Below, in pieces: positions 1 through 45,467 of a DNA stretch of 45,467 nucleotides; the stretch's first letter is position 1; every line of letters starts with the position of its first letter. The DNA lies in IMG/VR virus record IMGVR_UViG_3300048606_000041, positions 1 through 45,467 of that record. One strand, given 5' to 3'. The translations under genes and the position numbers were made by a program. The stretch comes from a virus (Duplodnaviria > Caudoviricetes). Under the pieces are notes generated by a model. It did no database searches, was not told the DNA's origin, and saw only the letters and a program-made list of their open reading frames with translations.

Positions 1-370
1 TCGGGGATGCCGTCAGGGATGCAGTCTGGGATGTCGTCAGGGATGTCGTCTGGGATGACGTCTGGGATGCCGTCAGGGATGACGTCGAGCAGGAGGTGCG
101 CCGTGGATGACGGCAAGTGCGTCTGGGGTGCCGTCGGGGATGCCGTCAGGGGTGCCGTCTGGGGTGCCGTCAGGGGTGCCGTCGGGGATGACGTCTGGGA
201 TGTCGTCGGGGATGACGTCAGGGATGCCGTCTGGGATGACGTCTGGGATGCCGTCAGGGATGACGTCGAGCAGGAGGTGCGCCGTGGATGACGGCAAGTG
301 CGTCAGGGATGACGTCTGGGGTGCCGTCGGGGATGACGTCTGGGATGCCGTCAGGGATGTCGTCGGGCCT
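1..370 (+). repeat. Distal part of a hierarchical repeat array: 12-bp units GTC(T/A/G)GG G(A/G)T G(C/A/T)C separated by invariant 37-bp junctions at 84-120 and 265-301
   Basis: Read directly; junction GTCGAGCAGGAGGTGCGCCGTGGATGACGGCAAGTGC is identical to the copy at 45316-45352. Confidence 0.97.
103..291 (+). CDS. Array minigene, 62 aa: MDDGKC-(V[WRG][DG][ADV])x12-VEQEVRRG
   Basis: AGGAGG (91-96) lies 6 nt before GTG (103); this GTG overlaps the previous unit's TGA (108-110); own TGA (289-291) overlaps the next GTG (284). Confidence 0.7.
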   Translation: MDDGKCVWGAVGDAVRGAVWGAVRGAVGDDVWDVVGDDVRDAVWDDVWDAVRDDVEQEVRRG

Positions 371-415
371 GAAGCCGTCTACTTGATGGCGCGCAGGACG
401 GCTATAAAGTCCTGA
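284..415 (+). CDS. Terminal, truncated array minigene (43 aa, 5 tetrapeptide units) running into the convergent methyltransferase gene
   Basis: AGGAGG 272-277, GTG 284; repeat pattern ends at ~370. Confidence 0.5.
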   Translation: MDDGKCVRDDVWGAVGDDVWDAVRDVVGPEAVYLMARRTAIKS

Positions 416-1041
416 GACCAGTCCCATGTCTCCTGGTACAGTCGGCGCTGCTCCTCTTGCTTGGCGAGCATCCACTTCTGCTTCTCATCACTACTGTCGG
501 CGCGCAGAGCCATGGCCCTGTCCTCGTCGGTCTCTGGCTTGATTAGTATGGTTGGGATGACGGATTCGGTTACCCAGTTGGCCGAGCAGACGTAGTGACC
601 AACGGTCAGTTGCTGGCGCCCCTCGACGGAGAGGTAGCCCATCTGCTCGGCAGGGATAAAACGCCGGTGCGTCGGGTCCTGGAAGGCGCGAACGTTCTTG
701 AGTGCGGGCCACTGTAGATCGAACACGGCACCAGGCTTCGCTACTCGGTACGCTTCGCTGAAAAAGAACAGGAAGGCGTCGATGCGGGTGGCATTGTAGG
801 CCTTTATGTAGAGCGCGTCGATGTGCTCGATCACATGGCAGGCGCGCAGAGCGTCGACAGAGGAGTCCTTCCATGGCCACTGGGCTCCATTCCACAGGTC
901 GAAGGTGAAGTCGGTTACGCCGGGCACTACGTCCACCCCCTTGTATCCAGGCGCAGGACGTGGGCCGCTGCCTAGATCGAGCTTGAACTCATCCGGCTGC
1001 TGGTAGAGGACGGCTTTGGATGTGCGTTTCTTGGTTGCCAT
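379..1041 (-). CDS. Class I SAM-dependent methyltransferase (small-molecule/glycan type)
   Basis: KLDLGSG motif I, GVD, DSSVDALRACHVIEH, YRVAKPGA and DPTH motifs. Confidence 0.85.
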   Translation of the reverse strand: MATKKRTSKAVLYQQPDEFKLDLGSGPRPAPGYKGVDVVPGVTDFTFDLWNGAQWPWKDSSVDALRACHVIEHIDALYIKAYNATRIDAFLFFFSEAYRVAKPGAVFDLQWPALKNVRAFQDPTHRRFIPAEQMGYLSVEGRQQLTVGHYVCSANWVTESVIPTILIKPETDEDRAMALRADSSDEKQKWMLAKQEEQRRLYQETWDWSQDFIAVLRAIK

Positions 1042-1044
1042 TGA

Positions 1045-1827
1045 CTAGTAAACAATCCCGGTTTGGACGTCCATGTGGCCGCATCGCACGCGCGTATCGC
1101 ACGCGAAGCGTAGCCCAGCATGGCGCGCCTTGGCGCAGAAGCTGAGGTCCTGAGTCATGCTGTTGGAGGTCTCGAACCATGGCTGAGGAACCTTGCGAAA
1201 GGACTCCGCACGGAACAGCGTGCAGCCCATGGCCAGCCCGTTGCACTCCACCACGCTCCCGCCGTTCTTCATGGCCGCCACGATGTCTCGCGGCTTGAAG
1301 TCGAGCACGCCTGTGCGCGCGTACTCGGCTGGGTCCCCGTAGCATTGAGGAGCAGTGAACCCATCAGACTTGAGAAAGTACAGGCCACCTACCGCGTCGA
1401 AGGGACCCATCTCGATCGATTCGAGAAGCAACTGGACCGCCTCTGGCGGAGGCAACGTGTCGTCTTCCAACGTTAGAATGTAACGCCACTTGCCTAGGTC
1501 TGGGTGGGACAGGATGGCCTGAACCTGCTCGCTGTACGCCTTCCCCACCTCGGCGTTCGTCACATGGAAAAGCGCCCGCTTTTGGTTCATGCTCCACTGC
1601 AGCGCGCTCAGTGCCTGAACGAACTTTACGTGCAGCATCGGCGAACGGCTCGGGATTACCACCGACATGGAGTTGTCCCGGTAGGACGACTTGGGAACGT
1701 GCTCGATCAGTTGGTACCCGCGCATGCCCTTGAAGGCTTCTTCAGTAGCCACGTGGTCCCGTGGAACTGTGCCATCAAGCGTCTTGTCTTTCGGTACCGA
1801 AAACTGTTGCGCCTTCGGTTTTCTCAC
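1045..1827 (-). CDS. GT-A fold (family 2-like) glycosyltransferase
   Basis: YILTLEDD (DxD-like), VGGLY, GLAMGCTLF, PQPWF, QDLSFC, CGH motifs. Confidence 0.8.
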   Translation of the reverse strand: MRKPKAQQFSVPKDKTLDGTVPRDHVATEEAFKGMRGYQLIEHVPKSSYRDNSMSVVIPSRSPMLHVKFVQALSALQWSMNQKRALFHVTNAEVGKAYSEQVQAILSHPDLGKWRYILTLEDDTLPPPEAVQLLLESIEMGPFDAVGGLYFLKSDGFTAPQCYGDPAEYARTGVLDFKPRDIVAAMKNGGSVVECNGLAMGCTLFRAESFRKVPQPWFETSNSMTQDLSFCAKARHAGLRFACDTRVRCGHMDVQTGIVY

Positions 1828-1875
1828 TGTACCCTCATATCGGGCCGATATGGCCCCAACAGAGGGAGAAAGTCA

Positions 1876-2070
1876 ATGGCACAGACATTCGGGCCGCCGC
1901 CGTGCACGGGGGACAGCAAGTGGCTACTGATTCACTCGAACGGGAGTGAGAAGGTGGTCGAGGCTCATACCTGCTTTGAGGCCTGCGCAAGGGCTGGATG
2001 GGCGATGAGCGAGGTCATCACGGCCCGCCCCTACGGGATGCCCCCCGAGCTGGTAGTGGTGAAGTCATGA
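1876..2070 (+). CDS. Hypothetical protein, 64 aa
   Basis: AGAGGGAG upstream of ATG 1876; ATGA overlap with next gene. Confidence 0.55.
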   Translation: MAQTFGPPPCTGDSKWLLIHSNGSEKVVEAHTCFEACARAGWAMSEVITARPYGMPPELVVVKS

Positions 2071-2669
2071 GCCCCTCCACGACTCCGGTACGATACGAGT
2101 GGGTTGATGGAAAGCCGCGCCGTCGAGCGGAGCCCCTTGCCGTCTGGCCAACGCCGATGTTGATCGAGCCCGCCTGGATTACCTGCCTCTCGTGGGTTAT
2201 GGCTTGGAGCGCCTGTTGTTTCGTGCTACTCAGCCTCTTGCTGGGGTGCGGCTCAGACGCAGGAGGTTCCCCCCTCTCCTCCGACGATGAGCCGTGCCCT
2301 GGCACTGTTGAGGGCCCTCCTGGGCCACAGGGGGAACCGGGTACAGATGGGGAGGATGGCCAGGACGGTGTCGGTGGCGCTGACGCCGTCAGCGGCGTGC
2401 GCAAGTCGATGCTCTGCCAACTCGACGACCACCTGACGTTCGTCTCAGCGTACCTCTGGGACGTCGGTGGTGCCGACGAGGAGAATTGGGACTCGCAAGA
2501 CGTGGGCCTCTGCTTCATCACGGAGGGAACCTACTCGCAGACACATCCAGTCATCGGCGCGACGTGCAGCTTGCTGTCGCCGCGCTTTCTGGGCCTCGTC
2601 TACCTGGACTTCAGCACTGACCCGCCAACGGCGTCGGGCGCGTTGTCGGGTCGCATGAACTGCTACTAG
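2067..2669 (+). CDS. Putative lipoprotein/membrane protein with short collagen-like repeat
   Basis: Hydrophobic stretch ending LLLGC (lipobox-like); GPPGPQGEPGTDGEDGQDG Gly-X-Y run; ATGA coupling at 2067. Confidence 0.65.
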   Translation: MSPSTTPVRYEWVDGKPRRRAEPLAVWPTPMLIEPAWITCLSWVMAWSACCFVLLSLLLGCGSDAGGSPLSSDDEPCPGTVEGPPGPQGEPGTDGEDGQDGVGGADAVSGVRKSMLCQLDDHLTFVSAYLWDVGGADEENWDSQDVGLCFITEGTYSQTHPVIGATCSLLSPRFLGLVYLDFSTDPPTASGALSGRMNCY

Positions 2670-3145
2670 TCCTGAAAGGTCTGATAGCTGTAAAGGGCAG
2701 CGTTGGCTGACCCGGGTGAGCAGGTAATATCAACTGTCATGTCGCCGGCATTGGCCTGATCGTGTTCGTATACGAACAAGCCGGAAGTTACGGGGCCGCT
2801 AACTAAGTCCCCATCGTAGAACCCTAGCAAGTCAGACTGGGTCTGTACGAACCCGTTCATTGCCGTGGTCGTTAGTCTAAAGTTGCAGGAGTTTGCGAAT
2901 AGCGGATTCGGCTCCGGAGTGTCTACATGCACTGTATAGCTGAGTCGGCTGAAGTTAGAGTAGGCTGTTACCGGGAAGGATATAGTCCCTGAGTTGCCTG
3001 AGGCTGAGTAGAACTGAGCGTACAGTGGGCTTTTGACGTTCCCGAGATCAGGCTCCGTCTCGGGCGGCGACCATTGCTGGCATCCGAAGACGGATGCGGC
3101 GACTAGAACGGATAGGGCTGTATATTGCATGATGCAATATGCCAC
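2666..3145 (-). CDS. Putative lipoprotein
   Basis: Signal-like ALSVLVAASVFGC lipobox; AT-richer codon usage than neighbours; start may be 3130. Confidence 0.65.
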   Translation of the reverse strand: MAYCIMQYTALSVLVAASVFGCQQWSPPETEPDLGNVKSPLYAQFYSASGNSGTISFPVTAYSNFSRLSYTVHVDTPEPNPLFANSCNFRLTTTAMNGFVQTQSDLLGFYDGDLVSGPVTSGLFVYEHDQANAGDMTVDITCSPGSANAALYSYQTFQD

Positions 3146-3161
3146 ACCCGGAGGGTGCGCA

Positions 3162-6116
3162 TCACCCAGAAACGCCGTTCCTGAACTGCATCATTGGTAG
3201 CAAGAACGCTTGCGCCGTAGCGCTGGTAATGATTTGTGCACTCCCAATGGTGGAAGGCGGCGTCCCTGTGGCTAGAAATCCAAATAGAGGGGCTATTCCG
3301 CATGCAACAGCAGTACTCTGTGTGACACCGGCAGTGCCAAAGAAATCATTGCCAGCGCCTAATACGCGCTGGATGCTCCAGGCAGAGACGGCGTTGATGG
3401 TATTGGCTGTCGAGAAAACGAATCCCATCCAATACTGGACCCCGTCCGACAGGACGGGCTGAGAAGACCACATAGAACTATGGACAGTGTAGTAGCGGCC
3501 TCCCTGCCAGGAGTTGTTTCTTAGTGCGCTGGCCGTGGAGTTGATGGTCGTGCTCGATATTCCGCTGCTGAATGAGTTGATCAGACTCAGCTGCGTGCTG
3601 TTAGCTAGTGTGTATAGGCCGCCGCGCATCGTGAGGCCCCATGACACGGTGTTTTGTGTGCCCGTGCCCACAGCGCCCCTGACTAGGAAGTCCAGGGTTC
3701 CCAGGGTCATTCTCCCCTTGAAAGGACCGTGGATGTCTATCGGGAATACCAAGAAGCTGCTGTTCGAGTTGATGATGTCGGCGACACCGTTGCCGCCGGT
3801 GTTCCAGTTCCTCCAGTGGGTCACGCCGCCGCCTACGCTCGCGGTGACCTCAACCCCGCGCCCCTCTGCGTCGTTGCTGGTGGCCACGCCGAACGTGACC
3901 CCGTTGCCGTTGACGAAGTTGATCTTGGAGATCTGAAAACCTCCTGTCGTTGTTATGTTAGCGGTCACCCTCATCATGGCTGTAGCTCTAACCGACGAGC
4001 CATTGATGTCGAAGACAACGTTGTTCACGGAGGCGGACGCCGCTCCTGCCGTTACGGCGGTCCCGTTACTAAACACGACGGTGTTATCGGAGACTGTGGA
4101 GCCACTGGCCGCGATAGCTACACCGCCGCCACCGCCTGCGTCAACGCTGGCCAGAAGCGTGGCCGCGCCAGCCGCCGTCGACAGCGAGAAGGTAACGTTG
4201 CTCGCGTTGCTGAATGCTAGGCGTGTGACGCTGGCGCTGTTGCCTCCGATGTGCGACGCGAGCCAAGACTGCTGAGCAGCGCTGGCCGTTATGCGCATGC
4301 TGGCGCCTGTGGTGTCCAGGCCGAAGCTTACGTTGTTGGAATCGCCGAAGCTGAGGGCACTGGTGCCGATTACACCGCTGACACCACCCAGGATGTTGCG
4401 CACGTGGTTGGCGCTGACGGTCAGGGTCGAGTTGTTCTGGCCAAAGGAGAAGCCGTTCGAGTTGCCGTAGTTCCACGCGCTCAGGAGCGACGTGGCGCCT
4501 CCCGCTCCGAAGCTAATGCTGGCCGCCGCGCGGACTGTGGCGCCAGAGGCATTCGTGGATACCGCGAAGCCGACGTTGTTCACACCGGTAGTGAAGGCTA
4601 GGACCGTGGCGTTTACGCTGCTGCCGTTGGCTCCGGTGACGTTGAGGAAGGGCTGTCCCGTGACCGTCGACCCATTCAAACCGAACGACATGTTGTTGCT
4701 GTTCGAGAAGACGACTTGACCGAGCGCTACGCTGGTCGTTCCGGCGCTGATGCTGCCCGCTGCCGCACCGCCTACGCTGGCCGTGACGGTCGATCCATTC
4801 ATTCCGAAGGACACGCCGTTGCTGTTGCTGAAGACGATGGTGCCGGCGCTCTGACTGGAACCCGCGGCGCTGATGGCCGCCCCGCCAGCTGCAGCTGCCA
4901 CGCTAGCGAATAGAGTGGCCGCGTTGACCGCCGTACTCAGGCTGAACGTGACGTTGGAAGCATTCTGGAAGGCGAGCCGCGTGACACTTGAGACGCTCTG
5001 CCCAGCCACGTGCGAGAGCAGGCCAATCTGGGGGTCTGCGGTGCTGGCGACGGTTGCGCTAGCCGTTAAAGTCGACCCGTTCAGGCCGAACGTGACGTTG
5101 TTCGCGTTAGAGAAGACTACCGTGCCATTGGTTACGGTCGAAGCTCCGGCTGCCACTCCACGCGGAGCCGCATAGTTCGCGGTTATCTGAGGTATTATAC
5201 CAGACCCGGCGACGATAGACCCGGTCGCTGACCAGGACAGGCCGTTAGAGTCGATGAACTGAAAGGCCTGGGCATTGATCGTCGATGTGCCGACTATGAC
5301 GCCGACCCGGGCCGCGCCCAATAAGGAGTTCCCGCTTAGCCTCCAAGCCACGTTCGCGGAAGATACCTGGGCATTGAAGAGGGTGTTCAGCAGCGGGAGG
5401 AACAGCGTCCCGCTGGACATGAGCGACCCGGTAGCGTTCGTGATGCTGCCAGTCTGGGACGCTGCGAACGGGGACGCGCTGACCGCTCGTATGTACGCTC
5501 CAATCGCCGTGCTGGCCACAGTGGCCCCGCCGCTCGCCACGCCCGCGATGAACGAGACGACGACAGCCTCCCCCTCGGTGAACGGGTTGACATGACTGGA
5601 CTCGACAGGCGTGACCCCGAGGTCCCAGTACGCCCCGTTGTCCGTCATCGTGTTCAGATTGAACCGGACGAACCGGCCTGGGTTGATGGCGTCTGAGAGA
5701 GTGACCACGCCAATGGGGGTCGTTATGCTGCCCTGCATGACGTCGAGCCAGGCGACGGCACTCGTCAGGCGCGAGTTGAGTTCCGACAGGCGGATGGTGG
5801 TCGCCGCGTTCTGTGTCGCGTTGTCGAGCCGTATGCGCCCTGACGTCGGGTCAGCCGCCGCCGTGTTGGTCGAGAAGTAGTAGCTGAGCGGGTTCGCTGA
5901 CGGCGCGTTGTCGGCGACCTGCAGGAATATCTCGTTCAGCTTCTCCCGGTTCGCCTTCAGGCTGGGGAATACCTCGCGGTTGAGGTAGTCCATCAGGTTG
6001 GGGCCTGACGGGTCCCCGGTGAAGGGGCGGACTGCGCGGACTACGCCGGCACGGGTCGCGCTGAATCCGTCGACCCGTTGGGACTGCGCGAGCTGGCGGT
6101 TGCTGCAGGTAACCAT
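3162..6116 (-). CDS. Tail fibre / receptor-binding protein, 984 aa
   Basis: S/T/A/G/N-rich; repeated F-x-N-x-N-x-V-[ST]-FG-x-NGSTVTAS units; distal position in the structural operon. Confidence 0.75.
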   Translation of the reverse strand: MVTCSNRQLAQSQRVDGFSATRAGVVRAVRPFTGDPSGPNLMDYLNREVFPSLKANREKLNEIFLQVADNAPSANPLSYYFSTNTAAADPTSGRIRLDNATQNAATTIRLSELNSRLTSAVAWLDVMQGSITTPIGVVTLSDAINPGRFVRFNLNTMTDNGAYWDLGVTPVESSHVNPFTEGEAVVVSFIAGVASGGATVASTAIGAYIRAVSASPFAASQTGSITNATGSLMSSGTLFLPLLNTLFNAQVSSANVAWRLSGNSLLGAARVGVIVGTSTINAQAFQFIDSNGLSWSATGSIVAGSGIIPQITANYAAPRGVAAGASTVTNGTVVFSNANNVTFGLNGSTLTASATVASTADPQIGLLSHVAGQSVSSVTRLAFQNASNVTFSLSTAVNAATLFASVAAAAGGAAISAAGSSQSAGTIVFSNSNGVSFGMNGSTVTASVGGAAAGSISAGTTSVALGQVVFSNSNNMSFGLNGSTVTGQPFLNVTGANGSSVNATVLAFTTGVNNVGFAVSTNASGATVRAAASISFGAGGATSLLSAWNYGNSNGFSFGQNNSTLTVSANHVRNILGGVSGVIGTSALSFGDSNNVSFGLDTTGASMRITASAAQQSWLASHIGGNSASVTRLAFSNASNVTFSLSTAAGAATLLASVDAGGGGGVAIAASGSTVSDNTVVFSNGTAVTAGAASASVNNVVFDINGSSVRATAMMRVTANITTTGGFQISKINFVNGNGVTFGVATSNDAEGRGVEVTASVGGGVTHWRNWNTGGNGVADIINSNSSFLVFPIDIHGPFKGRMTLGTLDFLVRGAVGTGTQNTVSWGLTMRGGLYTLANSTQLSLINSFSSGISSTTINSTASALRNNSWQGGRYYTVHSSMWSSQPVLSDGVQYWMGFVFSTANTINAVSAWSIQRVLGAGNDFFGTAGVTQSTAVACGIAPLFGFLATGTPPSTIGSAQIITSATAQAFLLPMMQFRNGVSG

Positions 6117-6117
6117 T

Positions 6118-6459
6118 TCACGGGTTATCGATCGCGGAGATGCCCGAGTACCGAACGAATACGGTCTCTGGCGCGTTCACCAGTACGGTTCCAACGCCTA
6201 CCCAGTGCCCCGTCAGGCGCTCCGGCTTGCGCGCATTGAAGTCGAGATGGAAGTCCCCTACGCTGTCCTTGGCAATGATGCTGGAGAACCCGGCGGGTGA
6301 AGTGGTGACTGGGCCGATGGTGGTATACGTCCATTGCAATTCAGTCCCGTCGACGCCTTCGCGCAGCCAGAACTCCACGAATACTGGGTCCGCGTCGGCA
6401 CCCGCTGCGTCAGTGAACTTCTGACTGAAGCGGTGAACTTCACCGATCTCGATGCTCAT
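6118..6459 (-). CDS. Putative virion structural protein
   Basis: Tightly coupled ORF in the tail operon. Confidence 0.6.
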   Translation of the reverse strand: MSIEIGEVHRFSQKFTDAAGADADPVFVEFWLREGVDGTELQWTYTTIGPVTTSPAGFSSIIAKDSVGDFHLDFNARKPERLTGHWVGVGTVLVNAPETVFVRYSGISAIDNP

Positions 6460-6881
6460 GTCAGGGTCATGCTCGCTTCCACGGTCAGGGCCCCCGTGGG
6501 CCCCATGCGTAGAATGAAGGTGTTGAGGCGCTGCAGTCCTATAGTCGTCACGGTCACGGAGACAGACGGCAACTCGATATCCCCGCCGCCCCCCACTGCC
6601 GAGATGGTGCCCGTCAGACAGACCGCGCTATCCTCGTCGAGCAGGCGGAAGTTGTTCGCGTTGCCGAGCACCGCTACCGCCGCGTTCGTGATGGGCGGAC
6701 CCGTGACGATGATGCTGTCCGAGAAGGCAGAGGCGAACGGCGTTGCGCCCAGCGTGAAAGTCACCAGGTTCAGGTTCGTCTGGCGGATGACAAGCGCCGC
6801 GGAAGAGCCCGTCGAGTCGATGGCCGTTGCGAAGCCATTGAGCATGAAGGCCCGGGTGGGCAGCGTGAGAGCTAGGGTCAC
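6456..6881 (-). CDS. Putative virion structural protein
   Basis: GTGA/ATGA overlaps on both sides; beta-rich with GNANNFRL...GGGGD motif. Confidence 0.65.
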   Translation of the reverse strand: MTLALTLPTRAFMLNGFATAIDSTGSSAALVIRQTNLNLVTFTLGATPFASAFSDSIIVTGPPITNAAVAVLGNANNFRLLDEDSAVCLTGTISAVGGGGDIELPSVSVTVTTIGLQRLNTFILRMGPTGALTVEASMTLT

Positions 6882-7348
6882 GCCGAGAGCGCAATCGTTG
6901 CGTTGTTGAGTAGCAAGTCCGTGGCCGCTGCTTTGCTCGTGGACTTGTGTGGGTTCAGGGCGATGGCCACGCGGAAGATTGTCGGCACTTCCAAAGCGTT
7001 CGTGTACCTAAACCGGATGTCTTTGAACATGCCGACGTAGACCTCCTCATCGTTGACGGCGAAAGCAGGGGCCGTCCCGTCGGCTGTCGTGGCGTTATAG
7101 AAGACGGTCCAGGTAGTCCCCTTATCATCTGAGAACTCACCCACGATGGCGCCAGTCCCTCCACCTAGGACACTGCCGATGGCCAAAACGAACTGAAGCC
7201 ACTGCAAGCCCAGCAGATGGAAACTCCCTCCCGCTGGCGTTTGGGTGGAGGGGAAAGCGACGGTGCTGTCAAACAGCGTCACCGTGCCGGAGATCGTGGG
7301 CGTGCCGCCCGCGTAGGTGATGATCGTCTGACCGTTTGAGCCCATCAT
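6878..7348 (-). CDS. Putative virion structural protein
   Basis: Start re-set to ATG 7348 just after the upstream stop; beta-strand pattern. Confidence 0.6.
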   Translation of the reverse strand: MMGSNGQTIITYAGGTPTISGTVTLFDSTVAFPSTQTPAGGSFHLLGLQWLQFVLAIGSVLGGGTGAIVGEFSDDKGTTWTVFYNATTADGTAPAFAVNDEEVYVGMFKDIRFRYTNALEVPTIFRVAIALNPHKSTSKAAATDLLLNNATIALSA

Positions 7349-7364
7349 ACAGAAGTCTCTTCTT

Positions 7365-10300
7365 TCACTTGCTTTCCCTCTTCTTTTTGCGCTCCTCCTC
7401 GGAGGATAGCATGGCGGCCTTGCCGGCCCTACCGCCACGAACACCGGTGTGGCTTTCGAGCATCCGCATCGCCGGGTAGCCTAGTCGCATCATGCCAGCA
7501 TCGGCGAATCGACTCGCCGCGCCATAGGCCGTCTGGGGTAGTTGGCGACCCGTGCCCGCCGCCCCGCCGCCCATCTCGCTCCGGAGCGCCTTGAGCGGGT
7601 CGAGGTTCCGGATGCGCTCGATATTCTGACGCACCCCGGCACGGTCCGCGGCGGCCCTGACAGCCTCCACGCGGGGGAGCTCCCCGGGGCGCTGGTTGGC
7701 GTAGGAGACGAGGGCAGGGAAAGCATCCCCGCCCGGCGCGGCCAACTCGGCTGCCGCCTTGACCGCCTCGATCTGCTGGGCGTGCTCCGCCTGGTGCGCG
7801 GACCACCCACCGGGAACTCCGTTGCGCGGGCGCGCGTCACGGTCCTTCAGAGTGGCGATGTAGAGTTCCCGGGCCTCCCGGGCGCCTGCCCCCCGCGGGT
7901 CGGGCTGGAGCGTCTCCAGGGTCCGCTTGAGGGTCTCGTGCTGGGCCGAGTTGTACCGGCGAGGGGTTACGTAGACCTTCTCGACACCCTTGCGCTTGAG
8001 GGCCTGGGCCAGGCCCACGATGCCGGCACCGGCGGCAGATACGTTCGAGTCTTTGCTCTGTGATGCCGCGGTGCCAGCCAGGACGGCGGCGCCTCCAACG
8101 ATCTCCCATCGCCCGTCAACGGCATGCTTCCCCGGGATGTTCTCTACTCGCCTGATGAGCCCCTGCTTCTCCAGTTGTTCTACCTCCCACTCGGGGCTAC
8201 CGTGCTTGCCTAGCTTCTCCTGCAGTTGGTGCTTGGTCAGCGGCTCCTTAGAGCCCTTGAAGACGTCGAGCGCGGGCTGGAGTTTCGCGTCAACCTTGGT
8301 TGTCTCGCGCGCGCCGCCCCCCGCGTTGTCCAGGTAGACCAAGTGGCGAGGGGAGTCGCCGACCATCAGGGCCGAGTCGTGGTCCGCCTTGGTCAGCGAC
8401 GGCGTGTTGTCGTTCCGCATCAGGACGACCTTGCCGTCCCGTTGGAGTTGCTTCAGGGCCACGTCCTGTTCGGCCTTGGTGCCCGGGAGCGAGCCGCGGA
8501 GTTCTGCCAGGGTCACGCGCCCACCGCGCGCCTTGGCGGCAGCTGACTCGACGGCGCCCAGAACCGGGTCAGCCTTCGGAATGTGCCGGTCCGGGTTCAT
8601 GCCGGGCTCGTCGGAGAGTTTCGAGACCCGCGCGTTGTCTGCGCGCTGCGCGTCCCGGTAGGGGGCCATCGCCTCACCGTAGTCGTTGCGCGCTGCGTTG
8701 CTGGCAGGGTACAGTTTGGTAGGGGTAACGTCCCGCTGGGGCAGCCCCTGGATAACCCCGTCTGGGCGCTTCTCTTTGCCCTTAGGCGGAATGGTTCCGG
8801 CAGTGCGCACGTCGGGAGGGGCTTCCGTCTTGGGGCGCTGCAGGTCAGTGATGTTATTGGGCTTGCCGCCGCCACCGGTAGGCTCCGCGGGGGGCTTCTT
8901 GGAGGGCAGCAGCTTGCGCTTCCACTGTGGGTCGAGGAAGGCTTCCGCCTCGTCCACGGTCATCTCGATCGCGCCCTCCTTGGGCTTGGTCGATACGCTC
9001 TGAATTTCGCTGTTGAACACCCTCTGTACCTTGCGCGCCGCCGCGGGGTTGGCGATTGGCTTCAGTTTGCCCGTGTCGCCGCCCGCCGGAGCGTGGTGCT
9101 CCCTCAGAATCTTGAGCGCCGTCTGCTGCGTGTTGGTGACGGGAAGAAGCATCTGCCCCTCGTTCGTGGCGTGGTAGGCGGCGTTCTCCTCACCCACCCG
9201 CTTGGTCACTTCCTCCACAGCCCTCTTCTGGCCCTCGGCAATCTTGGGAGCGACCTCGCGCGCCATCACGTCCACCGGGTCGACGTCCAGCTTCTTGGCT
9301 CCCTCGATCGCCTTGGCTGATTCCTTGGGAGGAACCGGTCCCTTGCCGAGTTCGAAGGTGCCGCCCGTCTGCTCGAAGCGCCCCGGGGCCCCCTTGTACC
9401 GCGAGCCGTTGCGGAACCAGTCCGAGCCTTTCGCGGCGAGCGAGCCCAAGGCTTCCCCCCCAACGCCTAGACCGACGTTGAGGGGATTCAGTCCCGCGTC
9501 CCGGACGCGCTCTCCAGCCTCCTCCAGGCTCGTACCGGGGCCTCCGGTCTGGGCCATGCTCGCCGCCGCGTCTACGGCTTCCTGCCCGCCCTGGACGGCT
9601 GCGCCACCTGCCACAGCTGCCGCGCCGCTGGTAGCCAAGCGCGCGCCTATGCCCGTGCCCACCCCCACCTTGCCCGCCAGAGACTTGCCTCCGCTCGCCA
9701 CCACGTCGTAGAGGGCATTGCTGGCGCTCCAGGGCTTGAGCGCACCAAGCCCCACGAGACTGGTGGCGCTGGGGACGATGCCCGTGACCTGGCCGGCGGC
9801 AGTGGCGTAGGGATGAGCGTCCCTGACCGCGTCGTTCGACTCTGCCAGGCTCTTGGCTCCCTCGGTAGGCCCCCCCACAATCTCGTCACGAGGCTTGCCA
9901 AGTGGAGGGGCGTTGCGGTCGACGGGAAGCCCCAGCGCCTCCATGTCCTGCAAGTATTTCTCCCTCTCCTCGGGAGACTCAACATCCGAAGTGCCCATCA
10001 CCTCGCTCGCCTTGCGGATGCCCCCGAAGGTGGCCGTGTCATCCACGCCCATGACGAAGGCGGACACTGTGTCGAAGGCCGGCGCGACGCTGCCCTTCAG
10101 CTTCATGCCGAGCGTGTCGATAGCGCTCATCGCCCCGCCGCTCTGGAGCCAGGGGGACTTCGAGTAGCGATAAGCGGTCTTCCCAGAAGACGCCGCCGCC
10201 TCTGCCGTGTCGCGCCATTTCTTGTCGGCGTAGGCCTGGTAGGTGATGGACTTCTCATCCAGCTTGGCGATGTCCTCCGGAGTGGGCTGGAAGTCGGGGT

Positions 10301-10595
10301 CGGGGAACAGGGCCTTGTGGACCTCGGGGTTCTCCATCATCTCGCGTCTGGCGAGTGCAATCGGAGGCTCGTAGACGAATACGGTACCCTTGGCGCTGCC
10401 CTCGGGGTTGCGCATCCACTCCTTCTGAGCCGCCTCATCCCCATCGGGATTGGTAGACGCCGGCTGCGCCGCCAAAGCCTGAGGCAGCAGGGGCATGCTC
10501 GGGTCGAGCTGGTCGACAATACCCTGATGTCCCGAGGCCTCCTCCGCCGATTCCAACTCCTTCAGCTCCGCTTCCTCTTCAGGCGTCAGGGCCAT
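7365..10595 (-). CDS. Large internal virion / DNA ejection protein with inserted winged-helix-like domains
   Basis: 1076 aa, Ala/Gly-rich; last of four coupled genes after the tail hub, as in podovirus ejectosome operons. Confidence 0.65.
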   Translation of the reverse strand: MALTPEEEAELKELESAEEASGHQGIVDQLDPSMPLLPQALAAQPASTNPDGDEAAQKEWMRNPEGSAKGTVFVYEPPIALARREMMENPEVHKALFPDPDFQPTPEDIAKLDEKSITYQAYADKKWRDTAEAAASSGKTAYRYSKSPWLQSGGAMSAIDTLGMKLKGSVAPAFDTVSAFVMGVDDTATFGGIRKASEVMGTSDVESPEEREKYLQDMEALGLPVDRNAPPLGKPRDEIVGGPTEGAKSLAESNDAVRDAHPYATAAGQVTGIVPSATSLVGLGALKPWSASNALYDVVASGGKSLAGKVGVGTGIGARLATSGAAAVAGGAAVQGGQEAVDAAASMAQTGGPGTSLEEAGERVRDAGLNPLNVGLGVGGEALGSLAAKGSDWFRNGSRYKGAPGRFEQTGGTFELGKGPVPPKESAKAIEGAKKLDVDPVDVMAREVAPKIAEGQKRAVEEVTKRVGEENAAYHATNEGQMLLPVTNTQQTALKILREHHAPAGGDTGKLKPIANPAAARKVQRVFNSEIQSVSTKPKEGAIEMTVDEAEAFLDPQWKRKLLPSKKPPAEPTGGGGKPNNITDLQRPKTEAPPDVRTAGTIPPKGKEKRPDGVIQGLPQRDVTPTKLYPASNAARNDYGEAMAPYRDAQRADNARVSKLSDEPGMNPDRHIPKADPVLGAVESAAAKARGGRVTLAELRGSLPGTKAEQDVALKQLQRDGKVVLMRNDNTPSLTKADHDSALMVGDSPRHLVYLDNAGGGARETTKVDAKLQPALDVFKGSKEPLTKHQLQEKLGKHGSPEWEVEQLEKQGLIRRVENIPGKHAVDGRWEIVGGAAVLAGTAASQSKDSNVSAAGAGIVGLAQALKRKGVEKVYVTPRRYNSAQHETLKRTLETLQPDPRGAGAREARELYIATLKDRDARPRNGVPGGWSAHQAEHAQQIEAVKAAAELAAPGGDAFPALVSYANQRPGELPRVEAVRAAADRAGVRQNIERIRNLDPLKALRSEMGGGAAGTGRQLPQTAYGAASRFADAGMMRLGYPAMRMLESHTGVRGGRAGKAAMLSSEEERKKKRESK

Positions 10596-12613
10596 TACTG
10601 CTGCTCCTTCTTCCTGCGAAGTTCTGCAATGCGCGCGGCGCGGGAGGCGGGGTCGTTGGCGAATACTGGGTCAGCCGCCGGCATGGGCTTGTCGTACTGG
10701 CTCGGGAGTTCCGTGCCGCTCTCCTTCTTGGCTACGAACCTCACCACGTCGTAGGGGTCCACTTCCGACAGCAGGTCGCCGTCCTCTGCCCGGAGTTCCG
10801 CCGTCGCCTGCTTGATGTACGTTTCGGTATCATTCGAGCCCGGAGGCGCGTACTTCGAGACGAACTGTCGGATGGTGAGGCCCTTGTCGGCGTCCTTCTC
10901 CACCTGCTCGCGCAGCGCTGTTAGCCCAGCGTCGGGACTCGCGAACTTGGCCCAATGCCCACCGTCCTCCGCGGCTTCGCCCTCCTCCGCGCCGGACTGC
11001 CCCGCGAACTTGAGGTTGCCGGGGTTGTTGTGGGTGCTCGCGATTCGGCTGCTCTCGGGGATGGTCACCCGCGGGCCGTCGCCGTCGAACTCGCCACGGT
11101 CCGCGCGCTCCGCAAGCGCCGGGGAGCCGCCGGACACGTGCCGTGCGGGCACTGCCGCCGTACGCCCGGAAGCAGAAGCGCCAGCCTTCTTCCGCTTGGC
11201 CTCGTTGTACTCGTCGCGAACGTCCTTCGGGATGACCGTGTCCCGGTAGCGCGCCCAGCCGCGCCCTACGTTGGGGTCCATGCCATCGCCGGAGGTCTCT
11301 GTGTCGATGCTCTCCAGGAATCCATGCAGCTTCTTTCGGTCGATCTCCTGACTGTTCTTGACGACTCCGAGGATGGCCTGACGCTGCTCGAAGTTCAGGC
11401 CGCCGTCGACCATCTTGTCGATGTGGGCCATGACCTGATCCAAGGTCGACATGGAGTCCATGCCCAGGGCCCGCTTGATATCGCCCTCCGTCTTGGCCCC
11501 CTTCTCGGCGAGCATCGAGGACATGAGAGACCCAATCATGCGGTCGTTGTTGGGGTCATTGTCCGTCAACACGTCTTGAATCTGCTGGGCCGCCTTGCGC
11601 GCTTCGAGAGACGTCTTGATGCCCAGTTGGTCGCCTGCGGTGCGGGCCTGCGTGAAGCCGGTGTTGACCAGTCGCTGCTGTTCCATCGGAGTCAGACCGG
11701 TGCGGCGCTCCGCGAACTGCGCCGCCTGGGCCTCTGCCGCCACCTTGCCGCGAGCCGCCGCGTCCGGGCCGCCACGCAACTGGTCGAACATCTTGACCGA
11801 TTCTTTGGTGCCCAGACCCATGGCCTCCGCCGCTGCCGCCGTCTTGGCAGCGCTCTCCCGGTCCTCCTCGGGGTAGGCCTCCACCAGGCTACCGAGCGCC
11901 GGCTTGAGCCGCTTGAGTGTGTTCTGGTGCTGAGCGCTCAGGTCGATCACGTTCTTCGGTACGGCGCCCATCGTGTCGGGAGCGTCAGGGCCACGCGCGG
12001 GAGCGCCCGTTTCCCGGGCCTGCTGGGAAGCCGCCAGGGCCTGGGTGAAAGCGTCCTGAGTGCTGCCGATGCCCGGGGGAGCCCCGAGCGGTCCGGATTC
12101 GTTGGTAGGGTAGCCGATGCCCGCCGCGCCCATCTCGTCGCCCGCCGCTGCTGCCTGCTGCCGCTTGGAGTATTCCTCCTCCGCGTGCGCACCCTTGTTC
12201 ATGTCGATCGCGTACCGGGGCAGGCCCAACTCGTCCTCTCCCTGCAGGTCCACGCCCATGCCGAGCGAGTCCATCATGGGGACCAGCGCGCGAGCCCCCT
12301 CGATATCCCCCGAGCCGTTTAACTCGCTGAATTTCTGGTATGCCTCCAGCTTCTGCTTCTGGATGGCCGCCTGCTTCTGGGCGTCGAGTTCGGCAATCTG
12401 GCGCTGCCCCTGCATCGTCTCGCGCGCCATGCGCCCGCCCTCTTCGAGCTTAGCCAACTCCAACTGCCTAGCCTGCTGAGCCTTGGTGTTCTCGAACTCC
12501 TCGCGCATCAACTGCATGCGCTGCAACTCTAGCGACGAAGGCTCGTCGGACTCGGGCGATGGCCTGAGCGCCGCCAGCGGGCTGAGTTGCAGGACAGAGG
12601 AATGGACGGGCAT
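10595..12613 (-). CDS. Ejection protein with C-terminal lysozyme-like (NNPGN) peptidoglycan hydrolase domain
   Basis: HNNPGNLK...WAKFASPDAGLTAL...TIRQFVSKYAPPGSNDTETY motif; helical N-terminal part. Confidence 0.7.
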   Translation of the reverse strand: MPVHSSVLQLSPLAALRPSPESDEPSSLELQRMQLMREEFENTKAQQARQLELAKLEEGGRMARETMQGQRQIAELDAQKQAAIQKQKLEAYQKFSELNGSGDIEGARALVPMMDSLGMGVDLQGEDELGLPRYAIDMNKGAHAEEEYSKRQQAAAAGDEMGAAGIGYPTNESGPLGAPPGIGSTQDAFTQALAASQQARETGAPARGPDAPDTMGAVPKNVIDLSAQHQNTLKRLKPALGSLVEAYPEEDRESAAKTAAAAEAMGLGTKESVKMFDQLRGGPDAAARGKVAAEAQAAQFAERRTGLTPMEQQRLVNTGFTQARTAGDQLGIKTSLEARKAAQQIQDVLTDNDPNNDRMIGSLMSSMLAEKGAKTEGDIKRALGMDSMSTLDQVMAHIDKMVDGGLNFEQRQAILGVVKNSQEIDRKKLHGFLESIDTETSGDGMDPNVGRGWARYRDTVIPKDVRDEYNEAKRKKAGASASGRTAAVPARHVSGGSPALAERADRGEFDGDGPRVTIPESSRIASTHNNPGNLKFAGQSGAEEGEAAEDGGHWAKFASPDAGLTALREQVEKDADKGLTIRQFVSKYAPPGSNDTETYIKQATAELRAEDGDLLSEVDPYDVVRFVAKKESGTELPSQYDKPMPAADPVFANDPASRAARIAELRRKKEQQ

Positions 12614-14634
12614 TAGCGGGCCCCTCGCGCTGTCTTCTGCGCAGCGTCAAAGGCTGCCTTGAGGTCCTGACGCAGCGCCTCCTTGCGCTTGTCGTCGTAC
12701 CCAGCCTCCTGCAAAGCGGCGTCTCCCGTGGTCGCCATGTAGTCCTCGAACGACTGGTACTCGCCGGAGCTGGCCGCTGCCTGAGCGTCAGACAGGGTCC
12801 GCTGGACCTGGTCCGTCTGCCTCATGGTCGCGTCGACCGTGGACTGGTTACGGTTCTGCCGCTGCTGCTCCGCGCCCTGGGCCTGATTATTGAAGGCGTT
12901 CAGGCGATTCAGATCGTTCTGAGATGCCTGGTTTTCGATGTCCGCTCCGAGCCGTGTCCGGTCGTTCTGGAGCCCCGCCGCCTGATTGGCCGCGTTCGTC
13001 TGTGCCGTGAAGTCCGCCCGGTTGCTGTCGTCGGTCCGGAATGCCGTGTCCGCCCCGGTCTGGAACCGGTTCAGTTGGGTCTGGTCCGCGTTGTTCATGG
13101 CATTGGTGCGTGCTTGGAACCGGTTGGTCTCAGCCGTGTCCGCTTGGCCCGCGATGTTGCCGAGCGCATTGAGACCCGAGACATTCGAGTTCTGGGCGCC
13201 CAGGGCCTGAGTGTCAGACTGGTTCGCCATGTTGCCCATAACCTGGTTCCGGTCGAGTTCCAGCTGGCCCTGCTGGTTGTTGATGTTCGCGAAGGTCTGC
13301 GCGCCCTGAAGGTTCTGGTTGAATGCGTCCGTTGCTGAGACGTCTGCGCTCCGGGCCTGATTGCCTAGCATCGTCTGCTGGCCAAGTGTCTGCTGTCCCG
13401 CCTGGTTGGCGAGGTTGCCGAAGGTGTTCAGGCCCTGTAGGTTGGCCCCGAAGGCAGCAATGGAGGACTGGTCTCCTGCTTGCGCCTGCTGGCCGAGAAG
13501 CGCCTGTCGGTTGCGTTGCTCGACCGATCGCTGCATCTCCGCGTCAAAGGATCGGTTGGCCCGCTGCGCCTCGATATCCGTGATGACGTTCCCGACGCCA
13601 CTGAGGGCCTCGGAGGAGCCATAGACTCCTCTGCCCGCCGCCTGCTTGTTGTAGTTCTGCACGCCGAGCTGCGATGCCCGATCGTAGAACGGGTCAAAGT
13701 TTGCGATGGGCAAGTCCCCGAAGGCTCCCTGAGTCTGCTGGTACTGCTGGGAGGATAGGTTGGGGTCGCTGTACTTGCCTGTCGTGCCAGCCTGCCCCTG
13801 GACCTGGTCGTAGAACTGCTGAGCCGCCAGGGGCCCGCTCGACGCGTTCTGGTTGAACTGACCCTGAGCGTTGTTCTGTCCGTTGTACGTGCCCTTCTGG
13901 TCGTACTGTCCAGCGATCTGGCCCAGGCCCTGCTCGCCCTGGGTGCCATTCGCGAGCGACTGGGAACTCTGGTTGAACTGGCCCTGAGTGTTGCCTGCCC
14001 CCTGGAAGTTGGTGAACTGGTCCTGCTTGGCCTGGGCCTGGGTGTTAAACGCGCCAGCAGCGCCTGTTGGCGCCATGGCCTGGGTAGCTTCGCGCGCGAA
14101 CTGCTCGCCCGCGAACGGGCTGTTGAGCGCCCCCTGTTGCTGGTTCCAGTACTGCTCACCCTGGCCCGGTCCGTTCAAGGTGGTCAGGTTTTGGTTCAGG
14201 AAGTTCTCACCCTGTGACGCCGTCCCCGTGCTCTTGGCCGAGTTCTGCAGGAAGGCTGACGCTGGGTCCTCTAGCAGGCGGTTCTGGGTGGCTTGAATGG
14301 CCTGCTCGCCGAGTCCCTGGTTGACGAAGTTGTTCCCTGGGTCCTGGAGTGGGGCCCCTGGTTGCAGACTTGGATTGGTGGCGCGTGGCCCCGCCGCGCC
14401 AGAGGCCCCAATATTCAGAGGCGTCGGCAAGGCGCCTGCGGACGGGAACGCCTGCCTGCCCGCATCGGTTGGGGGCGCGGCAGAAGCCGAGATGGATCGC
14501 TGCGCGGCGGCTGGGTCTAGTACCCCCGGTTGTGGCGCGAACGAAGGGCGGATCGCGGCCGTGGGCTGAGAGGCGATACTGAGCTTGGATGTTCCCGCGT
14601 TAAATGGCGAAGCGAAGGGGGCGCGGGTCACCAT
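12613..14634 (-). CDS. Gln/Asn/Ala-rich DNA transfer (pilot/ejection) protein
   Basis: Composition and QAAGRGVYGSS motif resemble podovirus DNA-transfer proteins; TAATG coupling. Confidence 0.6.
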   Translation of the reverse strand: MVTRAPFASPFNAGTSKLSIASQPTAAIRPSFAPQPGVLDPAAAQRSISASAAPPTDAGRQAFPSAGALPTPLNIGASGAAGPRATNPSLQPGAPLQDPGNNFVNQGLGEQAIQATQNRLLEDPASAFLQNSAKSTGTASQGENFLNQNLTTLNGPGQGEQYWNQQQGALNSPFAGEQFAREATQAMAPTGAAGAFNTQAQAKQDQFTNFQGAGNTQGQFNQSSQSLANGTQGEQGLGQIAGQYDQKGTYNGQNNAQGQFNQNASSGPLAAQQFYDQVQGQAGTTGKYSDPNLSSQQYQQTQGAFGDLPIANFDPFYDRASQLGVQNYNKQAAGRGVYGSSEALSGVGNVITDIEAQRANRSFDAEMQRSVEQRNRQALLGQQAQAGDQSSIAAFGANLQGLNTFGNLANQAGQQTLGQQTMLGNQARSADVSATDAFNQNLQGAQTFANINNQQGQLELDRNQVMGNMANQSDTQALGAQNSNVSGLNALGNIAGQADTAETNRFQARTNAMNNADQTQLNRFQTGADTAFRTDDSNRADFTAQTNAANQAAGLQNDRTRLGADIENQASQNDLNRLNAFNNQAQGAEQQRQNRNQSTVDATMRQTDQVQRTLSDAQAAASSGEYQSFEDYMATTGDAALQEAGYDDKRKEALRQDLKAAFDAAQKTARGAR

Positions 14635-15776
14635 TAGAATTTCCTCGCTGCTTGGGGCGCTCGCTGCTGCAGAGGTGCCGGACCGCTACCGACCGGAGAA
14701 ATGCCGCTCATGATCATCTGTCGGCGCTTCTCTTCCTCTTGCTGGAACTGGGCCTGTTGCGCCTTCCATTGAGCAATCTGTGCCTCTTTGGCCGGGTCAC
14801 CCTGCCCGCCATTAGCCGCCAACTGAGGGTCGAGCGGAGGAGGCTTCATGGGGTTCTCAGCCATGGCCGCGAACTGCTCGGGAGCGAACGCGGCCTCTGG
14901 CCCGTACATCTTGGCCATCATCTGGTTCTGAGGGTTGAAGGCGAGCAGGCGCTGGCCGAGCGCGTTCATCCCAGCCGTCTGCATCTGCTGCTGACGCTGC
15001 TTGGCCTCTGCCGCCATCTGCTCTTGCTTGGCCAGTAGCGCCTTCTCGGCCGCGGTCTTGCGCTGATCGAGTGCCGCTATCGCCAGGGTCCCAGCCAGGC
15101 CCGCTGCGTCAATGACGTTGCCCGCCGTGATGCCGCCCGCTGCCGCAGGAGCCGCTGCCGCCGCCCCGCCAGCCACAGCGGGGGCCGCTGCCGCCGCACC
15201 CCCTGCCGCGGCTGGGACGGCTGCCCCCGTGGCGACTCCGCCGGCCGTTGCGGCATTGCTGGCAGCTGCCGCCGACGCTGCCTCTGCCCCAGCTGCCCCA
15301 GCTGCCCCAGCTGTGCCGCCCGCCGCAGCCGCTTCACCTAACCCCAATGCAGCGGCGCCGCCTACCGCTGCGCCGCCCCCTACCACGGCGTAGGGCGCCG
15401 ACAGGACACCCAGGGTCCAGGGGTCGCTGATGATGTTCCGCATCACGCTGGGCCGCGCCTTGGGGTGACGCTTGGCATAGTCCGGGGTGACGTAGCCCGT
15501 TGCTTGGTTTATTCCGTCAGGGGAGCCGAAGGCTAACCCCTCGGGCGTGGCTCGGTTGGCTAACCCCGGAGCATTCACATTGGCTGTGGCCTGACCCTGG
15601 GTGCGGAGAGCGTCCTGGCGCCGCCACATCTCGTTGTTCGATAGGCTGCCCGGATTGGCCGGGTTGGGCTGGTCGTTAGGGTCGGAAGACGGTCCTGTCG
15701 ACGGCGCGCTCTGGAACGGGTTCGCGAACTCGCTGCTACCGCCGTCCAGAAAAGCTGCTGTGTTTGCGTCTGCCAT
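14634..15776 (-). CDS. Ala/Gly-rich DNA transfer protein (P22 gp7-like position)
   Basis: Long hydrophobic AG-rich segment followed by Q/M-rich helix; directly after the tail hub gene. Confidence 0.55.
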   Translation of the reverse strand: MADANTAAFLDGGSSEFANPFQSAPSTGPSSDPNDQPNPANPGSLSNNEMWRRQDALRTQGQATANVNAPGLANRATPEGLAFGSPDGINQATGYVTPDYAKRHPKARPSVMRNIISDPWTLGVLSAPYAVVGGGAAVGGAAALGLGEAAAAGGTAGAAGAAGAEAASAAAASNAATAGGVATGAAVPAAAGGAAAAAPAVAGGAAAAAPAAAGGITAGNVIDAAGLAGTLAIAALDQRKTAAEKALLAKQEQMAAEAKQRQQQMQTAGMNALGQRLLAFNPQNQMMAKMYGPEAAFAPEQFAAMAENPMKPPPLDPQLAANGGQGDPAKEAQIAQWKAQQAQFQQEEEKRRQMIMSGISPVGSGPAPLQQRAPQAARKF

Positions 15777-15799
15777 GGCGAATGCATCCTATCACGTGG

Positions 15800-17410
15800 T
15801 CAAGAATCGAGGGCCAGGAAGGTCTCGGAGGCGCGGACCAAAAACAACCCGGCCGAATTGGCCCAGCGAAACCGCCACTGCCGGCGCCGGTAGATGCCGA
15901 GCGAACGCAGTGTGACCATGGGAGTTAGGTCCCCGTCCTCCACGCCCAGGTCGATCTCGATACTCGTCCACTCGTCGCTCAACTCGTCACGGTACTCCAG
16001 ATAGCAGGAAACCCCGTGGGACAACTCCGGTGTGCGCTTGAAGGTCAGGTGAACCGCCACCGACTGCTTGAGGTTGTCGGTGTCCCGGTCGATAAAGCCC
16101 GTGGAGACGAACGCCACGATGGGCTCACCGAGGTCGGTCAGGTTGTCGAGGGAGAGCGTCCGGATGGTGCCGTCTTCGAGCCCCACGACGTTCAGGCCTC
16201 CGTCTGAGCGCATGTGGTGGCAGAGGACCGGGAACATCGTGAAAGCCCCCGTAGCCTCGTCGTAGGTGGCCCAGCGGGACCAGCCTATGCCGGGCTGGAG
16301 AACCAGGGTCTCCTGATCGGTCTCGAAGCGCAGCACCAGGCAGTCGGCGAAGGACTCGTCGAATCTGTAGGTGTAGCACTCCTCCGGGTTGCTCAACTCG
16401 TTCAGGGTTGCTTGGACCGCGCCGCCCACGTCGTCCCATTGGCGACCGTCGGAGGTTACGAATCGTGTCTGGTGGTCTAGGAAAGCGTACTTGTCATCAT
16501 ACTTGGCGACGCTGTAGGGCGCTATGCAACCTGCCTCCCGGGTGATGGAGGGGGCGAAGACGACCGAACTGTCCGGCGCGAACAGTTGGAGCGAGGTGGT
16601 GCCGAACAGAAACAGGTCGTTGGTGTTCTCCGCGCACGCGACGATATAGTCCGAACGCGCCTCGGCCGTGAAGAAGCCGGCCGCGCCGGGGGATGGGTCC
16701 CATGTTTCGTGTCCCGAGAAATCGACGATACCCTGGCTGATGTCCGAGTAGCGAATCTTGGTCTGGTCGAGCTGGGTGTCGTTGGCCAGGATTCTGGACG
16801 AGTTGGTGAAGACGTGGCTCGCGAGCGGTGGGCAGCCCCCTAGGAACGACATCTCGTGACGGTCGGGGTTGGGGTTGGTGAAGTTGGGGGCGCTGAACGT
16901 CTCGGGGCGGATGTCGATCTTGCCCATCTCGGCCCCGCCGGCCAGAATGAGCAATGACTCAGTCTCTGCGAAGGTGGGTCGCGGAAAGCGCGTTGTGGCG
17001 ATGGCTCCGGGAGTCGATAGACGGTCCTCATTGGCCGTCCCCGTCCCCACCAGAGTGGCCACCCCTCCCACAATACGATAGACATTTCGACCCGCATTGT
17101 GCCCTCCCCCCGAAGCGTTCACCGTTGCCCCCACCGCGTAAAGCACGCCGGGGTGTATTCCGCTCACGGTAGCCGTGCCGGTGGTGTGCGCTACTCGGTC
17201 TTGGGTGAGGTAGAGGCCCAGCACCCCGGCGGCATCAATGGAAGTCGCAGGCGCAACACCCGTGTAAGCGGCGAGTCCTGGTCGCTTGCGGAGGACTCCA
17301 CGCGCATCGGAGATGACGTTGTAGGCTTCGGGGCTGGCTCCGCTGATTTCTTCAGACGAAGTTTCGAGAGTTGGCCCGAATGGGATCGCGGCTGTTTGGG
17401 GAGTGGACAA
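15800..17410 (-). CDS. Tail hub / packaged-DNA stabilisation protein (P22 gp10-like)
   Basis: LRKRPGL N-terminal motif, FFTAEARSD, LFLFGTTS, GCIAPYSV, LRSLGIYRRRQWRFR C-terminus. Confidence 0.75.
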   Translation of the reverse strand: MSTPQTAAIPFGPTLETSSEEISGASPEAYNVISDARGVLRKRPGLAAYTGVAPATSIDAAGVLGLYLTQDRVAHTTGTATVSGIHPGVLYAVGATVNASGGGHNAGRNVYRIVGGVATLVGTGTANEDRLSTPGAIATTRFPRPTFAETESLLILAGGAEMGKIDIRPETFSAPNFTNPNPDRHEMSFLGGCPPLASHVFTNSSRILANDTQLDQTKIRYSDISQGIVDFSGHETWDPSPGAAGFFTAEARSDYIVACAENTNDLFLFGTTSLQLFAPDSSVVFAPSITREAGCIAPYSVAKYDDKYAFLDHQTRFVTSDGRQWDDVGGAVQATLNELSNPEECYTYRFDESFADCLVLRFETDQETLVLQPGIGWSRWATYDEATGAFTMFPVLCHHMRSDGGLNVVGLEDGTIRTLSLDNLTDLGEPIVAFVSTGFIDRDTDNLKQSVAVHLTFKRTPELSHGVSCYLEYRDELSDEWTSIEIDLGVEDGDLTPMVTLRSLGIYRRRQWRFRWANSAGLFLVRASETFLALDS

Positions 17411-17470
17411 GCGTCTAGTCCCCTGTTCGCCAGACAGCTTCCACAGCGGTCGTTAGTGAACCGCGCCATG

Positions 17471-17905
17471 TCACGACGCCCTCACGAACGTGTACATCTC
17501 GTGCGCGCGCCGCGCGAGCAGGCCGTTGTTGACGTTGCCGCCGACCTTGTTCCAGACCACGAACTGACAGGCCGCTTCCTTGTAGTTGCCGGCGTTCAGC
17601 CGCTTGACGAGCGTCGACGTCTTGAACGCATGCTCGCCGATGTTGAAGGCTAGGCTCACCAAGGCGTCGAATTGCCCCTGTGTTAAAGGTACGGTCACGC
17701 TGGTAGCGACGGCCAACTCGAACCGAGTCAGGTCCGCTGCTAGCGCCTCGTGGACCTTATCCGGCGTCCACAGCGAGTCCGGATGCACGTCGGGGCCCGT
17801 GTGCCCAACGCCGATGGTCCAGATGCCGCCCACGTCACGGTAGGCCTTGAGCACGGAGCCCTCAAAGTCGACGATGGCTTCCAGGCCGTCTTCGGAGAGT
17901 TTCAT
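17471..17905 (-). CDS. Lysozyme / endolysin, GH24
   Basis: FEG...AYRDVGGIWTIGVGHT (E-x8-D-x5-T), QFDALVSLAFNIG, GLLARRAHE; ATG 17905 overlaps the upstream TGA. Confidence 0.95.
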   Translation of the reverse strand: MKLSEDGLEAIVDFEGSVLKAYRDVGGIWTIGVGHTGPDVHPDSLWTPDKVHEALAADLTRFELAVATSVTVPLTQGQFDALVSLAFNIGEHAFKTSTLVKRLNAGNYKEAACQFVVWNKVGGNVNNGLLARRAHEMYTFVRAS

Positions 17906-18633
17906 CGCCCGTTGCTCCACTGGGACTGATAGCTCAGCACGGCCTGAGTGGACGTGTGCTCGAACGAGTAGTTGATGCACTCGTTCTTCTTGGCGAGCGC
18001 GATGGGCAGCAGGTACGCCGCTTTCTCGGTCAGCGACGAGTCCACGGCCAGGTCATGCGCGAGCAGCCACACCAGCGCCTCGAACCAGTACCGGTGCAGG
18101 TCCGGCGTCTTGGTACCGTCGGCGCTCGACCCGAGCAGACGGACCGTCTTGACGCGCATCACGCCGTGCTCAGACGGGACAGGCCAGAAGCGCAACTCCA
18201 CCGTGGCACCCGACCGGAACGCCGCGTACAGCTGTGGACGCGACGAGATGCTCCCCTTGGTGGTCAGCGCCTGCCAGGACGACAGGCCAATCTGGGTGCA
18301 CACCATCTCACCGTTAGTGTGCTTCGTGTCCGGGTTCTCCGAAGGAATGAACATCGCGTCCTCGTAGACGTCGAGGATGCTGTCAGGCAGCGTGTACTGG
18401 CTTTCGCCAGCCACGATGGGTAGCTCGTAGAAACCCATGGTCCGCGCCATAAAGCCACGTGTCGCCAGTCCATCCAGTATCAAATCCAATAGTTGCCGAC
18501 CGTGCTCCAGCCGAGGAGTCATGTTCGCGCCCGAGAGCCTGGCCTCCACCGGGAGCAGCCCCGCGCGCTTGTAGCTCAACAATATTAGAGTGTTGATGCT
18601 GAGCGGTACCGACGGCAATGAGTTGGCGACCAT
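17902..18633 (-). CDS. Head-tail adaptor / head completion protein
   Basis: LILLSYKRAG, GESQYTLP, SRPQLY, RFWPVPS, EALVWLLA pattern typical of podovirus adaptors. Confidence 0.7.
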   Translation of the reverse strand: MVANSLPSVPLSINTLILLSYKRAGLLPVEARLSGANMTPRLEHGRQLLDLILDGLATRGFMARTMGFYELPIVAGESQYTLPDSILDVYEDAMFIPSENPDTKHTNGEMVCTQIGLSSWQALTTKGSISSRPQLYAAFRSGATVELRFWPVPSEHGVMRVKTVRLLGSSADGTKTPDLHRYWFEALVWLLAHDLAVDSSLTEKAAYLLPIALAKKNECINYSFEHTSTQAVLSYQSQWSNGR

Positions 18634-19131
18634 TTAAGAACCAGGTGCCAGCCAACTAGCGCTGAAGTTGGGGGTAAAAAACTCAGGGTCCCGGGCGATG
18701 CCCGCTACGTCGTAAGCTCCCGCTGCCGAGTACTCAGATTCGAACCTACCCAAGTACATCGACCTCCCCTTGCAGGCGATCGTCGCTTGCCATTTCCCGC
18801 CGCTCCAATGCACGCCTCGGAATCTGGATGAGCGACCCTCCTGTTTCCTGATCTGATTATGCTGGTTCTGACCGGTAGTGCATACGCGTAGGTTAGAGCG
18901 GCCGTTGTTGAGCCCGTTGCCGTCCACATGGTCAGTCTTGGAACCCTTTGGGGTTCCAGCTATCACGGCGTGCATAAGCACTAGCCGCTGCCCGCCTCTC
19001 GGCCCTACTGTTCTCTGGGCGTACCAGGTATAGCGCGTCTTGGCAGCGGTCCACTTGTGAGCATTCAAGGACTCGAAGTCCTCGTCATCGACCAGCGCCG
19101 CTTGCCCCCGAGTTAGCTTAATCTCCCTCAT
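18634..19131 (-). CDS. HNH-AP2 homing endonuclease
   Basis: LTRGQAALVDDED, MH...DHVDGNGLNNGRSNLR (HNH), SRFRGV...YLGRFESEYSAAGAYD (AP2). Confidence 0.92.
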   Translation of the reverse strand: MREIKLTRGQAALVDDEDFESLNAHKWTAAKTRYTWYAQRTVGPRGGQRLVLMHAVIAGTPKGSKTDHVDGNGLNNGRSNLRVCTTGQNQHNQIRKQEGRSSRFRGVHWSGGKWQATIACKGRSMYLGRFESEYSAAGAYDVAGIARDPEFFTPNFSASWLAPGS

Positions 19132-19163
19132 AGAGAACCCAGGGTAGGCGATGCAGACAGCAC

Positions 19164-19382
19164 TTACAACCCCGTGCCGGCGTCCCGGTTGATGAGGTCA
19201 CAGCCCTGCACGGCACGAACCACGTTGGCCACGTTCTGAGCCGTAATGGCCATCGGGTCCGCCGGCAAAGCCTGCAGAGCGTTCAGTTTGCATACCACAT
19301 CAGCAGGCACGCGTAACGGTTGAGACCTAGCGCCAGAGCATGCGGCCACGCCAGAGCAGGCAACTAACACAAACCACTTCAT
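19164..19382 (-). CDS. Small lipoprotein (possible spanin component)
   Basis: MKWFVLVACSGVAAC signal/lipobox; GGAGGAG RBS. Confidence 0.6.
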   Translation of the reverse strand: MKWFVLVACSGVAACSGARSQPLRVPADVVCKLNALQALPADPMAITAQNVANVVRAVQGCDLINRDAGTGL

Positions 19383-19395
19383 GTTTACTCTCCTC

Positions 19396-19698
19396 CTAGG
19401 GCTGTGTTGGTTCGTCCTCGTCGTCCACTGACGACGTCCGAGACGATGTCACTCTGAAGTCGGAGTTTCGCTTGCTGAGCAAGTCGGCGAGCGTGGTGGG
19501 CTCCCCGCGCGAGTAGGCCGCTATGGCTGTCTTCCAGGTCTCGTTTACCAGCTCGAAACTCCGCTCTCTCTCGCGCCGTAAAAGCAACTTCAAGGACTTC
19601 TTCTTGCGAGAGTCCTTCCAGATACGAATCAGTGAAGAAAAGAGCCCCAAGAGCGCGAGCAATACGGGCTCTGAGAGTAGTTCCTTCATGCGTTGCAT
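19396..19698 (-). CDS. Single-TM membrane protein (holin-like candidate)
   Basis: PVLLALLGLFSSLIRIW followed by a basic patch; near lysis genes. Confidence 0.5.
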   Translation of the reverse strand: MQRMKELLSEPVLLALLGLFSSLIRIWKDSRKKKSLKLLLRRERERSFELVNETWKTAIAAYSRGEPTTLADLLSKRNSDFRVTSSRTSSVDDEDEPTQP

Positions 19699-19742
19699 CT
19701 TTACCCATCATAGTAACTCTTTCGCTCCCTATAAACCAGGAG

Positions 19743-20117
19743 TCAGAATCCCGGGTAGTTGTTCTTGGTGCCTGGGTTGGCGTACGTGGGGACCGCTCCG
19801 TCGTACACCTCGCTGACCGTGTAACGCCGTGTCACACCAGTGTAGCCCGAACTTGAACTGGGTTGTCCTGTCGAATCGACGTCAGGCCGCGCGCCGTCCG
19901 CAATAGACTGCAGCCCGAGCCTCTGGGAGAGAACAGAAGCCCGGGCCGCGGTGAGTTCGGAGAGCGTGCGCTCGTCACGCCCGGGCTGGTCATGCACACA
20001 GCGCAGCAGGTTGTCCTTGCCGCGCTTGAGCGCACTGCGCAGCCACATCGACCCGCAAATGTCGCATTGGGAGAGAACCTCTCCCTTGCGGTCGATGTTG
20101 CGGGGGACACTGCGCAT
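19743..20117 (-). CDS. Phage protein with CxxC motif
   Basis: CDICG...LLRC; coupled in the late operon. Confidence 0.65.
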   Translation of the reverse strand: MRSVPRNIDRKGEVLSQCDICGSMWLRSALKRGKDNLLRCVHDQPGRDERTLSELTAARASVLSQRLGLQSIADGARPDVDSTGQPSSSSGYTGVTRRYTVSEVYDGAVPTYANPGTKNNYPGF

Positions 20118-20120
20118 GGC

Positions 20121-20426
20121 TTACCGATTGTGCAGGATGTTGGCCACGTCGGATAGCGGGGTCCCGCTAAAGTAATTGCCTATTACCGCGTATATCTCAT
20201 CCGGAGAGGTAACGTACAGTCGCACTGCTGAGTACGAGTCCGTACTGGCTGGATACCCGTTCACAACTGTCGTCACTCCGCCTGGGTATGAGACAGACAT
20301 GTCGGACCCACCTAACCACAGCGAGCCGTAGTTGTTGCCGACCTTCAGATTCAGGTTTCCGACGCGCCCTCCGGTGACTTCCACCGGAGTCTGATTGTCC
20401 AGGGCCACAGTGTAAGCTTCAGCCAT
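20121..20426 (-). CDS. Putative virion protein
   Basis: TAATG coupling with the upstream gene. Confidence 0.6.
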   Translation of the reverse strand: MAEAYTVALDNQTPVEVTGGRVGNLNLKVGNNYGSLWLGGSDMSVSYPGGVTTVVNGYPASTDSYSAVRLYVTSPDEIYAVIGNYFSGTPLSDVANILHNR

Positions 20427-21268
20427 TAGGTGCCCAGCGCGATCGTGCTAGCTCCAGACACAGTCGTGTTGCCAGCTGCATAGTTCTCAATCTGAGCAAC
20501 GGTGGCAATGGAGTTGGCGCCGATGGTGAAGCCTACTCCGATAAGCGGGGCCGCCCCCGTAGCCTTGCCGGTGTTATAGGCCAATAGCCCACCCGTGCCT
20601 GTTTGGCTGGCCACGTTCACGTAACTACCGCTTGCCGCCAGTTGGCGGAAGTGATTTCCAGTAACCCTGAAGTTGGCGATGGCTGTGCCAGCAGTAAAGT
20701 TCAGAATGTTTCCCGTGCTACTGACCGAGACGTAGTTGTCGCAGAAGGAGAAGGTGTCCCCTCCGGCTACCACTTCGATACCCGGGTTCGCCGCGAGAGC
20801 ACCCGTGAAACTGATGAAGCAGTTTGCGATGGTGCAGCCAGCAGCGGACACCACGATGGCGTCCACCACAGCCGCCGTGGCGCTGTTGATGTTGAGTCCA
20901 ATGAGGCTCATGTTGGCAGCGCTCAGGGCAATCGTCGCGGCCGTCGCCGACAGCGTGATGTTTGGAGCGTTCGTCGAGCCGGGACGTCCGGCGCCGACGA
21001 TTTGAGCCCCCGCCACCGGGGTGAACAGAGTCGTGGTGACCGTCTCGGTGTGACCCGGGAGGACAACCACCACATCGTTCTGACCCGGACGGCACCGGTT
21101 GACGCCCGCCGCGATGGTGGCGACGAGAGCCCCGGACGCCGCGAAGGGGTCATCCCCAGACTGAGCGCCCGTGCTTCGGACGTAGGCCACGACGTTGCCG
21201 CCGGGCCTGACCCACGTCCCGTTGGGCGTGCTGATTGCGTCGTACGATGAGAAGAACGGAGCGGCCAT
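20426..21268 (-). CDS. Virion protein with probable beta-helix (pectin-lyase-like) fold
   Basis: DVVVVLPGHTET, IVGAG, then repeated Asn/Cys-containing strands (TIANCF, FCDNY, VTGNHF, LAYNT). Confidence 0.6.
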   Translation of the reverse strand: MAAPFFSSYDAISTPNGTWVRPGGNVVAYVRSTGAQSGDDPFAASGALVATIAAGVNRCRPGQNDVVVVLPGHTETVTTTLFTPVAGAQIVGAGRPGSTNAPNITLSATAATIALSAANMSLIGLNINSATAAVVDAIVVSAAGCTIANCFISFTGALAANPGIEVVAGGDTFSFCDNYVSVSSTGNILNFTAGTAIANFRVTGNHFRQLAASGSYVNVASQTGTGGLLAYNTGKATGAAPLIGVGFTIGANSIATVAQIENYAAGNTTVSGASTIALGT

Positions 21269-21333
21269 TAGCAGCCCTTACCCTTCTTGCCCTTGGGCAT
21301 CGGCGGAGGCTTCGGCTTGGTCTTTTTGGTCAT
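21268..21333 (-). CDS. Tiny basic peptide MTKKTKPKPPPMPKGKKGKGC
   Basis: TAATG overlap with the next gene; fills the intergenic gap. Confidence 0.4.
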   Translation of the reverse strand: MTKKTKPKPPPMPKGKKGKGC

Positions 21334-21359
21334 GGTCAATCCACACGCTTTCGGCTTCT

Positions 21360-21842
21360 TCAATTCGTTCCCTGGCCGTAGCGGCCCTGCCCAATCAGTA
21401 CCTTACGTACAGAGGAGTGACCGCAACCGAGCAGCCTCCCGATCGAGCGCATAGTGTTCCCTGCCTTGTGCAGGGCGTGTATTTCGGCGACCTGCTCAGC
21501 TGAGAACTTAAGCATAGCCAATGGCGGCTTGGACCCGCGCCCCTTAGCCAGCATGTCTGCCGTGTTTTCTTTCGCTGTGCCAAGGAATAAGTGAGAGACG
21601 TTGCAGCAGGCCCTGTTGTCGCAAGAGTGACAAACCAGCAACCCGTCAGAGACGGGTCCATTGGCGATTATCCACGCCATGCGGTGCGCGTTGATCATCG
21701 TCTTTTCCTCGGGGCCTGTCCTGTTCAGCTTCACTCCGTATCCTCGGTGACTCTTGGCTCCTGTCCACGCCCAGCACTCGTCTGGGCCACGACGGGCTAC
21801 CTTTTTCCAGAAATCTTCAACTTGCCTAGGGGTAAATGCCAT
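21360..21842 (-). CDS. HNH homing endonuclease with C-terminal HTH
   Basis: FWKKV...CWAWTG...GYG, AHRMAW, VCHSCDNRACCNVSHLFLGT, MRSIGRLLGCGHSSV. Confidence 0.93.
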   Translation of the reverse strand: MAFTPRQVEDFWKKVARRGPDECWAWTGAKSHRGYGVKLNRTGPEEKTMINAHRMAWIIANGPVSDGLLVCHSCDNRACCNVSHLFLGTAKENTADMLAKGRGSKPPLAMLKFSAEQVAEIHALHKAGNTMRSIGRLLGCGHSSVRKVLIGQGRYGQGTN

Positions 21843-21888
21843 CCCTCACAGCTACTGTGTGGGCGCACCGTGTGTCAAGCTTTTGGGC

Positions 21889-22800
21889 TCAGGCGTTACT
21901 GAAAAGGATTGCTCTGGGGTTAGTCCAACCCCGAGCCCAACGGGCCGTGATGCCGTAATTCATCATGGTCTTGTCCTCGGTGACCCACGTGTTGCTCTTG
22001 GGCTTGCGGCGCCAGAGCCACTGCAGACCGTTCTCCGCGTCGGTCTTGAGCAGCCAGTTCGTGGTCGTGTTGTTCCAGTACTTGACCGGAACCTTCTCGA
22101 TCTTCTCTTTGTAGATCGAGTTGACCGCGTTGAAGGCGCCCGGGGTCGGGTCCTTCGCGCTGTCCAGGACCTCGTCCCACACGCCTTCCTGCTGGACGGG
22201 GAACACCACGCTCTTGATGTCGTAGCCGTCGATCAGGCCATCATGGCCAACCTGCTGCCGGAGTTGGGCGCGGGCGATGTACATGGCAGCCTTCGAGGGG
22301 CTCATGGCCACGGCCATCATGTTGGAGTACGTGCCGCCACCGGGGAGCGCGTGGGTCGTGCTCGCCAGTGGCTGACCGTCGCCACCCACGAAGGCCGCGT
22401 TGGTGGCGCGGACCAGGATGAGGACCGCGTCAAAGTCGGCCAGCTTCCAGAGCGAGCGGTTGTTGCGCTTCGCGGCCTGGATGACCTTGTCGTACTTCAT
22501 GTCCTCCATCGCCTCTTCCGAGACGATGATGCGCTGGCCGTACGTGCGCGCGTTGTAGCGCGTCAGCGGGCCTTCGACGATGCCGCCAACCGGCATAGAC
22601 TCACCTTCGGGCTTCTCGCCCGCGAGACCCGTGCCGGCGATCTCGTAGTCCTCCACATAGTTGTCGGCCATCGACTTGACGTCGAGGTAGTGCGGGAAAA
22701 CTGCCTTGGAACCCTCCGAGCCGTGCTCGTCGGTGTCGATTGCGCGGATGGTCTCTTTGAGTGCGAGCGCCGCGGTGCTGGTAAATACTTCTGTGCTCAT
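21889..22800 (-). CDS. Major capsid protein (Mu gpT-like, HK97 fold)
   Basis: EKPEGE, TYGQRIIVSEEAMED, GGDGQPLASTTH, ARWARGWTNPR motifs; 303 aa; strongly biased codon usage. Confidence 0.85.
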   Translation of the reverse strand: MSTEVFTSTAALALKETIRAIDTDEHGSEGSKAVFPHYLDVKSMADNYVEDYEIAGTGLAGEKPEGESMPVGGIVEGPLTRYNARTYGQRIIVSEEAMEDMKYDKVIQAAKRNNRSLWKLADFDAVLILVRATNAAFVGGDGQPLASTTHALPGGGTYSNMMAVAMSPSKAAMYIARAQLRQQVGHDGLIDGYDIKSVVFPVQQEGVWDEVLDSAKDPTPGAFNAVNSIYKEKIEKVPVKYWNNTTTNWLLKTDAENGLQWLWRRKPKSNTWVTEDKTMMNYGITARWARGWTNPRAILFSNA

Positions 22801-22811
22801 GGTTCCTCAGT

Positions 22812-23528
22812 TCACGCCAGCGGCGAAGGCAGTCCAGCCTGCAACTGTTCGGTGTTGAATCTGACTTGCAAGCGGACGAAAGCGGAGGCGAAGTCCTGAG
22901 CCTCGTCGACACGGCCGATTCCGACGATGGTCAGCTGCAGCAAGTTAGCGAGGCTGAGAGTGGCGAAATTGATCATCGGGTTCGCCTTGGGCTGGCCGAT
23001 GCCGCTCGTCAGGACTGACGGGTAGTGGAAGTTCACCTGCTGGCCCACTGCCGCCATAAACTCACCGCGTTCGTCGAAGCCCGCACCGGTGGTGGACACG
23101 TCCACCTCGAAGATGCAGTTTGCTACCGGCAGCACCTTGCACAGCGTGGCTTCCTGACCGCCGATGCCGCCCGTGTATGTCGTGCCGCTCGTGTAGAAGC
23201 CATTGGGGCGCTGCGCGCCAGCGATGCGCACGCGGGGGAATCCCATAACGATGCCGAACACGCGGTCGATTGCCTCGGCTGGGAATGTCGCGTCAGCGTT
23301 CACGCCTGCCGGGGCCAGGCGCACAGTGCCAGCCGTAGCCGTGTTGACGGTGCTGCTGAGCAACTGAACCGGGTCCCCTATGTTGAGGTTGACAGCAGTG
23401 CTGCCCGTGCCGTTAGCGCCGATGTTCGGCGTGTACCCGCTAGCGATCGGGAACGTCATGCATTCCGGGACTCCATCGCCACTGATAGTGCGTAGGAAGT
23501 CGAAGCCGTACCTTCGTGCGTTTGCCAT
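22812..23528 (-). CDS. Head decoration / minor capsid protein
   Basis: MAN..YGF N-terminus and IGDPV motif; immediately upstream of the capsid gene. Confidence 0.6.
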   Translation of the reverse strand: MANARRYGFDFLRTISGDGVPECMTFPIASGYTPNIGANGTGSTAVNLNIGDPVQLLSSTVNTATAGTVRLAPAGVNADATFPAEAIDRVFGIVMGFPRVRIAGAQRPNGFYTSGTTYTGGIGGQEATLCKVLPVANCIFEVDVSTTGAGFDERGEFMAAVGQQVNFHYPSVLTSGIGQPKANPMINFATLSLANLLQLTIVGIGRVDEAQDFASAFVRLQVRFNTEQLQAGLPSPLA

Positions 23529-23537
23529 GGTTTTCCT

Positions 23538-24017
23538 TTAAAAGCCCCAGTTTTCCCGGTCATCCCCGCCGTATCGTCGGGTCACGATGCCTCGCATCTT
23601 GGCCTTGTCCGCGGCGGTCAAAGGCTCCGTGTCGTCGATGATGTCGCGACGCTTGATGGCGTTGCAGACATTGTCGGCCCACTTCTGCCCGTTGGTCTCG
23701 ATCTGCCGCTTGTGCTCCTTCGAGCACTCCATCAGCACCATGCCGAAGGCTTCCATGCGGTCGCCTGGCTTGAGGTTCTCCTGATAGCCGAGCGCCGGCT
23801 GTGCACCGTCAGGGTCGTACTCGGTGAACTTGTACCCCATGGACCGGTAAGAGCCGGGGTTCATGGTCGGGTCGTTCACGGTGGAAACCCACACGTAATG
23901 CTTGTCCGGGTCCTGCCCGGCGACTGCAACCCGATTGAGCGTACCTTCTACGGGACGCGGGTCAGGGTCGTTTCTCTTGATGGACTGACGGGGGCCTTTT
24001 GCGTTCTCTTCCGACAC
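23538..24017 (-). CDS. Head-module hypothetical protein
   Basis: HYVWVS...GY...LMEC pattern typical of genes between scaffold and capsid. Confidence 0.65.
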   Translation of the reverse strand: MSEENAKGPRQSIKRNDPDPRPVEGTLNRVAVAGQDPDKHYVWVSTVNDPTMNPGSYRSMGYKFTEYDPDGAQPALGYQENLKPGDRMEAFGMVLMECSKEHKRQIETNGQKWADNVCNAIKRRDIIDDTEPLTAADKAKMRGIVTRRYGGDDRENWGF

Positions 24018-24088
24018 AATGCTCCGCTTGAACCCTTCAGTTCAGGCGCGCGAGTCGAGGGAACGACCAAGCCACCGTAGTGCCACAC

Positions 24089-24128
24089 ATGAAAGCACAA
24101 GCCTATCAGCCTGTCAAGACTGATAGGC
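24089..24128 (-). promoter_or_regulatory. Sigma70-like promoter TTGACA-17-TTTCAT with a 9-bp inverted repeat flanking the -35
   Basis: -35 at 24112-24117, -10 at 24089-24094 preceded by TG; GCCTATCAG (24101-24109) / CTGATAGGC (24120-24128). Confidence 0.55.
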
Positions 24129-24136
24129 CAGGGCTA

Positions 24137-25024
24137 TCACAGGACCTTCTGCCCGCGGAGGGCCTTTCCGGGTCCGTTGATCCACTTCTTCACGGCCTCC
24201 TCCTCCGAGACGTCGCTGAAAAGGGCCGTGGCCATCTTCCGGATCATGGGGGTAGGGACGATGCCGCCCGTCGGGGGGCCACCGCCGGAGTTGCCCGATG
24301 ACGCGATGCCGCTCATCCGCTGGCGTTCCGTGGCTCCAGGGGCGCGCTTGGGGCCGACCTTGAAGGTGGCCATGGTCTCTTGCATGATGTCGTCCACAAC
24401 CTCCTTGGTGACCTTCTCGCCCAGGGCCGCGCGTCGCTTGAAGGTGGCCTCCGCGTACTGATAGATCTCGGGTCGGCTGTTGTCGTACACTTCCGGATAC
24501 TTCTGAGCCCACACCTGCTGGGCCTGGCGAGCCTCGTTGCCGGCGCGGTCTCGATCCATCTCCTGCCGGGTCAGGATGCGGGCCTTCTCGGTCTCGACCT
24601 CGCGAGCGATGCGCTCGTAGTACTTGCCGCGCTCCTCCGTGAAGGTCTTAGCCGCAATCTCGGCCTGGGCCATGCTGTAGGCCTCGGCCTGCTTGCGATA
24701 GACCGCGTCGAGCGCCGACTGGTAGGCGTCTGGCCCGGCGGGCTGTTTGGGTACGGCCGCCGTGACGTAGCCTTCGAGGCGAGCGAGACGAGCCGCGGTC
24801 TCCTTCGATTCGGAGCGTAGCTTCTCGACTTCGGCCTTGGCCTCCTTGCCCTCGCGCAGCAAGCGCGCCGTGCGCTCTGACTTCTTCTTCTCCCGTGTCA
24901 GGCGCTCCTCTGGGCTGATGGCCTTGGACTCGTCGAACATCAACTCGTCGTCGCGTACCTCCTCCGTGTCATCGGAGAACGGAACGACGGGGGTATCATT
25001 GGTGCTTACGTAGTCGCCTGACAT
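24137..25024 (-). CDS. Capsid scaffolding protein
   Basis: Acidic N-terminus, charged coiled coil, short helical C-terminal tail; between portal and capsid. Confidence 0.65.
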   Translation of the reverse strand: MSGDYVSTNDTPVVPFSDDTEEVRDDELMFDESKAISPEERLTREKKKSERTARLLREGKEAKAEVEKLRSESKETAARLARLEGYVTAAVPKQPAGPDAYQSALDAVYRKQAEAYSMAQAEIAAKTFTEERGKYYERIAREVETEKARILTRQEMDRDRAGNEARQAQQVWAQKYPEVYDNSRPEIYQYAEATFKRRAALGEKVTKEVVDDIMQETMATFKVGPKRAPGATERQRMSGIASSGNSGGGPPTGGIVPTPMIRKMATALFSDVSEEEAVKKWINGPGKALRGQKVL

Positions 25025-25035
25025 GTGTTTCTCTC

Positions 25036-25695
25036 CTACCAGCTATCGTTAATGAAGACGCCGCGCTTCTTGCGGCCGTCGATTTGGTAACAGTACGAGT
25101 GTTCCCCACCTTCGTCCGTTATGGACGTCTTCCCCGAGCGCAAGTCTTCCTCCTGCGTCTCCGAGCCCGTCAGATCTCCCGCGCGCATGACGAGGTAGTA
25201 CATCGGCGTCCCGATCTTCAGACGCATGCACTCCTGAGCGTGCGGCGCGTTGCGGATGGTGCGGACGATGTGCCCCAGCTCGATACCGTGGCTGACGCAC
25301 TTGTCGGCTGCTTCCAAGCCCATGCTGATGAGGATGCCGCGGTGAGCGCCCTGGGTGCTGCGCTGCTTGACGGCATCCGGCACGTACAGGCCCCCCGAGG
25401 TCTTCTCGTTGTCGTCTTCGAAGTCGATGGGGAAGATGTGGATGCGATCGAACACCGCTCGGCACTTGAACGCACCATCGGGGATGCCCCACTTCAAGCG
25501 CTGAGCCTCCAACAACTCGGGAAGCTTGAGCGCTCCCGGCGGCGACATGTGCGCCTTGATTTCGGCCGTGCGCTGGATGGCCTTCTCCAGTTCCACGTCA
25601 CGGAACTCGATAGGCGCCTCTTTGGGCTCATCCTTCCATGCGGACTTCTTCTCGGGCTCCACGGTGGGGAGCGACCAAACTCGTTCGTTTCTCAT
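25036..25695 (-). CDS. GroES/Cpn10-like co-chaperonin with N-terminal extension
   Basis: AVFDRIHI...EKTSGGLYVPD...RGILISMG matches the Cpn10 mobile-loop motif. Confidence 0.75.
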   Translation of the reverse strand: MRNERVWSLPTVEPEKKSAWKDEPKEAPIEFRDVELEKAIQRTAEIKAHMSPPGALKLPELLEAQRLKWGIPDGAFKCRAVFDRIHIFPIDFEDDNEKTSGGLYVPDAVKQRSTQGAHRGILISMGLEAADKCVSHGIELGHIVRTIRNAPHAQECMRLKIGTPMYYLVMRAGDLTGSETQEEDLRSGKTSITDEGGEHSYCYQIDGRKKRGVFINDSW

Positions 25696-25708
25696 CGTTC
25701 TCTCTCCT

Positions 25709-25927
25709 TCACGTCAAATATCTCTTGATGAACTCGCCCGCGTCGCTGTCCAACAGCTTCACGTCCGAGATGACTTTCTCTAGTACCGCCGCCGCCTTAG
25801 CCTCGCCAACAATCGCGCTATACTCAGAAGGGTCCTTAGAGCCGACCGCCATCCTGTGCGCCTGGACGAGATGCTTTTCACGCTCGCGTCTCAGGTACTG
25901 CAGGATCAGATCGATCTCCCTGTGCAT
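25709..25927 (-). CDS. Small helical protein after portal
   Basis: TGATG coupling with portal stop. Confidence 0.65.
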   Translation of the reverse strand: MHREIDLILQYLRREREKHLVQAHRMAVGSKDPSEYSAIVGEAKAAAVLEKVISDVKLLDSDAGEFIKRYLT

Positions 25928-28149
25928 CAGCCCTGCTGTGGGGGCGCTTGCGGCGGGGCGCCCTGTGGGGGTTTAGCCGGCCCCTTGCCGCCCGGAGGTG
26001 CTCCACCCGGGGGAGCCGCGCCAGGGGGCGGGGGAGCGCCAGGCGGGGGCATCGGCGGGGAGGTGGGTACACCAAACATCTCGGGAGCGGGCGGGGGAGC
26101 GCCGAGCGTCGCCACCAGGTCGTAGCGGTTGCGCGCTTCTAGGCTCTTGCTGATGACAGAGTGCTTGAACGCGAAGTTGCCAGCCAACTCCGGAACGGCC
26201 TGGGGCAACTGCACTAGGGCGTCGGCTTCCGCCACTCTCTGAGAAGTGCTCGTGAACTTCAGGTCGGCACTGATTTCAACGTCGTACGGACGGTCGTACA
26301 TGTCTCGACCAACTGAGAAGTTTTGGCGTCCCATTTCACCAAGAGATGGGTCGTGGTTGTTGACGCTGAAGAACTCCACGTCTTCGAGAAAGATAGCGTT
26401 GAGTGCGGCATTGTTCTCAAGAACTTGACCAAGGAAATCGGCATATTTGCCAGTAGGAACGCTGAGCATCTTGGTCGCTTGTTCAATACGCGCTGATAAC
26501 CCTTGAGCTGTCTCTCCGCTCTTTCCACTCTCGCCACTCAGAACCTCCGGTGTGTTGCTGACGCTGTTGCCAAAGCGAGTGAACATCTCGACCAGGGTCA
26601 GCATCTGCGGGTTGGCCTGCCCGAAGTCGAGCGGCATCACGTCCTTACCAAGGTCGGTAGCGCCCTCCACCTTGTGAATACCGCCGGGCTTGAGTTGGAA
26701 GGTCGCTCCGCCAGGCATGCGCACGTCGCCCGTGGTCAGGAAGTTCTTGAAGTTCCCGAGCGTGCCCTGGTCGATGAACATGGACAAGGCGATGTTGGCT
26801 GCCCTATTCTGAGCGGCATGCATGCTACCCGTGCCGAGGCCCAAGATGCCCTGGATAGGCTCGATGTTGACGCCGTGCGCGAACATGCGGATTGGTTTGA
26901 ACTCTGGGTCGCGCGGCTTCGCGTTCGGGTCACCAGCCATCCAATCGGGCATCGGAGCCTCGGGAGGAGCCGGCATTTCGTCAACGGCACGGGCCATGAT
27001 GATTCCCTGGCTAGCCGCGTCGCTTCCCGGGTCCTGCTGATGCGCTAGCTCCAACGCGCTCTGCCTGGCCGCCTGTTGCTCCTGCTGGAACATCTGAATC
27101 TGCTGCTGCGCCGCCTGGTACGCCTGCAGTTGCTTGGTCTCGAACTCGAAGCGCCGCTTGTCGTACGGGTCGACGCGCTCGTGAATCGCCAGGTGCAACA
27201 CCGTGTGCGTCTGGTAGTCCACGACCACCTTGCAGTACCGGTCGCGCCCCTCGCCGCCAGAGGACGGAGGCAGGTTGAGCCAGCCTTCCCACTGAATCAG
27301 CTTGTACTGACCCTTCTGGTAAGCGGTCGAGTCGACGCCAATGGACTTGTCCACGGCCTCGCGTAGCTCCTGCGTGATGGTCGTGTCATCCCAGTCCGGC
27401 GGCAGGTTCTTGAGCGTGCATCCCACGTCCTCCCAGGTGCCGTCCATCTTGCGCAGCTCGTGCGGGTCCATGTAGATGATCTTCGCGACCCAGGAAACGT
27501 CCGAGTAGTCGGGCATCGTGGACACGTGCGTGTTGGCGCACACGAACTCGTTAGCCGTCAGAATCTCGTGTCGGTTGCTGCGCTGGTTGGGGTCCCAGTA
27601 GGAGTGACAGGTGACGTCCCCGAACAAGTCGAAGATGAGCAGGCCACGGTGTCCGAGTTGACGTTTGAAGTCCTTGATGCGCTTGCGAATCTGCCAGTTG
27701 CCATGGAGAGAGAGCAGCTTCGCCGTGTGCTCATCGTCTGGCCCGATGGGAGTAACCCCAAACACGTTCGTCCAGTTACCGAATAACTCGTAGTTCTGCC
27801 GGTACACCATGCGGATGGTGTTCTCCATGAGAATGGGCACGTGCGCGTTGCTCATGTTCTCGAACGGCGCTTGCTTCGGGTCGAGTGTGCCGGAGAACAG
27901 CTTCCAGATGTCCGCCATGCTGGTGCGGAACTTCTCCGTCGCGCTCCAGGCTGCGTCGAAGTCGTCGAGAGTCTTGCCGCTGATGCGCTTCAAAGAAGCC
28001 TTGCCCTCGGGGTGCTTCTTGAACTCGCTAACTAGGTTTGCGGCTTCCTCATCGTACTTGAATGCGGGCTCCGACGCAGTCTCCTGCCCTAGCGTAAAGA
28101 CGTCTTCGTCGGTGTACTTGTCGCCGTCGTCAGTGTTCTGTTCAGCCAT
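25927..28149 (-). CDS. Portal protein
   Basis: 740 aa after terminase; PFENMSNAHVP, GLG, ETAQG..ARIEQ motifs; Pro-rich tail. Confidence 0.85.
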   Translation of the reverse strand: MAEQNTDDGDKYTDEDVFTLGQETASEPAFKYDEEAANLVSEFKKHPEGKASLKRISGKTLDDFDAAWSATEKFRTSMADIWKLFSGTLDPKQAPFENMSNAHVPILMENTIRMVYRQNYELFGNWTNVFGVTPIGPDDEHTAKLLSLHGNWQIRKRIKDFKRQLGHRGLLIFDLFGDVTCHSYWDPNQRSNRHEILTANEFVCANTHVSTMPDYSDVSWVAKIIYMDPHELRKMDGTWEDVGCTLKNLPPDWDDTTITQELREAVDKSIGVDSTAYQKGQYKLIQWEGWLNLPPSSGGEGRDRYCKVVVDYQTHTVLHLAIHERVDPYDKRRFEFETKQLQAYQAAQQQIQMFQQEQQAARQSALELAHQQDPGSDAASQGIIMARAVDEMPAPPEAPMPDWMAGDPNAKPRDPEFKPIRMFAHGVNIEPIQGILGLGTGSMHAAQNRAANIALSMFIDQGTLGNFKNFLTTGDVRMPGGATFQLKPGGIHKVEGATDLGKDVMPLDFGQANPQMLTLVEMFTRFGNSVSNTPEVLSGESGKSGETAQGLSARIEQATKMLSVPTGKYADFLGQVLENNAALNAIFLEDVEFFSVNNHDPSLGEMGRQNFSVGRDMYDRPYDVEISADLKFTSTSQRVAEADALVQLPQAVPELAGNFAFKHSVISKSLEARNRYDLVATLGAPPPAPEMFGVPTSPPMPPPGAPPPPGAAPPGGAPPGGKGPAKPPQGAPPQAPPQQG

Positions 28150-28298
28150 TACTGCGCGCCTTTAGACAGCGCCGCTTCCTGGCGCTTGGTCTGCTCAAGT
28201 TGGACGGTGCAAACCATCGACCGGCTTATGCCGTAAACGTTTGCCAGAGTTTTTGTTGGGATGACCCCGCGGCTCCGGACGTAGACTCCCTTAGGCAT
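28149..28298 (-). pseudogene. Collapsed homing-endonuclease remnant (49 aa)
   Basis: MPKGVYVR N-terminus joined directly to HTH-like TLANVYGISRSMV; no nuclease core. Confidence 0.5.
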
Positions 28299-28299
28299 C

Positions 28300-30840
28300 C
28301 TAGCCTCCATAGCCGAAACTTGTGCCGGAAGCACGCGCAACCGGCTCTTCCTCGCGCTCTTCTAGGCTGAATGGGTGCATCTCCATGAGGATTGACCCTG
28401 CTCCCCTGCTCGCGCGCGCGCATGCGTAGGCGACGACGTCGAACCAATGGCGGAGGGGGCTTTTGTTGCACGGAACCGTCGAGTCGCCGTCATCTATGGG
28501 CAAAGCGGCAAACATCTCCCGAGTTTTCTTACAGTTGCTGAAAACCATGAGGCCAGGCTGCTTGTTCTGGTCATAGTCGCGCAATCTAGCCGTCACTCGC
28601 TCTGCGTTTCGCATCACGCTGGCCTTGTCCGCTGGCCGCCAGTTGACACCCTCCGCTGCGAAGTCCGCCGCTTTGCTTCTGCCAGCGTCGCCTCTCTCTT
28701 CCCATAGTTGCGTGTCAGCGACGTTACTCAGTAGACGGCTCCTCTTCTCGGCCTTGTCCCAGAACCCAAACTGGAGTTCTATGTCCTTAACGCGCTTGGC
28801 GCACTCGGTAGAGTTCATTAGACGGAATGAAAACTCATAGAACATGTACAAGTTGTCATCAGGGTCCAGCGCGAACCATCCGATGACACCCATCGACTTA
28901 TATCCCCAGTCGAGAGACCGGAACTTAGGCCAGTCGCGCGGGATTTTGAATGGCTCGATGACGTGCACCGTAGGATTCCAGTCGTCTTCGAAGAAGCCGC
29001 CTTCTTGCGCGTCCCAGTCGCCGTACAGGTAGCGAGCGCGCATGTGCGCCGGCTTACTCAGCAGCTTGAACTTGTACTGCTCGACGAACGTCTTGTCGGG
29101 GTTGTCGTCGAGTGTCGCCGGCAGGAACAACCTCGTCTTGTACTTGGTGACGCCCGTGGCAGGGTCGGTGACCTTGCGCTTCATGATGGTCCTGCCCTGT
29201 GGGCAAGGAGTCACGAACTCATCCTTGAGCCACCCGGGCGCGGGGTTGCTCATCAGGCGCGTTCGTAGCAGCAAGCCGAGCACCGGATCGGCGGAACGCA
29301 CGCGACCGTCGAGTTCCTCGAACTGCTTCTGCTCGAATTGGAACGACTCATCCAGGCCTAGCCAGGTCTGAATTGATATGCTTGCGTTCTCGGTGATATA
29401 GTGGTTTGCGCCTTCAACCGTGAGGTCGAATGTCTGAAACCACCCAGCGAACTCCAGATGCATCGAGCCCATACGGACGGCCTCTGTCAGAGGTCTCGAC
29501 TGCCCAGTATAGAAGTGACCGTAAGTCCTGGCCTCAGGATATGGGATACATCGTCGAGCGCTTCCCGGAGCATCCTGCTGCAAGGGGGCAGAACAGCATC
29601 GTGATGCAGCACCGTCTAGTGGCTGAGCAGCTTTTGGGTCGATACCTGACGGGCGCGGAGGTGGTCCACCATGAAGACCGGGTCCGCTGGAATAACGACC
29701 CATCGAACCTGTGGCTGTTCCGGAACCATGCGGAGCACATGCGTCATCACAAGAAAGGAGAGAAGCGATACCAGGCTGATCTCGCCGAAAGGCTCCGATG
29801 TCTGGCTCCGGCAAAGTCACTATCAGCGAAAGAAGTTGCGGCGCAGTTGGGCTGCTCGGTGAACACGATGAAGGCTCTTGCCAAGGAACACGATATCCAG
29901 TGGGTGAGTCGCGCCGAGTCAGGACTCTCCGAAGAGTCGGCTCGTGAAGCACTACAGGGACGGTCAACTCTGGAAGCTGCGTCAACTCTAGGTGTGAGCC
30001 ATCAGACCTTGAGAAGCCTGTTTCCGCATCTACTCTCGAAGCGCGCCTCACCTGACTTTCTCGACGCCCATCGAGAAGAGATTCGTAGTCTTGCCACACG
30101 GGAGCGAAACGCGGAGTTGGCGGATCGCTTTGGCTGCCACCCGATGACTCTGAACAAGGCGATTGCTCGCTGGTCCAGTGAAGAACCGGATGCGTGGTTG
30201 GGTGTAATTGCGTTCCGACGGTCTCGCCTAGGTATGAAGTGGTCGCGCGTACGCAAGCCTTGATGCCAGTATCCCACGTTGCCTCGACCTCTCGCGGACC
30301 CTCCAGGGTCATCACGAATTCCCCAGTCGATATCTCCTGAATGGCCTTCAGGGACCCGTCCCCCATGACAACGCGCGTGCCAAAAGCTGAGCAATATTGT
30401 TTACTTAGGTAGTCCTCGTGGCTGTTGGCCTCGCGACAGTGCCCGAAGGTGTAGACGTAGCCGCTGCTGAACGTCCATCGGTGGTCCTCCTTGGAGTAGA
30501 CTGCGCCGGGGTCGAACTTCTTGAACATGCGCCCCGAGCGGTCGATGGTCTCCTTGATTTGAGGCATCGTCCGGCGCATGTGCAGCGCGTGGCCTTCGGA
30601 TTCCCCCGGTCGGATGGGGTACTTCCGGCAGAGGTCTTTGAGCCAATCGGGGAAGCCTTCCGGGATGTCCTGGGTCATCCTGGCGTGTTCCACTACCGCC
30701 TGGGTGACTAGCGCATCAAAAAGCAGGGCTAAACTCTTGCCGGGGCCGGCGCTTCCCCCGCCCAGTACCTCATCGGCGGTCGAATTGTGAAATTCTTTCG
30801 CCCATGGGGAAGGGGTGTAGATGGTCCTGTCGAAGTTCAG
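28300..30840 (-). CDS. terL: Terminase large subunit, intein-containing, probable CTG start
   Basis: Walker A GGSAGPGKS (upstream of the ORF-track start), Walker B TWLGLDE, SNP motif, nuclease domain SLDWG...ADT...HWFD. Confidence 0.93.
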   Translation of the reverse strand: MNFDRTIYTPSPWAKEFHNSTADEVLGGGSAGPGKSLALLFDALVTQAVVEHARMTQDIPEGFPDWLKDLCRKYPIRPGESEGHALHMRRTMPQIKETIDRSGRMFKKFDPGAVYSKEDHRWTFSSGYVYTFGHCREANSHEDYLSKQYCSAFGTRVVMGDGSLKAIQEISTGEFVMTLEGPREVEATWDTGIKACVRATTSYLGETVGTQLHPTTHPVLHWTSEQSPCSESSGGSQSDPPTPRFAPVWQDYESLLDGRRESQVRRASRVDAETGFSRSDGSHLELTQLPELTVPVVLHEPTLRRVLTRRDSPTGYRVPWQEPSSCSPSSPTAPQLLSLIVTLPEPDIGAFRRDQPGIASLLSCDDACAPHGSGTATGSMGRYSSGPGLHGGPPPRPSGIDPKAAQPLDGAASRCCSAPLQQDAPGSARRCIPYPEARTYGHFYTGQSRPLTEAVRMGSMHLEFAGWFQTFDLTVEGANHYITENASISIQTWLGLDESFQFEQKQFEELDGRVRSADPVLGLLLRTRLMSNPAPGWLKDEFVTPCPQGRTIMKRKVTDPATGVTKYKTRLFLPATLDDNPDKTFVEQYKFKLLSKPAHMRARYLYGDWDAQEGGFFEDDWNPTVHVIEPFKIPRDWPKFRSLDWGYKSMGVIGWFALDPDDNLYMFYEFSFRLMNSTECAKRVKDIELQFGFWDKAEKRSRLLSNVADTQLWEERGDAGRSKAADFAAEGVNWRPADKASVMRNAERVTARLRDYDQNKQPGLMVFSNCKKTREMFAALPIDDGDSTVPCNKSPLRHWFDVVAYACARASRGAGSILMEMHPFSLEEREEEPVARASGTSFGYGG
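29373..29402 (+). promoter_or_regulatory. Sigma70-like promoter TTGATA-18-TATAGT (extended -10) for the antisense HNH gene
   Basis: TTGATA 29373-29378, TG 29394-29395, TATAGT 29397-29402; GAGGT 29422-29426 before ATG 29430. Confidence 0.65.
29430..30263 (+). CDS. HNH homing endonuclease with three C-terminal HTH repeats, nested antisense inside the intein
   Basis: GYIVERFPEHP...MQHRLVAEQLLGRYL...EVVHHEDRVRWNNDPSNL (HNH); HTHs AKEVAAQLGCSVNT, TLEAASTLGVSHQT, NAELADRFGCHPMT. Confidence 0.88.
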   Translation: MSETTQRTPDASSPYGRPLSEVSTAQYRSDRKSWPQDMGYIVERFPEHPAARGQNSIVMQHRLVAEQLLGRYLTGAEVVHHEDRVRWNNDPSNLWLFRNHAEHMRHHKKGEKRYQADLAERLRCLAPAKSLSAKEVAAQLGCSVNTMKALAKEHDIQWVSRAESGLSEESAREALQGRSTLEAASTLGVSHQTLRSLFPHLLSKRASPDFLDAHREEIRSLATRERNAELADRFGCHPMTLNKAIARWSSEEPDAWLGVIAFRRSRLGMKWSRVRKP

Positions 30841-31163
30841 GCGCGACTCGACAGGTGCTTGACTATAACACGAACCAACTGTGGGTCATGCGGCTCATCG
30901 ATGGTACGAACTGGCTCCCAGTACCGGCGCGGCTCATGCAGGTCGATGGCGCGCAGGGCTCGGTCCGCCACGAGCGCCACCTCCAGCATCTCCTCCTGGC
31001 GGAGCCGGCTGACGAAGGGATTGGCAGGCATCCACTTCTGGCTCTTGGCGGACACCAGGCGCTCGCCGCGGTCCACGTACACCACGCGCAGTTCGCCGCC
31101 GATGTCTTCGACGACACCCGACATGCCATCGTCCTGGCGCAGCATACGGTCACCCAGCTTCAT
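30837..31163 (-). CDS. Hypothetical protein upstream of terL
   Basis: ATGA overlap upstream, CTGA overlap with terL. Confidence 0.7.
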   Translation of the reverse strand: MKLGDRMLRQDDGMSGVVEDIGGELRVVYVDRGERLVSAKSQKWMPANPFVSRLRQEEMLEVALVADRALRAIDLHEPRRYWEPVRTIDEPHDPQLVRVIVKHLSSRA

Positions 31164-31591
31164 TCGGACTCCACCTCTACCACCGGGTAAGTCGAGGGCC
31201 CAGGGAACGCCGCGGAGGTCGGCGGGGGCAACTCGATCTTCACGTTCAGGTTGTTCTGAGTGAGAGTCGCCTTATTGAACCCTCGCGCTCTCGATATCCC
31301 AGTGTGGGCCTTCTGGGCAAGGGCTACTCCCGCAGGCGCCATGTTGGATGGCTTCCACATGGACTTGGCGAGCTGGAGCTTCCTGTTCGCCGCCTCTGCC
31401 CCGAGTTCCGACACCCACTCGGCGGGCGGCTCGGCGTCAAACTCGCCAATCTGGCCGAAAGCCAGGGCATCCAGCAGAATCTCGCTCGCTCGCTCGAAAA
31501 CCCGGTCCTCTATCTCCTGAAATCGCTCGATACGCTCCTCTTTGCGCTTGTCGCTCAGAAGGTCTCGTTCGAGAGCCTTATCGAGTATCAT
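31160..31591 (-). CDS. Possible terminase small subunit
   Basis: 143 aa, helical, with C-terminal QNNLNVKI strand; two genes upstream of terL. Confidence 0.45.
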   Translation of the reverse strand: MILDKALERDLLSDKRKEERIERFQEIEDRVFERASEILLDALAFGQIGEFDAEPPAEWVSELGAEAANRKLQLAKSMWKPSNMAPAGVALAQKAHTGISRARGFNKATLTQNNLNVKIELPPPTSAAFPGPSTYPVVEVESE

Positions 31592-32073
31592 CGCAGCGTC
31601 TCTAGTTGGAACCCATCGCCCACGTCAGCCACCAATGTGGATGCATAGAGTATGGCCTGCTTGGCCGTGTCACCATCTACGCGCCCAGTGGCGTGCTTCG
31701 CAGCAAGGTACCCAAGCGCCACCTGGTATCCGCTTCCTATGGCCCAGAATAGCTGTTCTTTCGCCAGGTCGACTAGTGCGCCTCCGCTAGTCACTTCAAT
31801 CAGCCGGTCTGCTGTCAGGACTAGAGCGTGCCCGCCCGAGTTTGGGGCCCGGAAGATGGCCCTGATGGACTCCAACGCCTTGTTTGTCGTCTTGGCTTTG
31901 GGCAATACCTCAGAGATACGGTCTATGAGTAGGTGATCGCCCGCTGCCGCCACCAGAATCCCCTGCCCCTTATGGACCTTGCTTACCTGGTAAGGGCCCA
32001 GAAGTCCGCCGGTGAAGGTAGTGCGGCGGTCCGCCGCCATCCAGCCGTCTCTATGAGCAATGATGCAAGTCAC
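31588..32073 (-). CDS. Ntn-hydrolase (HslV / proteasome beta-like) peptidase
   Basis: GTG start gives (M)TCIIA...MAADRR with N-terminal Thr; K, AAGD and AIGSG motifs; AGGGAG RBS. Confidence 0.8.
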   Translation of the reverse strand: MTCIIAHRDGWMAADRRTTFTGGLLGPYQVSKVHKGQGILVAAAGDHLLIDRISEVLPKAKTTNKALESIRAIFRAPNSGGHALVLTADRLIEVTSGGALVDLAKEQLFWAIGSGYQVALGYLAAKHATGRVDGDTAKQAILYASTLVADVGDGFQLETLR

Positions 32074-32102
32074 AGTCTCTCCCTGGGGTATGCTGAAGCA
32101 GT

Positions 32103-32441
32103 ATGCCACAGCGAACGGCCCACCGGTGGCGATTTTACGAACAGAAGCCCCCCAAGGACGCGCACAAGGAGCGGTTGCCGCTACCGGAACTAGCTAGATT
32201 CCTTGGGGATAGGCGGAGTGAGGCGAGGAAGTACGCAAAGAGCAGAGGACTCATCCACCACAGCGTGATCCGGACGCCCAAGGGTACCCGGAGGAGCCTG
32301 TACTGGGTCACGCCCTGGGGAGCCATGCAGGTCATCCTACACGTCAGGGCGCTACAGGGGGGCAAGTTCCTGGACAGCCTGGAGCGGGAGCCTAGGAGAC
32401 TATCGGGTTGTCCTCCCCCTCATCCTCGACACAGCACGTGA
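32103..32441 (+). CDS. Basic hypothetical protein, possible DNA-binding
   Basis: LPELARFLG...ARKYAKSRGL HTH-like segment; start uncertain. Confidence 0.4.
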   Translation: MPQRTAHRWRFYEQKPPKDAHKERLPLPELARFLGDRRSEARKYAKSRGLIHHSVIRTPKGTRRSLYWVTPWGAMQVILHVRALQGGKFLDSLEREPRRLSGCPPPHPRHST

Positions 32442-32592
32442 CGTAGGCGCCCTTGCGACGGATGGTGTTTGGGTCACTCCGGTAGTCGTTGCCGCCGAAG
32501 GCGCGGCCGCACCGTTTGCACGTGGTCCAGAAGTATCCACCGAAGAAGGCTGACAGCCAGCGCCAAACGACCCACTCTCGAAGTGCGTTCAT
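32392..32592 (-). CDS. Small CxxC protein
   Basis: GAGG RBS; FGGYFWTTCKRCGRAFGG. Confidence 0.55.
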   Translation of the reverse strand: MNALREWVVWRWLSAFFGGYFWTTCKRCGRAFGGNDYRSDPNTIRRKGAYVTCCVEDEGEDNPIVS

Positions 32593-32694
32593 CTACTCAT
32601 CCTCTTTTCTCCACCCAACTCGTGGGCAGTGGAGCACCATATCACGTGCGGGGGCTCCAGGGGGAGCGGGTAATGAAACAGGCGGAGCGGGAGC

Positions 32695-33120
32695 CTAGCC
32701 TCGGTGAGCCCAGGAGTTTCTCCACGACTTCTTCGGAGTGCTGCGAGGACCGGGAACGAACGGAACAGGCTCAGACGGAGACTTGACCCTGGCAGTCACC
32801 AGGAGCGCCTTGGGCTTGGGGGCGGACTCCTGAATCTGCCGCATAGGGGCAGGCTTCTCTGGAACCCAAACCTCGCCCGGCACTGGCGGCGTCCGAGGCT
32901 CACTAAAGGCCAGTACACGCCAGTAGTACTCTTTCACGATGACGCGCCCAGACTTCCCGGGGAATAGGTGGCCGCCAGAAAGGACGCAACTGCGAGGAAC
33001 CCAGAAGTCCAGTTTCCCCTCTACCGGCTTAGCGAGCCTGAACAGGAGCGCCCTATGGGATTCTCGCAGGCATTCACACTTCCCCAAGTCTATGTGCTGT
33101 TCCGGGTATAGCTGCTGCAT
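32695..33120 (-). CDS. Hypothetical protein
   Basis: ESHRALLF...FWVPRS motif; first gene of the leftward arm. Confidence 0.55.
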   Translation of the reverse strand: MQQLYPEQHIDLGKCECLRESHRALLFRLAKPVEGKLDFWVPRSCVLSGGHLFPGKSGRVIVKEYYWRVLAFSEPRTPPVPGEVWVPEKPAPMRQIQESAPKPKALLVTARVKSPSEPVPFVPGPRSTPKKSWRNSWAHRG

Positions 33121-33144
33121 AGGCCTACTTTTCGCACAAAACAA

Positions 33145-33580
33145 AGCCAGTTGACAAGGCCCAGAATATTCTGTATGCCGTGTGGCAACACAAGGCGCTC
33201 AGCAGCTTGGCGGGACCCCGTGCCGCTACCTCTGAAGTCTTTGGATTAACCCTCTCGTTCATCCCCTTCTAAAGTCCCTGCCCCCTACTCGTTCCCGAAG
33301 GACTCCCTTCCGGCCAGTGCGAGTTGAGTTTTAAATTAGTCGGTCTACCGGGTGGGGGGCCCGCCCACGCTTCCCTCGCCTCCCGCCCCGGGGGTACCCG
33401 GGTGCTTCCGCGCCACCAGGTGACGGCTGCGCAGTATCAGAGCGGAACGCTGTAAGTCTGCGCAGTTACAGGTGTAATCACCCGTAGGGGTGATGCGAAA
33501 GGTTGACTCGGTTGGGTGGGTTGGACGTACTTAGAGGTATCGCTTCTGCAATTGAGCAGGGGGATAGAGGAGAGAGGTGG
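33145..33580. other. Divergent non-coding region between the late and early arms; candidate genome end / packaging site
   Basis: Longest ORF-free gap; TTGACA at 33151; G/C runs and GGGTACCC palindrome near 33392; pyrimidine-rich to G/T-rich switch. Confidence 0.45.
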
Positions 33581-33584
33581 CGTC

Positions 33585-33953
33585 ATGTCTGAGGTATCTT
33601 CCAAGGGTTCGGTGTCTGAGAGGTACGTTCTGGCTTTGGCGGTTCAGAGGTCGTGTAGTGTTGGCGAGGCTCGGCTGCTTACTGGCGCACTGGCTGACAA
33701 CTGCCGTTTGGCTTCTTCTGGCCGGGCTGGCTGTGATAGCGCTGGGTTATCAGTGTCGACCGGGTCTGCTGCTGGCTTGGATGTCTTTAGCGAGGCTGAG
33801 AGGGAGAATCTGGAGGGGGCTTTGCAGATTGCTCGACGCTTTCCCGGGTCGCCTTGCATGGTGCTGCTGGCTCGGATGTTGGAGCTGGAGCTGGGAGCTC
33901 CGGCTGTCTCGGTGGATGCTACGGGGCCTTCGCTGGTTGGAGGTGGGCTGTGA
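33585..33953 (+). CDS. Hypothetical early protein (G/T-skewed)
   Basis: GAGGAGAGAGG RBS before ATG 33585; GTGA overlap with next gene. Confidence 0.5.
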   Translation: MSEVSSKGSVSERYVLALAVQRSCSVGEARLLTGALADNCRLASSGRAGCDSAGLSVSTGSAAGLDVFSEAERENLEGALQIARRFPGSPCMVLLARMLELELGAPAVSVDATGPSLVGGGL

Positions 33954-34174
33954 GGGGCGTGTTGGAATTCCACTTCGAGGGTGAGGCACTGCATGGAGTG
34001 GAGCCGGCCAACCCGGGCTACTCGCTGTACCTGGGGAGCGCTCGCGTGGATTACCAGAGCGTCACCGATGCTTTGCGGGAGTTCAACCTGCCCAGCTGCA
34101 TTGCGCCTGGGGAATGGGAGGAACAGACGCTGCAGGAGACCGCGGCGATTCTGGCGGCGATTCGGGCCGACTGA
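33950..34174 (+). CDS. Hypothetical early protein
   Basis: GGAGG RBS and GTGA coupling. Confidence 0.55.
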   Translation: MRGVLEFHFEGEALHGVEPANPGYSLYLGSARVDYQSVTDALREFNLPSCIAPGEWEEQTLQETAAILAAIRAD

Positions 34175-34200
34175 ACAGAGTTCAAGTACCACAGGGGTGA

Positions 34201-34229
34201 TTGCAGTACCAGTTAGTACGGGCTATCTT
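34201..34229 (+). promoter_or_regulatory. Sigma70-like promoter TTGCAG-17-TATCTT
   Basis: Intergenic, correct spacing, upstream of the early gene run; three AGTAC boxes overlap or precede it. Confidence 0.55.
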
Positions 34230-34270
34230 AGTTGAGTGGCCGCAGTGAGCGACCGGAAAGAGTGGGAAGC

Positions 34271-34513
34271 ATGATTCGCGTTATCCGTACCAAGTACCTA
34301 TTTCCGACTGATTACAAGGGCGCCCGCATCAAGGCGACTGACGTGCGCACTGGCGCGACTCTGACCGAGTCCTACGACCATAGCGCACACGAGCCGCATG
34401 AGTTGGTGGCGGACCGGCTGTTCACCAAGGTTCAACCCAGCACTCGTGCCGTGAGCCTCGGGTCGGTCACTGACGAATCAATTGGTTTCACCATCCACGT
34501 TTACCAGGTCTGA
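34271..34513 (+). CDS. Small conserved-looking phage protein
   Basis: TKYLFPTDYKGARIKA motif resembles a recurrent phage hypothetical family. Confidence 0.7.
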   Translation: MIRVIRTKYLFPTDYKGARIKATDVRTGATLTESYDHSAHEPHELVADRLFTKVQPSTRAVSLGSVTDESIGFTIHVYQV

Positions 34514-34522
34514 GAGGGAACC

Positions 34523-34786
34523 ATGGCAGACGTAATCACGAATCGCGACGGTCAGTTCAGCAGTGCAGAGGGCCCCGGCGCTGTGCGCGCCTTTGGTCTC
34601 CGGGTCCTAGCCTCTGGTCTCAAGCTGGAGATGAAGTGCCCTGGCCTGAAGATGTCTAAGGTCAGCGCCCTGAAGCAAGCTAAGGCCGTCACGGGCCTGA
34701 AGACGAATGACCGGGCCAAGCATCTGGCCAAGGTCGAGGAGATGCTCCAGGCGGCCGTCGCTGGCTGCGAGGTCCGCTGCCTCTAG
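34523..34786 (+). CDS. Small phage protein
   Basis: GAGGG RBS; GLKLEMK..GLKMS motif; biased codons. Confidence 0.7.
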   Translation: MADVITNRDGQFSSAEGPGAVRAFGLRVLASGLKLEMKCPGLKMSKVSALKQAKAVTGLKTNDRAKHLAKVEEMLQAAVAGCEVRCL

Positions 34787-34860
34787 CCGGTAAGGGTCGG
34801 TGCAACGGGCCTCACGGGGCCCGCCACACTGTTCCTAACCCACTCACAGAAGAGGGAACC

Positions 34861-35073
34861 ATGTCAGAGACGTATTGCGAGATGTTCAGGGCGCTAGGTC
34901 TCGAACTCGAACACAGCCCAGACGTGGCCTGGATTGCTCGGTTCGCAGAGTTGACCAAGTGGTGCCAGGGTCCGCTCGGAACGCTGTCATCATTCGCCCT
35001 CTGGACGTCCCTGGCCATTCCAGAGCGCATATCGGGAAGTATGCCGCGCATTGCAACGGAGGAACGCACATGA
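34861..35073 (+). CDS. Hypothetical protein
   Basis: AGAGGG RBS; ATGA coupling. Confidence 0.55.
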   Translation: MSETYCEMFRALGLELEHSPDVAWIARFAELTKWCQGPLGTLSSFALWTSLAIPERISGSMPRIATEERT

Positions 35074-35351
35074 ACCGCGATATCAATGCTCGTTACGAGG
35101 ATGCCCTGTGCGACCTGTCCACGGCACGCCTGTGCGCACAAGCCAAACTATTCAGCTGGGAGGGCGACGGGCGCGACCTGCTCGCCGTGCAGCTGGCAGA
35201 GTTCACGCTCAAGCTGGCCCGCTCCGAGCTTGCCGACTGCCTGCCCGTAGAGCCGCCCTTCTGCGAGCCGGAGTTCCCGGATGACCTGTGCGCGTTCCAC
35301 AGCCTTGGTGGTGAAGGCCCATGCGGGTTCTGTGAGGGGAGCGGCGAATGA
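35070..35351 (+). CDS. Hypothetical protein with C-terminal CxxH...CxxC
   Basis: GGAGG RBS; ATGA overlaps at both ends. Confidence 0.6.
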   Translation: MNRDINARYEDALCDLSTARLCAQAKLFSWEGDGRDLLAVQLAEFTLKLARSELADCLPVEPPFCEPEFPDDLCAFHSLGGEGPCGFCEGSGE

Positions 35352-35437
35352 AGCTGCTCACCATCTACTTCGTATTCGGTCTCCTATGCCTCGCATGGGA
35401 CCTGTTGCAGTCCACACGAAAGAAGAGGGCCCAATGA
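35348..35437 (+). CDS. 29-aa membrane peptide MKLLTIYFVFGLLCLAWDLLQSTRKKRAQ
   Basis: ATGA overlaps at both ends; below the ORF-track length cutoff. Confidence 0.55.
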   Translation: MKLLTIYFVFGLLCLAWDLLQSTRKKRAQ

Positions 35438-35814
35438 GCCGCATCGATGTTTACAAGAACGCTTTTGGGGCCTGGCGCTTCAACTTGTTCGCACAGAACC
35501 CACGCCGACAGGACTACGCGATCGAGTGCCTGAAAGAGGAGCAGGCCGTGGCTCTGCGGGACGACCTGGACGCTGCGCTCGCGTCTATCGAGTCGCCATC
35601 GGCACTGGACCTGCCCAAAGACGACCTGGAGCTACTGACGCACTTTGCAGAGGACCGGGACGTGGGTCTGCCTGAAACGCAGCTGGCAGTGCGGCGAGTG
35701 CTCAGAATGCTGGGATACGACTGCGCGTCAATCGACCCGGACGACTCGGCGCCCAACTGCAATTGTGGGACCTGCCCCGACGCGGGCCCGTTCCCTTGCA
35801 TAAGGCACGACTGA
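35434..35814 (+). CDS. Hypothetical protein with Cys-rich tail
   Basis: AGAGGG RBS; CNCGTC...CIRH. Confidence 0.6.
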   Translation: MSRIDVYKNAFGAWRFNLFAQNPRRQDYAIECLKEEQAVALRDDLDAALASIESPSALDLPKDDLELLTHFAEDRDVGLPETQLAVRRVLRMLGYDCASIDPDDSAPNCNCGTCPDAGPFPCIRHD

Positions 35815-36044
35815 TGACCGAGCCATCCTGGAAACGCATCTACGCCCGAGAGACCCTGGCATTCGACTCCGATGCGCGCCGGGCCCGGACACGCGCCTGG
35901 TTCACCCTCTGGGCTACCAAGTACGCGCCACGCTGGCAGAAGACGGATGACGGCCTGGTGCTCCGAAAGGCCGTGGTCAGGACTCCGCCGCCTATCCCGG
36001 ACACCATTCGCGAGATGGCGGAGAAGTGGGAGGCTCACAAGTGA
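35814..36044 (+). CDS. Hypothetical protein
   Basis: TGATG and GTGA coupling. Confidence 0.55.
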   Translation: MTEPSWKRIYARETLAFDSDARRARTRAWFTLWATKYAPRWQKTDDGLVLRKAVVRTPPPIPDTIREMAEKWEAHK

Positions 36045-36601
36045 CCGTCATCCGTCTACCCACCCGCCAAGGCCCCAGGCGCCCTCCCAGGCTCGTTCGG
36101 CGCGAACCATGCCACGTCATCCAACTGGAAACGGTAAACGCAAAGGCTGCAGCTCTCCGGCTCTACAAAGAGGCAGTGTCTATCGACGAGGTGTTTCCTC
36201 GCAATGGCGCCGACCTGTACGAGCGCGCCTTGCAACTCGACCCGTCCCTATCCAAAGCAAAGGTCAACCTCGGCAACTGCCACTTCCGACTTGGTAATCG
36301 CGACGTGGCCGAGGCGTGTTGGGTACAAGCGTGTGAGGAGGGAGAGCACTGCGCGTTCTTCAATCTCGGTTGGCTACGGCAACAGGAGGGACGCCTAGAC
36401 GAGGCCATTGCGCTGTTCATGCGCACCAATGACCTCGACCCGTCCTTCCCAGACGCCTACTACCATCTTGGCCTTGCCCTGGAGAAAATTGGCAAGACGG
36501 CTCGCGCAAAGGCTGCTCTGCGCACGTACCTGAAACTGGAGCCGCGGGGGCCATCCCTGCTGAACGAAACCGCTCGACTCAAACTGGAGAGGCTTCCATG
36601 A
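36041..36601 (+). CDS. Tetratricopeptide-repeat protein
   Basis: YERALQLDP, AKVNLGNC, AFFNLGWL, AYYHLGLALEKIG...YLKLEP. Confidence 0.85.
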   Translation: MTVIRLPTRQGPRRPPRLVRREPCHVIQLETVNAKAAALRLYKEAVSIDEVFPRNGADLYERALQLDPSLSKAKVNLGNCHFRLGNRDVAEACWVQACEEGEHCAFFNLGWLRQQEGRLDEAIALFMRTNDLDPSFPDAYYHLGLALEKIGKTARAKAALRTYLKLEPRGPSLLNETARLKLERLP

Positions 36602-36858
36602 AACCACCCTGGAAACTGTTTATAGCCGCGTCCGTCATGGCCATCACCACCGGATACGCGCTGTTTGCTGGCGCCGCTACTTTCGACAAGGTCTGTCTGT
36701 ACAGTATCGAGATGGAGACGGGCCAGGATGCGCCCTGGGGGCTATTCATGAACGAAGAGATGTGCAAGATGGCCGCTAAAGCCATGACGGCATGGGCCGC
36801 CACACCTCCCGTCGAGCGCTACATCTTCGTGTGTCGCGCCAAGCCGGTCACGACATGA
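36598..36858 (+). CDS. Secreted/membrane small protein
   Basis: N-terminal hydrophobic helix; coupled. Confidence 0.55.
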   Translation: MKPPWKLFIAASVMAITTGYALFAGAATFDKVCLYSIEMETGQDAPWGLFMNEEMCKMAAKAMTAWAATPPVERYIFVCRAKPVTT

Positions 36859-37103
36859 ACGAGTTCCCCACCAGCAGGCAGCTGGAGATTGTGCGCGCAG
36901 TCGTCGCTATGCGCCACGAGGGACGTTACGCTCCCACTACCGGCGCCATCGCCACGCGCCTGGAAGTGACTGACAGAGGCGCTCGCATGCAACTAGAGTC
37001 CCTGGAGCGCAAGGGCATCCTGTCGTGCTCCAGGGGCGCGCGGAACAACCGGACTATGTGGGAGGTCACTGCCCTGGGTCAGACATGGCTAGATGCCCTT
37101 TGA
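36855..37103 (+). CDS. LexA-like winged-helix DNA-binding protein (no peptidase domain)
   Basis: TSRQLEIV...APTTGAIA...LESLERKGIL. Confidence 0.75.
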   Translation: MNEFPTSRQLEIVRAVVAMRHEGRYAPTTGAIATRLEVTDRGARMQLESLERKGILSCSRGARNNRTMWEVTALGQTWLDAL

Positions 37104-37422
37104 GGTGGGCGCGGAACGCAGCGTCATCCAAGTCAGTCTTGACGAACACGCTCACCTCCTGAACCGAGCGGAACACATACAGGGGCGCACGACGCCAAGC
37201 CAGGTGCCACTTTACCTGACTTGGCGTTAGTTCTTTGCCCTTTGCGTAGTGCGCTCCAGGCGTCTTGAACTCGGCTAGGATTATCCTGTTGCTCGGCAGC
37301 AACACTAGCGCATCGGGAAAACCCCTGCCGATTGCACTGGTGTCCTGCACGAGACACCCCAGCCGCTTGAACTCGTCAATGCATGGGGTGTGGATGGTGT
37401 CGACGCGCGCAGCTCGTCTCAT
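37066..37422 (-). CDS. VRR-NUC / PD-(D/E)xK nuclease (resolvase-like)
   Basis: GFPDALV...LAEFKTP...LTPSQVKW. Confidence 0.85.
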   Translation of the reverse strand: MRRAARVDTIHTPCIDEFKRLGCLVQDTSAIGRGFPDALVLLPSNRIILAEFKTPGAHYAKGKELTPSQVKWHLAWRRAPLYVFRSVQEVSVFVKTDLDDAAFRAHLKGHLAMSDPGQ

Positions 37423-37634
37423 GGCAGGAACGCGCCGACGATGCGCCTAGCGAGCGCAAGGGCCCACCAGCCAACGAAGCTGGCGACGAAGCCGATGGCT
37501 ATCTGCGTCGTGCGGCGCATGGGCGCCACGGGTATTGGAGGCGGCAGCATGACGCGCCGATGGGTCTCGCAATAGACCCGATTCTCGCTCGTGGCGCAGC
37601 ACCCACAGAACACGAATGCGTCGCGCTCGCTCAC
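37419..37634 (-). CDS. Small protein with GcrA-C-terminal-like FCG...YCxxH motif and TM tail
   Basis: FVFCGCC...VYCETH; GTGA/ATGA overlaps. Confidence 0.45.
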   Translation of the reverse strand: MSERDAFVFCGCCATSENRVYCETHRRVMLPPPIPVAPMRRTTQIAIGFVASFVGWWALALARRIVGAFLP

Positions 37635-37879
37635 AGCGACACCCGCATGACGAGCGCCGTCAGTATGCACACTAGCGTCCCCGCAAGCGCGAACGCCAGC
37701 CCGCTCGGGTTGCGCCGGGGAAAATCACGCACGCGCAGCGTCGGCAGCTGCCTGCGCACGGGGCGAGCGCCCGTGTCGGTGTAATCATGGACCGCGCTGT
37801 ACTTGGTCAGAGGGAACGGTGCTTCCGTAAGCTCATAGCGTGGCATTCCGACCAGGGTCAGGTGTGGGCGCTTATGCAT
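37631..37879 (-). CDS. Small membrane protein
   Basis: AAGGAG RBS before ATG 37879; C-terminal TM helix. Confidence 0.55.
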   Translation of the reverse strand: MHKRPHLTLVGMPRYELTEAPFPLTKYSAVHDYTDTGARPVRRQLPTLRVRDFPRRNPSGLAFALAGTLVCILTALVMRVSL

Positions 37880-37951
37880 CTTGGTATCTCCTTGTGGCAT
37901 GCTGTCACGTGTCAACTTGTGACCATGAAGACATTCTGCCATGTGTCGTTA

Positions 37952-37980
37952 TTGACGTCCAGCAGTGTCTAGCATACGCT
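37952..37980 (+). promoter_or_regulatory. Sigma70-like promoter TTGACG-17-TACGCT of the replication operon
   Basis: Consensus spacing; ATG at 37990 implies a near-leaderless mRNA. Confidence 0.65.
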
Positions 37981-37989
37981 AGCGAAACA

Positions 37990-38721
37990 ATGCGCGAACC
38001 GTACATCCCCCTGTTCACCTCGACGATACGCTCGTCTCTGTGGTCTCTTAGCGGAGATTGTCTCAAGGTTTTCCTTACCATGGCCCTCGAAGCGGACCCT
38101 GAAGGATTCGTTTCTGCCAGCGCTGACGGGATTCGGCGCTTAGTAGATCTTCCGCTTGATGAAGTGCAAAAACACCTCAGTGCGCTCGAATCGCCAGATC
38201 CGCACTCGAAGGATATCACTCGGGAGGGAAAGCGGGACGGCCGTCGACTGGAGAAGGTGCCCAACGGGTGGCGCGTAGTGAACATCACCTGGTATCGAGA
38301 GCAGGCACGAAGACAGGCGGAACTGTTTAGGAAACGAGAGTGGGCCAGGCTCAACAACAGTGGCCGGCCCGAGAGTGCTAGACGCGCTGCTAGACGCACT
38401 GAAACGGAAACTGAAAGAGATCTAAATCCCCCTATGGTCCCCCTTGGGGATTCGACGGCTCCCCCAAAGCGCCAGCGGCGCAAGCCATTGACGGACATGC
38501 CGAGCGGCTTCGCTCCCAAGTCGTCTCATTTGGAAAAAGCCAAGCGTGAGGGCCTCGATGTGAACGAGCAGTTCCAAAATTTCCTGGTCAACGTCGAGAA
38601 GCGTTCCGCTCGATACTCTAGCTGGGATGCGGCTTTCACCGAATGGCTTGGGCGACAGAAAAACTTCGGGCCGCAGCGACAGGCGCCTGCTCGCTCCGCG
38701 TCCGTCGAGGATATCGCGTGA
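37990..38721 (+). CDS. Replication initiator (lambda O-like architecture)
   Basis: YIPLFTSTIRSSLW N-domain, GWRVVN..YR, ETETE linker, C-terminal YSSWDAAFTEW; precedes primase and helicase. Confidence 0.75.
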   Translation: MREPYIPLFTSTIRSSLWSLSGDCLKVFLTMALEADPEGFVSASADGIRRLVDLPLDEVQKHLSALESPDPHSKDITREGKRDGRRLEKVPNGWRVVNITWYREQARRQAELFRKREWARLNNSGRPESARRAARRTETETERDLNPPMVPLGDSTAPPKRQRRKPLTDMPSGFAPKSSHLEKAKREGLDVNEQFQNFLVNVEKRSARYSSWDAAFTEWLGRQKNFGPQRQAPARSASVEDIA

Positions 38722-38876
38722 CCAAGGGACAACGATGGGTGCTCACCACGTGTCTGTGGACAGCGTGGAAGCACCGGCAGCTGGGGGTCGTTGTGCTGGG
38801 CTATGTCAATCCACAACTGGCTGAGGACCGAGCGGCGCGCCTGCTTCGGTTCTGGGCGAGGCGATGTGCGTCGTGA
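38718..38876 (+). CDS. Small hypothetical protein
   Basis: GAGG RBS; GTGA overlap. Confidence 0.4.
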   Translation: MTKGQRWVLTTCLWTAWKHRQLGVVVLGYVNPQLAEDRAARLLRFWARRCAS

Positions 38877-39855
38877 AGCCGTCGACGAAATCAGACGCAC
38901 GATGACAGACCCCATTCGGGTCTGTCGTGCGCTATGCATCGATTCAGGCTCCAAGCGACAATCGTCCGGTCTCATCATTCGCTGTCCGGTGCACGATGAC
39001 TCCGAGCCCAGCTGTTCCGTCACCCGAGGTCAGGACGGGACGTTGCGGGCCAAGTGCTTCGGGTGCGGCTGGACGGGGGACGTGCTCCACCTGGTAGCGG
39101 CGGTCTACTCGCTCGACACGAGCCGGGACTTCCCCGAGGTCCTACTCGTCGCCGCCGAGTTGGGCGGGCTCCACCAACTCGCCGCCGAGTTGCGCGGGGG
39201 CGGGACTCGCTCACCCGAACGCCCTGTGCCACCCGAACCTACACCAGAAGCCGAGCGAGAGTACCCGCCAGGCCCCGAGGTCGAGGCTGTCTGGCGCGAT
39301 GCCGTAGCCGTGGACCGAATCGAGCCCTGCCAGGTCGCTTTGGCGCTCAGAGCCATCTACCCCGGGGCAGAGCTGGCGAGGGCTCTGACGGGCTGCCAGG
39401 TGCCTCAGTGGGCTCGGTACCGAGGCATGGCCTGGACAGATACTGGGCACCGAGTGGTTTTACCAGTTTATGCTTCGGACCTGGCTCTGCGCTCCGTCAG
39501 GGCCTGGCACATCAGCCGGGACTACGACGGGCCCAAGCGCCTGCCGCCGGCTGGACACCGGGCGACAGGGTTGTGTCTAGCCAACCCCGCGGCGCTCTCT
39601 GGGCTCGCCGAGGGGGCCCCCATGGCAATCATCGTGGCAGAGGGGGAGAGCGACTATCTGTCGTTGTGTCAGCGCTACCCAGGGCATCCGGTGCTCGGGG
39701 TGTTTAGCGGGAGTTGGTGCGCCGAGTGGGCGGCACGAATCCCTCCATACAGCGAGGTGACGATTCGAACTGACAACGACGACGCCGGAGAGCGCTACGC
39801 TAGAGAGATTTCCAAGTCGCTCAAGGACAGGGCCGTGGTGAGGAGAGCATCATGA
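38866..39855 (+). CDS. DNA primase (CHC2 zinc finger + TOPRIM)
   Basis: CPVHDDSEPS...KCFGCG; IVAEGESD; RTDNDDAG. Confidence 0.9.
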   Translation: MRREAVDEIRRTMTDPIRVCRALCIDSGSKRQSSGLIIRCPVHDDSEPSCSVTRGQDGTLRAKCFGCGWTGDVLHLVAAVYSLDTSRDFPEVLLVAAELGGLHQLAAELRGGGTRSPERPVPPEPTPEAEREYPPGPEVEAVWRDAVAVDRIEPCQVALALRAIYPGAELARALTGCQVPQWARYRGMAWTDTGHRVVLPVYASDLALRSVRAWHISRDYDGPKRLPPAGHRATGLCLANPAALSGLAEGAPMAIIVAEGESDYLSLCQRYPGHPVLGVFSGSWCAEWAARIPPYSEVTIRTDNDDAGERYAREISKSLKDRAVVRRAS

Positions 39856-40847
39856 AAGTAACCGACCAGAACGACCGTCTCAGAGCCGGTACGCTGCCGG
39901 ATGACCCGAAGGCTGACACGGTGGTGGTCAGCGAGGAGGTGACCCGCATCTATGGCGAGAAGGACCTGCTCAACTCGGTCAACGTCACGTCCGATAAGCG
40001 CATCTATGGCACGACAGGCAACGCCAAGCTAGACGAGGCCACGGGCGGCATGCGCCCAGAGGACGTGTGGATGGTGGGAGCCGACACCTCGTGGGGCAAG
40101 AGCAGTTTCGCCGTGCGCTTGTACGATGAGAACCTGAAGCGCAAGAAGAAGGTGCTCATCGTGAGCGGGGAGGACAGCATGCAAACGTACGGCGCTCGAC
40201 TCTTGCGCCGCCGCACACGCGTCCCCGCCGCAACGCTGAGAGGGCGCACGTTGAGCCGAGAGCAGCATGACGCGGTGTCACAGGCCAGGAAGAACGCCAT
40301 CAGCAACGCCAGCTTCATCGATGCTCGCGGTAAGACCGTCGAGTGGCTGGCTCCACAAATCAAGCGCGCCGTATCGCACTACGGCATCGACATCGTATGC
40401 TTCGACTATGTCGGAGCGTTCGCTTGCAAAGCAGGCTCACAGGACCGGCGCAACATGGTGACCTACATCGCCCGGGTCATGGCTGACGTGGCCAAGACGG
40501 CAGGCGTGTGCGGCGTCATCTTCTCTCAGATAACCCCGGGAAAGGCAGGGAAGGACGGCGACAAGTACGCGCTGAGAGACAGCAATGACCTGGTGCAGAT
40601 GGCCGAGGTCATGCTGCTGGGCACCCTGGCAGAGAAGGACCATGCAGAGGGCAAGTACCGAGAGGGAGACCGGCTGCTTAAGGTGACGAAGTGCAAGGAG
40701 GGTGAGGCCGGCAAGACTCACGTGCTGGCGTGGGACTCTGAAGTAGCGTGCTTCGACACCGAGTGGTCTGAGGAGCAAGTCAGGGACCAGAATATGGTGG
40801 AGTTGACTGAAGAGTTGACCGGTAGCTGGTACGACAATGACGCATAA
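39852..40847 (+). CDS. DnaB-like SF4 replicative helicase
   Basis: GADTSWGKS Walker A, VSGED, VCFDY, FSQI, LRDS, KCKEG. Confidence 0.9.
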   Translation: MKVTDQNDRLRAGTLPDDPKADTVVVSEEVTRIYGEKDLLNSVNVTSDKRIYGTTGNAKLDEATGGMRPEDVWMVGADTSWGKSSFAVRLYDENLKRKKKVLIVSGEDSMQTYGARLLRRRTRVPAATLRGRTLSREQHDAVSQARKNAISNASFIDARGKTVEWLAPQIKRAVSHYGIDIVCFDYVGAFACKAGSQDRRNMVTYIARVMADVAKTAGVCGVIFSQITPGKAGKDGDKYALRDSNDLVQMAEVMLLGTLAEKDHAEGKYREGDRLLKVTKCKEGEAGKTHVLAWDSEVACFDTEWSEEQVRDQNMVELTEELTGSWYDNDA

Positions 40848-41109
40848 ATTCGAAGAGGAACGGGACGGCATGTCGCAACAGGAGGTGGCCGACGTGCTCG
40901 GTATCACCAGGGAGCGCGTGCGGCAGATCGAGTACAACGGGCTACGCAAGCTCGCCCGCTTCCCCGGCGTGCTCAGGGAGTTCGTCAGCTCGAAGCCGAA
41001 GTGGAACCGGTGCGCGTGCAACCTGCTGACTTTGATGCCGGATGGAGACGAGTGCAGCGTGTGCTTGCATCATCGGCAGTATGCGGCCAAACGAAATCGA
41101 CAGGGCTGA
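40837..41109 (+). CDS. Sigma70 region-4 type HTH protein
   Basis: MSQQEVADVLGITRERVRQIEYNGLRKL, plus Cys-rich tail. Confidence 0.85.
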   Translation: MTHKFEEERDGMSQQEVADVLGITRERVRQIEYNGLRKLARFPGVLREFVSSKPKWNRCACNLLTLMPDGDECSVCLHHRQYAAKRNRQG

Positions 41110-41185
41110 GTCGAATTGCTTTGCGGTACCGAAAACCGGTGGTAGTTAGTACTCGTCGCTTCGGCGACACAACAGAAGAGGGAGC

Positions 41186-41356
41186 ATGTCGAGCGACTGT
41201 CACATCAGCGTGGAGCTACAGGCCATCTTGGAGCGCGTGTTCGAAAGCATCGACGCCGAGTTGAGCGACGAGGAGTTTGACGCTCAGGTAGACGAGATGA
41301 ACTTGGATGCCGATATCTCGGAGTGCTTCAACGGAGAGGGACTACGTGGCCGCTGA
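41186..41356 (+). CDS. Small highly acidic protein (56 aa)
   Basis: AGAGGGAG RBS; 16 Asp/Glu versus 3 Arg; not in the ORF track. Confidence 0.6.
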   Translation: MSSDCHISVELQAILERVFESIDAELSDEEFDAQVDEMNLDADISECFNGEGLRGR

Positions 41357-42086
41357 GCAGACGCCAGGCAGAGCGTGCGCCTGTGGATGCGGCAAGTCCA
41401 TCAATCACATGGCGGGGCACGCTCTGTACGCGCCAGGCTGCTACGACGCCGTTCATGCGCGACGCAAGGCAGAACTCCAGATAGTCAGAAGGAAGTCTCG
41501 CAAGGATGGCACGTACGTCGCGCCAGAAATCAAGAAGTGCGAGACGTGCCCCACCATGCTCACGGGACGCGTTCAAGGGGCCAGGTTCTGTAAAGTCTGC
41601 ATCGTCGAGAGGCGCTTCAAGGCCAGGTGGGCACTCGACCAGGGCATAAACAGGAAGTCCCAGAACATTCGCCAGCACCTGGTTCGAAACAAGGTTGATG
41701 GGTCGGGGCTCGAAGCGCGTCAGCCAGAGCCCAAGTGCAAGGTGTGCGCAGGCATGAGTTGGGCCATAGCTGTGGACAGGGAACAGGACCCCATGTCTGG
41801 TCCTCAGACCAAGCCTAGGCCGGTAGGATTCGAGATGTGTGGGCGAGTGCTATGCCGAGGATGCGGCGCCGTGGGCGATGGGCGGGACGCGCCATTGCCC
41901 GATCGGAACCTGTACGGACAGAGTTCCATGGCGATGGCGTCTGACACGGGTAGGCTGTATGGGTATGCGCCAGCCACAAACGCCAAGGGCACTGGGCTAG
42001 AGAACAGAAACCGTGTGAGGCCAGGGGGCAGGGCTGGAAGAGTGAGAGGGAACGACAATGCGGATGATACAGCTGACTCAGGGTAA
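41346..42086 (+). CDS. Cys-rich zinc-binding protein
   Basis: CACGCG plus four CxxC pairs; GAGGG RBS before GTG 41346. Confidence 0.6.
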   Translation: MAAEQTPGRACACGCGKSINHMAGHALYAPGCYDAVHARRKAELQIVRRKSRKDGTYVAPEIKKCETCPTMLTGRVQGARFCKVCIVERRFKARWALDQGINRKSQNIRQHLVRNKVDGSGLEARQPEPKCKVCAGMSWAIAVDREQDPMSGPQTKPRPVGFEMCGRVLCRGCGAVGDGRDAPLPDRNLYGQSSMAMASDTGRLYGYAPATNAKGTGLENRNRVRPGGRAGRVRGNDNADDTADSG

Positions 42087-42120
42087 GGTCGCCTTGGTTG
42101 ATGATGAGAATCGAGATTGA
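42058..42120 (+). pseudogene. 20-aa N-terminal stub of an HNH-AP2 endonuclease
   Basis: MRMIQLTQGKVALVDDENRD* aligns with MREIKLTRGQAALVDDEDF of 18634-19131; GAGAGGG RBS. Confidence 0.7.
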
Positions 42121-42123
42121 GCG

Positions 42124-43587
42124 ATGAGGACTGTCAATAGCTTGGCCCTGGTCGACCTGAACACGATTGTGGTCAGAAACTATATGGGGTCAAAAGGTAA
42201 AGAGGTTGGGTACACGGAGGAGACGACACTCGGTGAGTTGTCACTGATACGGCAGTCATGCGAGCACACTATCATCTGCATGGATCGGCCTCCCTATTTC
42301 AGGAAAGCCATCTATGAGCCGTACAAGGGAAGCCGCGAAGTAGACGAGACACTGAATCTGATCAAAAAGAACATACGACGTTCGCTAGACCTTCAGGGGT
42401 ATGTCGTTGCTCAAGCCGAGGGCTTCGAAGCCGATGACCTGCTAGCTACGCTAGCCAAGGTTTGCTACGACGTGTGCCCAGACATACGACTCATTACGTC
42501 GGACAAAGACGCAGTGCAGTGCCTTAACGACAGGGTTAAGGGGTTTGACCCTAATACGGGCAACATGCGAGACGTCGAATGGGCGTACAAAAAATACGGA
42601 GTAGAGCCGAAGGACATGGCGCTGTACCAGGCCCTGGCCGGAGACAAGAGCGACGAGTACAAGGGCATCCCGTCGTGGGGTCACGTCGAGGCCTCGCTGT
42701 CCATCCAGCGCTACGGCGACCTGGCGGGGATGCGGAAGGAGTTGGCGCGGAAGATTCAGGAGAGCGACGACACGCTCAAGCCCATCAACAAGAAGTGGGT
42801 GATGTTCATGCAGCACCAGGGGGAATTGGATACGTTCCTGCAACTGGCCACTCTGCGCACCGATGCTCCGCTGGATGTGGAGGCGCTGCTCGATCCGAAG
42901 GGCAAGCACTTTGACGCCGAATCGGTTGTGAAGGTGGTAGAGTTGGACACGCAGAATGCGCCGGCACCAGAAGAATTGACAGAGGAGGTAGAGGCTATGG
43001 CAGAACGCACAATCGAAGACGCTGCGCGCGAGGGGCGGGAGGCCATCGCAGAGGGCAGAATCAATCACCTGGGCAAGGAGCAACAGGCCATGCATGACGC
43101 TGAGAAGGATGACACAGACAAGAACGCCAAGGGCCTGGCCCTACTTCGCAAGCCGTTCCCCGAGCACCAGGTGGGCAAGCTACCCAAGGGCACCAAGACT
43201 CAGAACGAGTGCCCTGCGGGAGAGAAGAGAAACTGCACCGTGTGCGGCGGATGGCATCACCCTCGGGTCGTGCACCTGGACTATGTGGGGCATGCCGCGC
43301 TGACGAATAGGCTGTTGGACGCGGACCCGACTTGGGATTGGCAGCCGTTAGCCCTCACCCCCGAGGGCTTGCCCAAGTTCGACGCGAGCGGCGGACTATG
43401 GATCAAGTTGACCGTGTGCGGAGTCTCTAGACTGGGTTACGGCCATGCAGAGACCAAGGGTCACATGGACGCCGGGGCTCGCGAGAAGGTCGTAGTTGGC
43501 GATGCGTTAAGAAACGCGGCCATGCGCTTCGGAGCAGCCTTGGACCTTTGGTCGAAGCAGGACCTAGCCGTTGTCGTGGACTCGTGA
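42124..43587 (+). CDS. 5'-3' exonuclease (PolA-N/FEN-like) fused to a Rad52/Sak-like single-strand annealing domain
   Basis: LVD, FRKAIYEPYKGSR, FEADD, TSDKD, LAGDKSD..KGIP; then LRKPFP...LDYVGHA...RL...W.W...KVVVGDALRNAAMRFGAALDLW. Confidence 0.85.
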   Translation: MRTVNSLALVDLNTIVVRNYMGSKGKEVGYTEETTLGELSLIRQSCEHTIICMDRPPYFRKAIYEPYKGSREVDETLNLIKKNIRRSLDLQGYVVAQAEGFEADDLLATLAKVCYDVCPDIRLITSDKDAVQCLNDRVKGFDPNTGNMRDVEWAYKKYGVEPKDMALYQALAGDKSDEYKGIPSWGHVEASLSIQRYGDLAGMRKELARKIQESDDTLKPINKKWVMFMQHQGELDTFLQLATLRTDAPLDVEALLDPKGKHFDAESVVKVVELDTQNAPAPEELTEEVEAMAERTIEDAAREGREAIAEGRINHLGKEQQAMHDAEKDDTDKNAKGLALLRKPFPEHQVGKLPKGTKTQNECPAGEKRNCTVCGGWHHPRVVHLDYVGHAALTNRLLDADPTWDWQPLALTPEGLPKFDASGGLWIKLTVCGVSRLGYGHAETKGHMDAGAREKVVVGDALRNAAMRFGAALDLWSKQDLAVVVDS

Positions 43588-43591
43588 CGCG

Positions 43592-43828
43592 ATGAAGTGG
43601 CCAGCGGACTTGACCAAGCAGCAATGGAGATGCGTGCTGGCCGTGCGTGACTTGACTCGACGGGCCGCTTTCCCGCCCACGCTGTCTAGTCTGTCTGCTC
43701 ACATGGGCATCAAAGGCATCGGCGCGGTAACCCACGTGCTGCGCTGCAAGGCGCTCGGGTATCTGACCAGCGCTCCGCACAAGGCGCGGAGTTTTAGACT
43801 GACTGACAAGGCAATGAGGGCACTATGA
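43592..43828 (+). CDS. LexA-like winged-helix DNA-binding protein
   Basis: LTKQQ...FPPTLSSLSAHMGI...GYL...KARSFRL. Confidence 0.75.
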   Translation: MKWPADLTKQQWRCVLAVRDLTRRAAFPPTLSSLSAHMGIKGIGAVTHVLRCKALGYLTSAPHKARSFRLTDKAMRAL

Positions 43829-44727
43829 AGAATATAGAGTCATTGACGGAGGAGCAGAAGGCTAAGTTCCCGGCGTATGTGCGTGAATGGACGGACATCG
43901 GTCTGTGCACGGATCCAGCGGATAGACCGCGAGCTGAGGCCGCCGTGAAGCTGATGTACCGTTGCGCCGGGCTGGCCGAGCCATTGCGCATCGTGTGGTG
44001 CGGATCGCCATTCGCGCTGGTCAAGAAGCAAGCGATGGCTGAGACGGGCGTGCTGAACGCTCTGCAATCGCCCGTGGCATCGTCGGCACAGAAGGTCGCC
44101 GGTACTGGTGATTGCGTGTATGGGCAGCACGATGCCAACTGGCTCGCGTTCTACGCCTTCATGCGCGACGAGCTGGGTCTGAAGAACCAGACGGAGAAGC
44201 TAGCCGGTCTGACCGAGTTAGCCAAGAGTGCCGGATGGGCGTTGCCGTACGAGCGAGCCTGCTACGTGAGCGAGCGCCATGATACGGTCAAGAAAGACAA
44301 CGCCGGGCGCCTGCATTGCCTGGAAGGGCCAGCCGTACGCTACCCCGATGGCTGGGGCGTGTACGCCGTGCGCGGAATGCGCGTGCCGAAGGAATGGGTC
44401 GAAGGACGAGCAACGCTCGACCCGATGATTGCGCTCACGACGGAGAATATGGATCTCCGGTCCGCGGCGGCTATCCTGATTGGATGGGACCGCATCATCG
44501 CGCAGCTGAAGCCTCGCGTGGTGGATACGGACCCGGACCCGTCGATTGGAGAGCTGTTAGAAATTGACCTGCCCAATGAGCCTGGGCAGAAGTTTCTGCG
44601 GGCTCGATGCGGCACGGGTAGGACGATAACTCTTAGGGTACCTCCGACGATGCGCACAGCACTCGACGCAGGGGCTTGGACGTATGGGCTGGAAGGCAAA
44701 GACTACAACCTGGAAGGAAGGACCTGA
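43825..44727 (+). CDS. DUF6745-like conserved protein
   Basis: LCTDPADRPRAE...Y..AGL..P..VW..SP, GQHDANWLAFY, GWALPYE...SER...GRLH...GPAVRYPDGWGVYA; family name from memory, not searched. Confidence 0.7.
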   Translation: MKNIESLTEEQKAKFPAYVREWTDIGLCTDPADRPRAEAAVKLMYRCAGLAEPLRIVWCGSPFALVKKQAMAETGVLNALQSPVASSAQKVAGTGDCVYGQHDANWLAFYAFMRDELGLKNQTEKLAGLTELAKSAGWALPYERACYVSERHDTVKKDNAGRLHCLEGPAVRYPDGWGVYAVRGMRVPKEWVEGRATLDPMIALTTENMDLRSAAAILIGWDRIIAQLKPRVVDTDPDPSIGELLEIDLPNEPGQKFLRARCGTGRTITLRVPPTMRTALDAGAWTYGLEGKDYNLEGRT

Positions 44728-44730
44728 ATT

Positions 44731-45084
44731 ATGAATGAAGCAATCAAGCAATACGCGCAGGGTGACGTGATGTTCAATCGCGCGGAGAAGGTGCCGGAGG
44801 GCTACGCGCCAGCCAAAGCGGACAAGAGCCGGCGGCACGTGTTGGCGCACTCCGAGACCGGGCACCATCACGTCGTGGATGCCAGCGGCGTCATCTACTA
44901 CGAGGGCCGCGACCCGTTGGTGGCGTACCTCAGGCTGGAGTCAGTGGATCACGCAGACGTGATCCACCTGCGCGCGCACGACACGCACGCTACGGTGCGG
45001 TTGAGCGGCGGAGCCGGAGCCATCTACGAGGTGCGCAAGCAGCGCGAGTTTGACCCGGCTGGGGAACGAAGGGCGGCTGACTGA
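44731..45084 (+). CDS. His-rich partner protein (QGDV...ETGHHH family)
   Basis: YAQGDV, LAHSETGHHH, H...H, YEVRKQREFDP; a gene type I recall as usually adjacent to DUF6745-like genes. Confidence 0.75.
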   Translation: MNEAIKQYAQGDVMFNRAEKVPEGYAPAKADKSRRHVLAHSETGHHHVVDASGVIYYEGRDPLVAYLRLESVDHADVIHLRAHDTHATVRLSGGAGAIYEVRKQREFDPAGERRAAD

Positions 45085-45091
45085 ATGCTCG

Positions 45092-45126
45092 GCCTAGCGA
45101 GCGTCTACTGTCGGCGCTCGCTAGGC
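45092..45126 (+). promoter_or_regulatory. Perfect 12-bp hairpin immediately before the repeat array
   Basis: GCCTAGCGAGCG (45092-45103) / CGCTCGCTAGGC (45115-45126); no U-tract on either strand. Confidence 0.75.
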
Positions 45127-45467
45127 GCCGTGGATGACGGCAAGCGCGTCTGGGATGCAGTCAGGGGTGCCGTCGGGGATGACGCCTGGGGTGCCGTCTG
45201 GGGTGCCGTCGGGGATGCCGTCGGGGGTGCCGTCTGGGGTGCCGTCAGGGGTGCCGTCTGGGATGACGTCTGGGATGTCGTCGGGGATGACGTCAGGGAT
45301 GCCGTCTGGGATGACGTCGAGCAGGAGGTGCGCCGTGGATGACGGCAAGTGCGTCAGGGATGTCGTCTGGGGTGCCGTCGGGGATGCCGTCGGGGATGCC
45401 GTCAGGGATGCAGTCTGGGATGTCGTCGGGGATGACGTCTGGGGTGCCGTCAGGGGTGCCGTCAGGG
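45125..45467 (+). repeat. Proximal part of the 12-bp/37-bp hierarchical array, truncated by the window end
   Basis: 14 units, junction 45316-45352, then 9 more full units and a partial one. Confidence 0.97.
45130..45342 (+). CDS. First array minigene, 70 aa, 14 tetrapeptide units (alternative start ATG 45085)
   Basis: Same N- and C-terminal peptides as the other units; TGA overlaps GTG 45335. Confidence 0.6.
   Translation: MDDGKRVWDAVRGAVGDDAWGAVWGAVGDAVGGAVWGAVRGAVWDDVWDVVGDDVRDAVWDDVEQEVRRG

Follow-up and report, generated by a model that had tools for sequence, protein, structure and literature searches.

A predicted self-splicing terL intein with a separate, putative homing HNH gene nested on its opposite strand

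The window, by which we mean the whole 45,467-nucleotide stretch of DNA that was analyzed (IMG/VR record IMGVR_UViG_3300048606_000041), is a virus record that is about 95% complete. Its structural proteins are encoded by the minus strand, and the plus strand has genes for primase, helicase, and exonuclease at 38.8-43.6 kb. The genome is GC-rich and contains many long shadow ORFs. The terL precursor occupies positions 28300..30840 on the minus strand and comprises 846 residues if, as we infer, translation starts at the CTG at 30840-30838. This CTG overlaps the TGA of the upstream gene, Walker A lies upstream of the first GTG in the open terL frame, and relatives encode TTG (L081) or ATG (L082) at the same position. 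The N-extein (30394..30840, minus strand) contains Walker A, matches phrog_979 (E 1.1e-14), is 94% identical to the empty allele L081, and ends in SKQY just before Walker B; the C-extein (28300..29367, minus strand) contributes Thr+1, Walker B, and the nuclease domain, and both exteins match PHROG terminase families. Between them lies a class-1-type intein of 342 residues (29368..30393, minus strand), and nested within it on the plus strand is an HNH gene of 277 codons plus stop (29430..30263) that spans intein residues 44-321.

What defines the intein? As the earlier note had read it, the terL frame is open across 29368-30393, from Cys1 to the final ISIQ, and continues with Thr. A search with the C-extein retrieved four relatives that are 69-82% identical (L081-L084); the insert is absent from all four, and because each reads SKQY-T without interruption, both intein borders are fixed. 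The intein contains Cys1, His68 in block B with a Pro three residues before it, and Asp323 and His331 in block F; an alignment of 36 inteins shows no variation at Cys1, His68, or Asp323. Its terminal residue is Gln342, followed by Thr+1, and its penultimate residue is Ile341 rather than the usual helper His, which among 38 representatives is found only in the two Walker A inteins described below. The AlphaFold2 (AF2) model is confident at residues 1-70, 101-110, 141-160, and 291-342 and of low confidence at about 170-285 (pLDDT about 40-55). Among solved inteins it aligns with gp41-1 (Z 15.1, rmsd 1.8, 124 residues aligned) and NpuDnaB (Z 15.0). The split Npu DnaE N-half aligns to intein residues 1-152 (Z 6.7), and for this reason the N-terminal splicing region likely extends to residue 152; from the aligned ranges, residues 143-152 would be the last N-terminal Hint strand. 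In Pfam and NCBIfam all Hint or intein matches of the intein frame fall below the cut-off. No nuclease domain was found in the intein frame by Pfam, in agreement with the earlier note. The element is an insertion missing from homologues, has a Hint fold with Cys1, the block B His, and the block F Asp, and ends in Gln before Thr, as in class 1 inteins; it lacks the in-frame endonuclease of canonical bifunctional inteins, and intein and host gene form one open frame rather than the two ORFs of a fractured gene.

The plus-strand gene encodes an N-terminal segment weakly resembling that of I-HmuI, an HNH core at residues 60-107 (29607..29750) across from the intein's middle, which is modeled with low confidence, and three HTH modules. 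The earlier reading of this ORF as a complete HNH protein with three HTHs is borne out by an HNH_3 match above the Pfam cut-off (E 1.5e-7) and by HTH model matches at residues of about 122-156, 171-197, and 215-255; of the two profile searches that had been suggested, HNH_3 on the plus frame was positive and Hint on the minus frame stayed below threshold. The core residues H61, H80, H81, N89, N93, H103, and H107 are invariant in 41 aligned sequences, and the AF2 model has a mean pLDDT of 89. I-HmuI is the only PDB sequence match of the protein, a weak one (E 0.009), and also its top fold match (residues 23-111, Z only 6.8, rmsd 3.6, Foldseek E 0.24); Foldseek returned nothing for this model at E <= 0.001. 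By analogy with I-HmuI, the HNH protein is likely a nickase. The window copy has the longest core branch of its clade (0.71) and encodes Ser at position 56, where 26 of 27 members encode Gly; the long branch and the missing near-invariant Gly indicate that this copy may be weakened.

The two frames are out of register, as had been noted: from the coordinates, codon position 1 pairs with position 1, and position 2 with position 3. In 12 window genes the equivalent antisense frame is the most stop-rich, with 281 stops in 6888 codons versus 97 in register. A shuffle test had been proposed, and it came out as anticipated: when the HNH gene was re-coded synonymously, in 20,000 trials per model, the intein frame stayed free of stops in 0.01-0.07% of cases, and it did so in none of 20,000 codon-order shuffles. 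The chance that both frames are open is about 0.0007. A further trace is left by Phe followed by Ile, Met, Thr, Asn, or Lys, a pair that forces a stop in the intein frame. Besides the window protein, the protein database holds 48 HNH homologues, 40 of them 42-63% identical over most of their length. Such pairs are absent from the 231 Phe of 40 homologues (35 expected), versus 8 of 76 in free HNHs (17 expected); because they never occur there, the 40 homologues, known only as proteins, are likely also nested in inteins. In a GC-rich genome with many long shadow ORFs, the plus-strand ORF might have been the shadow of a conserved or GC-rich intein frame. That reading is refuted and of negligible probability: the HNH_3 match above cut-off, the confident AF2 model, a probability of openness below 0.001, and the purifying selection in the HNH frame described below rule it out.

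A scan with the HNH alignment identified 80 viral loci, of which 69 contain a long opposite-strand open frame that reads terL plus intein. Stops in either frame of homologues had been named as a possible refutation; the terL frame is open in all 69, and the relative register is identical in every one. Two of the 69 (L062 and L067), both Walker A inteins, differ in nuclease architecture, and the other 11 of the 80 (L069-L079) are weak, core-only matches that lack the layout and are apparently free-standing. Likewise, the layout is present in six of six full-length metagenome loci; the remaining 35 of 41 metagenome matches are core-only, and a few of these sit in other antisense inteins. A search by intein N-terminus placed 66 of 80 loci in the clade: the antisense gene is present in 63 (internally deleted in two), three are mini-inteins (L128, L144, and L145; 184 residues, two distinct sequences), and none has an in-frame nuclease. 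Decayed members include L061 as well as L105 and L107, in which part of the nuclease is deleted. Where the loop after block B is missing, the nuclease is shorter and ends before block B, which suggests that the overlap grew stepwise, perhaps from such forms to the three-HTH forms that read through block B. Single-sequence queries were uninformative: the only protein match of the intein was the window's own truncated gene call, and locus scans with the intein or HNH protein alone found no locus. No full-length member is present among 15 GTDB genome matches or in cultured phages, and we therefore assign no host.

How is selection distributed over the two strands? We estimated pN/pS in 24 distinct 345-residue inteins of a sister clade that is about 25% identical to the window intein. 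In the N-terminal splicing part before the overlap, the intein-frame pN/pS is 0.17; in the middle of the overlap, the HNH-frame pN/pS is 0.15-0.31 and the intein-frame value is 1.5-3.7, with 0.15-0.30 and 1.9-2.7 for 18 nearest pairs; in blocks F and G, intein-frame constraint returns. Selection switches strand along the element. Since amino-acid selection in the middle acts in the HNH frame only, the intein middle is a spacer that is merely kept free of stops. The earlier note had taken the 278 doubly open codons as a sign of selection on both proteins. Both frames are indeed open throughout, but amino-acid constraint in both is confined to short stretches, and across the greater part of the overlap selection on the terL frame does no more than keep it open.

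One such stretch is 29938..29967, in which intein strand 143-152 (VPVxLH) lies opposite HNH helix 171-180 (VREALxGR). Wobble positions are nearly fixed at HNH residues 172-178 and intein residues 145-149 in 27 three-HTH members (p about 0.001 and 0.002, for sequences that are related; the median elsewhere in the HNH frame is 0.44). Two natural controls argue for protein constraint on both strands rather than a DNA motif: mini-inteins retain P-V-x-L-H with altered codons and relaxed wobble, and distant members retain ALxGR as the intein residues opposite drift. The block B region (intein residues 44-75; 30169..30263), open in both frames, is overlapped by the HNH C-terminal tail; there, intein-frame pS falls from 0.38 to 0.15, and the wobble test is borderline (p 0.06).

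An intein that does not splice would leave terL in two parts, or the insert tolerated as a loop, as has been proposed for the ShiLan element, with the HNH gene a mere parasite. The penultimate Ile and terminal Gln are non-standard, and the public gene call begins a C-terminal terL fragment inside the intein. Nevertheless, we regard this explanation as very unlikely in light of the complete Hint fold, the invariance of Cys1, His68, and Asp323, the low pN/pS of the N-terminal splicing part, a frame that is open in all 69 loci, and an insertion site just before Walker B. In addition, Gln-ending inteins and inteins without the penultimate His do splice, according to the accessible part of one study (PMC4031507).

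The signals from which the HNH gene could be expressed are written in the codons of the intein's own catalytic blocks. A predicted sigma-70 promoter (29373..29402, plus strand; TTGATA, 18 bp, TG-n-TATAGT) outscores every other sigma-70 match on both strands of the window, with 10 of 12 positions plus the TG. It is spelled by codons His331-Tyr332-Ile333 (-35) and Ile339-Ser340-Ile341 (-10) in the block G region. Across 38 representatives, the summed promoter match is 354, versus 318-327 (sd 5-6) after synonymous re-coding; 16 of the 38 reach 10 of 12 (6-8 expected), and three have a perfect TTGACA-16-TATAAT, one of them in a terL with GC3 of 0.89. The evidence that a promoter is selected in the block G codons is nonetheless moderate, because the block G amino acids alone yield about 8-9 of 12 matches, 22 of the 38 representatives score below 10, and the sequences are related. 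Under uniform codon use, a test of the fixed -10 position is marginal (191 versus 179.5 +/- 4.4, maximum 193), and third positions rich in A/T are found outside the promoter boxes as well. Downstream, an SD-like GAGG and the ATG (29422..29432, plus strand) are written by the block F codons for T-F-D-L. The GAGG is only 4 nucleotides from the ATG, and the ATG requires the rare Thr codon ACA (20 of 244 extein Thr codons), which is retained in 10 of 11 scored clade members. The I-HmuI fold match begins at residue 23, which favors the ATG at 29430 over Met38, the start preferred by gene callers. RNA structure at the HNH start is nothing special (z 0.74), and no plus-strand terminator was found between the HNH stop and 31000. 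The suggestion that the gene draws its expression from facing the early-strand direction fares less well: the replication genes on the plus strand are 8-14 kb downstream and directed away from it, and the source of HNH expression would be the promoter inside the intein.

Does the element move? In the terL tree, the window gene is nested among four successive empty relatives, which suggests that its intein was recently gained. There is no co-conversion tract relative to L081: identity just upstream of the site is 92-96%, that just downstream is 82-99%, and a drop sets in only from about 450 nucleotides downstream. Deep branching in the Hint and extein trees is poorly resolved, and the case for transfer does not draw on it. 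The strong homing evidence comes from the sister clade, nesting among empty alleles being what the window copy itself offers. We retained 80 of 263 sister-clade terL relatives. Sixty of them are empty, 15 contain the intein (12 with a complete antisense HNH gene; the other three are shorter), four end at a variant of the empty site, and one is unclassified. The carriers are scattered over the terL tree, with empty neighbors up to 99.6% identical. For example, L029 and L036 have inteins that are 98.2% identical in exteins that are 75-77% identical, and 3 of 122 four-fold sites differ between them in the HNH frame; for the exteins the counts are 28 of 36 and 41 of 74. More broadly, in 36 of 49 sister-clade pairs with inteins at least 95% identical, the distal C-exteins are less than 85% identical. 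Near-identical inteins in divergent terL genes are the expected trace of recent homing by a putatively active nuclease. Separately, three 151-nucleotide pieces from two freshwater sequencing runs match within the intein with 0-2 differences, and one contig shows an empty-type junction; as the depth is low and the runs were chosen by the window sequence, this is a weak hint only.

The distribution also bears on two other views of the HNH gene. If the intein splices and the window HNH gene is a decaying relic that has lost homing, its long branch, the Ser in place of Gly56, and the existence of decayed relatives (L061, L105/L107, and L128/L144/L145) would be explained; we consider this unlikely given the full-length ORF with all invariant residues, the ATG and SD-like sequence, the best sigma-70 match of the genome, and a nesting that suggests recent gain. 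Alternatively, the HNH protein could serve the phage as a late-gene regulator or as a terminase cofactor of the type of HK97 gp74, with the intein as its shelter. The gene is always in terL, its product has three HTHs, and a transcript of it would be antisense to terL, the search up to 31000 having revealed no terminator. A gene serving the phage is, however, hard to reconcile with an element missing from all four close terL relatives and at least 60 of the 80 in the sister clade, or with a recent horizontal spread that fits a selfish element, and we judge it most improbable.

We propose, with considerable confidence, that the locus is an in-frame, self-splicing terL intein whose separate antisense HNH gene drives homing into empty alleles. 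The exact empty alleles, the Hint fold, the purifying selection on the HNH gene, and the homing-type distribution in relatives all agree with this explanation, which the earlier note had advanced. The element is real and selected, and it is very likely mobile. First, terL would be translated through the insertion, whose middle is open yet shows no amino-acid selection, as expected of a low-information, stop-free spacer. Second, the Hint domain, to judge from its fold and residues, would splice by the class 1 route through Cys1, Gln cyclization, and Thr+1. Third, host RNA polymerase could initiate within the block G codons, at the sigma-70-type promoter, and translation of the HNH protein could begin at the conserved block F ATG, probably before late terL expression. 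Fourth, by homology with I-HmuI, the protein would bind the empty site via its N-terminal module and HTHs and nick it. Finally, recombinational repair during co-infection would copy the whole intein, as the sister-clade pattern suggests. We are evenly divided on a more far-reaching view, that the element is a two-strand mobile unit of interleaved proteins in which HTHs 2 and 3 run through Hint loops, a strand and a helix share nucleotides, and catalytic-block codons double as promoter, ribosome site, and start codon, the overlap having grown stepwise until part of the nuclease gene was locked in by the needs of the intein.

The element works like the published antisense-endonuclease inteins and lies outside their LAGLIDADG and Vsr types. 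I-HmuI, the top but weak fold match of the nuclease, is intron-encoded in the sense direction and has one HTH, unlike the window HNH, which is antisense in an intein and has three HTHs and a His-rich active site. In the comparison with I-HmuI (PDB 1u3e; HNH_3), a weak alignment pairs the N-terminal segment and HNH core (residues 23-111) with residues 1-104, and both proteins have C-terminal HTH sequence. Nicking by the I-HmuI family is described in the accessible part of PMC2988022. Canonical bifunctional inteins share the Hint splicing domain, the homing life cycle, and a site beside ATPase motifs, but the window nuclease lies outside the intein polypeptide and needs its own transcript. As in fractured genes with split inteins, a separate nuclease gene with its own control signals resides in the intein locus; there, however, intein and host are split, the nucleases belong to the GIY-YIG or Vsr-like types, and the overlaps are 6-69 bp, whereas here one frame is open over an 834-bp overlap. 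Related work includes PMC2677866. The ShiLan element, which places an HNH out of frame in a phage methylase, similarly hides an HNH ORF over an open host frame and shows a homing pattern, but the available text (PMC11855218) reports no detected splicing domain and an HNH that is out of frame, not nested antisense; the window element has a Hint fold.

The closest systems are those of Gosselin, Arsenault, and Gogarten, whose survey, in its accessible part, describes inteins that carry an in-frame HNH, an antisense LAGLIDADG, an antisense Vsr-like nuclease, or a frame-3 EndoVII (bioRxiv 10.1101/2025.01.02.630785). Some or many of the antisense-endonuclease inteins are in terL, a second ORF outside the splicing domain is typical, the architecture is called extremely rare, and earlier cases are cited from Synechocystis dnaX and a Chloroflexus SpoVR-like gene, with antisense LAGLIDADG cases cited from 1998 (same source and scope). 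The window element resembles these in being contiguous, with an open host frame, a separate opposite-strand nuclease ORF, and a patchy, homing-like spread. It differs as follows: its nuclease is an HNH with HTHs, a type found only in-frame in the accessible survey text; the nuclease gene runs opposite intein residues 44-321, block B and the last N-terminal strand among them; and the window clade has a terminal Gln. Furthermore, the same text describes no promoter or start signals in splicing blocks, where the window has predicted ones. We found no antisense HNH intein in the literature, in a search that covered subscription papers thinly, and survey supplements may list more. The layout as such, which the earlier note could not compare with published cases, has published precedents in the antisense LAGLIDADG and Vsr-like inteins, some of them in terL; the HNH type and the overlap with the splicing domain set this one apart.

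Finally, an architecture that one survey terms extremely rare is standard in a widespread intein family of uncultured phages, one that is actively moving and whose layout gene callers conceal by keeping the nuclease and breaking terL. The Gln-ending clade supplies additional splicing variants. Moreover, the natural series of full, partly deleted, mini, and empty alleles offers a test of how long antisense overlaps arise and persist, and it bears on the expression of an antisense homing gene inside a late operon and on whether overlap protects a nuclease against decay.

Where does terL begin in the window? The start is probably a CTG that shares bases with the TGA of the preceding ORF (30837-30840, minus strand); at this position the close terL relatives without the intein have TTG (L081) and ATG (L082). 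Walker A is therefore lost from ORF-finder gene models. Immediately 5′ of terL is a promoter-like site (30889-30862, minus strand) with a 9/12 match plus TG, oriented toward the predicted HNH promoter at a separation of 1.5 kb. In a comparison by eye, its −10 hexamer is absent from the corresponding stretch of the empty relative L081. A gene for an HslV-family peptidase (31588-32109, minus strand; phrog_1040, E 4.8e-21) sits upstream of the terminase module.

The flanking genes of the window and L081 are 91-100% identical, and identity drops to 63-82% across the terL 3′ half (~28050-28920) and to 70-84% around the terL 5′ end (~30660-30930). We read this mosaic as recombination inside terL. 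In the viral loci L051, L052, L054, L059, L060, L066 and L080, the window's intein family is inserted four residues downstream, abutting the FDE/MDE of Walker B, which we take to be a shift of insertion site inside terL. The greatly extended post-intein terL frame of L009 and L041 (~640 aa) suggests a second insertion.

The nuclease has been lost in frame, partially or completely, from L061, L105, L107 and the mini-inteins L128, L144 and L145, all of which retain the PVxLH-type strand and the HxY hairpin of the intein; these loci form a nuclease decay series. An intein-terminal Gln replaces Asn in the window's clade (the window, L001-L005, L166 and L167), and this substitution is seen again in the three mini-inteins, which are placed apart from that clade in the Hint tree.

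Finally, antisense genes are also present in different terL inteins that end in His-Asn, located at Walker A (L062, L067, L189, L193 and L196) or in the nuclease half of terL (L204). In these antisense genes the HTH precedes the HNH, and the relative frame is the same as the window's. The antisense layout in these six loci possibly reflects independent origins.
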